A DNA stretch of 64,000 bases from Cytophagaceae bacterium UBA7467. GTDB lineage: Bacteria; Bacteroidota; Bacteroidia; Cytophagales; Spirosomataceae. The stretch is from assembly GCA_002479785.1 (NCBI GenBank), contig DLPD01000013.1, positions 16,726 through 80,725 on the forward strand, in the 5' to 3' direction. The notes below the pieces were generated by a model. It ran no database searches. It saw nothing but the letters and a program-made list of their open reading frames with translations, and was not told where the DNA came from. Below are positions 1 to 64,000 of this stretch, in pieces (position 1 is the stretch's first letter; every line of letters begins with the position of its first letter). The translations under genes and the position numbers were made by a program.

Positions 1-726
1 TGCGAATCTCCTTCGAATCCGGGTTTAGAGCTGATTGATTTGAAAGAATTAGCCGCTTTAAAAGAGGGGAAAGACTTGATTTTAGCCGTGGATAACTGTT
101 TTGCGACGCCTATCTTACAAACACCATTGGATTTAGGAGCAGATTTAGTGATTCATTCGGCTACGAAATACATTGATGGCCAAGGCCGTGTCTTAGGTGG
201 TGTGATCTGTGGTAAGAAGGTATATATCGACGAGATTCGCTTCTTTGCACGTCATACTGGCCCATCGATGTCACCATTTAATGCATGGGTATTGTCGAAG
301 AGTTTGGAATTGTTGGATTTAAGATTGCAGAAGCATTCTGAAAATGCGATGGCCTTAGCGGAAGCTTTAGAAGGACACAAAGCCTTGAATAATGTCAAAT
401 ACCCTTATTTGAAATCGCATCCGCAATATGAATTAGCGAAACGACAAATGAAATACGGAGGCGGAATTTTAACCCTCGATATAAAAGGTGGCTTTGAAAA
501 AGTAGTGGCTTTTAGTAAGTTATTGAAAATTGCGTCAATTTCGCCTAATTTAGGTGATTCTCGTACGATTATTACCCATCCTGCTTCTACTACCCATTCG
601 AAATTACCAGCGGAAGAAAAAGCTGCCTTAGGTATTACAGATGGATTAGTCCGCGTTGCTGTGGGTTTAGAATCTATAGAGGATTTAAAGGCCGATTTCT
701 TACAAGCCCTTAATCAAATTAACTAA
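1..726 (+). CDS. metZ: PLP-dependent trans-sulfuration enzyme, O-succinylhomoserine sulfhydrylase-like (5'-truncated by window edge)
   Basis: Frame open from base 1 (CESPSNPG); motifs VDNCFATP, HSATKYIDGQGRVLGG (PLP lysine), LGDSRTIITHPASTTH, GLVRVAVGLE. Confidence 0.8.
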   Translation, partial: CESPSNPGLELIDLKELAALKEGKDLILAVDNCFATPILQTPLDLGADLVIHSATKYIDGQGRVLGGVICGKKVYIDEIRFFARHTGPSMSPFNAWVLSKSLELLDLRLQKHSENAMALAEALEGHKALNNVKYPYLKSHPQYELAKRQMKYGGGILTLDIKGGFEKVVAFSKLLKIASISPNLGDSRTIITHPASTTHSKLPAEEKAALGITDGLVRVAVGLESIEDLKADFLQALNQIN

Positions 727-1814
727 TGTGGATCGCGCTGATCGTTTGTTTGCTTTTGTTGACCGTAAATGTCGTGATTGGCGTTTACGTGGAGCGAAAG
801 CTATCTGCTTTTATGCAGGATCGATTAGGGCCTATGGAGGTAGGTAAATGGGGTTTACTCCAGGTTTTTGCGGATTTATTGAAGTTATTTCAAAAGGAAG
901 ATATTGTCCCTGAAAACGCTCAAAAGCGATTATTTCTATTTGCCCCTTGGATTATATTTTTGTCCGTTTTTGGGGCATTTGCGGTCATCCCATTGAGTTC
1001 TGGCACTTTCTTGCAAGGCAGTCAAACTGAAATGGGATTGATGCTCTTGATGGGGATCGTTTCGTTAGATAGTTTAGGCATATTATTGGCAGGATGGACT
1101 TCGAATAACAAGTATTCCTTGTTAGGGGCTATTCGTTCTGCAGCTCAATTGGTTTCATACGAGATACCTCTTGGACTAACACTTTTGTGCGTTGTACTCA
1201 TTTCAGGATCATTGAATTTACAAGAAATATCGGTGCAGCAGGGTATTTTCGCCGCGGAACCGCAATACCTGTTCGGTTTAAAAAGAATAGACATTGAGGT
1301 AACGCAGGTTGGTGGTTTTTTAAGCTGGAATGTGGTTCGGATGCCTTTGTTTTTCTTTCTGTTTATCATTTATTTCATTGCCTCTTTAGCAGAGGCGAAT
1401 CGAGCTCCATTCGATATTCCTGAAGCAGAATCGGAATTAGTTGGTGGGTTTCATACGGAATATGCCGGTATGCGCTGGGCGCTATTATTCTTATCGGAAT
1501 ACGGTATGATGCTTCTGGTGAGCATATTAGGGGTAATTTTGTTTTGGGGTTCTTGGTATTCTCCTTTTCCTAATATAGGATCGGTTCGATTAGCTGACTG
1601 GACAAATGGCGAGCCAGGTACGATGTATGCTGCCCTGATTGGTTTTGTTTGGCTCATGTTAAAAGCCTATATACTCATTGCTATCCAAATGTGGGTTAGG
1701 TGGACGCTACCGCGTCTTAGGGTAGATCAATTGATGTATTTGTGCTGGAAAGTGCTGACCCCCTTTGCCCTGATTTTCGTCGCAATATCCGCACTTTGGT
1801 CGCTTTTCATGTAA
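726..1814 (+). CDS. nuoH: NADH-quinone oxidoreductase subunit H
   Basis: YVERKLSAFMQDRLGP, DLLKLFQKEDI, RSAAQLVSYE, AEANRAPFDIPEAESELVGGFHTEY, RWTLPRLRVDQLM; multiple TM helices. Confidence 0.95.
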   Translation: MWIALIVCLLLLTVNVVIGVYVERKLSAFMQDRLGPMEVGKWGLLQVFADLLKLFQKEDIVPENAQKRLFLFAPWIIFLSVFGAFAVIPLSSGTFLQGSQTEMGLMLLMGIVSLDSLGILLAGWTSNNKYSLLGAIRSAAQLVSYEIPLGLTLLCVVLISGSLNLQEISVQQGIFAAEPQYLFGLKRIDIEVTQVGGFLSWNVVRMPLFFFLFIIYFIASLAEANRAPFDIPEAESELVGGFHTEYAGMRWALLFLSEYGMMLLVSILGVILFWGSWYSPFPNIGSVRLADWTNGEPGTMYAALIGFVWLMLKAYILIAIQMWVRWTLPRLRVDQLMYLCWKVLTPFALIFVAISALWSLFM

Positions 1815-1870
1815 GGAATCTCCTTTCTTTTTTGTTTATTTACGGCGTTGCTTCTGTTAACCTATATTCT

Positions 1871-4276
1871 ATGATCAAACTCTTACCCAGAGTCTTTTGC
1901 CTAGGGCTTCTATTTGCCCTTTCGCATCAAAGCATTGCACAAACTACCTCGCTTCCGGCCATTTTCGGTAAAGTAATCGATGCCTCTACAGGCGAGCCAT
2001 TAAAAGGCGCTGATATTTCAGTAGATTTTAAAAAGTCAGGTGTAAGCACAGATACCACTGGAAGCTTTCGGGTATATGTTCCCTATGGCGAATGGGTAAT
2101 CAAAGTCAGTTATGTAGGATATAATCCGTACCGAACAAAAATTTACGTAAAAGCGAATACGGAATTAAATGTGGAATTAAACAACGTAACGAAGCAATTA
2201 GAAGAAGTAATTGTTTCGAGTGCGGCGACGAAGCGTGATATTCAGACACCTTCTTTGGGTGTTACTGTGCTTAGTTTAAAAGGAATTAAGAAACTACCTA
2301 CGATGATGGGAGAGGTGGATGTGATTCGCAGTTTGCAATCATTGCCTGGCGTTTCCTCTGTGGGTGAAGGTGCAAATGGATTGAATATTAGGGGTTCGAA
2401 TGTGGACCAAAACCTCATCTATATCGATGATACCCCCATTTTTAACCCGACACACATGTTTGGTTTGTTCTCAGTCTTTGCTTCCGATGCGATTCGTGAT
2501 TTAGAATTGTACAAAGGGGGTGTTCCCTCTCGTTTTGGTGGTCGTACCGCTTCGGTTTTGGACATTAAAATGATCGAACCGAATACGGATAAGTTTAAAA
2601 TGCAAGGTGGTATTGGTTTGGTCTCTAACCGAGTAATGGCTGAAATTCCGATTATAAAGGAAAAATTAGCTGTTTTAGTGGCGGGACGTCTTTCTGTGAA
2701 TGATTTTATGTTCAAATGGTTTGCACCTGATTATTTAAAAAACCTACGTGCGAATTTTTCTGATGTAGCTACGAAGATTTATTACCGGCCTAATACGAAA
2801 AATACGATTTCGCTTTCGACCTATTTAAGTCATGATTATTACCGCGTAGATTCCCTATTTTCAATTGAGAACGTAGTCGCGAAGCAAACTTCCTTTAATT
2901 ATGGCCATAAAAATGTGGCTATACATTGGAATCACTATTTCTCACCGAAGTTAAACATGATGGTGAGTGGATCCCTTACGGATTACTCAACGAAAACTTT
3001 TGCTCCAGATACGGTGAATACAATTGATTTAAATTCATCGATCTTATACCGCAATTTGACGGCTAGTTTTGATTACCAACCGCGCGATAACCATAAAATG
3101 AATTTTGGTATCACAGGAACACGTTACGACATCGATCCCGGTAATTTGAATGAAGGAGTTGTTTCCAGAGTTGCGACGGTTAAATTGCCCTTAGAGCAGT
3201 CCTATGAATTAGGTCTATTTGCCGATGATGAGTGGACTATTAGTCCCAAATTTACACTTCAAGCAGGTCTTCGTTATTCACAATATTACCGAATGGGAGC
3301 AGGAACGATTAATGAATATGTGCCTGGTCAGGTTCCTTCCTTAAGTTCGATTGTCAAGAAAACATCCTATTCAGATGGAGAAATTATGGCTTCTTACGGA
3401 GGATTGGAACCTCGTTTAACGATGAAATATTCGTTAGCAGAGAATACTACGATGAAATTTGGTTATAACCGCCAACAGCAATTCTTCCAATTATTATCGA
3501 ATAATACGACACCTTTACCGACTTCACGTTGGAAGACGGCTGATACATTTATTAAACCACAACAGAGTGATTTTCTGTCTTTAGGTTTATTTAAAACCTT
3601 CAATGAAAATGTCTATGAAGCTTCCATTGAAACCTATTATCGTGACGTGAGAAATACCTTGGATTTTGTTTCAGGAGCTAATTTGCAATTAAATCCGAAT
3701 ATTGAGACCCAATTAATTACAGGTAAAAGCAAAGCTTATGGGATGGAGTTGATGATGCAGAAGAAAAAAGGAGAAGTGTCTGGTTGGGTATCTTATACCT
3801 ATGCTAGAGCCTTTAATCAAATGATAGGCGATTACCCTGAAGTGCAAGCTATCAATGGTGGAGACTGGTTTGCCACGAATTATGACAAGCCGCATACCTT
3901 TAACATGATGTTGAATATTCAACCCACTACACACCATAGCTTCTCCTTTACATTTGCCTATAATACGGGTCGTCCTTTCTCTTCTCCTTCTGGATCCTAT
4001 GAGATTGGAGGTAAAAAATTCCCCGTTTTTGCTGCACGTAATAATGACCGGGTAAGAGATTACCATCGATTAGATTTCTCTTGGACTATTAATAATCCCT
4101 CTATGAGAAAACAACGTTGGGAAGGAAGCTGGGTATTTACGATCTATAATTTATATGGTCGTCAAAACCCCTATTCAGTCTTCTTTAAATCCACTAAGAA
4201 TGGGTTGAGAGCGTACGAATTAAGTGTGTTTGCTGCTCCGTTTATCTCGTTAACCTATAATTTCAAATTCTTGTAA
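1871..4276 (+). CDS. TonB-dependent receptor with N-terminal carboxypeptidase-regulatory-like domain
   Basis: Signal peptide from ATG 1871; GKVIDASTGEPLKGA; plug motifs LPGV...IRGSNVDQNLIYIDD, YKGGVPSRFGGRTASVLDI; C-terminal YNFKFL. Confidence 0.9.
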   Translation: MIKLLPRVFCLGLLFALSHQSIAQTTSLPAIFGKVIDASTGEPLKGADISVDFKKSGVSTDTTGSFRVYVPYGEWVIKVSYVGYNPYRTKIYVKANTELNVELNNVTKQLEEVIVSSAATKRDIQTPSLGVTVLSLKGIKKLPTMMGEVDVIRSLQSLPGVSSVGEGANGLNIRGSNVDQNLIYIDDTPIFNPTHMFGLFSVFASDAIRDLELYKGGVPSRFGGRTASVLDIKMIEPNTDKFKMQGGIGLVSNRVMAEIPIIKEKLAVLVAGRLSVNDFMFKWFAPDYLKNLRANFSDVATKIYYRPNTKNTISLSTYLSHDYYRVDSLFSIENVVAKQTSFNYGHKNVAIHWNHYFSPKLNMMVSGSLTDYSTKTFAPDTVNTIDLNSSILYRNLTASFDYQPRDNHKMNFGITGTRYDIDPGNLNEGVVSRVATVKLPLEQSYELGLFADDEWTISPKFTLQAGLRYSQYYRMGAGTINEYVPGQVPSLSSIVKKTSYSDGEIMASYGGLEPRLTMKYSLAENTTMKFGYNRQQQFFQLLSNNTTPLPTSRWKTADTFIKPQQSDFLSLGLFKTFNENVYEASIETYYRDVRNTLDFVSGANLQLNPNIETQLITGKSKAYGMELMMQKKKGEVSGWVSYTYARAFNQMIGDYPEVQAINGGDWFATNYDKPHTFNMMLNIQPTTHHSFSFTFAYNTGRPFSSPSGSYEIGGKKFPVFAARNNDRVRDYHRLDFSWTINNPSMRKQRWEGSWVFTIYNLYGRQNPYSVFFKSTKNGLRAYELSVFAAPFISLTYNFKFL

Positions 4277-4277
4277 T

Positions 4278-5426
4278 ATGTCTTTATCTACTAAAAATAT
4301 ACTTTTCTATTTGTTACTACTTGGTGTTGTGACTTGGGCTTGCGTGAATCCCATTAAGGATTTTGTGCAAATTGATGCTACCTCATTTACCACCATCGAA
4401 GCAGATATTTCAGATGATCCGGAATTAAGTAAAGTGCGTTTAACAAGTTCTTCTAATCGTTTGCAATCCCAGTTAGCACTCCCTATTTCGAAAGCAATAG
4501 TGACTGTTATTGATCAAAATGGTACTCAAACCGTATTTACAGAAGGAACCCCTTTGGGTACTTATTATCCACCTAAAGGATTTTTAGGTAAGGTAGGTTC
4601 TACCTACAAGTTAAATGTGAAGATGTTGACCGGTCAAATCTATGAAAGTTCGGCTGAGACAATGAAAGCGGTTCCAGAAATCGAAAATGCAATTACCCGT
4701 TTTGAGACTTTTGATCAATACGATAAAGTGGATGTGCGTAGGGCCGGATTTACAGTATACTTAGATTTCAAAGACTTGCCTACTGAGGGTGATTATTACC
4801 TTTGGAACTGGAAACATTATGAGAAGATTGGTCTTTGTGCTACTTGTACAGATGGAGGAAAATATGATTTTAAAAAGTTGGATTGTGTACAACCTAAATT
4901 TCCTACAGATGCCATTTTGAATTATATGTGCGATGGAAATTGTTGGGACATAACAACGAACAATGACCTGAACGTGTTCTCAGATGTATTAACGAATGGA
5001 CAACGTGTGGTGGGACGCCAAGTAGCCCGTATTCCTTTCGATAATTGGACACCTTATTATTTCCGATTGGAACAACGTTCGATTACGAAAAATGCCTTTG
5101 CATTTTATCAATCTTTGATATCTCAAGTTCAGTCTTCTGGTTCGCTTTTTGATGTCCCTGCGGAAACCAGATTTAGTCTAAATATTAAGTCCTTAACTAA
5201 GCCTACAGAGCGAGTTCTAGGAATCTTTAATGTATTTGCTGTTCGCAAGAAGATATTTATTATTGATCGTAGAAAAGATATTCCTGCAGGTGAATTACCA
5301 ATTATTTCAATTATTCCCGGAGAGACTTATGCTTGTCCTCCAGGTTCTGTAGGTTGCCAAGATAAAGTACCTTGTATTGAATCACCCACCCGAACAAAAA
5401 TTACACCCGAAGGTTGGGTATTCTAG
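4278..5426 (+). CDS. DUF4249-family Cys-rich lipoprotein (TBDR partner)
   Basis: Lipobox-like TWAC; GKVGSTYKLNVK...YES, DLPTEGDYYLW, GSLFDVP, VLGIF motifs; directly follows the TBDR. Confidence 0.75.
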   Translation: MSLSTKNILFYLLLLGVVTWACVNPIKDFVQIDATSFTTIEADISDDPELSKVRLTSSSNRLQSQLALPISKAIVTVIDQNGTQTVFTEGTPLGTYYPPKGFLGKVGSTYKLNVKMLTGQIYESSAETMKAVPEIENAITRFETFDQYDKVDVRRAGFTVYLDFKDLPTEGDYYLWNWKHYEKIGLCATCTDGGKYDFKKLDCVQPKFPTDAILNYMCDGNCWDITTNNDLNVFSDVLTNGQRVVGRQVARIPFDNWTPYYFRLEQRSITKNAFAFYQSLISQVQSSGSLFDVPAETRFSLNIKSLTKPTERVLGIFNVFAVRKKIFIIDRRKDIPAGELPIISIIPGETYACPPGSVGCQDKVPCIESPTRTKITPEGWVF

Positions 5427-5461
5427 TTTTTTAGGCACAAATTTGTGCTTTAATTAGAACT

Positions 5462-6472
5462 ATGATCGGTGTTTTATTAGTGAACCTGGGAACTCCAGAT
5501 GATCCAGGTACCTCCAGTGTACGCAAGTATTTACGGGAGTTTTTGATGGATGGTCGTGTCATTGACATTCCTTATCCTTTCCGTTACCTCTTGGTGAATG
5601 GAATCATTGCTCCATTTAGAGCACCTAAATCAGCGAAAATCTACCAAGAGTTATGGGAAGAGCGTGGTTCTCCGTTGAAGTTTTATGGTGAAGATGTTTG
5701 TGCTTCTTTAGCCACTAACTTAGGAGAAGGTTATATGGTTCGACTGGCGATGCGTTACCAAAGTCCGGATTTGAAGACCGTTTTGGCCGAAATGCAGTCG
5801 GCAAATTTGAAGAAATTAATCGTCATTCCCTTCTTCCCACAATATGCTTCAGCAACGACAGGTTCGGTGTATGAGCGTGTGATGGAAATACTAGCTGATT
5901 GGCAAATTATACCGTCTCTGTCGATCGTGAGCTATTTTTACCAGCATCCGATTTTTGCCAAATACTTCGCTGATAAAGCCGCGAACTACCAAAAAGACGT
6001 TGATTTCGATTACTATTTATTCTCTTATCATGGCGTTCCTGAACGCCATATCCGTAAAGGAGATATCACCAAGAATACCTGCGTTTTTGGAACTTGTTGT
6101 GATACCATTACTGAAAAGAATCATAATTGCTACCGGGCACAATGCCATGAAACAACACGCTTGATTGCGAAGGAGATGGGATTAAAACCGGGAACATTTG
6201 GTACCGCATTCCAAAGCCGTCTGGGTCGTGACCCTTGGTTACAACCTTACACGGATGAAACCATCAAGAAGTTAGTTAAAGAGGGTAAGAAGAAGATTTT
6301 AGCCTTCTCACCCGCGTTCGTTGCGGATTGTTTAGAAACCACGATTGAGGTAGGCGAGGAGTATAAAGAATTATTTGAGGAAGCAGGTGGTGAGCATTGG
6401 CAGTTAGTAGAAAGCTTAAATAATTCGCCGGAGTATGTGGCACTTTTAGAAGACCTTGTAAAGAATTCATAA
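5462..6472 (+). CDS. hemH: Ferrochelatase
   Basis: GVLLVNLGTP, MRYQSP, PFFPQYASATTGS, FSYHGVP, FQSRLG, WLQPYTD, FVADCLET. Confidence 0.95.
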   Translation: MIGVLLVNLGTPDDPGTSSVRKYLREFLMDGRVIDIPYPFRYLLVNGIIAPFRAPKSAKIYQELWEERGSPLKFYGEDVCASLATNLGEGYMVRLAMRYQSPDLKTVLAEMQSANLKKLIVIPFFPQYASATTGSVYERVMEILADWQIIPSLSIVSYFYQHPIFAKYFADKAANYQKDVDFDYYLFSYHGVPERHIRKGDITKNTCVFGTCCDTITEKNHNCYRAQCHETTRLIAKEMGLKPGTFGTAFQSRLGRDPWLQPYTDETIKKLVKEGKKKILAFSPAFVADCLETTIEVGEEYKELFEEAGGEHWQLVESLNNSPEYVALLEDLVKNS

Positions 6473-6473
6473 G

Positions 6474-7337
6474 ATGTTAGCTCTCGTTTTAACCATTGTA
6501 TTCTCCGTATTGTTGTTGGTGAATTTTCGGGCTCATGCAAAATTCAATATTGATACGCGAATTGCCATTCTATTAAACTACCCCGTTTGTTTCCTGACGG
6601 GGTATTTCCACCAAATGGATGCCATACCTTTTCATTGGCCTTCATCAGGTTATTCTTTGGGGATCTTAGGTATTGGAGTTGGATTTGTGATTACCTTCTT
6701 ATTGTCAGGCTATTCGACTGTAAAAAATGGCATGGCACCTACCTCTTTAGCAAATAATATCTCGCTTGTGATTCCGGTGATGGTGAATCTATTCATTTGG
6801 AAGACCGGAGGGGATTTGACTTTATCTGTGATTGCAGGACTCATTTTGTCCTTCGCGGCCATCTATTTCTGCAGTCCATCTGGTGCAGGTTCTGTCCAAA
6901 AACCAGTTATTTGGGCGTTGGTTGCCGTTTTTTTAGCCTATGGAATCACGAATACAGCCTTTAATTATTTGAATGCTGCGATCGTTCAGCAAGTAGGCGG
7001 CAGTATTTCCTTTACCTTGATGCTTTTACTCGGCTCGATGGCAACTTCCGCTATTGTGTTGGTCTATTGGACCATCACCGGAGGAGTGACTTGGTCTTTA
7101 CGTTCAGTTTTAGCCGCTATTCCTCTGGGTCTCCCTAACTTCTTTTCTTTCTACTTTTTGCTTAAAGCCTTAGATGCTTACCAACAAAATGGAGCAGTGG
7201 TTTTGACTATCTACAACCTAGGGGTGATTCTTTTAAGTGCCGTGACAGCCTTGATTTTCTTTAAAGAAAAGTTGACGATGAAACAGTGGGTGGGGATTGG
7301 ATTAGGGTGTGCTGGTATTGCGTTGATTATACTTTAA
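6474..7337 (+). CDS. DMT/EamA-type membrane transporter
   Basis: About 10 hydrophobic segments; C-terminal FFKEKLT...GIG typical of DMT. Confidence 0.7.
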   Translation: MLALVLTIVFSVLLLVNFRAHAKFNIDTRIAILLNYPVCFLTGYFHQMDAIPFHWPSSGYSLGILGIGVGFVITFLLSGYSTVKNGMAPTSLANNISLVIPVMVNLFIWKTGGDLTLSVIAGLILSFAAIYFCSPSGAGSVQKPVIWALVAVFLAYGITNTAFNYLNAAIVQQVGGSISFTLMLLLGSMATSAIVLVYWTITGGVTWSLRSVLAAIPLGLPNFFSFYFLLKALDAYQQNGAVVLTIYNLGVILLSAVTALIFFKEKLTMKQWVGIGLGCAGIALIIL

Positions 7338-7496
7338 AGAATAAAGCACAAAGAATAATGTAGGAGGTTGCTTCGCAACCGTAAAAGAAACATTTCATAT
7401 ACGTATCAAAAAAGGGAGCGAAGCTCCCTTTTTTATGCCAAATTTTTTCTTTGTGCTTTATGCTCTATGCTTTATTTATAAAATTGCTTCGCAATT
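7336..7496. repeat. Composite intergenic element: 15-bp inverted repeat, heptamer repeats and three mini-hairpins
   Basis: ataaagcacaaagaa (7341-7355) is the perfect reverse complement of 7447-7461; gctttat/gctctat heptamers; hairpins with GCTTCGC/GCGAAGC cores at 7366-7380, 7408-7434 and 7482-7496. Confidence 0.7.
7408..7434. terminator. Bidirectional intrinsic terminator
   Basis: aaaaaagggagc-gaa-gctccctttttt between convergent genes. Confidence 0.85.
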
Positions 7497-8385
7497 ATAA
7501 AACATTCGCCGTCTGCTCCTTAATCTTCTCCAGCTCATCTTTCATATTTACGACTAATCGCTGAATCGCTGAATCATTTGCTTTCGAGCCAATGGTGTTG
7601 ATTTCACGTCCAATTTCTTGGGCCATAAAGTTGAGTTTCTTTCCATTTCCTTCTTCTAGAATTTCGATAAAGTAATCTAGGTGAGTCGCTAAACGTACTT
7701 TTTCTTCGGAAATATCAAACTTCTCGATGTAGTAAACTACTTCTTGTTCGAAGCGATTTTTGTCGAAATCTTCTTTTAAACCTAGTTCTAACAGAGCGTT
7801 ACGCATCCGTTCACGTATACCCGGCATACGGACTTTGTCTTGCTCTATAACTTGTGCCAGACCTGATTTGATAGAGGTAATGTATTCACGGAATTTGTCT
7901 TCGACTACCTTTCCTTCACGGGCGCGAAATTCTTTACATTCTTTTATGGCTTCTTGAACGGCTTCAAAAACGACCTTCCAAAGTGCTTCGATTTCTTCCT
8001 CCTCGTCTTGTGTTTGATCAGCTGAATTCAAGCTAGGCATTGACATGGCTTGCAAATACAAAGCGTTTTCGTCCATGTTTTTGATGCCTAATTCAGATGC
8101 TAATCGTTTTAATTCCGTGAAATAGGTTACTATTTGGGCTTGTGGCAAAATACTTCGTTCTACATTCTCATTGTTCTTTTGAAGATGCAGATTCAGTTCT
8201 ATTTTGCCACGCTCTAATTGCTGGGTAAGGTAATTGCGGATATCAATTTCTTTGGCTGATAGCGATTTAGGAAGACGGCAAAATAGATCCGTAAACTTCG
8301 AGTTAAGACTTTTAACTTCGACACGGATTTGCAGGTCTTGGAGTTCTTTTTGGGATTTTCCAAAGCCCGTCATAGAGTAGATCAT
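7495..8385 (-). CDS. YicC/YloC family endoribonuclease
   Basis: [58 protein letters not shown]. Confidence 0.9.
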
Positions 8386-10820
8386 ATCGTTTCTTTTTTG
8401 GCCTTAGAGGCTTGGTAAAAAGCAAATGCAATAAATAAAAGCATCGCGATCGAAGCTCCTAAGTCAATTTTATTTCCTGTAATTACGGATACAGGTGCAA
8501 ATTTAAATTCAATCGTATGTTTTCCTGCCGGAATGGCTAAACCACGCAATATATAATCCGCTTGAACGTGATTTGTTTCTTTTCCATCAATATAAGCCTT
8601 CCAGTCTTTGTTTCCGCGGTAATAGATTTCCGAGAACACCGCAAAGGCCGCCTGCTTAGAATCAGAAGTATAGGTTAAATGGTTGGGTTTGTAATCTGTC
8701 AGTTGAATAATGCCATCCGTTTTGTAGTCCTTAGCAGGGACGAATCCAGCGTCTTTTTGCTCTACCAAAGCCACGTTGCGTGGATCAATTTTGCCAATTC
8801 CATTCAAGGCGTCATCCGCTGTAGGGACGACATTTACTGTCGAAACAAACCAAGCATTGCCTAAGGCTCCTGGATTCGTTTGTGGAGCTAATTGACCAGT
8901 TGAATCAGGGCTTAAAATGTATTTCGTATTCAGCATGTTCAGGATGTTCATTTGCCCTGGATTACCTGTGAATTGTTTCTCTATTAATTCTTGGTAACGA
9001 CGTAATTTAGCAGCGTGGTAACCGCCTAATGATTGGTGGTAATAAGATGTAGTCGCATCACTCATAAAGTTCGTCGCCACATTTACCACGCGGTAGTGTG
9101 ATGAATCCTGTAAGATTTTTTGATCTGCTGGAGTGGGTAAGATTTGTTCCTCTAAAGAGGCTTTAGAAACAAAGAAATCTTTTCCAAAATAGCGTTTCGC
9201 AACAGGGGTTAAATCAAAAATGCCAAGCAGCACTAAAGCAATTAGCCAGATTGATTTTTTTACTTTACCGGTACTGGCTAGACCTAAAATACCTGCCCCA
9301 ATTAAAACAATAAAGAAACTCCGGAAGGCGTCAGACTGAAACAATTCGATTCGGTCAAGCTGAATAGATCGCCAAATTTGGTTATTAAGCGCCGTGTCCT
9401 GAATTATAGCTCCTCCAAAGTTGGGTCCTTTAAAATCAAAGAATAAATCGGGTGCCATCCCAAAAAATAACGCAAGGCCACCACTTAATGCGGCCGCATA
9501 CAGTAAGGGTTTTTTAATTTCAGACCAGCTGGATTTTTGCTGAATGAATCGAATTAAGCCCAGAATTCCCAAGCTTACAAAACCTAATTGAACGAAGGAA
9601 AGGACCATCGTAATGGCTCTGAACTTGTTGAATAGGGGGAAGTATTGAAATAAAATTCCATTGAAGAAGAAATATTTACCCCAAGAGAAGGTGATGAATA
9701 AGGCTGTGAATCCAATGATCCACCACTTTTCGGCAGATTTGATGAAGAAGGCACCAAACAAAAATAAGAAGATGACCAAGGCTCCTGCATAAGCTGGGCC
9801 CGCCGTATAGCTTTGATCTCCCCAATAGGCCGGTCCTTTTTCCACAAATCCTAAGGCCTGTTCGTCAGGAATTCCCGCGTTTGACATCGTTTGGTAGGTG
9901 TTTGAGGACGTTCCTCCTAAATCTCCCGCGGAAGCTCCTCCCATGAAATTGGGAATTAATAAAGTACCCGTTTCGGCGATACCATAAGACCAATCGAAAG
10001 CGTAGGTTTGGTCTAAACCATCTCCACGTGATTTATTCGCGCTTAGTTCGGAGGCGCCGCGCGTCGTTTCTTTTGCATATTCGTAGTTATTCCAAAGACG
10101 CATGGAGTGCGTTCCCAGTGCTAATGCAAGCCCTAAACCTAGTAATAATCCGCGCTTCAACCACTCTACCACTGTTTTGTGAATAATGGCTTGTGATAAG
10201 GTGTAGATTTTGTAAAATCCTATGATGAAGAAAAGGTAATAGGTAATTTGAACGTGGTTAGCGTATAATTCTAATGCCATTCCTATGGTAAATAGAGCCG
10301 CGCCTAACCATTTGCGATTTCCCCAGCCTAATTTCACACCCGCTAAAACGATAGGAGCGTAAGCTAATGCAATCACTTTAGAAGTATGACCTGCCGGAAT
10401 AATGACCATGTTATAGGTCGCAAAGGCGTAGAAAACGGCCCCGGCGAACCCTAAAATAGGAGAGGCTCCCATCGTCCACAGCAAAATATACATTCCTAAC
10501 ATCATCAGGACAAGCAAATTGACTGGACTGGGAAGCAGATTGGTTATGAATGAACCGATTTTGGCAGAAATAGAATAGGGATATGACCCGGAAATTTGGT
10601 AGGTAGGCATCCCGCCAAACATCGAGTTTGTCCACCACGCATCCTCACCAGTTTTCTCCTTGTATTGTAAGCTCTCCTGTGCCGCCGCTTGGGCTTGCTG
10701 AATATCGTGTTGAATCAATACTTTACCTTGTAGAACCGGTCCACAATAGATAAAAGCGATCAATAGGAAACCCAATAGGACAATCCCGTGGGGGGCAAAG
10801 GAGCGCAAATTAATTTTCAT
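8382..10820 (-). CDS. YfhO-family polytopic membrane protein (putative GT-C glycosyltransferase)
   Basis: [51 protein letters not shown]. Confidence 0.85.
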
Positions 10821-10823
10821 AGT

Positions 10824-11252
10824 TTATGAAATCGATACTAATTCTAGTTCAAATGTTAAATCACGACCAGCTAATGGGTGATTCGCATCTAATGTTACGT
10901 GAGAGTCTGTTAAATCAGTGATCACTACTTCTACCACATGACCACCATCTTGGTGCATAGATAATGAAGCACCTAATTCTAATTCGATGTGAGGAGGGAT
11001 TTGAGCGCGCTCTAAGGTAACGGTATTTTCTGGAGAATGTTCGCCATAAGCCTCAGCAGCTGGTATAACAACGGTTTTTTTCTCTCCAATGGTCATACCC
11101 GTCACGCCATCATCAAAACCTTTGATGACCATACCTGAACCTAATTGGAATTCAAGGGGAGTTCTTCCTACAGATGAGTCAAAAATAGAACCGTCGGTAT
11201 GTTTACCTGTGTAGTGTACGGCAACCTTGTCGCCGGTTTTTGCAATAGACAT
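10824..11252 (-). CDS. FKBP-type peptidyl-prolyl cis-trans isomerase (short SlyD-like)
   Basis: VAVHYTG, FDSS, MVIKGFDDG, AYGE, LDANHPLAGRDLTF. Confidence 0.9.
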   Translation of the reverse strand: MSIAKTGDKVAVHYTGKHTDGSIFDSSVGRTPLEFQLGSGMVIKGFDDGVTGMTIGEKKTVVIPAAEAYGEHSPENTVTLERAQIPPHIELELGASLSMHQDGGHVVEVVITDLTDSHVTLDANHPLAGRDLTFELELVSIS

Positions 11253-11325
11253 AATGTATCGTTAAAATTTAAAAATAAGCTACAAATAACACGATTTTTC
11301 GCAGGCTTTCAAAGCAAAAACTGCT

Positions 11326-11414
11326 ACCATTCACAACATTCAACATTCACCATCATCTCTACTCTCTACTCTATAATCTATAATCTCCTTTATTCTTTAT
11401 GCTTTATTCTTTAC
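11326..11414. repeat. Degenerate heptamer tandem repeat array
   Basis: aacattc x2, ctactct x2, ataatct x2, then cctttat/tctttat/gctttat/tctttac; 7-nt periodicity. Confidence 0.7.
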
Positions 11415-11895
11415 ACAAAGAAGTTTGATATTTCAACGAAAGCGTATCCCCCAGCTCTATTGCCGTCTTAAAATCTAAACAGGCATCTTCGATTAAACCT
11501 AAATGCATCAAATTTATTCCCCTGTTATAATAGGTTTCAGCATAATAGGGATAGCGAATAATCGATTTAGAGAAATCCCGAATGGCCCCTTTATCGTTTC
11601 CGAGTTTGGATTTGAAATAGCCCCGGTAGAAATAGTAATCTGCATTGGTGGAATCTAGTCGAATGGCTTTGGTTAAGTCAGAAATGGCACCTGAATATTC
11701 CTCCATCGATCCTCGAGAGAAAGCTCTTGCGAAGTAAATTTCGGGGTTTTTGGGGTCTTTTGTTAAAGCCACCGAAAAATTATACGTTGCTTCCTTGTAT
11801 TTTTCTTGCTGAATTTGGCTTAATCCAGCGGCATATTGCAACATACAGCTGCTCAAGAAAAAGAGGGCAATAAGGGAGGAAAATAAACGGATCAT
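11404..11895 (-). CDS. TPR-repeat lipoprotein
   Basis: Lipobox LSSC; repeats YFARA/YFYRG/YYNRG; terminal ACLDFKTAIELG. Confidence 0.85.
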   Translation of the reverse strand: MIRLFSSLIALFFLSSCMLQYAAGLSQIQQEKYKEATYNFSVALTKDPKNPEIYFARAFSRGSMEEYSGAISDLTKAIRLDSTNADYYFYRGYFKSKLGNDKGAIRDFSKSIIRYPYYAETYYNRGINLMHLGLIEDACLDFKTAIELGDTLSLKYQTSLCKE

Positions 11896-14333
11896 TTAAA
11901 AGTAACGATGGTGATTCCCGCACCGCCACGGTCTGCATGTTCGTCAGTTATGTTTTTAATTTCTCGGTATCGACGTAATTGTTCACGAATCAGGCTTCGA
12001 AGAATTCCGTCGCCTTTTCCATGTAAAATTTGAACTTCTGGAACGCCTAACAAGAGACAATCGTTGATATATTGGTCTAAAATAACATAAACTTCCTCGC
12101 CACGCTTCCCTCTAATATCCAGTTTGAGCTGAAATTGAGCCATGCGATCATTGATGTCGATTCCGCGAAGTGGAGCTGTACTTTTCTTGGGTTGTTTAGG
12201 CGGGACGATTTTTTGGAGGCGATTCAATTTGATTGTACTGCGAATGGCTCCTAAAGAAATGACCGCGTCTTTCCCTTTAAGTTCCATGATTTGTCCCAAA
12301 GTAGGTTCCTCGCCACTCCCTTTGATCACCACCCAATCGCCCAAAGCGATAGGGGAGTTAGCGTAAACAATTCCGGGAGTTTCTGAAACAACCTTCAAAG
12401 GAGCTTCGGTTTTTAATTCTTTCTGTACAAATTTATCTAGATTAGCGCGTAACTCTTTCGTCTTTTCCTTGTCAGCCTCTTTCTCACGAATCTGTCTGAT
12501 GGTTTGTTCGATGCGTTGATTTGCCTCTTGAATGATTTTTTTTGCTTCTGCTTTCGCCGCGTTTAACATCGCCTTCTGCTCTTCTTGCAAGTGATTCTTC
12601 AGGCGCTCATAGTTTTCCTTAATCGATTGGGCTTGCTCATTAGCGAGAGCTAAACTTGCATTTTTACTCTCCCAAATCTGCTTCTCCGTCTCTGTTTCAA
12701 GCAATAACTTGTCAAAATCCACCTGTTTTTTGCCTAGTTTCTTGCGTGCATTTTCAATGATGGCTTTAGGTAATCCAATTTTCTGGGCAATTTCAAAGGC
12801 AAAAGAGCTTCCCGGTTTTCCCATATCCAAAATAAATTGGGGTTCTAAGTGCTCGGTATCGTAGCGCATCGCGGCATTGAATAGGCCTTTTTGGCGATCT
12901 GCTAAGCTTTTTAAGTTACCAAAGTGCGTGTTTATCGCTCCATAGCACCCTTTATCAGCTAGTTTCTCTAAGATGGATTCTGCGATTGCTCCTCCTAAAG
13001 AGGGCTCAGTCCCGGTGCCAAATTCATCTACAAGAATCAAGGTCTTTTCGTTCACATGCTGTAAGAAATACCGCATATTACTTAAATGGGAGGAATAGGT
13101 ACTTAATTCGTTTTCTAAATTTTGTTCATCTCCCATATCTAAGAAGAGTTGGGAGAAGAAGCCCATGGTGCTGCCTTCTGCTAAGGGTACTAAACAGCCA
13201 GATTGAAATAAGAATTGCAATAAGCCAACAGTACTCAGCGTTACGGATTTACCACCTGCATTTGGACCCGAAACGACCATTATTCTTCGATCGTCTTCTA
13301 ATCGAATGCTTAGGGGTTTAATCTTTTTTCCAATTTTTTCGAGCGATTTCTCCAATAAGGGATGGCGCGCATCGGTCCAATTGACAATCGGTTTATCTTG
13401 GATAAACGTCGGTTTTATGGCTTGGTGAGCGCTTGCCCAAAGGGCTTTGGCCCGAATAAAATCAATCAAACCTAGCCAGGAAAAGGCATGCCCTAAAAAA
13501 GGCGTTAAAGGTCGAATGCGATCTGATAGTTTCGATAAAATTTGGATGATTTCGCGACGTTCTGCTGACTCTAAAGACTTAATTTCATTATTCATCGCTA
13601 GCGCATCCGCGGGCTCTAAAAAAACCGTTTTCCCCGTATCTGATTCATCCTGAACGAAACCTTTAATCTTCCTTTTGTGCTCAGTCGCTAAAGGAATCAC
13701 CATTCGGCCATTGCGTAAGGTCAAAGAAAAATCCTTGCTCACCCAACCTTCTTTGTAGGCCTGGCTTAAATACGAATCGAGTTTTTTTCGTAAACCTTGC
13801 TCCTCTGCTATCCGTTTGCGTCGTAAATCACCTAAAGCAGGGGAGGCTGTTTCCTTGATTTGACCATTTACATCAAATATGCGATCTAAATCTTGAATGA
13901 TTGGAATGATTTGCCTGAAATCACCATCGCTTTCAGCTCCTTTAGCCAGAAAATGCTGGGTGATTTTATGTATTTCAGGGTATTCCGAAGAGTCAATTGC
14001 CGCAAAAAAGCGGATGGTTTCATACAAAACCGTTAATGCCCTTTGCCAATCTCTCCATTCATCTGCTGATAGATAATGGCCTTCCAGCTGCAGTGGATTT
14101 AGATAAGAACGTAAATCGTAGTAATCTGTCTGGGGAAATTCGCCGCCATGTTCACCTAAAACACGGCTCATTTCATCGACTTGTTCCACCCATTGTTTGA
14201 CCAAAGGGAACCGGTCCGAAAACCGCATTTTATCGGCATATTCCAGTCCCATCTGACTTAAACAAAGTTGCTTAATTTCCTCTTTTACCTGGCTGAAGCC
14301 CAGTTTTTCGGCAAGATTTACAGGGTAATTCAT
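11892..14333 (-). CDS. mutS2: MutS2 ATPase with C-terminal Smr domain
   Basis: Walker A SGPNAGGKS, LSTYSSH, LVDEFGTGTEP, GKPGSSFAFEIA, coiled coil, Smr LDIRG...ILHGKGDGILR. Confidence 0.92.
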   Translation of the reverse strand: MNYPVNLAEKLGFSQVKEEIKQLCLSQMGLEYADKMRFSDRFPLVKQWVEQVDEMSRVLGEHGGEFPQTDYYDLRSYLNPLQLEGHYLSADEWRDWQRALTVLYETIRFFAAIDSSEYPEIHKITQHFLAKGAESDGDFRQIIPIIQDLDRIFDVNGQIKETASPALGDLRRKRIAEEQGLRKKLDSYLSQAYKEGWVSKDFSLTLRNGRMVIPLATEHKRKIKGFVQDESDTGKTVFLEPADALAMNNEIKSLESAERREIIQILSKLSDRIRPLTPFLGHAFSWLGLIDFIRAKALWASAHQAIKPTFIQDKPIVNWTDARHPLLEKSLEKIGKKIKPLSIRLEDDRRIMVVSGPNAGGKSVTLSTVGLLQFLFQSGCLVPLAEGSTMGFFSQLFLDMGDEQNLENELSTYSSHLSNMRYFLQHVNEKTLILVDEFGTGTEPSLGGAIAESILEKLADKGCYGAINTHFGNLKSLADRQKGLFNAAMRYDTEHLEPQFILDMGKPGSSFAFEIAQKIGLPKAIIENARKKLGKKQVDFDKLLLETETEKQIWESKNASLALANEQAQSIKENYERLKNHLQEEQKAMLNAAKAEAKKIIQEANQRIEQTIRQIREKEADKEKTKELRANLDKFVQKELKTEAPLKVVSETPGIVYANSPIALGDWVVIKGSGEEPTLGQIMELKGKDAVISLGAIRSTIKLNRLQKIVPPKQPKKSTAPLRGIDINDRMAQFQLKLDIRGKRGEEVYVILDQYINDCLLLGVPEVQILHGKGDGILRSLIREQLRRYREIKNITDEHADRGGAGITIVTFK

Positions 14334-15250
14334 AGAGAAAAGTGTGCCTTTATTTTATCGAGCAAAACCTCGTTGATTTTATAATAACTTTCTGTCGTCC
14401 AACCCGCTACGTGTGGACTGAAAATAGTCGCCGGATAAGCAGCTATTTCGGCGAAAAGCGCTTTTTCAACCGGTGACCAAGTAGTCAATTTTTCATTCGG
14501 TAGCACATCCAAGGCCAAGCCCCTGATTTTGCCTGTGCGTAAACCATATAACAAAGGTTCCAGTGGAGCTATCGGCCCACGGGAACTATTGATCAAAATA
14601 ATGGGCTTCCTGAATGAGTTTAAAAACTCCATGGAAACTAATCCGCGTGTCTCGGATGTCAAAGGAATGTGTAAACTCAACAGGTCAGCTTGTTCGTAAA
14701 TCTGCTCCATCGTAGCTGGGAAATCGGCTGAAGGAGCGTATTTATCATAGGCTAAAATGCTCATACCGAAACAAGAAAGGCGTGAAGCAACCGCTTTACC
14801 CATGTTACCGTAACCGATTATCCCCAAGGTCTTACCTTTCAGTTCAAATCCTCTATTACCTTCCCGTTCCCACAAACCTTGACGAACTTCGGTATCAGAA
14901 GTATGGAGTTTGTGTGCTAGGGATAATAATTGACCGATAACATGTTCTGCCACTGCATCTGAATTACCCTCATTAGCGGAAAAAACCGCGATTCCCCGAG
15001 ATAGGCAGGCATCTACATCTACTAAGTCGAGTCCTGCGCCTGCTCGCGCGATGAAAGTCAAAGAGGTGTCTTTCAGTATTTCAGCTGTGATTTTAAATTT
15101 GCTTCGAACGACTAAACCCCCATATGTAGGTAAAACCGATGTGAATTCAGCGAGAGTTAAATCGGTACGCGTTTCCACCACGAATCCCAGATTCGTTAGC
15201 CCTTCTGCCATGGAAGGATGAACCTCGTCGACGATTAACACTTTACGCAT
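14330..15250 (-). CDS. D-isomer-specific 2-hydroxyacid dehydrogenase (SerA-like, no ACT domain)
   Basis: ARAGAGLD, GIIGYGNMG, NSSRG, LDVLPNE, SPHVAG. Confidence 0.85.
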   Translation of the reverse strand: MRKVLIVDEVHPSMAEGLTNLGFVVETRTDLTLAEFTSVLPTYGGLVVRSKFKITAEILKDTSLTFIARAGAGLDLVDVDACLSRGIAVFSANEGNSDAVAEHVIGQLLSLAHKLHTSDTEVRQGLWEREGNRGFELKGKTLGIIGYGNMGKAVASRLSCFGMSILAYDKYAPSADFPATMEQIYEQADLLSLHIPLTSETRGLVSMEFLNSFRKPIILINSSRGPIAPLEPLLYGLRTGKIRGLALDVLPNEKLTTWSPVEKALFAEIAAYPATIFSPHVAGWTTESYYKINEVLLDKIKAHFSL

Positions 15251-16241
15251 TCATTCGGTTTTTTACGAGATCTAAAGCTAAAAATAAAGCCTGAAGGAAT
15301 GAACCTGGGTCAGCTACATTTTGACCCGCAATATCATATGCTGTACCATGATCTGGTGAAGTACGAATAACGGGTAAGCCTGCAGTAAAGTTTACACCAG
15401 AGTCAAAGGCGATGTATTTGAAAGGAATTAATCCTTGGTCATGGTACATCCCTAAAACGCCATCAAATTCCTTGAATTGCGCTTTTCCGAAGAATCCATC
15501 CGCTGGGTAAGGACCAAAAACCAAGTTTCCTTTCGACCTAAATTCATCTACAACGGGTTGAATAATTTCCAATTCCTCTTGACCTAATAGTCCTGCCTCT
15601 CCTGCGTGTGGATTTAAACCTAATACGGCTAATCGAGGTTTGTCTACAGAGAAATCCTCCTTTAAACTCTTTAAGAATAAAGTGATTTTTGTACGAAGTA
15701 AATCGGCGTTTAAGGCCTTAGAAACCTCTAATAGAGGAATATGGCCCGTTGCTACGCCCATTCTAAAACCATCAGAAACCATCATCATTAGAGACGATTT
15801 AGCTTCGAAACGATCGGTTAAATATTCCGTATGACCCGGGAATGTAAAGTCTTCAGATTGGATATTGTGTTTATTGATAGGAGCCGTAACCAGTGCAGAA
15901 ATCAATCCACGATCTAAGTCATTTGCGGCTTTTTCTAAACAATCAAAGGCTGCTTTTCCCGCTTCTTTCGTTTCTTTTCCTGGTTCTACTACCGTCGATG
16001 TGTCGTCCCAACAGTTGATGACAAAGCTTTCACCCGATTTTGCCTCGGATGCTTCTTTAATTACCGCGATGGACCATTCCTTTAATTCGAATTTTTGGCG
16101 GTAAAAATCCAATACCTTGGCAGAACCGTAAATCACAGGTGTACACCACTTTAGCAAGCGTGGGCTGGCTAAGGATTTCAAGATTACTTCGGGTCCGATT
16201 CCGTTGTAATCTCCTAACGTGATACCGATGATGGGTTTCAT
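15243..16241 (-). CDS. pdxA: 4-hydroxythreonine-4-phosphate dehydrogenase
   Basis: GDYNGIGPE, TAPINK, GHTEYL, GLNPHAGE, MYHDQG, RTSPDHGTAYDIAG; ATG at 16241. Confidence 0.95.
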   Translation of the reverse strand: MKPIIGITLGDYNGIGPEVILKSLASPRLLKWCTPVIYGSAKVLDFYRQKFELKEWSIAVIKEASEAKSGESFVINCWDDTSTVVEPGKETKEAGKAAFDCLEKAANDLDRGLISALVTAPINKHNIQSEDFTFPGHTEYLTDRFEAKSSLMMMVSDGFRMGVATGHIPLLEVSKALNADLLRTKITLFLKSLKEDFSVDKPRLAVLGLNPHAGEAGLLGQEELEIIQPVVDEFRSKGNLVFGPYPADGFFGKAQFKEFDGVLGMYHDQGLIPFKYIAFDSGVNFTAGLPVIRTSPDHGTAYDIAGQNVADPGSFLQALFLALDLVKNRMNA

Positions 16242-16427
16242 AAAAAGCAATTTTTTGTTCGACCTGCAAGTTAAGAAAAATCGCTAGAAGGCGGTAGAAT
16301 TATTTTTCTTGGTAACGAACCTAATAAATATAGTATTTTTTTAAGTTTTACCAAATAAAATGCGGTATTTGATGCGAATTTCACAATATATTTAGCATTT
16401 TTGTTAGAATCTCCTATTAAACTGATT

Positions 16428-19400
16428 ATGCCAAAATCATACGTCAAAAAAATCTCCAGTTTATTAATTGCTAATCGTGGCGAGATCGCTATTCGAATCA
16501 TGCGCGCTGCATCCGAATTAGGAATTCGCACCGTTGCTGTTTACACGTTCGAAGATCGCTACTCTCTGCACCGTTACAAGGCGGACGAAGCTTACCAAAT
16601 CGGGAAAGACGACGAACCTTTAAAGCCCTATCTGGATATTGAAGGTTTGATTTCTTTATGTAAATCGAAGAAAATCGATGCTATCCACCCAGGATATGGT
16701 TTCTTGTCTGAAAACGTGGTTTTAGCGACTCGTTGCAGAGAAGAGGGAATCGTTTTTGTGGGCCCTTCACCGGAAGCAATGAATGCCTTGGGAGATAAGG
16801 TAGCTGCGAAAGTGGCTGCTTTGAAGGCCAATGTGCCCATGATTGAGGATTCAAAAGGGGATTTATCGGATTATTCATTGGCCCTATCAGAAGCAAGACG
16901 TATTAAATTTCCTGTGATGGTGAAAGCGGCTGCCGGAGGTGGTGGTCGAGGAATGCGCGTGGTGAGAACGGAAGAGGAATTAGAAAAGGCCTATCAAGAG
17001 GCGAAGAATGAAGCGAAAAACGCTTTTGGAGATGAAACCTTGTTTATCGAAAAATTCATTGACGACCCTAAGCACATCGAAGTTCAATTATTAGGAGATC
17101 AGCACGGAAATTTAGTGCATTTGTATGAGCGCGATTGTTCGGTGCAAAGACGTTTCCAGAAAGTGGTTGAAATTGCTCCTTCTTTCGGATTAAAGGAGGA
17201 AACCAAGCAAAAATTATATGCTTACGCGCTTTCTATAGGTAAAGCAGTGAATTATTACAACGCGGGAACCGTGGAGTTTTTGGTCGATAAAGATGAAAAT
17301 ATCTACTTTATTGAAGTTAATCCGCGGATCCAAGTAGAACATACTATTACGGAGGAGGTGACAGGGATCGATATTGTCCGCACTCAGATCCTAATTGCAC
17401 AAAATTACAAGTTGTCGGATCCCGGTATTTTCATTCAAAACCAAGCGGAAATCCCGTTAAAAGGCTTTGCGATTCAATGCCGTATTACAACGGAAGACCC
17501 AGCGAATGGATTTAAGCCGGATTTTGGTACCATTATCGCCTACAGAAATGCCGCCGGTTTTGGTATCCGTTTGGACGAAGGTTCCTCCTATCCAGGGGTG
17601 AAAATTTCGCCGTATTTCGATTCGATGTTAGTGAAGGTGTCTGCTAAAGGCCGCACCCTCCGCGGTGCGTCCGAGCGCTTGAACCGCGCGCTGACTGAAT
17701 TCCGAATCCGTGGTGTAAAAACCAATATCCCGTTCTTACGCAACGTAATCACGCACCCTGTCTTCCAAGAAGGCCATTGTACGGTTCCATTTATTGCGAA
17801 TCACCCGGAATTATTTAACTTCAAACCTACCCGTGATCGCTCTACGAAGGCGATTCGCTACCTAGGAGAAGTCATCGTTAACGGAAATCCGGATGTAAAA
17901 GTGAAGCCAACGGCTCCCTTCCGCACTCCGATCATCCCTTACGTGGATCCGATGGCTGAATATCCGAAAGGCAACAAGCAGTTATTAACTGAAATGGGTC
18001 CAGAAAAATTTGCGAAGCACATCCGTGATGCGAAGCAAATTTATTTTACGGATACAACCTTCAGGGACGGACATCAATCGCTTTTAGCGACTCGTGTTCG
18101 TACCCAAGATATGCTAGCCGTTGCGGACGGTTTTGCAAAATCCTTCCCTCAATTGTTCTCTATGGAGGTTTGGGGAGGGGCCACGTTTGATGTGGCGATG
18201 CGTTTCTTACAAGAATCTCCTTGGAAACGCTTGCAGGAGTTTCGCGAGGCAATGCCTAACATGCTGTTGCAAATGCTTTTCCGCGGTTCAAACGCGGTGG
18301 GATATTCCGCTTACCCAGATAATTTGATCGAAAAATTCGTAGAAAAATCCTCCGAAGCAGGAGTCGATGTATTCCGAATTTTTGATTCCTTGAACTGGAT
18401 CGATGCGATGAAAGTATCGATCAAAGCGGTTCGGGAACGCACTCCGGGCCTTGCTGAGGCATCTATTTGCTATACGGGTGACGTCTTCACGAACGAGAAA
18501 TACAATCTGCAATACTACGTGGATATGGCACGTCAGCTGGAAGATGCCGGCGCTCACCTGTTGTGTATAAAAGATATGGCAGGACTTTTACGCCCTTTTC
18601 AAGCGGAGAAATTAGTTGCCGAATTAAAGAAAGCGGTTGATTTACCGGTTCACTTGCATACCCACGATACGGCCTCTGTTCAATCAGCGACCTATTTAAA
18701 GGCCATTGAGGCTGGAGTAGATATTGTAGATGGCGCGTTAGGTGCGATGTCAGGTTTGACATCTCAGCCTAACTTGAACTCGTTAGTAGCCATGATGCAG
18801 GGTCATCCGAAAGCATCCGATTTGAATTTAGACTTACTAAACGAATACTCGAATTATTGGGAAGCAGTTCGTACGATGTATGCGCCGTTTGAATCCGAAT
18901 TAAAGGCAGGAACGGCTGAGGTATACAATAATGAGATACCGGGCGGACAATACACGAACTTACGCGGTCAAGCGATTGCCTTAGGAGTAGGCGATAAGTT
19001 TGAACAATTAAAACATAATTATTCGGAGGCAAATACACTTTTTGGCGATATCGTTAAAGTGACCCCATCCTCGAAAGTAGTAGGGGATATGGCAATCTTT
19101 ATGACAGCCAATTCCTTAACGGCGGAGGATGTATATGCCAAAGGTGCTACCTTGTCTTTCCCTGAATCGGTGAAAGACTTCTTCAAAGGTGGATTAGGTC
19201 AGCCATACCAAGGCTTCCCAAAACAGTTGCAGGAGATCATCTTAAAAGGAGAACACGCGATCGAAGGTCGTCCAAATGATCATTTAGCTCCGATTGATTT
19301 CGACGCTGATTTCAAGTCATTTACTAAGAAATTTCCAGAGGCTGAAGACGGTTTCTTCGATTACTTATCCTACAAAATGTACCCGAAAGTATACGAAGAT

Positions 19401-20288
19401 TATTACAAGAATTCGGCCTTATTTGGTGAATTATCCGCCCTTCCAACTCCGGCCTTTTTCTACGGCCTGAAACAGGATGAGGAGATTATGATTACGATTG
19501 AGCCGGGTAAAACAATAATTGTTAAGTTCTTATATATGTCTGAACCTGATGAGTCAGGTTTACGTAATGTAACATTTGAATTGAATGGCCAAGCTCGACG
19601 CATTAAGATTTTAGATAAAAACGTCAAAGTCGAACGTGCGCAACACGCGAAAGCAAAAGTAAAAGGCGACATCGGAGCACCATTGCAAGGACGATTGTCC
19701 CGTATTTTGGTGAAACCGGGCGATGAGGTGAAATTAAATGCACCACTGTATGTGATTGAGGCGATGAAGATGGAATCGATCGTTTCCGCGCCATTTGAGG
19801 GAATTGTGGGAAATGTGATATTAACCGAAGGAACGGTAGTGGAGCAAGAGGATTTGGTATTGACCTTAGAAGAAGCTAAACTGCCAGAGCCAAACGTGGA
19901 AGAATACTTATTCGTGTACGGAACTTTGCGTCGTGACTGTGGTAACGATTTACACCGCTTAATTGCCCGAAATTCAGACTACATCGGTATGGCGACTTAC
20001 CAAGGTCAAATGTACCAAGTAGCTGATTATCCGGGTATTATTCCGTCAAATGATGCGAAAGATCAAGTAATAGGTGAATTGTATTTATTGTCCAATACGA
20101 TTAAATTATTGAACGTGTTAGACGAGTATGAGGAATACAATGCCGACATGCCTGCAGAAAGCCTATTCGTCCGGGAGCAAGTGAAAGTAAGCTTGAAAGG
20201 CAAGGAAATCGAAACGTATGCGTATTTATATAATAAGAAGATCGATCCTAAAACACGCATAGCATCTGGTGATTATGTGAAAGGCTAA
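16428..20288 (+). CDS. pyc: Pyruvate carboxylase with C-terminal gamma-glutamylcyclotransferase-like domain
   Basis: BC domain (ANRGEIA, HPGYGFLSEN, RDCSVQRR), CT domain (DTTFRDGHQSL, WGGATFD, IKDMAG, HLHTH, KVTPSSK), BCCP (EAMKME, Lys at 19767), then FVYGTLR...YPG...GELY...LDEYE. Confidence 0.95.
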   Translation: MPKSYVKKISSLLIANRGEIAIRIMRAASELGIRTVAVYTFEDRYSLHRYKADEAYQIGKDDEPLKPYLDIEGLISLCKSKKIDAIHPGYGFLSENVVLATRCREEGIVFVGPSPEAMNALGDKVAAKVAALKANVPMIEDSKGDLSDYSLALSEARRIKFPVMVKAAAGGGGRGMRVVRTEEELEKAYQEAKNEAKNAFGDETLFIEKFIDDPKHIEVQLLGDQHGNLVHLYERDCSVQRRFQKVVEIAPSFGLKEETKQKLYAYALSIGKAVNYYNAGTVEFLVDKDENIYFIEVNPRIQVEHTITEEVTGIDIVRTQILIAQNYKLSDPGIFIQNQAEIPLKGFAIQCRITTEDPANGFKPDFGTIIAYRNAAGFGIRLDEGSSYPGVKISPYFDSMLVKVSAKGRTLRGASERLNRALTEFRIRGVKTNIPFLRNVITHPVFQEGHCTVPFIANHPELFNFKPTRDRSTKAIRYLGEVIVNGNPDVKVKPTAPFRTPIIPYVDPMAEYPKGNKQLLTEMGPEKFAKHIRDAKQIYFTDTTFRDGHQSLLATRVRTQDMLAVADGFAKSFPQLFSMEVWGGATFDVAMRFLQESPWKRLQEFREAMPNMLLQMLFRGSNAVGYSAYPDNLIEKFVEKSSEAGVDVFRIFDSLNWIDAMKVSIKAVRERTPGLAEASICYTGDVFTNEKYNLQYYVDMARQLEDAGAHLLCIKDMAGLLRPFQAEKLVAELKKAVDLPVHLHTHDTASVQSATYLKAIEAGVDIVDGALGAMSGLTSQPNLNSLVAMMQGHPKASDLNLDLLNEYSNYWEAVRTMYAPFESELKAGTAEVYNNEIPGGQYTNLRGQAIALGVGDKFEQLKHNYSEANTLFGDIVKVTPSSKVVGDMAIFMTANSLTAEDVYAKGATLSFPESVKDFFKGGLGQPYQGFPKQLQEIILKGEHAIEGRPNDHLAPIDFDADFKSFTKKFPEAEDGFFDYLSYKMYPKVYEDYYKNSALFGELSALPTPAFFYGLKQDEEIMITIEPGKTIIVKFLYMSEPDESGLRNVTFELNGQARRIKILDKNVKVERAQHAKAKVKGDIGAPLQGRLSRILVKPGDEVKLNAPLYVIEAMKMESIVSAPFEGIVGNVILTEGTVVEQEDLVLTLEEAKLPEPNVEEYLFVYGTLRRDCGNDLHRLIARNSDYIGMATYQGQMYQVADYPGIIPSNDAKDQVIGELYLLSNTIKLLNVLDEYEEYNADMPAESLFVREQVKVSLKGKEIETYAYLYNKKIDPKTRIASGDYVKG

Positions 20289-21022
20289 TGAAAAAAATCG
20301 CCCTTTTTTGTTTGTTCTCCATCGCCCTACAAGCGCAAAGTCCGCTATTGAAGGCGCATGCTCATAATGATTACGAACACGAAAGGCCCTTTTTTGATGC
20401 TTTTCAATTAGGTTTCGGTTCTATTGAGGCAGACGTTTATGCGGTGAATGGCGAATTATTAGTGGGGCACGAACGCGCCCACCTAAGCCTGAATCGGAAT
20501 TTAAAGGATTTGTATATCGATCCGATTATTCGCGTTCTGAAAGCCAATAAAGAAGGTAATTTCCATCAATTATTGATTGATTCAAAGACATCAGCTGATT
20601 CTACTTTGCCACTTATTATTGCCGCTTTGAAGCCCCATGCGGAAATTATTCAACAAAAAGGTTTTCGGATAGTTATTTCAGGCAATCGACCTACACCTGC
20701 TAAGTACATTGAGTCACCCGCTTGGATTACGTTTGATGGGCGCTCAGATGAGCGTTTTCCTACTTCTAAAGTAGTGTTAGAAAGTGAATCGATGTTGAAG
20801 TTTGGCTTTTGGAATGGTCAAGGTCCTATCCCTGCCACTTTAAAAGAAAAACTCAAAAACTACGTGGATCAAGTTCATGCAAATGGCCGAAAAGTACGTC
20901 TGTGGGCTACCCCAGATTCGCTTTTAGGCTACCAAGCCTTGTTAGCTATTGGAGTAGATTACATCGGGACCGATAAGCTCAGTCTTTTAGCAGATTATTT
21001 GAAATTCAGCGAGAGTAAATAA
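20288..21022 (+). CDS. Secreted GDPD/PLC-like phosphodiesterase (AIM6-like)
   Basis: Signal peptide; HAHNDY, SIEADV, LVGH, LLIDSK, KVRLWATPD, GVDYIGTD. Confidence 0.7.
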   Translation: MKKIALFCLFSIALQAQSPLLKAHAHNDYEHERPFFDAFQLGFGSIEADVYAVNGELLVGHERAHLSLNRNLKDLYIDPIIRVLKANKEGNFHQLLIDSKTSADSTLPLIIAALKPHAEIIQQKGFRIVISGNRPTPAKYIESPAWITFDGRSDERFPTSKVVLESESMLKFGFWNGQGPIPATLKEKLKNYVDQVHANGRKVRLWATPDSLLGYQALLAIGVDYIGTDKLSLLADYLKFSESK

Positions 21023-21058
21023 GCTGGGATAGAGGCTTTTAGAATAAAACCTCTTTCT

Positions 21059-21943
21059 ATGACAACTAGACGCGAATTTCTGATTAAATCCTCATTGTTT
21101 TCGGTAGCCCTTAGCCTTCCGGCTTTTGGAAAAGCGAAAAAATCCTATTCTATGGGTTATTCTGCCATTACTTGGAGTGGCCAAGATGAACAAGCGATTC
21201 AAGAAATTTCAGCACTGGGCTTTAAAGGTATTCAGTTACGTGCAAATACCTATGCGAAATACAAGGATAATGTGGCTGCTTTAAAAGCGTTATTGGATCA
21301 ATCAGGCTTGCAATTATGCATGTTTTCGAGCGGAAATGTGGAGATTGATCCTGCCAAAGTAGAGGCATCTATCGCCCAGCATGTCAAACATGCTTCTTTT
21401 GTCAAAGCTTTAGGTGGAACCTCGATTCAATTAACTAACTCTTTGCGCAAGAAAGGGGTGAAGCCGGAGGAGAAAGACTTAATTCGTTTAGCAGAAGTGA
21501 TGAATGAAATCGGTGCTAAAACGAAGGAAATTGGCATTCAAGCCACCTACCATAACCACATGGACCAGTTTGGGGAGACGCCAGAGGAAGTTGAATTGCT
21601 GGTTAATCACATGGATTCTACTAAAGTAAAATTACTTTTAGATGTTGCTCATTATTACCAAGGTGGAGGTAACCCTGCAGAAGCGGTGTTGAAATACAAA
21701 AAGGTATTGCACTCGCTTCACGTAAAGGATGTTCGTCAAACGGAGCCTCGCTATCGTTTTGTTGAGCTTGGCCAAGGCAAAGTGAATTTAGAGGAGGTGT
21801 TCGCGAATTTGGACAAAATTAAATTCAAAGGCTTCGCCATTGTGGAATTAGATGCAGTTCCAGACGCCGGAAAAACACCATTATCTTGTGCACAGACCAG
21901 TAAGGTATTTTTAAAAGATAAAATTCAGTATCCTTTTTCTTAA
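21059..21943 (+). CDS. Tat-exported sugar phosphate isomerase/epimerase (IolE-like TIM barrel)
   Basis: TRREFL twin-arginine signal; YHNH, LDVAH, HVKD, ELGQG, VELD. Confidence 0.8.
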   Translation: MTTRREFLIKSSLFSVALSLPAFGKAKKSYSMGYSAITWSGQDEQAIQEISALGFKGIQLRANTYAKYKDNVAALKALLDQSGLQLCMFSSGNVEIDPAKVEASIAQHVKHASFVKALGGTSIQLTNSLRKKGVKPEEKDLIRLAEVMNEIGAKTKEIGIQATYHNHMDQFGETPEEVELLVNHMDSTKVKLLLDVAHYYQGGGNPAEAVLKYKKVLHSLHVKDVRQTEPRYRFVELGQGKVNLEEVFANLDKIKFKGFAIVELDAVPDAGKTPLSCAQTSKVFLKDKIQYPFS

Positions 21944-21966
21944 ATTGCAGCCTAATTGATATTCAG

Positions 21967-23181
21967 ATGGCTAGTAAAAAGGATCCTGCAATTGGATTTA
22001 TCTTCGTTACCTTATTAATTGATGTTCTTGGAATTGGATTAATTATCCCCGTTTTACCCACCCTTATTAAGGGTTTTGTGGGAGGAGATATATCCGTAGC
22101 TTCTCAATATGCCGGCTGGCTAATGGCTTCTTATGCGATAATGCAGTTCTTATTTTCCCCAGTTTTGGGCGGATTATCGGATCAAGTGGGTCGCCGCCCC
22201 GTTATTTTAGCCTCTTTATTTGGCTTTACGATTGATTATTTAGTGCTGGCTTTTGCTCCTAATATCACCTGGTTGTTTATTGGTCGGATTATGTCAGGAA
22301 TTACGGGAGCCAGTTTTACCACGGCTCAGGCTTACATTGCTGATGTTTCAAAGCCAGAAGATCGCGCGAAAAATTTTGGCGTGGTTGGTGCAGCTTTTGG
22401 TGTTGGGTTCATCATTGGTCCTGCGATAGGAGGCATGCTTGCTTCCTATGGAGACCGAATTCCATTCTTTGCTGCAGCTGGTTTGACCTTAATGAATGGA
22501 ATTTATGGCTATTTTGTCTTGCCAGAGTCATTGGCAAAATCAAATCGCCGCCCGTTTGATATTAGCCGAGCAAATCCTTTGGGATCCTTAAAAAACCTAA
22601 CAAAATATCCTTTGATTGCTGGTTTAGTGGGGGGATTTTTCTGCTTACAATTAGCGGGTCAAGTACATCCAAGTACTTGGTCCTATTTTACGATGAAAGT
22701 ATTTGGCTGGACACCTGATCAGGTAGGCTATTCCTTAGCCTTTGTGGGATTAATTGTAGCGATTGTCCAAGGAGGGTTAGCTCGGGTGATTTTGCCCAAA
22801 CTAGGCGAAATACGAGCCATTTCTTATGGTCTATTGCTGTATGGTATGGGATTTTTTATGTTTGCTTATGCGACTAAATCGTGGATGATGTATGCCTTTA
22901 TGATTCCATTCGGATTAGGTGGAATTGCTGGACCAGCGCTTCAAAGTCTGATTACCCAGCAAGTAGGTCCGAATGAACAGGGTGAATTGCAAGGAGGATT
23001 AACCAGTTTGCAATCGATTACGACGATTTTTGGCCCACTCTTAGCCTCTAATTTATTTGCCTATTTTGCATCTGAGCGCGCGCCTATATTATTTCCAGGA
23101 GCCGCCTTTTTTATGGCTGCTATTTTAGTGCTTGTTGGATGGTTTATCGTTATGCGTTCCATCCCTAAGAAAGCACAATAA
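21967..23181 (+). CDS. TCR/Tet-family MFS transporter
   Basis: Motif [37 protein letters not shown]; about 12 TMs. Confidence 0.9.
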
Positions 23182-23215
23182 TTTTACTATCTTTCGAAAA
23201 ATAAATCCTTAAAGA

Positions 23216-23947
23216 ATGAAAACAATGTTCAAATCAATTTGCCTTGTGGCAGGAATTCTTTTCACAACGGCAGTTTCTGCGCAATCGACGGAGGAAATTT
23301 TAGCTAAACACGAAGCGGCCATGGGTGGCGCGGAGAAATGGGCTGAAGTGAAGACGGCAGTCGTAAAAAATAAATTCAGTGTTCAGGGAATGGACATTGA
23401 AAGCAAAACTTCTTTAGTAATCGGAAAATCATTTCGAACAGAGGTAGAAGTAATGGGTAATAAAATTATTACCGTCATCGATGGTGACAAAGGTTGGATG
23501 AATCGCCCGGCTATGATGGGTGGAACTGGTCAACCTGAAGATATGCCTTCAGATCAGGTTAAAATGGCTAGCTCTCAAAAGACACTAGGTTCTATTTTAA
23601 CCAATGCGAAAAAAGAGGGTTACAAGATCGAATTAGTTTCTAAGGAAAAGTTGGATGGAGCTGATGTGTATCTTTTGACGGTTACGAAGCCTTCTGGTGA
23701 AGACAGTAAGGTATATGTTTCAACAGCTACTCATTTTGTGGTGAAGACTCAGGCTAAAGTTCAGGTAAATGGCCAAGAAGTTGAATCAGAAGTGAGCTTT
23801 TCTAATTATAAAATGGTCAATGGCTTAGCTTTTCCTCATACGGTAGAAACAGCTAATCCTATGGGAGGTATGATGACGGTAGAAACCGTATCGGTGGAAA
23901 TTAATCCTACTATTGATCCAGTAATCTTTGCTAAACCAAGTAAATAA
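23216..23947 (+). CDS. Secreted LolA-like / outer-membrane lipoprotein-sorting-type protein
   Basis: Signal peptide; EEILAKHEAAMGG, FSNYKMVNGLAFPH, VEINPTIDPVIF. Confidence 0.55.
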   Translation: MKTMFKSICLVAGILFTTAVSAQSTEEILAKHEAAMGGAEKWAEVKTAVVKNKFSVQGMDIESKTSLVIGKSFRTEVEVMGNKIITVIDGDKGWMNRPAMMGGTGQPEDMPSDQVKMASSQKTLGSILTNAKKEGYKIELVSKEKLDGADVYLLTVTKPSGEDSKVYVSTATHFVVKTQAKVQVNGQEVESEVSFSNYKMVNGLAFPHTVETANPMGGMMTVETVSVEINPTIDPVIFAKPSK

Positions 23948-23967
23948 TCAAGTGATTTTCGCTTCAT

Positions 23968-24001
23968 AAAAAAAGGGCTTCAGAAATGAAGCCCTTTTTT
24001 T
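23968..24001. terminator. Bidirectional intrinsic terminator
   Basis: aaaaaaagggcttca-gaaa-tgaagcccttttttt between convergent genes. Confidence 0.9.
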
Positions 24002-24920
24002 AGGGTAAAAATTGTTGGATATGATTTCGGGCACTTCGAATCGCCTTGTCTATATCCTCTTCAGAGCCTTCATAAGCCTTATCTTCTACTTCAATCACGA
24101 TAGGTCCTCGGTAACGAACGTCGTTCAAAGCAGAAATGAACTTACCCCAATGAATATCGCCTTGTCCTGGTATTTTAGGTGAATGGTAGTCAAGTGGATT
24201 CGCTAATATTCCAACTCGGTTTAATTTCTCAGGATACACTTTTACATCTTTTAAGTGTACATGGTGAATTCGGTCCGCATAATGATAGATAGGGTAGGTG
24301 TAGTCCATCATTTGGAAAACCATATGGGATGGATCATAATTTAGACCAAAATTCGAAGACGGAATTATCGTAAATAACTTATCCCAAATCTTGGGAGTAG
24401 TCATCAAATTCTTCCCGCCTGGCCATTCGTCATCTGTGAAAAACATAGGACAATTCTCGATCCCTATTTTGATCTGAAGCGAATCTGCTAAAGCGATAAT
24501 TTCCGGCCAAACCTCCGTAAATCGACTGATATTAAAGGCCACATTCTTGGTATAATCACGTCCTACAAAGGTATTCACACGCGAAATGCCTAAAACGGCG
24601 GCCGCTTTAATGACTTTCTTGATATGCTCTCGATAAAAAGCAGCTTGTATTTCATCTGGATCTAGTGGATTTGGATAATACCCGAGAGCGGATATTTTAA
24701 CCGGATGTTGGGCTAATTTATCTTTTAACGCGATAAGATCCTCCTTTGACATTTGGTCAACTGAAATGTGAGAAACGCCTGCATACCTCCGTGCATCAGA
24801 AGAGGAGGATGGCCAACACATCACTTCAACACAGGCAAAGTGTTGCAGCTGAGCGTAATCTAATACCTCAAAAAGGCTTTTATGAGGAAGTATAGCTGAA
24901 ACAAATCCGAGATCTAGCAT
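24000..24920 (-). CDS. Sugar phosphate isomerase/epimerase (xylose-isomerase-like TIM barrel)
   Basis: IENCPM, GLNYDPSH, HVHLKD, PGQGDIHW, IEVED. Confidence 0.85.
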   Translation of the reverse strand: MLDLGFVSAILPHKSLFEVLDYAQLQHFACVEVMCWPSSSSDARRYAGVSHISVDQMSKEDLIALKDKLAQHPVKISALGYYPNPLDPDEIQAAFYREHIKKVIKAAAVLGISRVNTFVGRDYTKNVAFNISRFTEVWPEIIALADSLQIKIGIENCPMFFTDDEWPGGKNLMTTPKIWDKLFTIIPSSNFGLNYDPSHMVFQMMDYTYPIYHYADRIHHVHLKDVKVYPEKLNRVGILANPLDYHSPKIPGQGDIHWGKFISALNDVRYRGPIVIEVEDKAYEGSEEDIDKAIRSARNHIQQFLP

Positions 24921-24921
24921 C

Positions 24922-25281
24922 TTAGTATTTCTTTTTTTCTAAGCCATAAAACAAAGCAAATGAAGCGGTCGCAATCCAAAGGCCGACAGCCTCTCTTGCT
25001 AATTCTTGATTATGAGTCTTCATACTCAAGCCATCTGTTAAGAATCCTTCCCAAGCTGTCATTTCTACCCATAATTGCAATCCGGCAAAAAAGGATAGGG
25101 CAACTAATACAATTAATAATTCAGGATTCGTTTTTCCCCGCATTGCTTGTAATGAGGTATAAACGGCAGTTGCATATACGGGAACCCACAAAATAGGATC
25201 AGGATCATTCAACTGCCAATACGTGAATAGCAAAAAAACAAGGCTAAAAAAACCTCCCAAAATGAATTGCACGTTTCTCAT
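24922..25281 (-). CDS. TMEM220-family membrane protein
   Basis: QLNDPDPILWV..Y and ELAREAVGL motifs; 4 TMs. Confidence 0.75.
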   Translation of the reverse strand: MRNVQFILGGFFSLVFLLFTYWQLNDPDPILWVPVYATAVYTSLQAMRGKTNPELLIVLVALSFFAGLQLWVEMTAWEGFLTDGLSMKTHNQELAREAVGLWIATASFALFYGLEKKKY

Positions 25282-25282
25282 A

Positions 25283-25987
25283 TTAATTACATAGGTTTCT
25301 TACAGCCTCTGAAGCTCCAGGATAATTCAGTTTTTGAGCTTGCTGAAAGGCTAGGCAGGCTTTTTCGTTTTCTTTTGATTTTATATAACTAAGGCCTAGC
25401 GCATAATAGGCTTTACCAAAATTCGGGTTTATCTCCGCCGCTTTGGCAAAATCAGCAATAGCCCCGGTAAAATTTTCTTCTTGGAATAGAATATTCCCTC
25501 GATTGTAATAGGCATTTATGTCTCGAGGAGCCAATTTGATGGCTTGTGTAAAATCAATTTTAGCTTTTGCTGGTTGCGCTAGGGCCGCATGGATAATCCC
25601 TCTTTGGAGATATCCTGCGCTGGAATCTGGCTGTGAAGTGATGGCTTTATCCGTTGGAGCTAAAGCTTTATCCCAAACACCTTGTTCCATTAAAACAGCC
25701 CCTAGATTCATTTGAGCCGTATATAAGGAGGGTTTTAATTCAATGGCTTTGCGATAAGCTGCTTCTGCCTCCGGATAATTTTTTTCTTGAAATAGGATGA
25801 CGCCTCGTAGATTATATGCTTCTGCTAAACCGGGGTTTTTCTCAATTGCTTTCTGTAATGCTTCTTTAGCAGAAAGCGTTTCTCCTTTCTTAAGACGTGC
25901 TTTCGCTTCATCTAACCAAGCCTCTCCAGAAGTAGAACATGCCCAGGCAACGCAAAGGCTTAAAAATAGAATCAATTTTTTCATCAT
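25283..25987 (-). CDS. TPR-repeat lipoprotein
   Basis: Lipobox-like AWAC; repeated AYNLRG/AYYNRG...AI.L.P units. Confidence 0.85.
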   Translation of the reverse strand: MMKKLILFLSLCVAWACSTSGEAWLDEAKARLKKGETLSAKEALQKAIEKNPGLAEAYNLRGVILFQEKNYPEAEAAYRKAIELKPSLYTAQMNLGAVLMEQGVWDKALAPTDKAITSQPDSSAGYLQRGIIHAALAQPAKAKIDFTQAIKLAPRDINAYYNRGNILFQEENFTGAIADFAKAAEINPNFGKAYYALGLSYIKSKENEKACLAFQQAQKLNYPGASEAVRNLCN

Positions 25988-26059
25988 TTAAAGTTAAGGG
26001 GCTATTCCAAAAAAACGATATTTATTTTGAAAAAACCTGCTTTTTTGCCATCTTTGTCC

Positions 26060-26139
26060 TGGCAAATTACCAGCTCCCGCTGAATCCCCCAGGTCTTGAT
26101 CGAAGCAAGGGTAGGTCGGTCGTAGCGGTGAATTTGCCA
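26060..26139 (+). ncRNA. ffs: Signal recognition particle (4.5S) RNA
   Basis: Closing helix tggcaaatt/aatttgcca; ccgct/agcgg stem; helix-8 signature CAGG...AGCA (26090-26107); trailing U-run; CATCTTTG -7-like box at 26049-26056. Confidence 0.8.
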
Positions 26140-26164
26140 TTTTTTTGTTATAAAAATCTGACCT

Positions 26165-26821
26165 ATGAAATTTTTTATCGATACAGCGAACCTAGCACAA
26201 ATTAAAGAAGCACAAGATTTAGGTGTTTTAGATGGTGTTACAACAAACCCTTCCTTAATGGCTAAAGAAGGAATCACCGGAAAAGACAATGTATTACGTC
26301 ATTACAAAGCAATTTGTGATATTGTAGACGGAGATGTGTCTGCTGAAGTAATCGCCACAGATTATGAAGGTATGATTCGCGAAGGTGAAGAATTAGCGGA
26401 GCTCGATGAGAAAATCGTAGTTAAGATTCCCATGATCAAGGACGGTATCAAGGCCTTGAAATATTTTTCAGAAAGAGGAATTAAAACGAATTGTACACTT
26501 GTATTCTCTGCAGGGCAAGCTTTGTTAGCTGCTAAAGCAGGTGCAACCTACGTTTCCCCTTTCATCGGACGTTTAGATGATATCTCTTTCGATGGTATAG
26601 AATTGATCGAACAAATTCGGTTAATCTATGATAACTATGAATTTGATACTCAAATCTTAGCAGCCTCTGTTCGTCACCCTATGCACATCATTAAATGTGC
26701 AGAAGCTGCAGCTGATGTGATGACAGGTCCTTTATCTGCTATGCTTGCTTTATTAAAGCACCCATTGACAGATAATGGTTTAGCACAATTTTTAGCGGAT
26801 CACGCAAAAGCAAATTCTTAA
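26165..26821 (+). CDS. fsa: Transaldolase / fructose-6-phosphate aldolase
   Basis: [44 protein letters not shown]. Confidence 0.93.
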
Positions 26822-26839
26822 TTAACCTAGGCGATATTT

Positions 26840-27511
26840 ATGTCTGTTTTATCTTTTGAACAAGTAAGTATTTCACAAGAAGGTGTTAACACACTAGAAG
26901 ACATTAATTTAACAATTAATGAGGGGGATTTTTATTATTTAATTGGTAAAACAGGTAGCGGAAAGAGTACTTTTTTCCGTAGTATCATTGCGGAAATTGG
27001 TCTACAATCTGGGACAGCCTCGGTGGCAGGGTATTCATTGAATACCATCAAGCGATCAGAGGTTCCTTATTTAAGACGCAAGTTAGGCTTCGTTTTTCAA
27101 GATTTTCAATTGTTGACAGATCGCAATGTCGAGAAGAATTTGGCTTTCGTTTTAGAAGCGACAGGACATACAAGCAAGGATGAAATTCGATTCAAAATTG
27201 AGGAGGTTTTGGCGCGCGTGGGAATGAGTTCTGCCATTACTAAGCGAATTCATCGACTTTCTGGAGGAGAACAACAACGCATTTGTATCGCACGTGCCAT
27301 TCTGAATAATCCTGTATTGTTGTTAGCAGATGAGCCTACAGGCCATTTAGACCCAGAGGTTTCTTTGGAAATTATGCAGTTATTTAAGGAATTGAATCAA
27401 AGTGGAATGGCCATCATTATGGCGAGTCACGATTACACTACCATGGCTAAAGTTCCAGGCCAAATCCTAAAATGCGAAGGAGGTAAAATCTTCCCTGTCG
27501 TAAGTCTGTAG
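26840..27511 (+). CDS. ftsE: FtsE-like ABC ATPase
   Basis: GKTGSGKS, LRRKLGFVFQDFQLL, LSGGEQQR, LLADEPTG, SHD. Confidence 0.75.
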   Translation: MSVLSFEQVSISQEGVNTLEDINLTINEGDFYYLIGKTGSGKSTFFRSIIAEIGLQSGTASVAGYSLNTIKRSEVPYLRRKLGFVFQDFQLLTDRNVEKNLAFVLEATGHTSKDEIRFKIEEVLARVGMSSAITKRIHRLSGGEQQRICIARAILNNPVLLLADEPTGHLDPEVSLEIMQLFKELNQSGMAIIMASHDYTTMAKVPGQILKCEGGKIFPVVSL

Positions 27512-27513
27512 TC

Positions 27514-29079
27514 CTATTTTCCCGTATAGTAAATCACTGGAATAATACATTCCTCTAACGAGATGCCTCCGTGTTGGAAGGTATTTCTATAGTGGTTTAC
27601 GTATTGGTTGTAATTATTAGGGTAAGCAAAAAGATTGTCCTCTTTAGCGAAAACATAAGTTGTAGATACGTTTGGTTTAGGTAAGAAGATATTCTCCGGC
27701 TTACGGCAAACCATCATTTTGTTCGTCGCATCCCAGTTTAAATTTTTCCCCTGTTTGTAGCGCAAATTCGTATTGGTATTGCGATCTCCTACGATTTTAA
27801 TGGGATTTTGTACGCGAATCATCCCGTGGTCCGTGGTGATAATCACGCGACCTTTTTTCTCCGCTATCTTTTTCAATAAGTCGAAGAGGGGAGAATGCTG
27901 GAACCAGCTAGACGTTAAGCTGCGGTATGCTGATTCATCTGGGGCTAATTCTTTAATCATCGCCATATCTGTTCGGGCATGGGATAGCATGTCGACAAAG
28001 TTGTAGACGATGACATTAAAATCATTAGTTGCTAATTTGTTGAAATTATCAACTAATTGTTTTCCTTGGTATTGGTGAACAATCTTGTGATACGAGCTTT
28101 TAGCATTGATTCTCAATCGTTTCAATTGCTCCTGCAAGTAAAATTCCTCGTATTTATTATACCCCTCTTCATCTTCCGAATCCCCTAAATCATACACCCA
28201 TTTATCAGGATAATTCTTTGCCATTTCAGATGGCATCATCCCCGCAAAAATGGCATTTCGGGCATAAGCCGTGGTGGTAGGCAATATAGAGTAATAGTTG
28301 TTCTCAGACTCTAATTGGAAGTATTCTTGAATGTATTTATCTAGGGTTTTCCACTGATCAAATCGCAAATTATCAATCAATATAAAATAGAGTGGGCTCT
28401 TGTCGTTAATCTTCGGAAAAACGTGCTTCCGAAGCATTAGATGCGATAAAACAGGTGTTTCAGCATCCGGTTTTTGTAACCAATCTTCGTAATTGTTCTC
28501 GATGAATTTGCTAAAATGGGCATTTGCCTCATTTTTCTGATTGTTCAAAACCTCTGCCATCGATTTGTTTTCTGTGGTGTCGATTTCGAGTTCCCAATAG
28601 ACTAGCTTTTCGTAGATGTCGGACCATTCTTTGGCATTCAAATGATCCTGGTATTGCATCGATAATGCCAAAAACTCTTGCTGATAGGTGATATTTGTTT
28701 TCCCTTCCTCGAGTCTTTTCTTATCGAAAATTCGCTTGACAGAAAGTAGTAATTGATTGGGATTCAATGGCTTAATAAGGTAATCAGCAATCTTAGAGCC
28801 AATGGCGTCTTCCATTAATTCTTCCTCCTCTGATTTAGTAATCATGATCACTGGAAGGTTAGGTCTGATCTTTTTGATATGCAACAAAACCTCTAAACCG
28901 GACATTCCGGGCATATTTTCATCCAAGAATAAGATGTCAAACTTTTGAGTTTCTACTAATTCAAGCGCATCAGCCCCAGAATTAACCGTATAAACTTCAT
29001 ATCCTTTGCTCTCTAAAAACAAGATATAGGGTTTCAGTAAATCGATTTCATCGTCCGCCCAAAGTATTTTATACGTCAT
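27514..29079 (-). CDS. porX: PorX response regulator (REC + PglZ domain), T9SS-associated
   Basis: ILWADDEIDLLKP, LDENMPG, ITKSEEE, IDNLRFDQW, ILPTTTAYARNAIF, VDMLSHART, TTDHG, TFQHGGIS. Confidence 0.93.
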   Translation of the reverse strand: MTYKILWADDEIDLLKPYILFLESKGYEVYTVNSGADALELVETQKFDILFLDENMPGMSGLEVLLHIKKIRPNLPVIMITKSEEEELMEDAIGSKIADYLIKPLNPNQLLLSVKRIFDKKRLEEGKTNITYQQEFLALSMQYQDHLNAKEWSDIYEKLVYWELEIDTTENKSMAEVLNNQKNEANAHFSKFIENNYEDWLQKPDAETPVLSHLMLRKHVFPKINDKSPLYFILIDNLRFDQWKTLDKYIQEYFQLESENNYYSILPTTTAYARNAIFAGMMPSEMAKNYPDKWVYDLGDSEDEEGYNKYEEFYLQEQLKRLRINAKSSYHKIVHQYQGKQLVDNFNKLATNDFNVIVYNFVDMLSHARTDMAMIKELAPDESAYRSLTSSWFQHSPLFDLLKKIAEKKGRVIITTDHGMIRVQNPIKIVGDRNTNTNLRYKQGKNLNWDATNKMMVCRKPENIFLPKPNVSTTYVFAKEDNLFAYPNNYNQYVNHYRNTFQHGGISLEECIIPVIYYTGK

Positions 29080-29143
29080 TGCTCTTTTATTTACCTTTCA
29101 AGTCTAAAATTAGCTAATTTTACATCCACATCCACGTTAATAC

Positions 29144-29425
29144 ATGTTAATAGATCCTCCTGTTTATTTAACGGAATCTGCAGTTGAAAATCTGCGTTTA
29201 ATCTCCTTCCCTGAGCCTTTTCTTCGGGTGGGAATGCGCGGGGGAACTTGTGGAGGTACGTTTGTATTAGGATTCGATACTAAAACAGAGAATGATGAGG
29301 AGTACCTAATTGAAAATATACCCGTCATTATTGATCGAAGAGAATTGTTATTTGTCCTAGGTACGGAGATTTCATATGAAGTCCAAGGCAATGGTTTTTA
29401 CCTTCATAAACCCGCTAAATCATGA
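29144..29425 (+). CDS. HesB/IscA-like protein lacking the C-terminal CxC motif
   Basis: LTESAV...LRVGMRGGTCGG..LGFD...VIID...GTEI..GF; only one Cys. Confidence 0.7.
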   Translation: MLIDPPVYLTESAVENLRLISFPEPFLRVGMRGGTCGGTFVLGFDTKTENDEEYLIENIPVIIDRRELLFVLGTEISYEVQGNGFYLHKPAKS

Positions 29426-30312
29426 AATTTGCAGCCATAGATATTGGATCTAACGCCGCCCGCCTTCAAATATCGAGTGTGTTAGAAAATGATGGTATCA
29501 TCAGTTTTAAGCGGATTGAGTATGTTCGTTTTGCCCTTCGATTAGGACACGACGTATTTAGTGATGGAGCTATATCTCCAGAATCAGAGGTCCGGATTTT
29601 TAAACTCTTGCATGCCTATAAATTATTGATGGACCTGCACGAAGTGAAAGATTATGCCATTTGTGCGACATCAGCCATGCGCGAAGCATCTAATTCTGCC
29701 GAAATAATTACGCGTATACACAAGATTTTGGATATGAAAATCCAAATAATTGATGGTAGCCGTGAAGCGGAATTAATCAATGATGTGGTGGTTCAGTCTT
29801 TACATCCGAAAAAAAACTACTTGCATATCGATGTGGGCGGAGGTAGTACGGAATTGAATATCTACCGTCATAGAGAAAAACTAGCTTCTAAATCCTTTAA
29901 AATTGGGTCTGTGCGCTTACTGGAAGGGACAGAAAAAGAGGGGGATTGGGAGAAGATGAGGAATTGGATATCCCACCAAAAAGAATTGATTTCTGGTGAT
30001 ATTGAGGCAATTGGTACAGGTGGTAATATTGCCAAATTATTTAATTTATCGAAGCCTGCAGCGGAAGAAAAATCCATGACATTTGATGCCTTATTTGAGA
30101 TGGCAGCCTATGTGGGCTCTTTTTCGTTTGAAGAACGTGTCAATAAATTACGTTTAAATACGGACCGGGCTGACGTGATTGTACCGGCAGCATCCATTTA
30201 TTTGACAGCGATGGAATTAGGAGGTTGCAAGTCGATTTTAGTGCCTGATTTAGGACTAAAAGATGGGATACTCCAAATGCTCTACGATCGTTATTTAAAT
30301 CGGAAGAAATAA
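29422..30312 (+). CDS. ppx: Ppx/GppA family exopolyphosphatase
   Basis: AAIDIGSNA, CATSAMREA, IDGSREA, IDVGGGSTE, IGSVR, DRADVI, GLKDG. Confidence 0.9.
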   Translation: MKFAAIDIGSNAARLQISSVLENDGIISFKRIEYVRFALRLGHDVFSDGAISPESEVRIFKLLHAYKLLMDLHEVKDYAICATSAMREASNSAEIITRIHKILDMKIQIIDGSREAELINDVVVQSLHPKKNYLHIDVGGGSTELNIYRHREKLASKSFKIGSVRLLEGTEKEGDWEKMRNWISHQKELISGDIEAIGTGGNIAKLFNLSKPAAEEKSMTFDALFEMAAYVGSFSFEERVNKLRLNTDRADVIVPAASIYLTAMELGGCKSILVPDLGLKDGILQMLYDRYLNRKK

Positions 30313-31203
30313 TTATTTTTCGATTCGATAAACCAAGCCCATCGATAAGATTTGCGAGAACTGCCAGCTCGGATCTTGATCGTAATCTCTGAATAAGACG
30401 ATTTGAAGGTTTGTACTCACGTATTTGTTTACCTTCATGGTAACATTAGCATCAAAACGATGCACTATACTATTGGAGAGTGTAAGTCTGAAGTAATCAA
30501 TTAGGGCCGAATAACGCGCTTTTACATTGATATTTTCCCATACATCCTTGTCTACGTTCACTAAATATTGGAATACAAACTGGTTTCTGATATTGTCACC
30601 TGGTTTTTCTAAACCATATAAACCCGCTCTTGAGATGGCTTGATCAAAAACGAATGTTTGACGTAAACTACCTATACCTATTCGTGTGTAAAAGGATTTG
30701 TCAGGATGAAATTCTAAACCCATGGATGAAGTCAAATAGGCCGGTGCAAATATGCTCGAAACTAAAGAGTCTACAGGAATTCCTGCTTTATTTTTCTTGC
30801 CATACTCATATCCATTAAAAAATTGTGACTGAAAGTTCGTTGAACCGTAAAAGTCCCATTTAGGGCTAATTCGGTAACCTGCTTTAAATTCGTAGGCGAT
30901 ACGGTCGATGTTTTTCCGGAGACTTTGGGTTCTATTTTGGAGAAATCCTACTTGTAACGTTAGATCTGAATTAAGGCGCCACGATTCATTGGAGACATTC
31001 GCGGTATGATTTAAATACCAGCCGATCGCTAAGGTATTCGTACCCCCACCTTTCCAGTTATCGCTGAAACTTGATTGATTTAGGTTGATGCCAGAAGTCA
31101 TGACTTGCTTCCATTTCTTTGCCGTTGAATCAGCTCTAGATTCTGCGAGTGCAGGCTCTAAAGCAGTTAAAAACAACAAGATGAAAAGTAAATAAAACTT
31201 CAT
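30313..31203 (-). CDS. DUF3078-family outer-membrane beta-barrel protein
   Basis: Signal peptide; NQSSFSDNWKGGG, RKNIDR, FQSQFFNGY, FAPAY; terminal LSMGLVYR. Confidence 0.8.
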   Translation of the reverse strand: MKFYLLFILLFLTALEPALAESRADSTAKKWKQVMTSGINLNQSSFSDNWKGGGTNTLAIGWYLNHTANVSNESWRLNSDLTLQVGFLQNRTQSLRKNIDRIAYEFKAGYRISPKWDFYGSTNFQSQFFNGYEYGKKNKAGIPVDSLVSSIFAPAYLTSSMGLEFHPDKSFYTRIGIGSLRQTFVFDQAISRAGLYGLEKPGDNIRNQFVFQYLVNVDKDVWENINVKARYSALIDYFRLTLSNSIVHRFDANVTMKVNKYVSTNLQIVLFRDYDQDPSWQFSQILSMGLVYRIEK

Positions 31204-31207
31204 GTGA

Positions 31208-31215
31208 CAAAGGTA
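31208..31215 (-). promoter_or_regulatory. Bacteroidota -7 promoter element
   Basis: TACCTTTG on the minus strand, 4 nt upstream of ATG 31203. Confidence 0.55.
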
Positions 31216-31236
31216 CAAAAAACCTGAATGAATGGT

Positions 31237-32115
31237 TTATTTTCCAATAGATAAACGGATCTGCCCTGAAAAGACCTCTTTAGGAGCTAATTCAATTAAT
31301 CCATCACCCGTGTTGAAGGCATCCGTATTAGCGGTCATCGGCTCTATCGCCACAGAATGATACCCTTCTGGTTGGAATACTACCAGGAAAGGGAACTGTA
31401 AGGAGGATTGTTCTAAAATGAGAGAACGGTGGTGTTTATGGTCAATAAATTCCGTTAGATGTTTTTCCATGGCCTTTAGTCGAAAGACATGATCTACTTT
31501 TTCTTGGCTAAAAATAAATTCGGTCTGACCTTGTAGATTTTCCTCCTTCCATGGAATCATCTGCGAATCCGATAAAAAACGGCTAATAGGATGAAATTTG
31601 ATTGATAAATCAGCTGCATTTGTATCTGGAAAACTAAAATAGGGATGCCAGCCGCAGGCGAATGGCATCGGATTTGTTCCAGTGTTTTTAGCTTCAAAAG
31701 TTATTTCTAATGCTCCTTCATCGGTTAAGGTGTAGGTATATCGAAACGTAAATGGAAAAGGGTAATTAGGTTCTTCACCTTTGTAAGCGTGCTCTAAGGT
31801 AGCAGATGAGTCAGTTTGTTGTATGAGGGAAAATGGTGCTCTAGCGAGTAATCCATGGATGGCGTTGCCTAAAGCGGGTTCGTTGATGGGTAATTGGTAA
31901 TTTTTACCTTTGAAAGAATAGTTGCCATTGCGAACTCGATTCACCCAGGGAGTTAATAGGGCGCTTGGGTGGTAAGGATTACTGGCTAATGGGTGACTGT
32001 CACTTCCAGGAAGGTCGATAAGTGAAATGCCTGATAAGTGTAATTCAAGTAGGCTTGCTCCTGTTTGTGCGTCTAAAAGGAGACTATCGCCCGTTTTTAG
32101 GTTATTTAATTCCAT
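31237..32115 (-). CDS. Aldose 1-epimerase family protein
   Basis: PWVNRVRNG.Y, NAIHGL, YPFPF, GWHPYF, VAIEPMT. Confidence 0.85.
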   Translation of the reverse strand: MELNNLKTGDSLLLDAQTGASLLELHLSGISLIDLPGSDSHPLASNPYHPSALLTPWVNRVRNGNYSFKGKNYQLPINEPALGNAIHGLLARAPFSLIQQTDSSATLEHAYKGEEPNYPFPFTFRYTYTLTDEGALEITFEAKNTGTNPMPFACGWHPYFSFPDTNAADLSIKFHPISRFLSDSQMIPWKEENLQGQTEFIFSQEKVDHVFRLKAMEKHLTEFIDHKHHRSLILEQSSLQFPFLVVFQPEGYHSVAIEPMTANTDAFNTGDGLIELAPKEVFSGQIRLSIGK

Positions 32116-32888
32116 AATGTTTTTTCTTCGATGCCCACTCCATAGAGGGCGAAATCATATTTAACTGGATCGTTTGGATCTAGCTCTCGTAACGTTTCAG
32201 TGAGGGCCAAAGCCGTTTTCCAATTCGCCTTCTCTTCTTTCATTAATCCTAGATTAGCTGCCGTTCGCATCGCGTGTACATCTAAAGGGCAAACTAATTG
32301 TGCTGGTTTAATAGTGTTCCAAAGCCCAAAATCTACTCCTGCTTTATCTTTTCTGACCATCCAGCGCAAAAATAGGTTGATACGTTTACAAGCAGAGTTT
32401 TTTAAAGGAGAGGCAATATGCTTCTTCGTACGCTCTGGTGCCCATTCGGATTCGAAAAAATAATGATAGAAGCCATTTAGGCCATTTTCGACAGAAGTAT
32501 CATTTTCTTTCAAACCTTTGCAGAACGCGCTTTCGAGGGAATTATTGTTTTGATAATGCCTTTGAAAGAAATCTATAAAATATAGAGTGTCCGGGTATTG
32601 AAAAGTTCGGTGCTTGAAATGCTCGAATCGCTTTAAATCACTCGCTTGATGCCCTAGAATGAACTCATATGGAGCTCCATCCATTAAATCGATAAGCGTT
32701 TTTGCATTTTGAAGAATCGTTTTCCGCTGACCCCAGGCTAAAATGGCCACCCAAAACCCCATTATCTCCTTGTCTTGTAATCGACTAAATAGATGGGGAA
32801 TTTGAATAGGATCGTGTTCTATGAAGCGCGGATGATTGAAAAAAGCGAATTTCTCTTCTAAGATGGCCGCTATTTTTTCTGAAATCAT
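32106..32888 (-). CDS. TIGR02757 (DUF2400) family protein
   Basis: DPIQIPH, AWGQR, FKHRTF, SACKRINLFLRWMVR, DFGLW, PLDVH, DPVKYDFAL. Confidence 0.88.
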   Translation of the reverse strand: MISEKIAAILEEKFAFFNHPRFIEHDPIQIPHLFSRLQDKEIMGFWVAILAWGQRKTILQNAKTLIDLMDGAPYEFILGHQASDLKRFEHFKHRTFQYPDTLYFIDFFQRHYQNNNSLESAFCKGLKENDTSVENGLNGFYHYFFESEWAPERTKKHIASPLKNSACKRINLFLRWMVRKDKAGVDFGLWNTIKPAQLVCPLDVHAMRTAANLGLMKEEKANWKTALALTETLRELDPNDPVKYDFALYGVGIEEKTLWN

Positions 32889-33046
32889 TTTCGACTAAAT
32901 AGGGCAACTACCCTGGAGGGAAGGGAAAAAATCCAAACCAAAACCGTTACTGCCATGGAGAATGCTGCAATAAAAGGGTAGGATAGAATAAAGAATATTT
33001 CAAATACCACATGGCCAGCGGTGATAGGCCTCTTTCTCTTGTTCAT
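32885..33046 (-). CDS. Small membrane protein, 53 aa (absent from ORF track)
   Basis: Manual translation MNKRKRPITAGHVVFEIFFILSYPFIAAFSMAVTVLVWIFSLPSRVVALFSRK; ATG 2 nt after upstream stop; ATGA overlap with next gene. Confidence 0.7.
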   Translation of the reverse strand: MNKRKRPITAGHVVFEIFFILSYPFIAAFSMAVTVLVWIFSLPSRVVALFSRK

Positions 33047-33048
33047 AT

Positions 33049-33909
33049 TTATTGGAGTAAATAAGAGATTTCAGCTCTAACGCGCTTATCCACAGCATTT
33101 AATTTCTCAAAAGCTTTAGGAGAAAGTTTGATGATTACTTTGTTATCACCATTAGGTAAACGTCCGATTACTTTCACCCAAATACTTTGGTTATTGGTTA
33201 GATTCTTCACTAAAACCAACGTTCCGATAGGGGCCGTGCGGTGTAGGGCTAAGAATTTTCCGGAATTATCTGGTACATCAATTAGTTCTGCAATTCCAGT
33301 TTCAATCTTCTTTTTAATGTCCTCTGGGCCTTTTTCTTTCGCGGGAGCAATTACGGCCTCTGTAGGTACTGGTGCAGCGGGTGTTGCCGCTTTAGCTGGT
33401 AATAAATTGCTTTTATCTACCGCAATAGTGGATGCGGATGCAGCAGGATCTGAAACGATTAGGCGTTGTCCTTCTTGCAAGCGATCAGAAGTTAAATTGT
33501 TCCATTTGCGCAATTCGGCCATGGTCACTTTGTGCATATTCGCTACTGAAAGTAATCCTTGTTTAGGGGCTACGATGTGAATTTTTGTTTCTTTAGGCGA
33601 TTCTGGTGCTTTCTCTTCCACTATTTTAGGGGCTGGATTGCTTTCCTCTAAATAATGCAAAGGAATATAAACGATTTCGCCTGTTTTTACTGGAATTTGA
33701 ATATCAACATTTGCCGATTTGAATTCGCTTAAGGATAAATTATAGCGCTTTAGGATTGAAAATAGGGATTGTTTGGGACCTACTTTGAATAATAAAAAGG
33801 TCTTATTGTTCTCCTTTTTTAAACCCAATGAATCAAGAGTACTTGCCTTTGTCGTTAGCTGAAGCGCGCATAAAAAGGCGATGAATAGGGTTAGTTTATA
33901 ATTTTTCAT
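33049..33909 (-). CDS. LysM peptidoglycan-binding protein with C-terminal RlpA-like DPBB domain
   Basis: Signal peptide; two LysM repeats (QSLFSILKRYN, HIVAPKQGLLSVA...WNNL); ALHRTAPIGTLVLVKN. Confidence 0.8.
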   Translation of the reverse strand: MKNYKLTLFIAFLCALQLTTKASTLDSLGLKKENNKTFLLFKVGPKQSLFSILKRYNLSLSEFKSANVDIQIPVKTGEIVYIPLHYLEESNPAPKIVEEKAPESPKETKIHIVAPKQGLLSVANMHKVTMAELRKWNNLTSDRLQEGQRLIVSDPAASASTIAVDKSNLLPAKAATPAAPVPTEAVIAPAKEKGPEDIKKKIETGIAELIDVPDNSGKFLALHRTAPIGTLVLVKNLTNNQSIWVKVIGRLPNGDNKVIIKLSPKAFEKLNAVDKRVRAEISYLLQ

Positions 33910-34555
33910 AAATCTTCAATTTCAGTTTATCCTTTACAAAAATCAATTGTCCATTGAGAAGTGTAAAGGTTTGGTATCCGATGGTCTCTCCTTCCGCGAT
34001 CTGTTCTAACAGTATCGTTTCAAAGGCTAAATTACACACTCGAAGGTAGTTTTTCCAGCCATTATCGTAAAGATAATAAGAAAATAATAGCTTATCCTCA
34101 CCTTCCAAATAATCTATGCCTTTCGCGATCTTTTCATTGAATTGCTGTAGAAAGAAGCTCTTGAAATCCTTGAAATAGTCCTGGCTTTCCTCGTAATGTT
34201 GAGGAACTTGAAATGAAAAAATACTTTCTGGGTTAATTAGCCTGGGTTTTTCTTCTTTTAGCAATTGCAGTGGTTCCAAAGAATACGTTTGTATAGACTC
34301 AATGCCCGGATTTTTCGATTGCTGTAATTTAATGAAGATTGCCTCTTTTTCCGAACCTTGTACAAAGTTCAATTGGGCATAATCAGAGGGAGCCTTTCCT
34401 AAAAAAGTAAGCTCTTTGGTCAATAAATCAACTGAATGCCAAAAAGCCTCATTCGACCCCCTCGTTTCCACCCACAATTGAGGCTTTTCTGGTTTTCCCC
34501 AGAAGCGGATACTCCAAATTGGTTCAGTAAAGGAATGTTCGAAAAATGCAGGCAA
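33896..34555 (-). CDS. Conserved protein, DUF4905-like
   Basis: IW...LWVETR, P.HY.E, IDYLE...FSYY, TF...LIFVKDK patterns; TTG start; overlaps next gene. Confidence 0.55.
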   Translation of the reverse strand: MPAFFEHSFTEPIWSIRFWGKPEKPQLWVETRGSNEAFWHSVDLLTKELTFLGKAPSDYAQLNFVQGSEKEAIFIKLQQSKNPGIESIQTYSLEPLQLLKEEKPRLINPESIFSFQVPQHYEESQDYFKDFKSFFLQQFNEKIAKGIDYLEGEDKLLFSYYLYDNGWKNYLRVCNLAFETILLEQIAEGETIGYQTFTLLNGQLIFVKDKLKLKIYEKL

Positions 34556-34619
34556 AGGGTCGAATGTTTGGAAATTATGTGCAAATTTGGCAAAAATCTA
34601 CCGAAAATACGTAAATAAT

Positions 34620-35372
34620 ATGATGCATGGCAAAAAGGTGGTCGCTATTATTCCGGCTCGATTCGCCTCCACTCGCTTTCCCGGGAAACCCCTTGTTGAT
34701 CTAGGTGGGAAATCCATGATTCAACGGACTTACGAACAAGTAAAGGCAGTTGGAGGCTTTGATCGTATCGTGATTGCGACGGATGATCAACGTATTTTTG
34801 ATGCTAGTGTGTCTTTCGGAGCTGAGGTAATGATGACGGCAGAAACGCATTTGACGGGAACCGATCGATGTGCTGAAGTATTAAGTCGTTTAGGTGAAAC
34901 GGTTGATTATGTGGTGAATATTCAAGGGGATGAACCATTTATTGATCCGGAACAATTAAAGGAAGTGGCAGCAGGATTTTCGTCGGGCGCGCCCATATTA
35001 ACCCTCATTAAAAAGATTACAGACGTAGAAACCCTTTTTAATACGAACACACCTAAAGTGATTAGCGACGAGGAGGGACACGCGCTTTATTTTTCACGCC
35101 AAACCATTCCTTTTTTAAGAGGGGTTCAGCCTTCCGAATGGTTAGGCAAGCATACATTTTTCAAACACATTGGTTTATACGCTTATCGGGCTGATATTTT
35201 GCCTGGTTTAAGTGCCCTAAAACCTACTTCTTTAGAGTTAGCCGAATCCCTGGAGCAGTTGCGTTGGATTCAAAATGGGATTCGAATCAAAGCCATCGAA
35301 ACGCAATTTGAAACGATAGGAATTGATTCCCCGGAAGATCTCGAAAAAATTCAAAAAATGGGCCTCATTTAG
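34620..35372 (+). CDS. kdsB: 3-deoxy-manno-octulosonate cytidylyltransferase
   Basis: IIPARFASTRFPGKPL, GTDR, NIQGDEP, ALYFSR, HIGLYAY, ESLEQLRW. Confidence 0.95.
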   Translation: MMHGKKVVAIIPARFASTRFPGKPLVDLGGKSMIQRTYEQVKAVGGFDRIVIATDDQRIFDASVSFGAEVMMTAETHLTGTDRCAEVLSRLGETVDYVVNIQGDEPFIDPEQLKEVAAGFSSGAPILTLIKKITDVETLFNTNTPKVISDEEGHALYFSRQTIPFLRGVQPSEWLGKHTFFKHIGLYAYRADILPGLSALKPTSLELAESLEQLRWIQNGIRIKAIETQFETIGIDSPEDLEKIQKMGLI

Positions 35373-35384
35373 GCTGAAAAGCGG

Positions 35385-35392
35385 TATATTTG
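35385..35392 (+). promoter_or_regulatory. Bacteroidota -7 promoter element upstream of metH
   Basis: TATATTTG matches TAnnTTTG, 44 nt before ATG. Confidence 0.5.
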
Positions 35393-35436
35393 CTAGATTT
35401 TTGGCATAAACATCTGTCAAGAACTCGATTTTATTT

Positions 35437-38400
35437 ATGCAAAGACCACCTATCAAAGACGTATTGCGCGAAAAGATTTTAATTCTGGACGGTGCAATGG
35501 GTTCTTTAATTCAACAATACAATTTAACGGATGCTGATTACCGCGGCGAGCGCTTCAAAAATTTCCCTCACGAAGTAAAGGGAAACAATGATTTGTTGTC
35601 CATCACGCGTCCGGATGTAATTAAGGAAATTCACGCTAAATACTTCACTGCAGGAGCTGATATTGCCGAAACGAATACCTTCTCTGGGACTTCCATTGCG
35701 ATGGCAGATTACCACATGGAGGATTTGGTATATGAATTGAACTTCGAATCAGCTAAAATTGCCCGCGAAGTAGCTGATGAATTTACAGCCAAAGATCCCT
35801 CAAAACCACGTTACGTAGCTGGTTCTATTGGACCGACAAACCGTACCCTGTCGCTTTCCCCAGATGTCAATGATCCGGGTTTTAGAGCGGTCACTTTCGA
35901 TGAATTAGTAGAAGCTTACACGGAACAAATACGTGGTTTAGTGGATGGGGGAGCTGATTTGCTCTTAGTGGAAACCATTTTTGACACGTTGAATGCGAAG
36001 GCAGCTTTGTTTGCCATTGATCAATTTTTTAAACAAAATCCATCCAAGCCTTATTTGCCGGTGATGGTCTCTGGAACGATTACAGATGCCTCAGGGCGTA
36101 CATTATCTGGCCAAACAACGGAAGCCTTCTTGACTTCTGTTTCACATATGCCTCTACTTTCCGTGGGCTTAAACTGCGCTTTAGGTGCAGATTTAATGCG
36201 TCCTTACGTGAAGACTTTGAACGATAAATCCCCATTCTTAGTTTCTGCTCACCCGAATGCGGGCTTGCCGAACGAAATGGGTGAATACGATCAGTCGCCC
36301 GCTGAAATGGCTGTGATTATTGATGATTTCTTAGCGAATGGCTTCCTTAACATCATTGGAGGCTGTTGTGGAACGACACCAGCGCACATTCAAGCAATTG
36401 CGGAAGTGGCTGCGAAGCATAAGCCACACGTGATTCCAGTTGAAAATGCAAACCAAAAGTTGTCGGGTCTTGAGCCTTTGGAGATTACAGAATTAACGAA
36501 TTTCGTGAACGTAGGGGAGCGTTGCAATGTGACCGGTTCTAAGAAATTTGCCCGTTTAATTCGGGAGGAGAAATTCGAGGAAGCGATTGCCGTGGCACGT
36601 GAACAGGTAGACGGAGGTGCTCAAATTTTGGACATCAATATGGATGAGGGAATGATTGATGGCGTGAAAATGATGCCTCAATTCCTGAATTTATTGATGG
36701 CAGAGCCTGATATCGCTCGTTTACCGATCATGATTGACTCCTCGAAATGGGAAGTGATCGAAGCTGGTCTAAAATGCGTACAAGGTAAATCGGTAGTTAA
36801 CTCGATCTCTTTGAAAGAAGGGGAGGATAAATTCATCGAATCCGCGAATAAAGTGAAAATGTACGGTGCTTCTGTGGTCGTAATGGCCTTTGATGAAGCC
36901 GGTCAAGCCGATTCGTATGAACGTCGGATTGAAATTTGTAAAAGAGCGTATGGTATTTTAGTCGATAAGGTAGGTTTCCCAGCGCAGGATATCATTTTTG
37001 ATCCTAATATTTTAACGGTAGCGACTGGAATTGAGGAGCATAACAACTATGCTGTTGATTTCATCAAGGCTACGAAATGGATAAAAGAAAACCTACCTCA
37101 TGCGAAAGTCTCGGGGGGTGTTTCAAATATTTCTTTCTCTTTCCGAGGAAATGAGGTAGTCCGCGAGGCGATGCACACCGTTTTCTTATACCATGCCATC
37201 AAGGCTGGTATGGATATGGGAATTGTAAACGCCAGTCAATTAGGTGTTTATGATGATATCGATGTAACATTACGTGATTTATGCGAGGATGTGCTACTAA
37301 ATCGCCATCCAGAAGCGACGGAGAAATTGGTCACTTATGCAGAAACGGTTAAATCGGCAGGTAAAGAGCAAGTTGTGGATGATGCCTGGAGAAAAGAACC
37401 CGTTAATAAGCGTTTAGAGCATGCATTGATTAAAGGTTTGACAGAATTCATCGATGAAGATGTAGAGGAAGCTCGTCAATTAGTAGATCGTCCGATTGAG
37501 GTGATTGAAGGACCATTAATGGACGGTATGAATGTGGTGGGAGATTTATTTGGTGAAGGAAAAATGTTCTTGCCACAGGTAGTCAAGTCTGCACGGGTGA
37601 TGAAAAAGGCGGTAGCTTATTTATTGCCGTTTATAGAGGCAGAAAAGAAAGGTGGGGAAAGCTCATCTGCAGGAAAAATTTTGATGGCAACGGTAAAAGG
37701 TGATGTGCACGATATTGGAAAGAATATTGTGGGCGTGGTTTTAGCTTGCAATAACTATGAGGTGATTGATATCGGCGTGATGGTACCTTGCGATAAGATC
37801 CTAGCGGCGGCAAAGGAGCATAACGTAGATATCATCGGTTTGTCCGGTTTGATTACGCCGTCTTTAGACGAGATGGTGTATGTGGCCAAAGAAATGGAAC
37901 GTCTTGGTTTTAAAGTCCCTTTATTGATCGGTGGAGCTACTACATCGCGTATTCATACGGCCGTAAAAATTGACCCACACTATTCAGGACCGGTGATTCA
38001 CGTATTGGATGCGTCCCGTTCCGTGCCGGTGGCAGGTCGTTTATTACAAAGTGAATTGACGTCTCAAGATATCTTTAATGAGATTAAAACAGAATACGCA
38101 GAGTTAAGAACGGCACACGCCGCTCGTCAGCAAGAGAAAAATTACTTGTCGATTGATCAAGCGCGAGCTAAACCAAGCGGAATTGATTGGACTGGATTTA
38201 AAGCGAAAAAGCCGTCGTTCTTAGGGGTGAAGTATTTTGAGGATTATTCTTTGGAAGAAATTGCGAAATACATTGATTGGACCCCATTCTTCTCAACTTG
38301 GCAATTATCGGGCAAGTACCCACGCATTTTTGATAATGAGGTGGTGGGGAAAGAGGCGAAGAAATTATTCGATGATGCGCAGGCCTTATTGAAAGAAATT

Positions 38401-39195
38401 ATAGCGAATAAATCGCTGCAGGCGAAGGCTGCGCTAGGTTTCTTCCCAGCGAATTCGCTTGGAGATGACATTATCTTGCATGATTATGTAGAGAAAGCCC
38501 TAGAAGTAGCTTGCGAAAAACACGGTTACCATAAAGAGATTTCTTATGACATTAAACGCAAAGATGAATCCTCTGATAAGAGTCAGTGGCTGCATCATTT
38601 AAGGCAACAAGGTCAAAAAGCGAGTACACTTCCGAACCGTTGTTTAAGTGATTTTATTGCTCCATTAAACTCGGGTGAGACGGATTATATCGGTGCTTTT
38701 GCGGTGACCACTGGTCTAGGAATCGAAGCGCTTCTAGATAAATATGAAAAAGAACATGATGACTATAACTCGATTATGGTCAAGGCTCTAGCGGATCGTT
38801 TAGCTGAAGCATTCGCTGAATTATTGCATGAGCGTGTGCGTAAGGAATTCTGGGGTTATGCGGCTGATGAGGCGCTGAGCAACGAAGACTTGATTTCGGA
38901 GAAATACCAAGGTATTCGTCCAGCACCGGGTTATCCGGCTTGTCCAGATCATACGGAGAAGAAGCGTTTGTTTGAATTATTGGATGCGGAAAAGCAAATT
39001 GGAATTCAATTAACGGAGAGTTATGCGATGTATCCGGCTTCTGCAGTGTCTGGATTCTATTTCTCTCATCCGGAGAGTACGTATTTCGGTTTAGGAAAGA
39101 TAGCTAAAGACCAAGTGACTGATTATGCGAAACGCAAAGGCATGTCCTTAGACGACATAGAAAGATGGTTAAGCCCTGTATTGAATTATGACTAA
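35437..39195 (+). CDS. metH: Cobalamin-dependent methionine synthase
   Basis: LDGAMG, NCALG, GGCCGT, pterin domain, DVHDIGKN B12-binding motif, [12 protein letters not shown] activation domain. Confidence 0.97.
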
Positions 39196-40141
39196 GATTA
39201 CCAAATACTTTGAAGAAGCGGCGGGAAAAACCCTTTTCTCGATCGAGATTATTCCACCGATGAAGGGACAACATTTGGGCGAATTAATGTCGCACATTGA
39301 GCCATTGATGGAATTTAAGCCGCCCTTTATTGAGGTGACTTATCACCGCGAAGAATATGTCGAGAAAGTGGTAGATGGCGTTACAAAGCGCATCCCTATT
39401 CGCAAGCGTCCAGGTACTTTGGGTATATGTGCGTCCATCATGCAGCGTTTTCAGATCGAGGCTGTACCCCACGTAATTTGCGGCGGGTTTACCAAAGAGG
39501 AAACGGAAGACTTCTTAATCGATCTTCATTATTTAGGTATCGAGAATGCTCTTTTATTGCGTGGTGATCAAGAGAAAGGCGAAACTCATTTTGTTCCCAA
39601 GCCCGGTGGTCACGCCTATGCGAACGAATTAGTGGAGCAAGTGGCGGCCATGAATAAAGGTATTTTATTGCATGAGGAAACAGAATCTCTACCTACGAAT
39701 TTTTGTATTGGTGTAGCTGGTTATCCGGAGAAACACATTGACGCAGTTTCATTTGAAGAAGACTTGCGCTATTTAAAGCAAAAAGTAGAAGCAGGTGCAG
39801 ATTACATTGTGACTCAAATGTTCTTTGATAATGCCAAGTATTTTGATTTTGTTCAAAAATGCCGTGAAATGGGTATCACAGTACCCATTATTCCAGGTTT
39901 AAAACCTTTAGCGACTGAACGTCAATTGGATATTTTGCCGGAGATTTTTCATTTAGAGATCCCTTCAGACTTTGTGGCAGAAGCCCGTAAATGCGCTAAT
40001 AATGCGGCTATTAAGCAATTAGGCATTGAGTGGGCGGTACAACAAGGGAAGGAATTAATGCAGGCGGGTGTGCCTGCTTTACACTTCTATACGATGAGTA
40101 AATCAGATAGTGTCCGAGCTATCGCTGAAAAACTATTCTAA
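39188..40141 (+). CDS. metF: Methylenetetrahydrofolate reductase
   Basis: [39 protein letters not shown]. Confidence 0.93.
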
Positions 40142-40497
40142 TGAAAGTTTTGGTCTATGGTGCGAGTACAAATCCAAGTCGATATGCTTATATCGCGACG
40201 GAATTGCTTTTGCAGCATGGCCATGATGTTTCTTTGGTTGGAATTAAAAAAGGGGAGGTGTTTGGCTTACCAATTCAACAGGATCAACCTTTGCTGGAAG
40301 AGATCGATACGGTGACTCTATATGTAGGTCCTGCGAATCAGGAAGGACTTTTTAATTACCTTTCATCTTTATCGCCTAGAAGGGTTATTTTTAATCCAGG
40401 CACTGAAAATCCTGAGCTCGAAAGGGCATTAGAAAAATTGGGAATTCAAACAGAAGAGGCCTGCACGCTGGTATTATTGCACACAGGCCAGTTTTAG
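40141..40497 (+). CDS. CoA-binding protein
   Basis: VLVYGASTNPSRYA, DTVTLYV, RVIFNPGTEN, ACTLVLL. Confidence 0.85.
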   Translation: MKVLVYGASTNPSRYAYIATELLLQHGHDVSLVGIKKGEVFGLPIQQDQPLLEEIDTVTLYVGPANQEGLFNYLSSLSPRRVIFNPGTENPELERALEKLGIQTEEACTLVLLHTGQF

Positions 40498-40501
40498 TGG
40501 C

Positions 40502-40753
40502 TTATTGAGCTGTTAACGTAAACTCAAATTCCTCCATAATCAAGTTTGCTAGCAATTTCTTGCAGGCGTTAGTTACCACCTCATTTGCTTCAGCTTCAGA
40601 AGCTGCATCCACGGTTAATGTGATGTGCTTGCCTATACGAACGCCTGCCACTTGGTTGATACCTAAGTTTTGTAAGCCAATAAGTACCGCTTTTCCCTGA
40701 GGATCAAGGATTTCTTTTTGTGGCATTACGTTGATTTCAGCTAAGAATTTCAT
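40502..40753 (-). CDS. purS: Phosphoribosylformylglycinamidine synthase subunit PurS
   Basis: ILDPQGKAV, VRIGK, CKKLLAN..ME. Confidence 0.93.
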   Translation of the reverse strand: MKFLAEINVMPQKEILDPQGKAVLIGLQNLGINQVAGVRIGKHITLTVDAASEAEANEVVTNACKKLLANLIMEEFEFTLTAQ

Positions 40754-41466
40754 TATTTATTTGGATTTAAAAGGAAAATAAGGCCGGAAAGGAGGATGTA
40801 TGCAATCACTAAAACCGGAATTGCTGCAAATTTAAGCATAACAAGGGCAGCAATGCAAAAAATAAGGAAAATGAATTTTACTTGATTGCTTTTCCAATCC
40901 CAAGACTTGAACTTAAACGCCAGTAAAGGTAATTCACAAACCAACAAGTAACTCATCACGACCGAATAAATCAATAGGCCTTTAAAGTGTAGAATATAGG
41001 CACTGTATTCTGGTTGGAATTGTAGTATCAGCGGTAAGGAAGCAATGAGTAAACCATTTGCTGGGGTAGGGACACCGATGAACTGATCACTTTGGCGCGT
41101 ATCTATATTGAATTTGGCCAAACGGTAGGCAGACATTAAAGCCAAGGCAAATACCAAGAAGGGCTTGTAGAACCCGAATAAACCCACAGTACATTGTGTC
41201 CCGCAACTTTGTTCTACTAATGAAAACAAGATAAAGGCTGGTAAAACCCCAAAAGAGACCATGTCTGCTAACGAATCCAATTCTTTACCTAGATCAGAAT
41301 AGGCTTGTAAAGCTCTAGCTAAAAATCCGTCGAAGAAGTCGCAGACAAGGGAGATGAACATACAATAAGAGGCGCTCACTAAATCGCCTTGCATCACGAA
41401 CCAAAGTCCGATGCAGCCCGCCAATAAATTACCTAGTGTTAGTAGGTTAGGGATTTCTTTTTTCAT
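40753..41466 (-). CDS. pssA: CDP-diacylglycerol--serine O-phosphatidyltransferase (CDP-alcohol phosphatidyltransferase)
   Basis: IPNLLTLGN, DFFDGFLAR...GKELDSLADMVSFG, RLAKFN, FIGVPTP. Confidence 0.85.
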   Translation of the reverse strand: MKKEIPNLLTLGNLLAGCIGLWFVMQGDLVSASYCMFISLVCDFFDGFLARALQAYSDLGKELDSLADMVSFGVLPAFILFSLVEQSCGTQCTVGLFGFYKPFLVFALALMSAYRLAKFNIDTRQSDQFIGVPTPANGLLIASLPLILQFQPEYSAYILHFKGLLIYSVVMSYLLVCELPLLAFKFKSWDWKSNQVKFIFLIFCIAALVMLKFAAIPVLVIAYILLSGLIFLLNPNK

Positions 41467-42104
41467 GCTTTTACGTATGGATTGGATGCTTTTTCTTCTC
41501 CGATCGTTGTGCTACCGCCATGTCCGGGATACACAATAGTGGAATCAGGTAAGGTATATAATTGTGTTTGAATGCTGTGTACTAAATCTGCGTGGTTACA
41601 CAAAGGAAAATCCGTTCTTCCTACACTGCGTCTAAACAATACATCCCCATCAAACAAAAGGCCTTCTTTTTTAAAATACAAGGCCACATGCCCTGGTGCA
41701 TGACCCGGCACAAACAAGATTTGAATTTCCATTTTGCCTATATGCAAAACTTGATTGTCCTCGTACCAAACATCGACTTCAGAAGGCTGGTAGTGGGGAA
41801 AACCATACACTTGTGCTCGATTTGCCGCATCTCTTAAAAGTGGTTCATCTTTTGGGTGTAAGTAAAATGGAATCTTGAATTCTTGTCGGAAATATTCTAC
41901 TCCTAGCACGTGATCGATGTGTGCGTGCGTGTTCAAGATATGAGTTAACGTGATGCTTTTCTCCTCGATGAATGCTTTTAATGTTTGGCGCTCCTCGTAG
42001 GTGTAACAGCCAGGATCCACAATAATACCCGTCCCATTTTCATCCCATATGAGGTAGGTATTTTCTTGAAATGGATTTAACGAAAAAGCTTGGTGAAAGA
42101 TCAT
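41463..42104 (-). CDS. MBL-fold metallo-hydrolase (glyoxalase II-like)
   Basis: THAHIDH, PGHAPGH, GDVLF, PGHG; ATG at 42104. Confidence 0.88.
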   Translation of the reverse strand: MIFHQAFSLNPFQENTYLIWDENGTGIIVDPGCYTYEERQTLKAFIEEKSITLTHILNTHAHIDHVLGVEYFRQEFKIPFYLHPKDEPLLRDAANRAQVYGFPHYQPSEVDVWYEDNQVLHIGKMEIQILFVPGHAPGHVALYFKKEGLLFDGDVLFRRSVGRTDFPLCNHADLVHSIQTQLYTLPDSTIVYPGHGGSTTIGEEKASNPYVKA

Positions 42105-42106
42105 AT

Positions 42107-42805
42107 TTATTTGCCTAAGAGAAATATACAAGGTTTTTTGTGTAAATCAGGTTGCGCTTTTGCCCAATCGCTTGCCTTTTTTGTTTGAACAAATCCGGTG
42201 GGTGACGTCACGTCACAAGCGATGCAAATGAGTGAATCAGGAGCACATTGTGCAACCAAATCTTCCAGCATCGCCTTGTTCCGATAGGGCGTTTCAATAA
42301 AGATTTGTGTTTGTCCCCATTTAGCCACCTCTCTATCCAATTGTTCAATTTTGCGAATGCGAGCAGCTTTGTCGATGGGAAGGTAGCCAATAAAAGCGAA
42401 GCTTTGGCCTGAAAAACCAGATCCCATTAAACTGAGTAGGATGGAAGAAGGACCTACTAAAGGAATCACTTCTATGTTTTGTTGCTGTGCAATCGAAACG
42501 GCTAAGGCGCCAGGATCCGCTATGCCAGGGCAACCTGCCTCTGAAATAACACCGATATACTCGACTGAACTATGTTTTTTGTAAAAATCAGTAACTGATT
42601 TAGGTTGGGTATCTTTGTCTAATACCTCAAAAACTAAATCATCTATCTGAATCCCCAGTTTCAATTCACTAATAAATCGCCTCGCTGTGCGCACGTTTTC
42701 AACTAGATAATGCTTCGTTTGCTGTATAGCCGCTAATATTGCAGGGCTTAGAACTTCGGAAGAAGTGTTTTCAGCAATCGGGCAGGGGATCAGAAATAGT
42801 TTCAT
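42107..42805 (-). CDS. RsmI-like tetrapyrrole-family SAM-dependent methyltransferase
   Basis: SEAGCPGIADPG, PLVGPSS, GFSGQSFAF.GYLP, FIETPYRN. Confidence 0.85.
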   Translation of the reverse strand: MKLFLIPCPIAENTSSEVLSPAILAAIQQTKHYLVENVRTARRFISELKLGIQIDDLVFEVLDKDTQPKSVTDFYKKHSSVEYIGVISEAGCPGIADPGALAVSIAQQQNIEVIPLVGPSSILLSLMGSGFSGQSFAFIGYLPIDKAARIRKIEQLDREVAKWGQTQIFIETPYRNKAMLEDLVAQCAPDSLICIACDVTSPTGFVQTKKASDWAKAQPDLHKKPCIFLLGK

Positions 42806-43563
42806 AAATACGGTTGAAGCGCCTGTAGAAATAATTCAGGTTGGTCTGCTTGCACCCAATGGCCTGCATTTGGAATCTCTACTACTTCAAAATTAGGGAA
42901 AATTTCCGCAATGTATCGCTCGTCTTCCGGTTGAATATAATGAGAGTCTGCTCCTTTAATGAATAGCGTTTCGGTGTTCGAGGCGGCAGGAACAAATAAT
43001 TCGTGCCCCACCACATCGATGTTTTTTGTGATTACTTTGAGGTTGATTCTCCACGCAAATTGTTGCTCCGCGTTCCGATAAAGGTTTTTTAGCAGGAATT
43101 GACGTACACCCTCTTTTTCTTCGAAGCGCTTTAAATGTTCATTGGCTGCTTGGCGACTCTCGAGTGTGCTTAAGTCAAGGCTGTTCAACCCTTCCAAAAT
43201 GTGCGTATGATGCACCGGATAGAATTTAGGGGCGATATCCACAATAACGATTCGAGATGCGATGCCCGGATACAATAAATCGAATTGCATCACCACTTTT
43301 CCACCCATACTGTGACCGATGAGAATAGGTTTTTCTAATTGATGCTCTTGAATGAATTCTAACAGATCAGCCGCCATCACCTCATAATTGAATTCGTCTC
43401 CCCAGGGTGATTGTCCATGGTTCCTTTGGTCCACTAAAAATACGTGGTGATTTTCGGAGATGGCTTTTCCAAACCCCAACCAATTATCAGAGGTCCCAAA
43501 TATGCCATGTAGTATAATAACCGGTGTGCCCGATTCTCCAAGTGCGCGATAGAATAATTTCAT
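42802..43563 (-). CDS. YbfF-like alpha/beta hydrolase (esterase)
   Basis: HGIFG, DQRNHG, GHSMGG nucleophile elbow, AGHWVQAD. Confidence 0.88.
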   Translation of the reverse strand: MKLFYRALGESGTPVIILHGIFGTSDNWLGFGKAISENHHVFLVDQRNHGQSPWGDEFNYEVMAADLLEFIQEHQLEKPILIGHSMGGKVVMQFDLLYPGIASRIVIVDIAPKFYPVHHTHILEGLNSLDLSTLESRQAANEHLKRFEEKEGVRQFLLKNLYRNAEQQFAWRINLKVITKNIDVVGHELFVPAASNTETLFIKGADSHYIQPEDERYIAEIFPNFEVVEIPNAGHWVQADQPELFLQALQPYL

Positions 43564-44600
43564 TAGGCTATATAAATGGCTTTTTCTTTGCGTTCTGTTA
43601 ATTCTCCAATCGGACTTAATTCAAATCCATTCTCCATTGCAAAGGCTTCGAATTCAGCTGTATGCTCTGCTTCAACGGCGATTAATAATCCCCCCGAAGT
43701 CTGTGGGTCAGCGCCAATGTATCTTTGTCGCTCGGAAATTTCCTCACTCAAACGTTCGCCATAGCTCGCTAAATTGCGTGCTGTACCACCTGGGAAGCAC
43801 TTGAGGTCTAAATAATGATCAATATTAGGAAGCAATGGCAAGTTTTCAAACGCAATTTTTGCGCTCAATCCTGATCCATCCGCCATCTCCACTAAGTGTC
43901 CAAACAACCCGAAACCTGTTACATCGGTCAAGGATTTTACGTATTCTAAGGGCCCTAACTTTTCTCCAAATGAATTTAATGTACTCATTTGCTTCACCGC
44001 ACGTGCTAAATCTGCTGGACTTACAATACCTCGTTTTTGGCCAGTCGATAAAATCCCAACCCCTAAAGGCTTCGTTAAATATAACATACAGCCCTTCGTA
44101 GCCTTATCATTCTGTTTCAAATGTTCTTTTCTCACTTTTCCTGTTACGGCTAGTCCAAAAATAGGCTCAGGTGAATCTATTGAATGCCCTCCCGCTAACG
44201 GAATGCCTGCCTCAGCACAGGCCGCTCTTCCTCCCTCTAAAACTTGCGCAGCGATTTCAGGTGCCAATTTATCAATGGGCCAGCCTAAGATGGCAATGGC
44301 CATCAATGGACTACCGCCCATTGCATAGATGTCAGAGATCGCATTAGTCGCGGCAATTTTTCCAAAATCAAAGGGATCATCAACGATAGGCATAAAGAAA
44401 TCCGTCGTCGAAATTACCGCCTCGCCATTCTGCCAATCAAAAACAGCCGCATCATCTCGACTCTCGTTTCCGACTAATAAGAGGGGATGAGAGGCTTTTG
44501 GTTTATCAGATTTAAGGATCTTATCCAATATCTGTGGGGATATTTTGCATCCACAACCTGCACCGTGGCTAAAGGAAGTTAATTTGATTTGTACTGACAT
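43563..44600 (-). CDS. selD: Selenide, water dikinase (Cys-type)
   Basis: [49 protein letters not shown]. Confidence 0.95.
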
Positions 44601-44617
44601 TTGAAATAATTAAGTTG

Positions 44618-44625
44618 CAAAATTA
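44618..44625 (-). promoter_or_regulatory. Bacteroidota -7 promoter element for the selD operon
   Basis: TAATTTTG on the minus strand, 17 nt upstream of ATG. Confidence 0.5.
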
Positions 44626-44856
44626 TTCTTTAAATAATTAAAAATTAAGATTCTGTTAAATAAATGCTGTTTATAGGACTATAAGAGGCTGCTTCTGTTA
44701 GGAAATTGCAGGTTTTTTCAAGATTAGTCCTAAATATCAACGAATTACCCCATTTTATGTTAAAATACTTTTTTGAGATATTTTGGAGTATTTGATTTTT
44801 CTAGTTTATTTTGTGCTATCATTTCTCAAATTATTTTATAACTAAATTCCAAATTT

Positions 44857-47800
44857 ATGCAGAGAAGATTTATTACTAAATCTGTGTTGTTAGGGGCGTT
44901 TTTTGCGCTTATGATGACACTTCCTATTGGGCAGGCCTTTGCTCAGGGGTCTACGACATCCGCCTTGTCGGGTACCGTTGTAGATGAAAAAGGTGAAGGA
45001 TTGCCGGGTGCTACGGTAATTGCTATTCACGAGCCTACGGGTTCTCGTTACGGTGCATCTACTCGTGGTGATGGTCGTTACAACATTGTTAACATGCGTG
45101 TAGGTGGTCCCTATAAAGTGACTGTCTCTTTCGTAGGTTACAAGGAGTCTGTTCAATCAGGTATCTCTTTGACATTAGCTTCTGAGCTTCGTCAAAACTT
45201 CAAATTAGAATTAAATCAAGCTCAACTGGAAGAAGTGAAGGTAGTGGCATCTCGTTCTTCTGTGATTAACTCAGGACGTACAGGTGCTGCTACGACGGTT
45301 TCTAACAGCTCGATCACTACTTTACCTACGTTAAACCGTTCGTTGGGTGATTTTGCTCGTTTAGATCCTCGTGCAAACGGATTGAACTTCGCTGGTCGTA
45401 ATGCATTGTACAACAACGTAACGGTAGACGGTGCGTTCTTTAATAATGCATTCGCTTTATCTCCTACGATTGGAGGTCAGGCTGGTGCTTCTCCTATTTC
45501 AGTGGATGCGATTGACCAATTCCAAGTATTAATTGCTCCTTATGACGTTCGTCAAGGTATGGCAACAGGTGCTAACATCAACGTTGTAACTAAATCTGGT
45601 ACTAACGATTGGACTGGTTCTGCTTACTATTTTGGAACCGACCAAAACCAAGTGGGTAACAAGATCGGAGATGTAGTGAACCAATATGGTAAATTCCAAA
45701 GAGGTCAATTCGGTGGTCGTATCGGTGGTGCCTTAGTGAAGAACAAATTGTTTGTTTTTGCTTCATTTGAGCAAGAATTACAAACTCAACCAGGTTCTAA
45801 CTTTATTGCTCGTCGTGCAGGATCTACTGCAGGTAACCAATCAGTTGCAACTGTTGAGCAATTAGAATCAATCAAAAGCTTATTGAAATCGAAGTTTAAC
45901 TACGATCCAGGTGCTTATGAAAACTGGGATAAAGAAAATTACTCACAAAAAGCAAACATTCGTTTGGACTGGAATATTTCTGACAAGCACAAGTTTAACT
46001 TAAAGTACAATTACTTACGTTCTTATGCAGATGTTAGCCCGTCATCATCAGGATCTTTATCTGGTGGTCGTAATCCATCTGCAACGGTTTTACCATTCCA
46101 AGGTTCATTATACCGTATCAACAATAACTTAGATTCGTATATTGTTGAATTAAACTCAACTTTCTCTAGCAAATTAGCGAATAACTTGACTGTAGGTTAT
46201 ACACAGATGCGTGACTTCCGTCAATCTCCAGTTAACAACACTCCGTTCCCTACAGTGGATATCGGTAACAATAACTTGAATGAGTTAACGACATTTGGTT
46301 TTGAACCTTTCTCTGCTAACAACTTGTTAGATTCTGATATTTTCCAAGTATCAGATAACTTAACGTATTATGCAGGAAATCACGTGTTTACGTTAGGTGC
46401 GGCATTTGAAATGAATGCATTTAGAAATGGTTTTGCTCCTAACTATTATGGAGGTTATCAATTTAAATCAATCGATGATTTTATTGCTTCAGTTAATACA
46501 GGTGTTTCTAACGCAGTTCAATACCAACAATCTTGGTCTAACTATGCGACATTCCCATTTGCGGAAATGAAAGGTAATACTACCTCGTTATACGTTCAGG
46601 ATGAAATCACAGCAGCTAAAGGTTTGAAATTAACTTTTGGTCTTCGTGCGGATGGAACTTCATTCCCTGTTGATAATGATCCTAAGTATAACAATGCGTA
46701 TGTACCTAGCTTAACGTTCCGCAATAACACGGTTTTAAGAACAAACCAATTGCCAGACTTTACTACGTTATGGTCTCCGCGTTTTGGATTTAACTGGGAT
46801 GTGAAAGATGATAAAACTACGCAAGTGCGCGGTGGTTTAGGTGTATTCTCTGGTCGTGTTCCTTATGTTTGGTTATCTAACCAATTGTCTAACAATGGGG
46901 TTTTATTTGGATCTGAGCGTTTAACAAATCCTACAAACCGTCCATTTAATGCGAATGTGGATGCTTATCGTCCAGCTGTCTCTACTTCAATTATCCCTAC
47001 GTCTTATAACTTAGCAGTTACGGATCCTAACTTCAAATTCTCTCAGGTGTTCCGTGCTAACTTAGCGTTAGACAAAAGCTTAGGAAATGGTTGGTTAGTT
47101 TCATTAGAAGGTATTTATACGAAAGATATCAATGCCGTTTACTTAGAAAACGTAAACTTACCAGATTCGAAAGTAAAGGCGGTAGGTGCTGATAACCGTG
47201 TGATTTATTACACGGCAACAAATGGTATTCCTACTAACACGAAGATTAACCAAATCTATGGTAACGTGAAAGGGGTTAACGCTCCAGCTGCGGGTAATTC
47301 AGGTTTGAATCCAAACATCTCTGATGCAATCGTAATCAAGAATACGCAATTAGGTTATTCTTATGCTTTAACTGCTACGGTATCGAAAGCATTTGACAAT
47401 GGTTTATTTGCTTCTTTATCTTACACGAACTCTGATTCTCGTTCAGTGAATGATGGAGGTTCTATCGCTCAATCTCAATGGAGAGACCGCGTAGTATCAG
47501 GTGATCCTAACGAAAACGTTGCGTCTTATTCATCTTATATGCAAGCACACCGTATCAACGCGTATGGTTCATATAAGTTGAATTACCTAAGCGAGAAAGC
47601 GGCAACAACTTTTGGATTTACGTATTCAGTTGCTCCTGCAGGTCGTTTCTCATACACATACTCAGGTGATATGAACGGTGATGGTCAAACAGCGAATGAT
47701 TTGATGTACATTCCACGTGGTGAAGGAGAAATTCTTTTAAAGGATCAAGTTATTTCTTACAACGTATCTCAATCATTCACTTACACTGCAGCACAACAAT

Positions 47801-48216
47801 GGGCTGATTTAGATAAATACATCTCTCAAGATGCTTATTTGAACTCACGTCGTGGTCAATACGCAGAACGTAATGGTGCTGAATTACCTTGGCAAGCAAA
47901 CTTTGACTTTAAAATCATTCAAGATTTCTACATCAAAGTAGGAGGCAAGAAAAATACCTTACAATTTACATTAGACGTATTTAACGCTGGTAACTATGTT
48001 TCATCTCAATGGGGCTTAGCACAAACACCATTGCGTGCTGGTTTATTATCTTATACAGGTAATGATGCGACTACTGGTAAGCCAGTATTCCAATTCCCTT
48101 ACCGTTATCAAGGTAACCCTACATCATCTGTACCATTGACAGATTCATTCCAACGTAGCTTTGGTTTGTCTTCTAGATGGCAAGCACAGTTTGGTGTACG
48201 TTATATCTTCAATTAA
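44857..48216 (+). CDS. Oar-like TonB-dependent receptor with carboxypeptidase-regulatory-like domain
   Basis: Signal peptide; GTVVDEKGEGLPGATV, GGPYKV, APYDVRQG, INVVTKSGTN, SPRFGFNWD; terminal GVRYIFN. Confidence 0.9.
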   Translation: MQRRFITKSVLLGAFFALMMTLPIGQAFAQGSTTSALSGTVVDEKGEGLPGATVIAIHEPTGSRYGASTRGDGRYNIVNMRVGGPYKVTVSFVGYKESVQSGISLTLASELRQNFKLELNQAQLEEVKVVASRSSVINSGRTGAATTVSNSSITTLPTLNRSLGDFARLDPRANGLNFAGRNALYNNVTVDGAFFNNAFALSPTIGGQAGASPISVDAIDQFQVLIAPYDVRQGMATGANINVVTKSGTNDWTGSAYYFGTDQNQVGNKIGDVVNQYGKFQRGQFGGRIGGALVKNKLFVFASFEQELQTQPGSNFIARRAGSTAGNQSVATVEQLESIKSLLKSKFNYDPGAYENWDKENYSQKANIRLDWNISDKHKFNLKYNYLRSYADVSPSSSGSLSGGRNPSATVLPFQGSLYRINNNLDSYIVELNSTFSSKLANNLTVGYTQMRDFRQSPVNNTPFPTVDIGNNNLNELTTFGFEPFSANNLLDSDIFQVSDNLTYYAGNHVFTLGAAFEMNAFRNGFAPNYYGGYQFKSIDDFIASVNTGVSNAVQYQQSWSNYATFPFAEMKGNTTSLYVQDEITAAKGLKLTFGLRADGTSFPVDNDPKYNNAYVPSLTFRNNTVLRTNQLPDFTTLWSPRFGFNWDVKDDKTTQVRGGLGVFSGRVPYVWLSNQLSNNGVLFGSERLTNPTNRPFNANVDAYRPAVSTSIIPTSYNLAVTDPNFKFSQVFRANLALDKSLGNGWLVSLEGIYTKDINAVYLENVNLPDSKVKAVGADNRVIYYTATNGIPTNTKINQIYGNVKGVNAPAAGNSGLNPNISDAIVIKNTQLGYSYALTATVSKAFDNGLFASLSYTNSDSRSVNDGGSIAQSQWRDRVVSGDPNENVASYSSYMQAHRINAYGSYKLNYLSEKAATTFGFTYSVAPAGRFSYTYSGDMNGDGQTANDLMYIPRGEGEILLKDQVISYNVSQSFTYTAAQQWADLDKYISQDAYLNSRRGQYAERNGAELPWQANFDFKIIQDFYIKVGGKKNTLQFTLDVFNAGNYVSSQWGLAQTPLRAGLLSYTGNDATTGKPVFQFPYRYQGNPTSSVPLTDSFQRSFGLSSRWQAQFGVRYIFN

Positions 48217-48249
48217 AACTAATTGGCTCTGCCAATTCAGTTTTAAGTC

Positions 48250-48283
48250 AAAACAAAAGGGAGCAAATGCTCCCTTTTGTTTT
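48250..48283. terminator. Intrinsic terminator (TBDR side)
   Basis: aaaacaaaagggagca-aa-tgctcccttttgtttt. Confidence 0.85.
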
Positions 48284-48482
48284 TTAGTCGAAAGTCAAAG
48301 AGTCATCGAAAGAATAAAGCAGAAAGCAAAAAGAATAGAGTTGGTTAACAAAAAAGGCGCAGAATGCGCCTTTTTTTGTTTGTATTGAAAATAGGTTCCT
48401 CCGGACTCATTGACTAAGCCGAGGGCGGCTCCGCCACCTGAGGCGACTCTTTGACTACGTTTTTGTCGCGAAGCGACTAAAA
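48282..48482. repeat. Composite intergenic element with nested inverted repeats
   Basis: ttttagtcg/cgactaaaa; agtcaaagagtc (48293-48304) / gactctttgact (48445-48456); heptamers at 48309-48340; hairpin gtcGCGAAGCgac at 48465-48477. Confidence 0.6.
48347..48380. terminator. Second intrinsic terminator
   Basis: aacaaaaaaggcgca-gaa-tgcgcctttttttgtt. Confidence 0.8.
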
Positions 48483-49448
48483 CGTTTTGTGATGTGCCAT
48501 TCTAAACAAATCATCCTTACTCAACGACTTGAAATAATCGTATGTAATCTTCAAGCCCTCTGCGCGACTCACTTTGGGTTCCCAGCCTAGAATGCTGCGC
48601 GCCTTCGTAATGTCTGGTTTGCGTTGTTTAGGATCGTCAGTTGGTAATGGAAGTGAAATAAGCTTCTGCGATGTGCCCGTTAATTTGATGATTTCCTCTC
48701 CAAATTCTTTGATCGTAATCTCATCTGGATTACCAATATTCACAGGCTGTGCATAATCGCTTAATAAGAGGCGATAAATGCCTTCTACTAAATCATCTAC
48801 ATAGCAGAATGAACGTGTCTGAGAACCATCTCCAAACATCGTTAAATCCTCGCCACGTAAGGCTTGGCCAATAAACGCAGGTAACACACGACCATCATTC
48901 AGTCGCATGCGTGGTCCATAGGTATTAAATATGCGAACGATACGTGTTTCTAAGCCATGGTAGGTATGATAAGCCATGGTCATGGCTTCTTGGAATCGTT
49001 TGGCTTCGTCATAAACGCCACGCGGTCCCACTGGGTTTACATTTCCCCAATATTCCTCCGGTTGTGGATGGACGTTCGGATCGCCGTACACTTCAGATGT
49101 GGAAGCGATCAAAACGCGCGCCTTTTTAACTCTGGCCAAACCTAAGCAATTATGGATTCCGAGGGATCCTACTTTCAGGGTTTGGATCGGAATCTTTAAA
49201 TAATCGATAGGAGAGGCAGGAGAGGCAAAATGTAGGATATAATCCAAATCGCCCGGAACGTGGATGAACTTGGAAACATCGTGGTGGTAGAACTCAAAGT
49301 GTTCTAATTGGAACAAATGTTCAATGTTCTTCAGATCGCCCGTAATTAAATTATCCATCGCGATAACGTGGTAACCCTCTTTGATAAAGCGATCACATAA
49401 ATGAGATCCTAGAAATCCAGCTCCGCCGGTAATTAAAACTCTTTTCAT
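48477..49448 (-). CDS. UDP-glucuronate decarboxylase (UDP-xylose synthase)
   Basis: [51 protein letters not shown]. Confidence 0.92.
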
Positions 49449-49449
49449 A

Positions 49450-50760
49450 TTAGTATATCGTTTGACGGCCAATCGAATAATAGGTGTAACCTAATTCCTG
49501 CATTTGGTTTAATTCGTATAAATTTCTGCCGTCAAAAATGACTTTATTCTTTAATAAACTATCCATTCGGTCAAAATCAGGCGTTCTGAATTGAGGCCAT
49601 TCCGTCACGATCAGAAGTGCATCAGCTCCTTCTAGTGCTTCGTAGGGATTTTTAGTGAAAGTGATTTTATCGCCCATTAATTGCTTCACGTGCCCCATCG
49701 CCTCCGGGTCATAGGCACTCACGGATGCACCTAATTCTAATAAGGCATCAATGTTATATAAAGCAGGTGCTTCTCGGATATCATCCGTGTAAGGTTTGAA
49801 TGCTAAACCCCACATCGCAATTTTCTTTCCGGCTAAATCACCATTGAAATGTTTTGTTAAGTGTGGTATTAGTTTTGTTTTTTGGCTTTCATTCACCTTC
49901 ATGACAGAGTCCAAAATTTTAAACTCATAGTCGTTTTCTACCGAAGTTTTTGCCAATGCTTGCACGTCCTTAGGGAAGCAACTTCCTCCGTAACCAATAC
50001 CAGCAAATAAGAAGCGTTTACCGATTCGTGAATCAGTTCCTATTCCCTTCCGTACCTCGTCCACATTCGCGCCTACTAGTTCGCACAGGTTTGCGATCTC
50101 ATTCATGAAGGTGATTTTGGTAGCTAAGAAGGCATTAGCAGCATATTTTGTTAACTCCGCAGAACGTTCATCCATAAAGATGATTGGATTTCCTTGGCGA
50201 ACTAAGGGGGCATATAATCGGGACATTAAGTCTTTTGCTCGCTCAGATTGAGTGCCTATCACGACGCGATCTGGCTTCATAAAATCCTCTACTGCCACGC
50301 CTTCGCGTAGGAATTCAGGATTGGAAACGACATCGAATTCGACTGTGGCATTTTTCGCAATAGCTGCTTTAACTTTATCTGATGTTCCCACCGGAACAGT
50401 ACTTTTATCAATAATGACCGTATATTCTGATAAAATAGGACCTAAATCGTCTGCCACTTGAAGGATGTATTTTAAGTCGGCTGATCCATCTGCCCCTGGA
50501 GGGGTAGGGAGGGCTAAGAAAATAACTTTTGCTCCTTCAATTCCTTCTTTTAACGAAGTGGTGAAATGAAGGCGTCCTTCTTGGGTATTTCTTTGGAATA
50601 AATCATCTAAACCAGGCTCGTAAATGGGAATTTTCCCAGCCTGCATTTGCTGTACTTTTTCTTGATTGATGTCTACGCAAGTTACTTGGTTTCCTGTTTC
50701 AGCGAAACAAGTTCCCGTCACTAATCCCACGTATCCAGTTCCTACAACGGCTATTTTCAT
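49450..50760 (-). CDS. ugd: UDP-glucose 6-dehydrogenase
   Basis: [48 protein letters not shown]. Confidence 0.95.
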
Positions 50761-50764
50761 ATAA

Positions 50765-52357
50765 TTACTGTATTACTTTTCCGATACTTCCCGTAGGTTC
50801 ACTGATTTTTAACCAATTCGCTAAGGTGCTTGAAATATCGCTAATGTTTGTTCTTACGCTTATTTCTCTCGGTTTTATATTCCATCCAAAGAATAAAAGG
50901 GGAACGTGCGTGTCATAGGCATACACCGTACTGTGAGAAGCCCCTGTTTTGTAACCTGAAACCCATTGTGGTCTTAATAAATACATGAAATCACCGCTTC
51001 TGGCTTGGTTGTATCCATTCGTTAAGATTTCTCTGTAAACGGCTGGAATAGGGCTTAATCCTACCTCCCGCATGTTAATGAATTCAGCAACTCCGGGTTG
51101 GCGTTTGAATGTTTTCTCCAAAATCGTTCCCACCACCTCTTTCGAAATTCGCAATCTATCCAGGTTTGCGTGATTCAAGTAGATTTGGTTGTTTTCCACT
51201 CCTACGATCAGGTTAACATCGCCAAACTCTTTTCTTAATGCCTCTTTAGCTTCCGTCACCGCTTTTTCTGTCTCAAAAGTACCACCTGGCATTCGTTTGC
51301 TCTTCAGATAGTGTTGATTGTCAGCTACCGCATGATCTGCTGTTAAAAAAACGAGGTATTGATTTTTGCCTATTTTGGCATCTAAATAATCTAAAATTTC
51401 AGCGATGTCTTTATCCAAACGTAAATAAGTATCCTCTACTTCGATGGATTGAGGTCCAAAGGCGTGGCCCACATAATCCGTTGACGAAAAGCTCAGCGCT
51501 AAGAAATCAGTCGTTCCATTTTTACCTAATTTTTCTTCATCGAGAGCCTTCAACGCAAAATCTTTTAATAAACTGTTGCCATGAGGGGTTTTACGAAAAC
51601 CCTCTAGCATATTCCTACCTTTTAAGTCGTGTGGGAAAGTGGGCGTTTTTTCATCCCCAATTATGCCTTCATAAGGGCTATCATCTTCCGCTGATCGTGT
51701 GTAAGTGGCGATAGGATACAAGGTATTCCATCCTTGATTCAGGTATTTTTGGGGTCTACCTTCTAAATTAAATTTTTGCACCCAAGTGGGTAATTCTTTC
51801 ATATAAAAGGTAGAAGAAATCCAGTACCCATCGGCTGAATCATACCAATAAGAAGCATCCGCTGTATGTCCTCCTGGTATGATTGAACCCCGATCTTTCA
51901 AGGATATGGCAATCGTTTTTGACTTGTAATTCTGAGCCATCTTTAATTGGTCAGTGATGGTAGAGGTAAAAAGATTGCGGGGAGACATCATGCCAGCTCT
52001 ACTTTTACTCCCTACCGTTTGAACCGTTGAGTCATCCACACAGTATACTCTTTTGCCGGATGCCACATCAATCCAATCATTTTCAACAATACCGTGAATG
52101 GCAGGAACGGATCCAGTATATATGCTTGCATGTCCGGCTGCGGTGACGGTGGGTGCATAGTTGAAATGGTTATCGGTGCAATTGATTCCCTCTTTCATAA
52201 GCCTTTTAAAGCCTTTGTCTGAATATCGGTCATAGTATTTGTATAGGTATTCGTAGCGCATCTGATCTACGACGATTCCTACAACTAAGGCAGGTTTTTT
52301 CTGTGCCAAAGAGGGCAATGACAGTAGTCCTAGGAAAATGAAAAGTAATTTTTTCAT
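50765..52357 (-). CDS. PafA-type alkaline phosphatase
   Basis: VVDQMR, PTVTAAGHASIYTG (Thr nucleophile), KDRG, TDYVGH, TADH, YDTHVPL. Confidence 0.88.
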   Translation of the reverse strand: MKKLLFIFLGLLSLPSLAQKKPALVVGIVVDQMRYEYLYKYYDRYSDKGFKRLMKEGINCTDNHFNYAPTVTAAGHASIYTGSVPAIHGIVENDWIDVASGKRVYCVDDSTVQTVGSKSRAGMMSPRNLFTSTITDQLKMAQNYKSKTIAISLKDRGSIIPGGHTADASYWYDSADGYWISSTFYMKELPTWVQKFNLEGRPQKYLNQGWNTLYPIATYTRSAEDDSPYEGIIGDEKTPTFPHDLKGRNMLEGFRKTPHGNSLLKDFALKALDEEKLGKNGTTDFLALSFSSTDYVGHAFGPQSIEVEDTYLRLDKDIAEILDYLDAKIGKNQYLVFLTADHAVADNQHYLKSKRMPGGTFETEKAVTEAKEALRKEFGDVNLIVGVENNQIYLNHANLDRLRISKEVVGTILEKTFKRQPGVAEFINMREVGLSPIPAVYREILTNGYNQARSGDFMYLLRPQWVSGYKTGASHSTVYAYDTHVPLLFFGWNIKPREISVRTNISDISSTLANWLKISEPTGSIGKVIQ

Positions 52358-52797
52358 AAATATGGGGGGAATTCGTTTAAGATTTTTGTTGAATGATGTA
52401 GTATAATCGTTTCTAAGCCATTCGTAATAACGAGGTACTCGGCTTGCTGTATTTTCTGGTACTGGCTGATTTGTTGTAAGGTGTTTAAATTAATGTCTAC
52501 GTGAGGTGCTTTGCATTCAATCAACATAAAAACCTCGCCGCTGTTCTTGAAAAGTCGAATATCAGTTCTTCTATTCAATTGATCCACCTTCATGCGTCCT
52601 TCAATTTGAAAAAGAGACGCTGGGTAGTTCAATTCATTCACTAAATAATGTAAGCAATGCTGCCTAACCCATTCTTCAGGTGTAAGTAATCGATATTTCT
52701 TAGTGATCTCTTCAAAAATATACAATTTTCCTTCCTTTTTCTTTACTTTGTGTGAATAGGCAGGAAAGACTAAGTTTAATTCTGGAGATGTGATCAT
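52354..52797 (-). CDS. Stand-alone HsdR N-terminal-like PD-(D/E)xK domain protein
   Basis: LTPEEWVRQH, RRTDI, IECKAP, Q..QY, ITNG. Confidence 0.85.
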   Translation of the reverse strand: MITSPELNLVFPAYSHKVKKKEGKLYIFEEITKKYRLLTPEEWVRQHCLHYLVNELNYPASLFQIEGRMKVDQLNRRTDIRLFKNSGEVFMLIECKAPHVDINLNTLQQISQYQKIQQAEYLVITNGLETIILHHSTKILNEFPPYL

Positions 52798-52864
52798 CTT
52801 TATCAATATTAGCTCTAAATTAATCTTTTTGCTTAATTAATTCATCACAAAGGAGTGTATAAAT

Positions 52865-53638
52865 ATGAAAACGAAAGAGGAAATAGTACAGAATTGGTTA
52901 CCCCGCTACACAGGAACGAATACGGAGGATTTTGGACAGTATATCTTGTTAACAAATTTCAAGAATTATGTAGATATGTTTGCGGAGAAATTTGGTGTGG
53001 ATATAAAAGGCCATGATCGTCCCATGCAGACAGCCACGGCACATAATATTACCATTATTAATTTTGGGATGGGTTCTCCCATGGCAGCCACTGTAATGGA
53101 TATTTTATCCGCCATTAGCCCTAAGGCCGTATTGTTTTTAGGGAAATGTGGTGGTTTGAAAAAGAATCTTTCCTTGGGGGATTTAATTCTTCCCATCGCA
53201 GCAGTGAGAGGAGAGGGAACATCGGATGAATACATGCCTAAAGAAATTCCGGCATTGCCATCGTTCCGCTTGCAACGTGCGGTATCTTCGATGATTAAGA
53301 AACATGAGTTAGATTATTGGACAGGCTTAATCTATACCACTAATAGGCGCGTATGGGAACATGATGAGACGTTTAAAGCCTATTTATCAGATATCCGTGC
53401 GATGGGAATTGATATGGAGACAGCCACGATTTTTACGGTAGGTTTTAAAAACAAAATACCTCACGGAGCCCTTTTGTTAGTGTCTGATAACCCAATGACT
53501 CCAGATGGAGTTAAAACAGATGCCAGTGATAAAAAGGTGACAGCTAATTTTGTGGAAAAGCACCTTCAAATTGGGATAGATTCCCTCGAAGAATTAGCGA
53601 ATTCCGGAGAGTCTGTGAAGCACTTACGTTTTGATTAA
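52865..53638 (+). CDS. amn: AMP nucleosidase, Bacteroidota type
   Basis: NWLPRYTG, ILLTNF, FGMGS, GKCGG, YTTNRRVWEHD, DMETAT, LLVSD. Confidence 0.85.
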   Translation: MKTKEEIVQNWLPRYTGTNTEDFGQYILLTNFKNYVDMFAEKFGVDIKGHDRPMQTATAHNITIINFGMGSPMAATVMDILSAISPKAVLFLGKCGGLKKNLSLGDLILPIAAVRGEGTSDEYMPKEIPALPSFRLQRAVSSMIKKHELDYWTGLIYTTNRRVWEHDETFKAYLSDIRAMGIDMETATIFTVGFKNKIPHGALLLVSDNPMTPDGVKTDASDKKVTANFVEKHLQIGIDSLEELANSGESVKHLRFD

Positions 53639-53644
53639 TTTGAT

Positions 53645-53686
53645 TAAATAAAAAAGGCCTTCTGAATGGAAGGCCTTTTTTATTTA
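53645..53686. terminator. Bidirectional intrinsic terminator
   Basis: taaataaaaaaggccttc-tgaatg-gaaggccttttttattta. Confidence 0.9.
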
Positions 53687-55036
53687 GTTACAATAATCTC
53701 GAATCACATTATAGGCGCCGGAGTAACCCAATTCACCCGCTTTACTTAAATCCAAGCAGCCTGTATTGTCGTTTAATGCAAGCTTGATGATGCCTCGTAT
53801 GAAATAGGCTTCTGCCATTTTGCTGTTTAATGCAATGGCATTATTGCAATCTTGAATGGCGTTTCGTTGGTCACCTAGACTGGATTTTGCGATTCCCCTT
53901 TGGAAATAGGCCTCAGCGTAGGTAGGATGGAAAGAGATAGCTCGGTTATAATCATCGATGGCGCTCTTCGGATCACCTGATTTTAATTTGGCTAAACCAC
54001 GGAGGAAAAATACCTCCGCTCTCCCGGCACTCATGTCGCTCATTTTGGATTTATCCACTAAACCATTGCGGAGTTCGTCTAATTGAATTTTGCCTAGCTT
54101 AGCTGTATACAGGATTTTTGCATTTTCATTATTCCCAAACTCAATAGCTTTAGTGAAATCTTCCATCGCTGCCCGTTGGTCGCCTAATTTAGCTTTGACG
54201 AATCCACGACCATACATTGCCTCGATATTCTCAGGATCTAATTCTAGTGCTTTATTGAAGTCTTCTAGTGCTCCTTTTTCTCCATTCTCACCTCTATAAT
54301 TTTCCAATTGAGCTTTGCACAATCCTGAATAATACCAATCTTCTGATTTTTCCGGACTTAATTTTAATACTTCTGTAAAATCGGCTAGGGCACCCTTGAA
54401 ATCTGCTATTTTCATCTTGGCAAAGGCACGGCCAGAAAGATAATTCGTGCGCTTTGGCGTTATTTCAATGGCTTTATTGTAGTCTTCTATGCTTCCAGCG
54501 TAATCGCCCAATTTTGATTTGCTATCCGCTCTAACAGCTAGTGTAGGGGCATAATCAGGTAGCAATTCGAGTGATTTATTGAAATCAGTGATGGCGCCAC
54601 GGTAGTTTTCTAATTTGTTTTTAGAAATCCCTCTACTTAAATAGGCTGTTCCCTCTAATGGATTTAGACGTATTGCTTCGTTGTAATCTTGAATGGCTAA
54701 AGGGTGGTTATCTTGCTTGCTGTAGCTTTGGCCGCGGGCAATGAAAGCTTCGAAGTAGTTAGGTTTTAATTCCAGCGCTTTATTGAAGTCCAAAATAGCC
54801 CCTTGAAAATCCTTTAAGTTGTATTTAGCAAAACCGCGGTTGTAAAAAGCAATGGGATTCGGATTAGCCGCTGTTTTCTCGATTTCAAGGCTGAAGTTGC
54901 GCAAGGCATCAGCATAATTCCCTGTTTTATTCTGGTTTAAACCAATTTCTAGATGATTTATTTCAGCTGTTTGTGCAGATAAGGAGAAATGGCAAGCCAA
55001 GATGGCGAAGGCTAACATGCCCACTTTGAATTTCAT
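53684..55036 (-). CDS. Secreted multi-TPR protein
   Basis: Signal peptide; about 10 RG.AK..L.D..GA..D.NKA.EL.P repeats. Confidence 0.88.
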   Translation of the reverse strand: MKFKVGMLAFAILACHFSLSAQTAEINHLEIGLNQNKTGNYADALRNFSLEIEKTAANPNPIAFYNRGFAKYNLKDFQGAILDFNKALELKPNYFEAFIARGQSYSKQDNHPLAIQDYNEAIRLNPLEGTAYLSRGISKNKLENYRGAITDFNKSLELLPDYAPTLAVRADSKSKLGDYAGSIEDYNKAIEITPKRTNYLSGRAFAKMKIADFKGALADFTEVLKLSPEKSEDWYYSGLCKAQLENYRGENGEKGALEDFNKALELDPENIEAMYGRGFVKAKLGDQRAAMEDFTKAIEFGNNENAKILYTAKLGKIQLDELRNGLVDKSKMSDMSAGRAEVFFLRGLAKLKSGDPKSAIDDYNRAISFHPTYAEAYFQRGIAKSSLGDQRNAIQDCNNAIALNSKMAEAYFIRGIIKLALNDNTGCLDLSKAGELGYSGAYNVIRDYCN

Positions 55037-55068
55037 AGCAACTTATTTTTTTGTAAAAATAAGCGAAA

Positions 55069-55977
55069 TTAATGGCTTGTTAAAATTTGAATCCCCCCAA
55101 AAACAAGGATCAAAAACAGCGTTCTCAAGGCCGTTTTTTTTAAATAAGGATCGATTTGTTCAGAAGTCATTCCAGGGTGTAGTTCTCGGAATAGTTGAAT
55201 GATGGGATAAACACCCACCAGAAGTAATTGTTGATTTATTCCTATTTTAATTCCAGCGACTAATGGATAGGCATAGAAGCAAGCAATGGCGATTAAATAG
55301 AGTGCTTTTTGGTAATAGAAACCGAATGTTTTGCCTATTCGTACAGGTATTGAATTTTTACCCGTTTTGATATCATTTTCAATGTCTCGCAAATTATTCA
55401 AATTCAAAACGGCCACAGATAATAATCCGCATCCAGATGCCGGTAAGAAAATGGCATAATTTACGTGATAGGTTTGTAAATAATAGGTGCCCACCGTTCC
55501 GATAAGACCGAAAAAGAGAAATACGGAAAGGTCTCCAAGCCCCATGTAACCATAAGGTCTTTTTCCAACCGTATAGGCGATGGCAGCAGCTATCGCGGCA
55601 AGTCCTAATCCTAAAAAAGTGCCCCATATTTCAATGGATGCGTTTTTTAACCCAAAGTACAAAAGCGAAACTCCAGCTATAAAAGAAAGAACCGCTGTCC
55701 ATAAAACAGCAGTTCTCATCTCTTGTTGACTAATTTTACCTGTTTGAACGGATCTTAATGCCACTTTGCGATCCACATTATCTACTCCGTTAGAAAAGTC
55801 TCCTAGGTCGTTCGCAAAGTTGGAAAGGATTTGTAATAAAAGGGTAGTTAGCGTGGCTAAAATGGCAATTAGGAAATCGAATTTCCCAGAGGCATACGCT
55901 AAAAAATTGCCTAATAAAATACTTCCGACAGCTAGCGGTAAGGTTCTTGGTCTTGCCGCGTCCACCCATCTATTCAT
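55069..55977 (-). CDS. menA: 1,4-dihydroxy-2-naphthoate prenyltransferase
   Basis: ARPRTLPLA, SNFANDLGD, YGYMGLGD, NNLRDIENDIKTGK. Confidence 0.92.
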   Translation of the reverse strand: MNRWVDAARPRTLPLAVGSILLGNFLAYASGKFDFLIAILATLTTLLLQILSNFANDLGDFSNGVDNVDRKVALRSVQTGKISQQEMRTAVLWTAVLSFIAGVSLLYFGLKNASIEIWGTFLGLGLAAIAAAIAYTVGKRPYGYMGLGDLSVFLFFGLIGTVGTYYLQTYHVNYAIFLPASGCGLLSVAVLNLNNLRDIENDIKTGKNSIPVRIGKTFGFYYQKALYLIAIACFYAYPLVAGIKIGINQQLLLVGVYPIIQLFRELHPGMTSEQIDPYLKKTALRTLFLILVFGGIQILTSH

Positions 55978-55989
55978 AGTAACTTCCCT

Positions 55990-56616
55990 TTACTTTCCTA
56001 TTGCAGCTAAAAATTCTGGACTGTTAGGTTTAATACCAGAAGCAAAGAAATTTTGTAACTCGCCTTTTTCGTTTATCACGTATTTGCAGAAGTTCCAGCT
56101 TGGTTCTTTGTCGTTCCAGCCATTCTTCGATTTGTCAGAAAGCCATTGGTATAATTCACATTTCCCGGATCCTTTTACTACCACTTTTTCCATCATTTGG
56201 AAAGAAACACCATAATTTAAAGAGCAGAAGGAAGATATTTCTGCATTCGTGCCTGGTTCTTGACCACCAAATTCATTCGCAGGGAACCCTAAAATCACGA
56301 TGTCTTTGTTTTCCTTGTGGAATTTTTCCCAATCAGCGTATTGTGGAGTATAGCCACATTTAGAGGCCGTGTTCAAAACGATAATTTTCTTTCCTTTGAA
56401 TTGTGAGAAATCAATTTCTTTTCCATCAATTCCTTTCATCTTAAAGGAGTGGAAATTCGTAGTCGATGCGGAAATTTCCATTTTTTCTGGTCTATTTAAG
56501 ACTGTTTTTTGGGTGAATGGGAGGGCCAAAGCCGTTAATAACGATCCGATTTTCATAAAACTTGCGATCATAATGATGATTATTAAAAGGGTGAGGTAAA
56601 GGTATTTACGTTTCAA
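55990..56616 (-). CDS. Cys-type glutathione peroxidase family protein (start uncertain: TTG 56616 or ATG 56556)
   Basis: NTASKCGYT, GFPANEFGGQEPG, WNFCKY. Confidence 0.9.
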   Translation of the reverse strand: MKRKYLYLTLLIIIIMIASFMKIGSLLTALALPFTQKTVLNRPEKMEISASTTNFHSFKMKGIDGKEIDFSQFKGKKIIVLNTASKCGYTPQYADWEKFHKENKDIVILGFPANEFGGQEPGTNAEISSFCSLNYGVSFQMMEKVVVKGSGKCELYQWLSDKSKNGWNDKEPSWNFCKYVINEKGELQNFFASGIKPNSPEFLAAIGK

Positions 56617-56617
56617 T

Positions 56618-58387
56618 TTACATTCTATTAGGTGAAACTATACCTAATAACGAGGTAGCATGCTGAATTGTTTTTCCTGTCAGTTCAGCTAAGGTAAGTC
56701 GAATGTTTCGCTTCACCTCATTTTCCTCCGACAGAATCGTTTGTTCATTGTAAAATTTATTAAATGTCTTCGCTAAATCGTAGGCATAATTGGCAACGAC
56801 AGAAGGAGCGAAGTTAGCAGCAGCTTGAGCGATTGTTGCCTTGTATTCGCCTAATAAATAGATTAATTCCTGTTCTGATTCTGCTAAGTCGGAATCAGTA
56901 GAAACAGGAGTAATTTCCCCGCCTTTGCGTAATATGGAACAAATACGGGCGTGTGTATATTGAATAAAAGGGCCTGTATTTCCTTGGAAGTCGATTGATT
57001 CTTCCGGGTTAAACAACATACGCTTTTTAGGTTCTACTTTTAGCAAGAAATATTTCAAGGCACCCAAACCCAAGTTGTGAAACAATTCGTTGGATTCCGC
57101 TTCTGTGAAGCCATCGATTTTGCCTAATTCTAAAGTGCGGTCTTTCGCTGTTTGAATCATTTCAGCCATCAAATCATCGGCATCTACTACCGTTCCTTCA
57201 CGTGATTTCATCTTACCGCTTGGTAAATCCACCATGCCATAAGATAGGTGGAAATTACCTTGAGAGAAAGGCTTGTTTAACTTCTTTAGAATATGAAAAA
57301 GTACCTCGAAGTGGTAATCTTGCTCATTACCCACCACATAAACCGATTGATTCGCTTTGAAATCTTCGTATTTTAATTGGGCAGTTCCCATATCTTGGGT
57401 GATGTATACGGAAGTTCCGTCTTTACGTAAAACTAATTTCTCATCTAAACCTTCGGTTTCTAAATTAATCCAAACAGACCCATCTGGCTTTTGGAAAAAT
57501 ACACCCGATGCTAATCCTTCGTCCACTAATTGTTTGCCTAATAAATAGGTATTGGATTCGCGGTAGATTTTATCGAAAGATACGCCCATTGTTTGGTAGG
57601 ACTTTTCAAAACCAGCGAAAACCCAACCATTCATGGTGTTCCACAGATTCATCACTTCTTCGTCTCCTTGTTCCCATTGTAATAGCATTTCTTGCGCTTT
57701 GAGTAGGATAGGAGCCTCTTTTTTGGCCTGCTCTTCTTCCAATCCTTGAGCTTTCAAAGCTGCGATTTCCTCTTTGTAAGCCACATCAAAAGCTACATAG
57801 TATTTACCCACTAAATGATCACCTTTTAATCCCGAGGATTCTGGAGTTTCTTGCTCGCCAAATAGCTGGTAGGCTAACATTGACTTACAAATGTGAATGC
57901 CTCGATCATTCACTAAATTGGTTTTAACCACCTCGTAGCCGCCAGCCGCTAAGATTTGTGCTACAGAAAAGCCCAAAAAATTGTTGCGTAAATGGCCTAA
58001 ATGTAAAGGTTTATTGGTGTTAGGGGAAGAGTATTCAATGAGTACTTTTTCGCCTTTTGATTCAAGTTGGAATGGATTTTTATCAGAAGCTACACTGGCT
58101 AATAAACCTAACCAAGCGCTATCGTGTACGGAGATATTTAAAAATCCTTGCACGACCTGATACGTTTTTACGATGGAACAATTAGCCAATAAATAGTCGC
58201 CTAAATCAGTGGCAATGGCAGCAGGAGCCTTACCTGCTTGTTTTGTGTAAGGAAAAACGACTAAGGTATACGATCCTTCAAACTCTTTTTTAGTCTCTTG
58301 TAATACTATTTCAGTTACATCGATTTGAAAAAGCGTTTTTAATCCTTTAGCAAGTTCTTGCTGTAATTGTTGTTGAATAGTGGACAT
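56618..58387 (-). CDS. argS: Arginine--tRNA ligase
   Basis: EYSSPNTNKPLHLGH, KMKSREG, GNTGPFIQY.HAR. Confidence 0.96.
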   Translation of the reverse strand: MSTIQQQLQQELAKGLKTLFQIDVTEIVLQETKKEFEGSYTLVVFPYTKQAGKAPAAIATDLGDYLLANCSIVKTYQVVQGFLNISVHDSAWLGLLASVASDKNPFQLESKGEKVLIEYSSPNTNKPLHLGHLRNNFLGFSVAQILAAGGYEVVKTNLVNDRGIHICKSMLAYQLFGEQETPESSGLKGDHLVGKYYVAFDVAYKEEIAALKAQGLEEEQAKKEAPILLKAQEMLLQWEQGDEEVMNLWNTMNGWVFAGFEKSYQTMGVSFDKIYRESNTYLLGKQLVDEGLASGVFFQKPDGSVWINLETEGLDEKLVLRKDGTSVYITQDMGTAQLKYEDFKANQSVYVVGNEQDYHFEVLFHILKKLNKPFSQGNFHLSYGMVDLPSGKMKSREGTVVDADDLMAEMIQTAKDRTLELGKIDGFTEAESNELFHNLGLGALKYFLLKVEPKKRMLFNPEESIDFQGNTGPFIQYTHARICSILRKGGEITPVSTDSDLAESEQELIYLLGEYKATIAQAAANFAPSVVANYAYDLAKTFNKFYNEQTILSEENEVKRNIRLTLAELTGKTIQHATSLLGIVSPNRM

Positions 58388-58413
58388 CTAATTGGCTGTA
58401 ATTTATCAATCTG

Positions 58414-58483
58414 CAAAGGTAGCTAAATTCGGTCTAAACATTGCCTCTGATGCTCAGAAATGAATAAATTAATCTTACCTTTG
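58414..58483. promoter_or_regulatory. Divergent -7 promoter pair (argS / tsaC-cca)
   Basis: TACCTTTG on the minus strand (58414-58421) and on the plus strand (58476-58483). Confidence 0.6.
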
Positions 58484-58491
58484 CTTTAATT

Positions 58492-59055
58492 ATGCAAAAT
58501 ACGTACCACGAGGCAATTCAAACTTTAAAATCAGGAGGCGTGTTGTTATATCCCAGTGATACGATCTGGGGAATAGGATGTGATGTGCGAAATGATCGAG
58601 CGATTGATAAGATTTTGGAATTAAAAAATCGACCAGCTTCTAAAGGTTTGATTGTCTTGATTTCTAAAATAGAGCAATTGAGCGAATACGTGGAGCAGGT
58701 GCCTGATATCGCTTGGGATTTAGTGGAATTTGCGGAAAACCCTTTGACGGTAATTTACCCTAAGGGAAAGAATGTCTCACCCTCTTTATTAGGGCCTAAT
58801 GGAAGCATTGCCATCCGTTTGGTTAAGGATGAATTTTGCAAAGGCTTGATTTACCGCTATCAACGAGCCATTCTATCCACCTCTGCCAATCTTTCTGGGG
58901 AGCCTTCTCCATTGAATTTTGATGGGATTTCTCCCGCTATTATTGCTGGAGTGGATCATGTATTGAAAAACCCAGCAGGTGAGGGACCCACCAAAAAGGC
59001 AAGTAAAATTGTGCAATTAGGCCTTCATGGCGACTATAAGTTAATCAGAGGATAG
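58492..59055 (+). CDS. tsaC: L-threonylcarbamoyladenylate synthase (Sua5/YrdC)
   Basis: YPSDTIWGIGCD, KNR..K, STSANLSG. Confidence 0.9.
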   Translation: MQNTYHEAIQTLKSGGVLLYPSDTIWGIGCDVRNDRAIDKILELKNRPASKGLIVLISKIEQLSEYVEQVPDIAWDLVEFAENPLTVIYPKGKNVSPSLLGPNGSIAIRLVKDEFCKGLIYRYQRAILSTSANLSGEPSPLNFDGISPAIIAGVDHVLKNPAGEGPTKKASKIVQLGLHGDYKLIRG

Positions 59056-60495
59056 ATGAAAGAAGGGAAGGAGATTGTATCAGATCCGATATTTTCCAAA
59101 ATTGGTCTCGCAGCTGATCGTTTGGGAGTGGATAGTTACGTCATTGGTGGCTATGTTCGAGATGCAATTTTGGGTAGAGATTGTAAAGATATTGATGTGG
59201 TTTGCATCGGTTCTGGGATTGATTTAGCTTTAGAGGTTGCGAAGGAATTTGATTTGCCTGAACATGCGGTTTCTGTATTTAAGAACTTTGGTACGGCGAT
59301 GATCAAAGTCGATGATTGGGATCTTGAGTTTGTGGGTGCTAGAAAAGAATCCTATAACCGCGATTCTCGTAAGCCAGTGGTCGAAGAGGGAACTTTAGAG
59401 GATGACCAAAACCGCCGAGATTTCACCATCAACGCGATGGCGGTTCAATTGAATAAATCGAATTGGGGCAAATTATTGGATCCATTTAATGGACTTGATG
59501 ATTTGAAAGCCAAAATTATTCGCACCCCATTAGCCCCTGGCATTACATTTTCTGACGATCCACTCCGGATGATGCGTGCGGTTCGCTTCGCCGCACAATT
59601 AGGATTTGATATTTTACCAGAGACTTTTGAAGCCTTAAAAAAGGAGAAAGAACGCTTGTCAATTATTTCGATGGAGCGTATTTCAGACGAATTGAATAAG
59701 ATGATATTGTGTAAAAAACCATCTTATGGCTTTCTATTATTAGATGCTTGCGAAATATTGCCCATCATTTTCCCTGAATTTATGAAGCTGAAAGGCGTGG
59801 ACACGGAAGATGGAAAGGGGCATAAAGATAATTTTTACCACACCTTGCAGGTGCTAGATAATATTGCGGAGCATACAGATGACCTTTGGTGGCGCTGGGC
59901 GGCGATTTTACACGATATTGCCAAACCGCAAACTAAACGTTTCGCACAAGGAAAAGGCTGGACTTTCCATGGTCACGAAGAGATGGGAGCTCGTCAAGTA
60001 CCGAACATCTTTAAACGCTTAAAATTGCCATTAAACGAGAAGATGAAATTAGTCCAAAAGCTAGTTCGTCTTCATTTACGACCGATTGCCTTATCAAAAG
60101 AAGAAATCACCGCATCTGCTTTGCGCCGCCTGTTATTTGAGGCAGGGGAGGAGTTAGAGGCATTGATGACTTTATGCCGAGCTGACATCACCTCCAAAAA
60201 CGGGGATAAAGTCAAACGCTACTTGCGAAATTTTGACATCGTAGAGCAAAAACTAAAAGAGGTAGAGGAAAGCGATTCGCTCCGAAATTTCCAGCCTGTT
60301 TTCTCAGGAGAAATCATAATGCAAGTATTCGACATAGGTCCTGGACGAGAAATTGGCTTAATCAAAATTGCCATGCGCGAGGCAGTTCTAGAGGGAACTA
60401 TCCGAAATGACTTAGCCTCCGGATGGGATTTATTACTTGAGGAAGGACGAAAACTAGATTTAAAACCGGTCATTTCTCTTGCTGAAATTCAATAA
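59056..60495 (+). CDS. cca: CCA tRNA nucleotidyltransferase with HD domain
   Basis: GGYVRD..DID, RRDFTINAMA, DDPLRMMRA, LHDIAK. Confidence 0.88.
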   Translation: MKEGKEIVSDPIFSKIGLAADRLGVDSYVIGGYVRDAILGRDCKDIDVVCIGSGIDLALEVAKEFDLPEHAVSVFKNFGTAMIKVDDWDLEFVGARKESYNRDSRKPVVEEGTLEDDQNRRDFTINAMAVQLNKSNWGKLLDPFNGLDDLKAKIIRTPLAPGITFSDDPLRMMRAVRFAAQLGFDILPETFEALKKEKERLSIISMERISDELNKMILCKKPSYGFLLLDACEILPIIFPEFMKLKGVDTEDGKGHKDNFYHTLQVLDNIAEHTDDLWWRWAAILHDIAKPQTKRFAQGKGWTFHGHEEMGARQVPNIFKRLKLPLNEKMKLVQKLVRLHLRPIALSKEEITASALRRLLFEAGEELEALMTLCRADITSKNGDKVKRYLRNFDIVEQKLKEVEESDSLRNFQPVFSGEIIMQVFDIGPGREIGLIKIAMREAVLEGTIRNDLASGWDLLLEEGRKLDLKPVISLAEIQ

Positions 60496-60522
60496 AAAAG
60501 GCTCCGAATTCGGAGCCTTTTT
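60495..60522. terminator. Bidirectional intrinsic terminator
   Basis: Perfect palindrome aaaaaggctccgaattcggagccttttt. Confidence 0.9.
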
Positions 60523-60543
60523 ACTTTCCTAGGCAGATGTAAA

Positions 60544-61173
60544 TTATAAGTTGATCACTAGATCTTCTTTTGCATAACGTACTTTTGCGGCGTGTGCCAT
60601 AAAGTCATTCGCTGCATCACGCTCACCTACGGCAAGGATTAATACCGAGTGTAAGCCCATCGCTTCTAATCCTAATAACTCATCTAATTGAGCTGGAATA
60701 AATCCTTCCATCGGAGTTGTATCAATTTGTAATTCCCCTGCAGCAGCTAAAGCAGTTCCCATTGCTAAATAAGCTTGGCGTGCTGCCCAGTTTCTTTTTT
60801 CTGCTACGGAACGACCTAAAAGTGAACCCGCGATTGCTCCACGGTAATCACCTAACATGTCCACTGATAGACCACGCGTATCCGCTACCAATTGGATGAA
60901 CGCATCGATTTGTGCTTCTGTGATATCGTTCCAAGCCGCAAATACGAGTAAGTGAGAGGATTCAACAGCTTGTGGCTGGCCATAAGCGATTGGTTGAATT
61001 TTAGCTTTTAATGCTGGGTTTTCTATCACTAGGATTTTATACGGTTGTAAACCAAAACCAGATGCTGAAAGGCGGATTGCTTCTAATAAAGAATCAATTT
61101 TGTCTGCGGAAACTTTGTTTCCTGTCATTCTTTTGGTGGCATAGCGCCACGACAATGAGTCGATTAAAGACAT
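60544..61173 (-). CDS. Nitroreductase (NfsB-like)
   Basis: WRYATK, SASGFGLQPY, DTTPMEGF. Confidence 0.9.
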   Translation of the reverse strand: MSLIDSLSWRYATKRMTGNKVSADKIDSLLEAIRLSASGFGLQPYKILVIENPALKAKIQPIAYGQPQAVESSHLLVFAAWNDITEAQIDAFIQLVADTRGLSVDMLGDYRGAIAGSLLGRSVAEKRNWAARQAYLAMGTALAAAGELQIDTTPMEGFIPAQLDELLGLEAMGLHSVLILAVGERDAANDFMAHAAKVRYAKEDLVINL

Positions 61174-61328
61174 AATGTTGATTAAAGATAAGAGAGTGGA
61201 GATTATAGAGAAAATAGCTTTTAATCTATTTTCTGCGAATAAGCCTAAATAATTTATCGAATTAACTAATTCAAATTCTTTTACTCAAAGCCTCTTTGAG
61301 AGAGCAAAAGAGTATCTCGAGTATTGAT

Positions 61329-61393
61329 TAAATTTAAATAGGGGGCGTATAAAATATGACACAGGCCATTTTACAGCCCCCTATTTAAATTTA
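61329..61393. other. Long stem-loop immediately after the yceI stop
   Basis: Perfect 18-bp IR taaatttaaatagggggc / gccccctatttaaattta with a partly paired interior. Confidence 0.7.
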
Positions 61394-61966
61394 CTCAGAT
61401 ACTAAAGATACAGTTAGAGCGAAGTCATCATAAATCGCTTTATCACCAATTGAATCAAAGAATTTCTTAGAACCGTATTTGATATTGAAATCAGTACGAT
61501 CGATCGTAATATTCGCTTTTGCATTCAATTTTCCCCCTTTTACTGCGATTTCAGCTGGGAAAGTGATTGATTTTGTGATTCCTTTTATAGTCAAATTACC
61601 CGTTACTTGGTTACCAGCTACCTTAGTAATAACAAAAGTTGCAGTTGGGAATTTTTCTACTTCGAAGAAATCACCTGAAGTGATGTGACCGATGAATTTT
61701 TGGTTGTAACCAGGATCAGTGATATCAAGTGCTTTAATCGTTTTCAAATCGATAGTGAAATTTCCTCCGATTAATTTGTTGCCATCAATGTTTAATGCTC
61801 CAGCAGAGATTCCTACTGTACCATTGTGCTCACCTGTCACTTTTTTCGCTAACCAAGCGATCGAACTAGCTGACTTGTTTACGTTTACTACTTTCGGTGC
61901 AGCTACACCAGCGAAAGTGATTAGGCCTAATGCCAACGTTGCAATAACTACTTTTACAGATTTCAT
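61391..61966 (-). CDS. YceI-family periplasmic protein
   Basis: Signal peptide; SSIAWLAKKVTGEHNG, DFFEVEKFPTATF, GNLTIKG, IDRTDF. Confidence 0.92.
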   Translation of the reverse strand: MKSVKVVIATLALGLITFAGVAAPKVVNVNKSASSIAWLAKKVTGEHNGTVGISAGALNIDGNKLIGGNFTIDLKTIKALDITDPGYNQKFIGHITSGDFFEVEKFPTATFVITKVAGNQVTGNLTIKGITKSITFPAEIAVKGGKLNAKANITIDRTDFNIKYGSKKFFDSIGDKAIYDDFALTVSLVSE

Positions 61967-61978
61967 ATGATTTATTGT

Positions 61979-62443
61979 TTAATTGTGAGAAAATACGGTT
62001 CTGAATTCATCCAAAATTTGGTTCATTTCTTCGAGCTTCTTAACTCCTAAAGCATCGAAATGTTTTCCCCAGTCATCTTGGACTTGGTCTACTTGGCTTA
62101 ATATATCTAAACCAGCAGGTAAAATTAAAATATCCACTGCTCGGCGGTCTTTAGGACATTCACGGCGGAGGACTAATTTCTTTTCTACTAATTTATCCAC
62201 CAAGCGAGAGGCATTTGACATTTTATCTAGCATGCGCTCGGTGATGGCTAAAACGGTCATCGGGTTTCCTTGTTGTCCACGTAAAATGCGGAGTACATTG
62301 TATTGTTGGACGGTTAGGCTAAAGGGTTTCAGTAATTCCTGCTGTTTTTGCATGATCCAGTTACCTGTATAGATCGCATTAACTACAGCTTTAGAAGCTT
62401 CAGATGGAAATTTTGACTGCTTTAAATCTTCGGAAATACCCAT
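61979..62443 (-). CDS. MarR-family transcriptional regulator
   Basis: LTVQQYNVLRILRG, SNASRLVDKL, DRRAV. Confidence 0.92.
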   Translation of the reverse strand: MGISEDLKQSKFPSEASKAVVNAIYTGNWIMQKQQELLKPFSLTVQQYNVLRILRGQQGNPMTVLAITERMLDKMSNASRLVDKLVEKKLVLRRECPKDRRAVDILILPAGLDILSQVDQVQDDWGKHFDALGVKKLEEMNQILDEFRTVFSHN

Positions 62444-62469
62444 AGTGAAAATTTGATGTCGTAAAATTA

Positions 62470-62483
62470 AATGTAATTACATT
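62470..62483. promoter_or_regulatory. Putative MarR operator palindrome
   Basis: Perfect 14-bp palindrome AATGTAATTACATT, 27 nt upstream of the marR start. Confidence 0.5.
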
Positions 62484-62553
62484 AAATACAAAAGAAAATA
62501 AATTTATTTTTATCTAAACCCTGATAATTTTAATTTTTGGCCTATTTTTGATT

Positions 62554-63162
62554 ATGCAGACTTCCTTATCCCTCCAATATCCCTTTATTTTAGCTTCTAA
62601 CTCTCCCCGACGAAAAGAGATTCTACGTTCCGCTGGTTTCGAGTTTTCTGTATTACCCAGTGATGTAGATGAATCTTTCTCAGCTGAAATGAAGCCTCAG
62701 GAGGTTCCAGTACATTTGGCAGAAAGAAAAGCGAATGAATTAGCGCTAATTTCCCCGAATGCTTTGGTTTTAGCAGCTGACACGGTGGTGATATTGGGGA
62801 ATGATATTTTAAATAAACCTCAGGATAAATTGGAGGCTATTCAAATGTTGCAGCAATTATCAGGAAAAACACACGAAGTGGTAACGGGAATTGCCTTGCA
62901 TACGCCTCAAGGTTTGTTAACAAAGGCTGACTCGGCCCTCGTGAAATTTAGAGTTTTTGAGGACTGGGAAATTGATTTCTATGTAAGAGAAGGATCGTGT
63001 TTGGATAAAGCAGGTGCTTATGGGGTACAAGATTTCTTGGGAATGGTAGGTATTGAGTCCATTCAAGGTTCTTTCTACACCGTAATGGGTTTACCTATTT
63101 TTGACGTGTATCAATTACTAAAACCGTATGTATTAAACGGGAAACAGTTACTAATTAGATAG
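62554..63162 (+). CDS. maf: Maf-family nucleotide pyrophosphatase
   Basis: ILASNSPRR, ADTVV, KP, LSGKTH, DKAGAYG, VMGLP. Confidence 0.92.
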   Translation: MQTSLSLQYPFILASNSPRRKEILRSAGFEFSVLPSDVDESFSAEMKPQEVPVHLAERKANELALISPNALVLAADTVVILGNDILNKPQDKLEAIQMLQQLSGKTHEVVTGIALHTPQGLLTKADSALVKFRVFEDWEIDFYVREGSCLDKAGAYGVQDFLGMVGIESIQGSFYTVMGLPIFDVYQLLKPYVLNGKQLLIR

Positions 63163-63481
63163 AGAAACTTTCTCCGCAACCGCAGGTTCGGCTGGCGTTC
63201 GGGTTTTTGAATTGGAAACCTTTGCCATTAAGTCCGTCCGAAAAGTCTAATTCAGTGCCAGCAAGATAAAGGATTGATTTTTTATCTACCATTACCTTGA
63301 CTCCTTTGTCCTCGAAAATCATGTCGTTCGGTTGAGGTTCTGCTGCAAAATCAAGATTGTACATCAAGCCTGAGCAACCGCCACCTTCGACTGCCACGCG
63401 GATGTTGAACTCTTCCGTTAAACCTTCTTTAGAACGTAATTCTTTGATTCTATTGGCAGCTAAATCCGTGATGGTGATCAT
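63155..63481 (-). CDS. iscA: A-type Fe-S carrier (IscA/ErpA)
   Basis: GGGCSG and NPNASRTCGCGESF. Confidence 0.9.
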   Translation of the reverse strand: MITITDLAANRIKELRSKEGLTEEFNIRVAVEGGGCSGLMYNLDFAAEPQPNDMIFEDKGVKVMVDKKSILYLAGTELDFSDGLNGKGFQFKNPNASRTCGCGESFSI

Positions 63482-63543
63482 AATCGATGTATTTTGATGA
63501 AATTCTGATACAAAAGTAGGTCTTTTTTTGATAAAAAAAATGA

Positions 63544-63566
63544 TTATTTAGAGTCAATCTAAATAA
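63544..63566. promoter_or_regulatory. Fur-box-like 9-5-9 palindrome between divergent iscA and sufC promoters
   Basis: TTATTTAGA-gtcaa-TCTAAATAA; flanked by TACTTTTG (minus, 63511-63518) and TAATTTTG (plus, 63594-63601). Confidence 0.7.
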
Positions 63567-63631
63567 AGTATAGTTTTTCAAAACCATTGGTCTTAATTTT
63601 GTGTTTCAATTGCAGATTAAAAACACATACC

Positions 63632-64000
63632 ATGCTTTCAATAAAGAATTTACAAGCAAGAATAGGGGAGAAAGAAATCTTGAAGGGGATCAATTTAGAA
63701 ATTAAAGCCGGCGAGGTTCATGCGATTATGGGGCCTAATGGGTCTGGTAAATCGACTTTGGCATCCGTACTAGCGGGTCGAGAAGATTATGATGTAACCG
63801 GCGGTTCCGTTGAATTTCAAGGAAAAGATTTATTGGATTTAGCTCCAGAAGAACGTGCGGCAGAGGGTTTATTCCTTGCTTTTCAGTACCCAGTGGAGAT
63901 TCCAGGGGTATCGACGACGAACTTTATGAAGTCAGCGGTAAATGAAATCCGCAAATACCGAGGAGAAGAGCCTTTGGACGCTGTTCAATTTTTGAAAATG
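63632..64000 (+). CDS. sufC: Fe-S cluster assembly ATPase SufC (3'-truncated by window edge)
   Basis: Manual translation MLSIKNL...GEVHAIMGPNGSGKSTL...ERAAEGLFLAFQYPVEIPGV. Confidence 0.92.
   Translation, partial: MLSIKNLQARIGEKEILKGINLEIKAGEVHAIMGPNGSGKSTLASVLAGREDYDVTGGSVEFQGKDLLDLAPEERAAEGLFLAFQYPVEIPGVSTTNFMKSAVNEIRKYRGEEPLDAVQFLKM

Follow-up and report, generated by a model that had tools for sequence, protein, structure and literature searches.

A pyruvate carboxylase carrying a GGACT/AIG2-like domain behind its biotin carrier domain in Spirosomataceae

Closest described systems and layout of the gene

To our knowledge, every characterised single-chain pyruvate carboxylase (PC) ends at its biotin carrier domain (BCCP), which has to swing between distant active sites. 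The solved PCs compared here and the unfused relatives of the protein described below agree with a chain end at this point, and the single-chain (alpha4) enzymes of S. aureus (3bg5), L. monocytogenes (4qsh) and human (7wtb) share with that protein the BC-CT-BCCP order and the AMKM site. Among proteins that have the gamma-glutamyl cyclotransferase (GGCT) fold, YtfP of E. coli (1xhs), YkqA of B. subtilis (2qik; a BtrG homologue) and mammalian GGACT (3jub/1vkb) are free proteins of 113-285 aa, and a YG(S/T)L sequence on the first strand and loop defines the GGCT-like family motif (PMC2954230, PMC12569754). Attached versions of the fold have been described in urea amidolyase (K. lactis, 5i8i), where allophanate hydrolase (AH), whose C domain has this fold, was joined to a biotin-dependent urea carboxylase by gene fusion, and in part 2 of the Paulinella chromatophore transit peptide (crTPpart2; 9i08, 9i09), a module that remains on many unrelated cargo proteins.

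In the window (the whole stretch of DNA that was analysed, 64,000 nucleotides), a single frame on the forward strand runs from the ATG at 16428 to the stop at 20286-20288 and encodes 1286 aa with zero internal stops. The entire gene, stop codon counted in, occupies 16428..20288 and comprises a PC followed by a GGACT-like tail, as judged from the ORF, Pfam and NCBIfam; all features given below lie on the same (+) strand. The biotin carboxylase (ATP-grasp) domain, residues 9-457 (16452..17798), was matched by Biotin_carb_N, CPSase_L_D2 and Biotin_carb_C (PF00289, PF02786, PF02785), and is followed by the carboxyltransferase region, residues ~536-1033 (18033..19526), matched by the HMGL-like and PYC_OADA families (PF00682, PF02436) and covered by the NCBIfam PC equivalog. 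The BCCP domain, residues 1082-1147 (19671..19868), was delimited with Biotin_lipoyl (PF00364), Foldseek and the C-termini of unfused PCs, which end at this point, and it superposes on solved PC BCCPs with an rmsd of ~1 Å in Foldseek. Direct reading placed the biotin-accepting lysine, K1114 in AMKM (EAMKME), at codon 19767..19769, where an earlier reading of these letters without database searches (the sequence-only reading) had located it. BC, CT and BCCP are thus all present in the expected order together with the biotin lysine in A-M-K-M. The PC equivalogs NF009554 and TIGR01235 matched residues 7-1148 with 1677.6 bits against a cut-off of 965 and 1618 against 1114, respectively, and the NF009554 match filled positions 3-1146 of a model of 1147. 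By equivalog score and domain order, this part of the chain appears to be a full-length PC, and because the NF009554 alignment stops at residue 1148, the rest of the chain is extra to PC.

In known PCs, as in the unfused PCs of the family, the chain stops at the BCCP, whereas the fused protein adds 139 residues. They begin with a Pro/Glu-rich linker of 12 residues, EEAKLPEPNVEE (19869..19904), delimited by alignment and by low pLDDT in the AF2 model, and continue as a GGACT/AIG2-like domain of GGCT fold, residues 1160-1286 (127 aa; 19905..20285), assigned with PF06094, AF2 and Foldseek. The linker position and the FVYGTL, YPG, GELY, LDEYE and YAYLY motifs named in the sequence-only reading were found by direct reading. 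Its assignment of the tail to the GGACT/AIG2 family was borne out by an HMM scan, in which PF06094 matched residues 1161-1284 at E 1.7e-21 and 77.5 bits (profile positions 1-119/120), far above the gathering cut-off of 22.8 bits; with the tail as sole query the score was 82.8 bits. The domain that is a free protein in YtfP, YkqA and GGACT here forms the C-terminal portion of a carboxylase of 1286 aa.

Junction, distribution and origin of the fusion

The stretch 19860-19910, singled out earlier as the place to check against reads, was spanned by Logan contigs from four different studies, which differed by substitutions only, with zero indels. The fusion is genuine, and an assembly artefact is excluded by these independent contigs and by dozens of independent assemblies. 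In alignments of the fused clade, linker length was constant to +/-1 residue, linker sequence was conserved in shallower branches only, and no conserved internal start codon was found in the linker. Two candidate exceptions were rejected. An apparent loss of the YGTL region in one genome (G047) is not a deletion; the assembly simply reads N over that stretch. A separate ORF related to the fused tail on a 1.2-kb metagenome scaffold (P0055/L073) was considered as a fission event and set aside; the scaffold looks chimeric, since its upstream end is GC-rich and unrelated and the C-terminus is aberrant.

An equivalent open frame of ~1286 aa was present in 26/26 genomes searched in the genus and in another nine genera from the same family, which is Spirosomataceae as judged by the names of the matches, with tail identity falling to ~44-49%; the fused clade includes Aquirufa, Sandaracinomonas and Arcicella. 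Two separate genes in all relatives, an arrangement that would have spoken against the fusion, were not what we found, the entire clade being fused. In a tree of PC bodies with the tail removed, the 15 fused rows formed one clade (SH-aLRT 100) nested within unfused members of the family, and the tails by themselves also formed one clade (SH-aLRT 99). This monophyly of the fused PC bodies fits a single gain with no loss. The fusion is old, given the low tail identity (~44%), the absence of loss in the sample, the retention of catalytic residues and a lowered rate of change.

Unfused relatives in the family have a PC of 1148-1159 aa whose C-terminus lies at the BCCP, and encode a separate orthologue of the tail, of 129-159 aa and with identical motifs, at a different locus. 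No PF06094 match outside pyc was found in the window's own genome or in five near-complete fused genomes from four genera. Around the standalone orthologues inside the family, an ispG-YjbR-TPR-GGACT order recurs, and the other neighbours are unrelated (response regulators, sigma factors, LysR); a metabolic clue was sought in these neighbourhoods and none was found.

The sequence-only reading knew of no described PC-GGCT fusion, and our literature searches likewise found no paper on a PC + GGACT/AIG2 architecture. Public databases already contain the fused proteins, named plain 'pyruvate carboxylase', so the architecture is undescribed, not unseen. A search of a representative library with the tail matched 4551 clusters at E up to 1e-3 and listed no match longer than 335 aa, and is therefore silent on the distribution of the fusion; full-length fusions are probably missing from this library because unfused PCs stand for such proteins at 50% clustering.

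Fold, active-site residues and rate of change of the tail

The AF2 model of the tail was confident (pLDDT 91.4, pTM 0.85). Searched with Foldseek, this model gave probability 1.00 to 1v30, 2qik, 1vkb, 3jub and 2i5t, with TM scores of 0.6-0.73, and the best matches were GGCT-fold proteins, including PH0828, YkqA, GGACT and GGCT. The tail is therefore predicted to adopt the GGCT fold, a beta-barrel beside which a helix forms a cavity. In profile comparisons, E-values were 1e-16 for YtfP, 3e-14 for YkqA and 6e-8 for GGACT, and with these proteins the tail shares fold, the YG(T/S)L motif and a glutamate where the cavity helix ends. The substrate-binding motif YGTL, Y1164-L1167 (19917..19928), was placed by alignments and by the published motif definition (PMC2954230, PMC12569754). 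The glutamate that closes the cavity helix C-terminally is E1235 (20130..20132), which follows helix 69-79 in the tail model and whose counterpart in the profile alignment is the LDDFE glutamate of 1vkb, the catalytic Glu82 of GGACT; the earlier proposal that the Glu of LDEYE is catalytic is consistent with this alignment and with its conservation. At the position of GGACT Tyr88, aligned by eye, the tail has Phe and many relatives have Tyr, and the C-terminal extension that bears Tyr143 in GGACT is absent from the tail.

Over 145 fused and standalone sequences, G1165, L1167, G1216, D1232 and E1235 were invariant, and Y1164, T1166, P1202, R1249 and Y1266 nearly so, with the Y and T of YGTL retained in at least 90% of sequences. 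We consider it most likely that the biotin carrier has, tethered to it, an active enzyme resembling gamma-glutamyl(amine) cyclotransferases, although 'gamma-glutamylamine cyclotransferase' is to be read at the level of the family, since YtfP and YkqA, the closest relatives of solved structure, have no assigned function.

Where PC bodies were 80-90% identical, fused tails were 53-64% mutually identical, versus ~40% for standalone orthologues; at equal PC divergence, a fused tail changes more slowly than do the standalone orthologues. Eight positions were conserved in fused forms only, among them L1175, I1179, N1182 and S1183 in and after the first helix, and I1204, L1227 and E1236. Together, the slower change and these positions hint that the tail is not fully autonomous, and the slowing would allow for a further interaction with PC. 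When the BCCP and tail were modelled together, both domains were confident and the linker low (pTM 0.58), and no confident packing of the two domains was seen in this model. A predicted complex of two tail copies scored 0.06, against a mark of 0.42, which counts neither for nor against a homodimer.

Relation of the tail to the carboxylase

The reading we favour, and regard as fairly probable, is a bifunctional chain in which an intact PC carries on its BCCP a competent enzyme of the YtfP/YkqA/GGACT branch, captured once and with an autonomous active site. The family's own standalone GGACT-like gene would have been captured behind pyc in an ancestor of the clade, after which the standalone copy would have gone from the fused genomes. 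Our data show the fusion itself, its single origin, its persistence, the disappearance of the separate gene and the conservation of the catalytic motifs. By homology, the tail would still split a substrate of the gamma-glutamyl-amine type into 5-oxoproline and a free amine, its active site being carried at the end of the BCCP distal to biotin, and a PC tetramer would bear four such tails, co-expressed with PC.

Alternatively, the tail may be mainly regulatory or structural, binding a ligand of the glutamate family or docking on PC, and so modulating the BCCP swing or tetramer stability and linking anaplerosis to nitrogen or glutamate status, with catalysis secondary or lost. The slowed change after fusion, the clustering of fused-only conserved positions at the first helix and the short linker of conserved length are all consistent with such a role, and there are precedents for non-enzymatic or assembly functions of the GGCT fold in Paulinella crTPpart2 and in the AH domains through which urea amidolyase dimerises. 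However, crTPpart2 is N-terminal and eukaryotic and has its catalytic Glu replaced, whereas in the fused tail YG(T/S)L and the catalytic Glu are invariant clade-wide. The slow rate could also simply reflect membership in a constrained, well-expressed protein, and the fused genomes examined have no PF06094 gene besides the fused copy, so that the job of the standalone enzyme must still fall to the tail. We therefore think a mainly regulatory tail rather unlikely. Functional coupling of the tail to PC, in which the tail on the swinging BCCP would either process a gamma-glutamyl- or carboxy-type compound at or close to the active sites of PC, or else bind one and gate the swing, is likewise put forward only tentatively. 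Removal of adducts close to the biotinyl-Lys, sensing of glutamyl metabolites and action on a carboxylated product, the roles offered in the sequence-only reading, stand as candidate functions only.

It is improbable that the fusion is an artefact or selectively neutral, arising by read-through, assembly error or recent chance loss of a stop codon without functional meaning. The separate ORF on the 1.2-kb scaffold is a close relative of the fused tail and would fit this, as would the readiness with which GGACT domains fuse, seen in their several unrelated partners elsewhere (DCC1-like, DUF4760, M20/M28 peptidase and GNAT), but that scaffold looks chimeric, and independent contigs and assemblies exclude the artefact; the linkage itself, as opposed to the domain, may be neutral. 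The age of the fusion, never lost in the sample, with catalytic residues retained and rate lowered, also argues against neutrality.

Comparison with urea amidolyase bears on the proposal that PC itself, or PC chemistry, is the target of the tail. The sequence-only reading had suggested a likeness to the AH C domain, and this held at the level of fold, the tail matching K. lactis AH (4ist, 4iss) and urea amidolyase (5i8i) in Foldseek at E 5e-4 to 1e-3 and TM 0.58-0.64. It did not extend to sequence, as no AH chain in the PDB matched the 145-sequence tail profile at E up to 1. The AH C domain is also N-terminal to its carboxylase, off the BCCP and of another sequence family, whereas the fused tail is C-terminal to the BCCP. 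In urea amidolyase, the AH N and C domains act sequentially on the carboxylase product, and a comparable pathway logic for PC is not evident; literature searches on AH + cyclotransferase and AH + N-carboxycarbamate found nothing relevant. Gamma-glutamyl-epsilon-lysine is the substrate of GGACT, and the C-terminal end of a BCCP lies opposite the biotin hairpin. It is very unlikely that the tail strips gamma-glutamyl or other adducts from lysines such as the biotin-accepting one, or processes a carboxylated intermediate or product as the AH C domain does: the covalent tether to the BCCP, the GGACT substrate and the precedent of an AH C-like fold in a biotin-carboxylase fusion would suit such an activity, but many bacteria have standalone orthologues that share these active-site residues and lie away from pyc, with no link to biotin enzymes, a search for another independent fusion of a GGACT-like domain to a biotin enzyme found none, the tail is by sequence no relative of the AH C domain, and it would join the BCCP on the side away from biotin.

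The bifunctional chain that we favour places a folded 14-kDa enzyme domain on the BCCP arm, long kept in about ten genera, which shows that the arm tolerates cargo and raises the question of whether the tail talks to the carboxylase. The fusion also provides a Rosetta-stone link for the YtfP/YkqA-like GGCT branch, which has thousands of bacterial members and is an orphan in function. If coupling is true, it would represent a new wiring of anaplerosis to glutamate and nitrogen metabolism, and a first functional clue to the large YtfP-like family. Since cultured strains of Aquirufa, Sandaracinomonas and Arcicella carry the fused gene, the question is directly testable. The genome also encodes the 5-oxoprolinase PxpA (PF03746), which is compatible with recycling of a 5-oxoproline product but unspecific. 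The host of the window is itself a freshwater bacterium, Aquirufa-like.

Layout and occurrence of the fused gene

One open frame of 1286 codons makes up the pyc gene at window positions 16428-20288 (+ strand), with its stop codon at 20286-20288. In Pfam, the product carries three biotin-carboxylase (BC) domains (residues 9-457), HMGL-like and PYC_OADA carboxyltransferase (CT) domains extending up to residue 1033, and a biotinyl domain (residues 1082-1147), the biotin carboxyl carrier (BCCP), followed by PF06094 (GGACT, AIG2-like) at residues 1161-1284 (E 1.7e-21; 77.5 bits, gathering score 22.8), the family to which the sequence-only reading had assigned this C-terminal domain. Residues 7-1148 align end to end, at 1677 bits, with the NCBI equivalog model for pyruvate carboxylase (PC); the carboxylase is thus whole, and all that lies past residue 1148 is extra. 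No NCBIfam model covered this tail when the protein was searched. Direct reading placed the biotin lysine, K1114, at 19767-19769, the linker EEAKLPEPNVEE at 19869-19904, YGTL at 19917-19928 and E1235, the Glu of LDEYE, at 20130-20132 (all + strand), and these positions, as well as the stop, agree with those first read by eye. In the alignment, linker length is kept even where the linker sequence differs. With no conserved start codon inside the linker, the tail is made within the PC polypeptide.

The stretch was present in metagenomes of 15 studies, and contigs from 4 of them (mine tailings, wastewater, and two freshwater or aquatic sources) span the junction with substitutions only, no letters being inserted or missing. 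The frame is common to every genome searched in the genus (24 + 1 relatives and the window's own genome), with 79-98% identity over the BCCP and tail, and nine more genera in the family share it at 57-81% identity; among the carriers are several complete or near-complete genomes. An assembly artefact is therefore ruled out, and the PC-GGACT fusion noticed in the sequence-only reading is real, old and clade-wide. By database hit names, the window's organism falls within Aquirufa, and Sandaracinomonas and Arcicella are among the other carriers; the fused database proteins are all annotated simply "pyruvate carboxylase". Neither another 200 genomes from the phylum nor 16 other families within the order yielded the fused form, and when longer proteins containing the domain were searched for, only the Aquirufa/Arcicella lineage appeared among biotin enzymes. 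We found no literature on a PC-GGCT architecture. The fusion will surprise those who work on biotin-dependent carboxylases, and it gives an experimental way into an orphan enzyme family.

Origin and divergence of the tail

Other genera of the family and other families of the order have PCs of 1145-1159 aa that end right after the BCCP, and each unfused genome has a 129-159 aa gene at an unlinked locus, with 30-44% identity to the tail and the same motifs. When the tail was cut off and a maximum likelihood tree was built from the PC body, the 15 fused enzymes grouped as a single clade (SH-aLRT 100) inside the family, a pattern for which one gain of the fusion and no loss suffice. The tails are also monophyletic (SH-aLRT 99). 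In five near-complete fused genomes, drawn from four genera, and in the genome of the window, PF06094 matches are confined to pyc. The family would have captured its own standalone gene behind pyc once, with the fused copy used exclusively from then on.

In the 40 full-length fused proteins compared, no part evolves faster than the tail (44-85% identity; BC and CT domains, 73-96%). At PC-body identities of 80-90%, fused tails are 53-64% identical, versus ∼40% for standalone orthologues from the family, in a small sample of non-independent pairs. Eight positions (G1172, L1175, I1179, N1182, S1183, I1204, L1227 and E1236) show conservation in fused tails alone. The slower change, the fused-only positions and the fixed linker length would fit an added constraint, such as contact with PC, and are also compatible with the slow change that is usual for a strongly expressed protein under tight constraint. 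A two-domain AF2 model of BCCP and tail gave no confident inter-domain packing.

Active site and possible functions

The AF2 model of the tail (pLDDT 91; 145 aligned sequences) has GGCT-fold proteins as its best Foldseek matches (PH0828, YkqA, mouse and human GGACT, plant AIG2-like, human GGCT), and a profile of the family matches YtfP (E 1e-16), YkqA (3e-14) and GGACT (6e-8). The active site of this family consists of a YG(S/T)L motif and a Glu that closes the cavity-delimiting helix on its C-terminal side, Glu82 in GGACT (PMC2954230; PMC12569754), and the tail has both. Among the 145 fused and standalone sequences, G1165, L1167, G1216, D1232 and E1235 are invariant, and Y1164, T1166, P1202, R1249 and Y1266 nearly so. 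By profile, E1235 pairs with the Glu in the LDDFE motif of 1vkb, and in the model it comes directly after the helix. Characterised PF06094 enzymes, BtrG among them, cleave gamma-glutamyl-amines, releasing 5-oxoproline along with the free amine. For GGACT, this reaction is documented (PMC2954230). On the simplest reading, the tail is probably an autonomous enzyme of this kind, which would release both products from a gamma-glutamyl-amine type substrate; four copies would sit on each PC tetramer, each hanging on the BCCP end opposite the biotin hairpin. PxpA of 5-oxoprolinase is present in the genome, and 5-oxoproline could thus return to glutamate. Other natural GGACT subfamily fusions (proteins P0064, P0134, P0169, P0220 and P0221), to a DCC1-like thiol-disulfide oxidoreductase, DUF4760, an M20/M28 peptidase or GNAT, point to a general helper in amide processing that readily enters fusions.

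A mainly regulatory or structural tail, for which added constraint might speak, is unlikely; a non-enzymatic GGCT-fold module in Paulinella has lost the catalytic Glu (PMC12569754), whereas the tail keeps E1235. A neutral linkage to PC is quite improbable. That the tail acts on PC or its chemistry is very doubtful. The nearest architectural analogue, urea amidolyase, also joins a domain of this fold, the C domain of allophanate hydrolase (AH), to a biotin-dependent carboxylase, but that domain lies N-terminal to the carboxylase, rather than C-terminal to the BCCP, and acts on the carboxylase's product, and no comparable pathway logic is apparent for the oxaloacetate of PC. The likeness to AH raised in the sequence-only reading is upheld at the level of fold by Foldseek (E 5e-4 to 1e-3) and fails at the level of sequence, where profile comparison puts the two in different families. 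The fusion and the GGACT/AIG2-fold tail with its YGTL and LDEYE Glu stand, while the functional coupling to the carboxylase proposed with them has found no evidence so far in this analysis.

Genes near pyc and the standalone gene

Neighborhoods of the standalone gene gave no pathway clue; in unfused genera of the family, it recurrently ends a block of ispG (GcpE), YjbR and a TPR protein (L015:874-4423; also L014, L017, L019, L021, L023 and L026). Upstream of pyc and divergent from it are pdxA, a D-2-hydroxyacid dehydrogenase and a MutS2/Smr gene (window 11892-16250, - strand), and downstream are a xylose-isomerase-like TIM-barrel gene and an MFS transporter, none with an evident link to the fusion. 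A GGACT frame stands alone on a 1199-bp metagenome scaffold (L073:166-609, protein P0055); it is very close to the tail of fused protein P0048, is preceded by a GC-rich gene end that appears argB-like by eye, and has a different C-terminus, without the G-D that is conserved where the clade's tails end in GGDF/SGDF, the scaffold being either chimeric or a real fission. Directly 3' of the fused gene, at 20288-21022 (+ strand), lies a 244-aa frame without matches in Pfam and NCBIfam, with a signal-peptide-like N-terminus and a HAHNDYEH motif, whose ATG shares one base with the pyc stop (TAATG); it occupies the same place in Aquirufa, genome G085 and genus g24, and is absent there in the Arcicella-side subclade.
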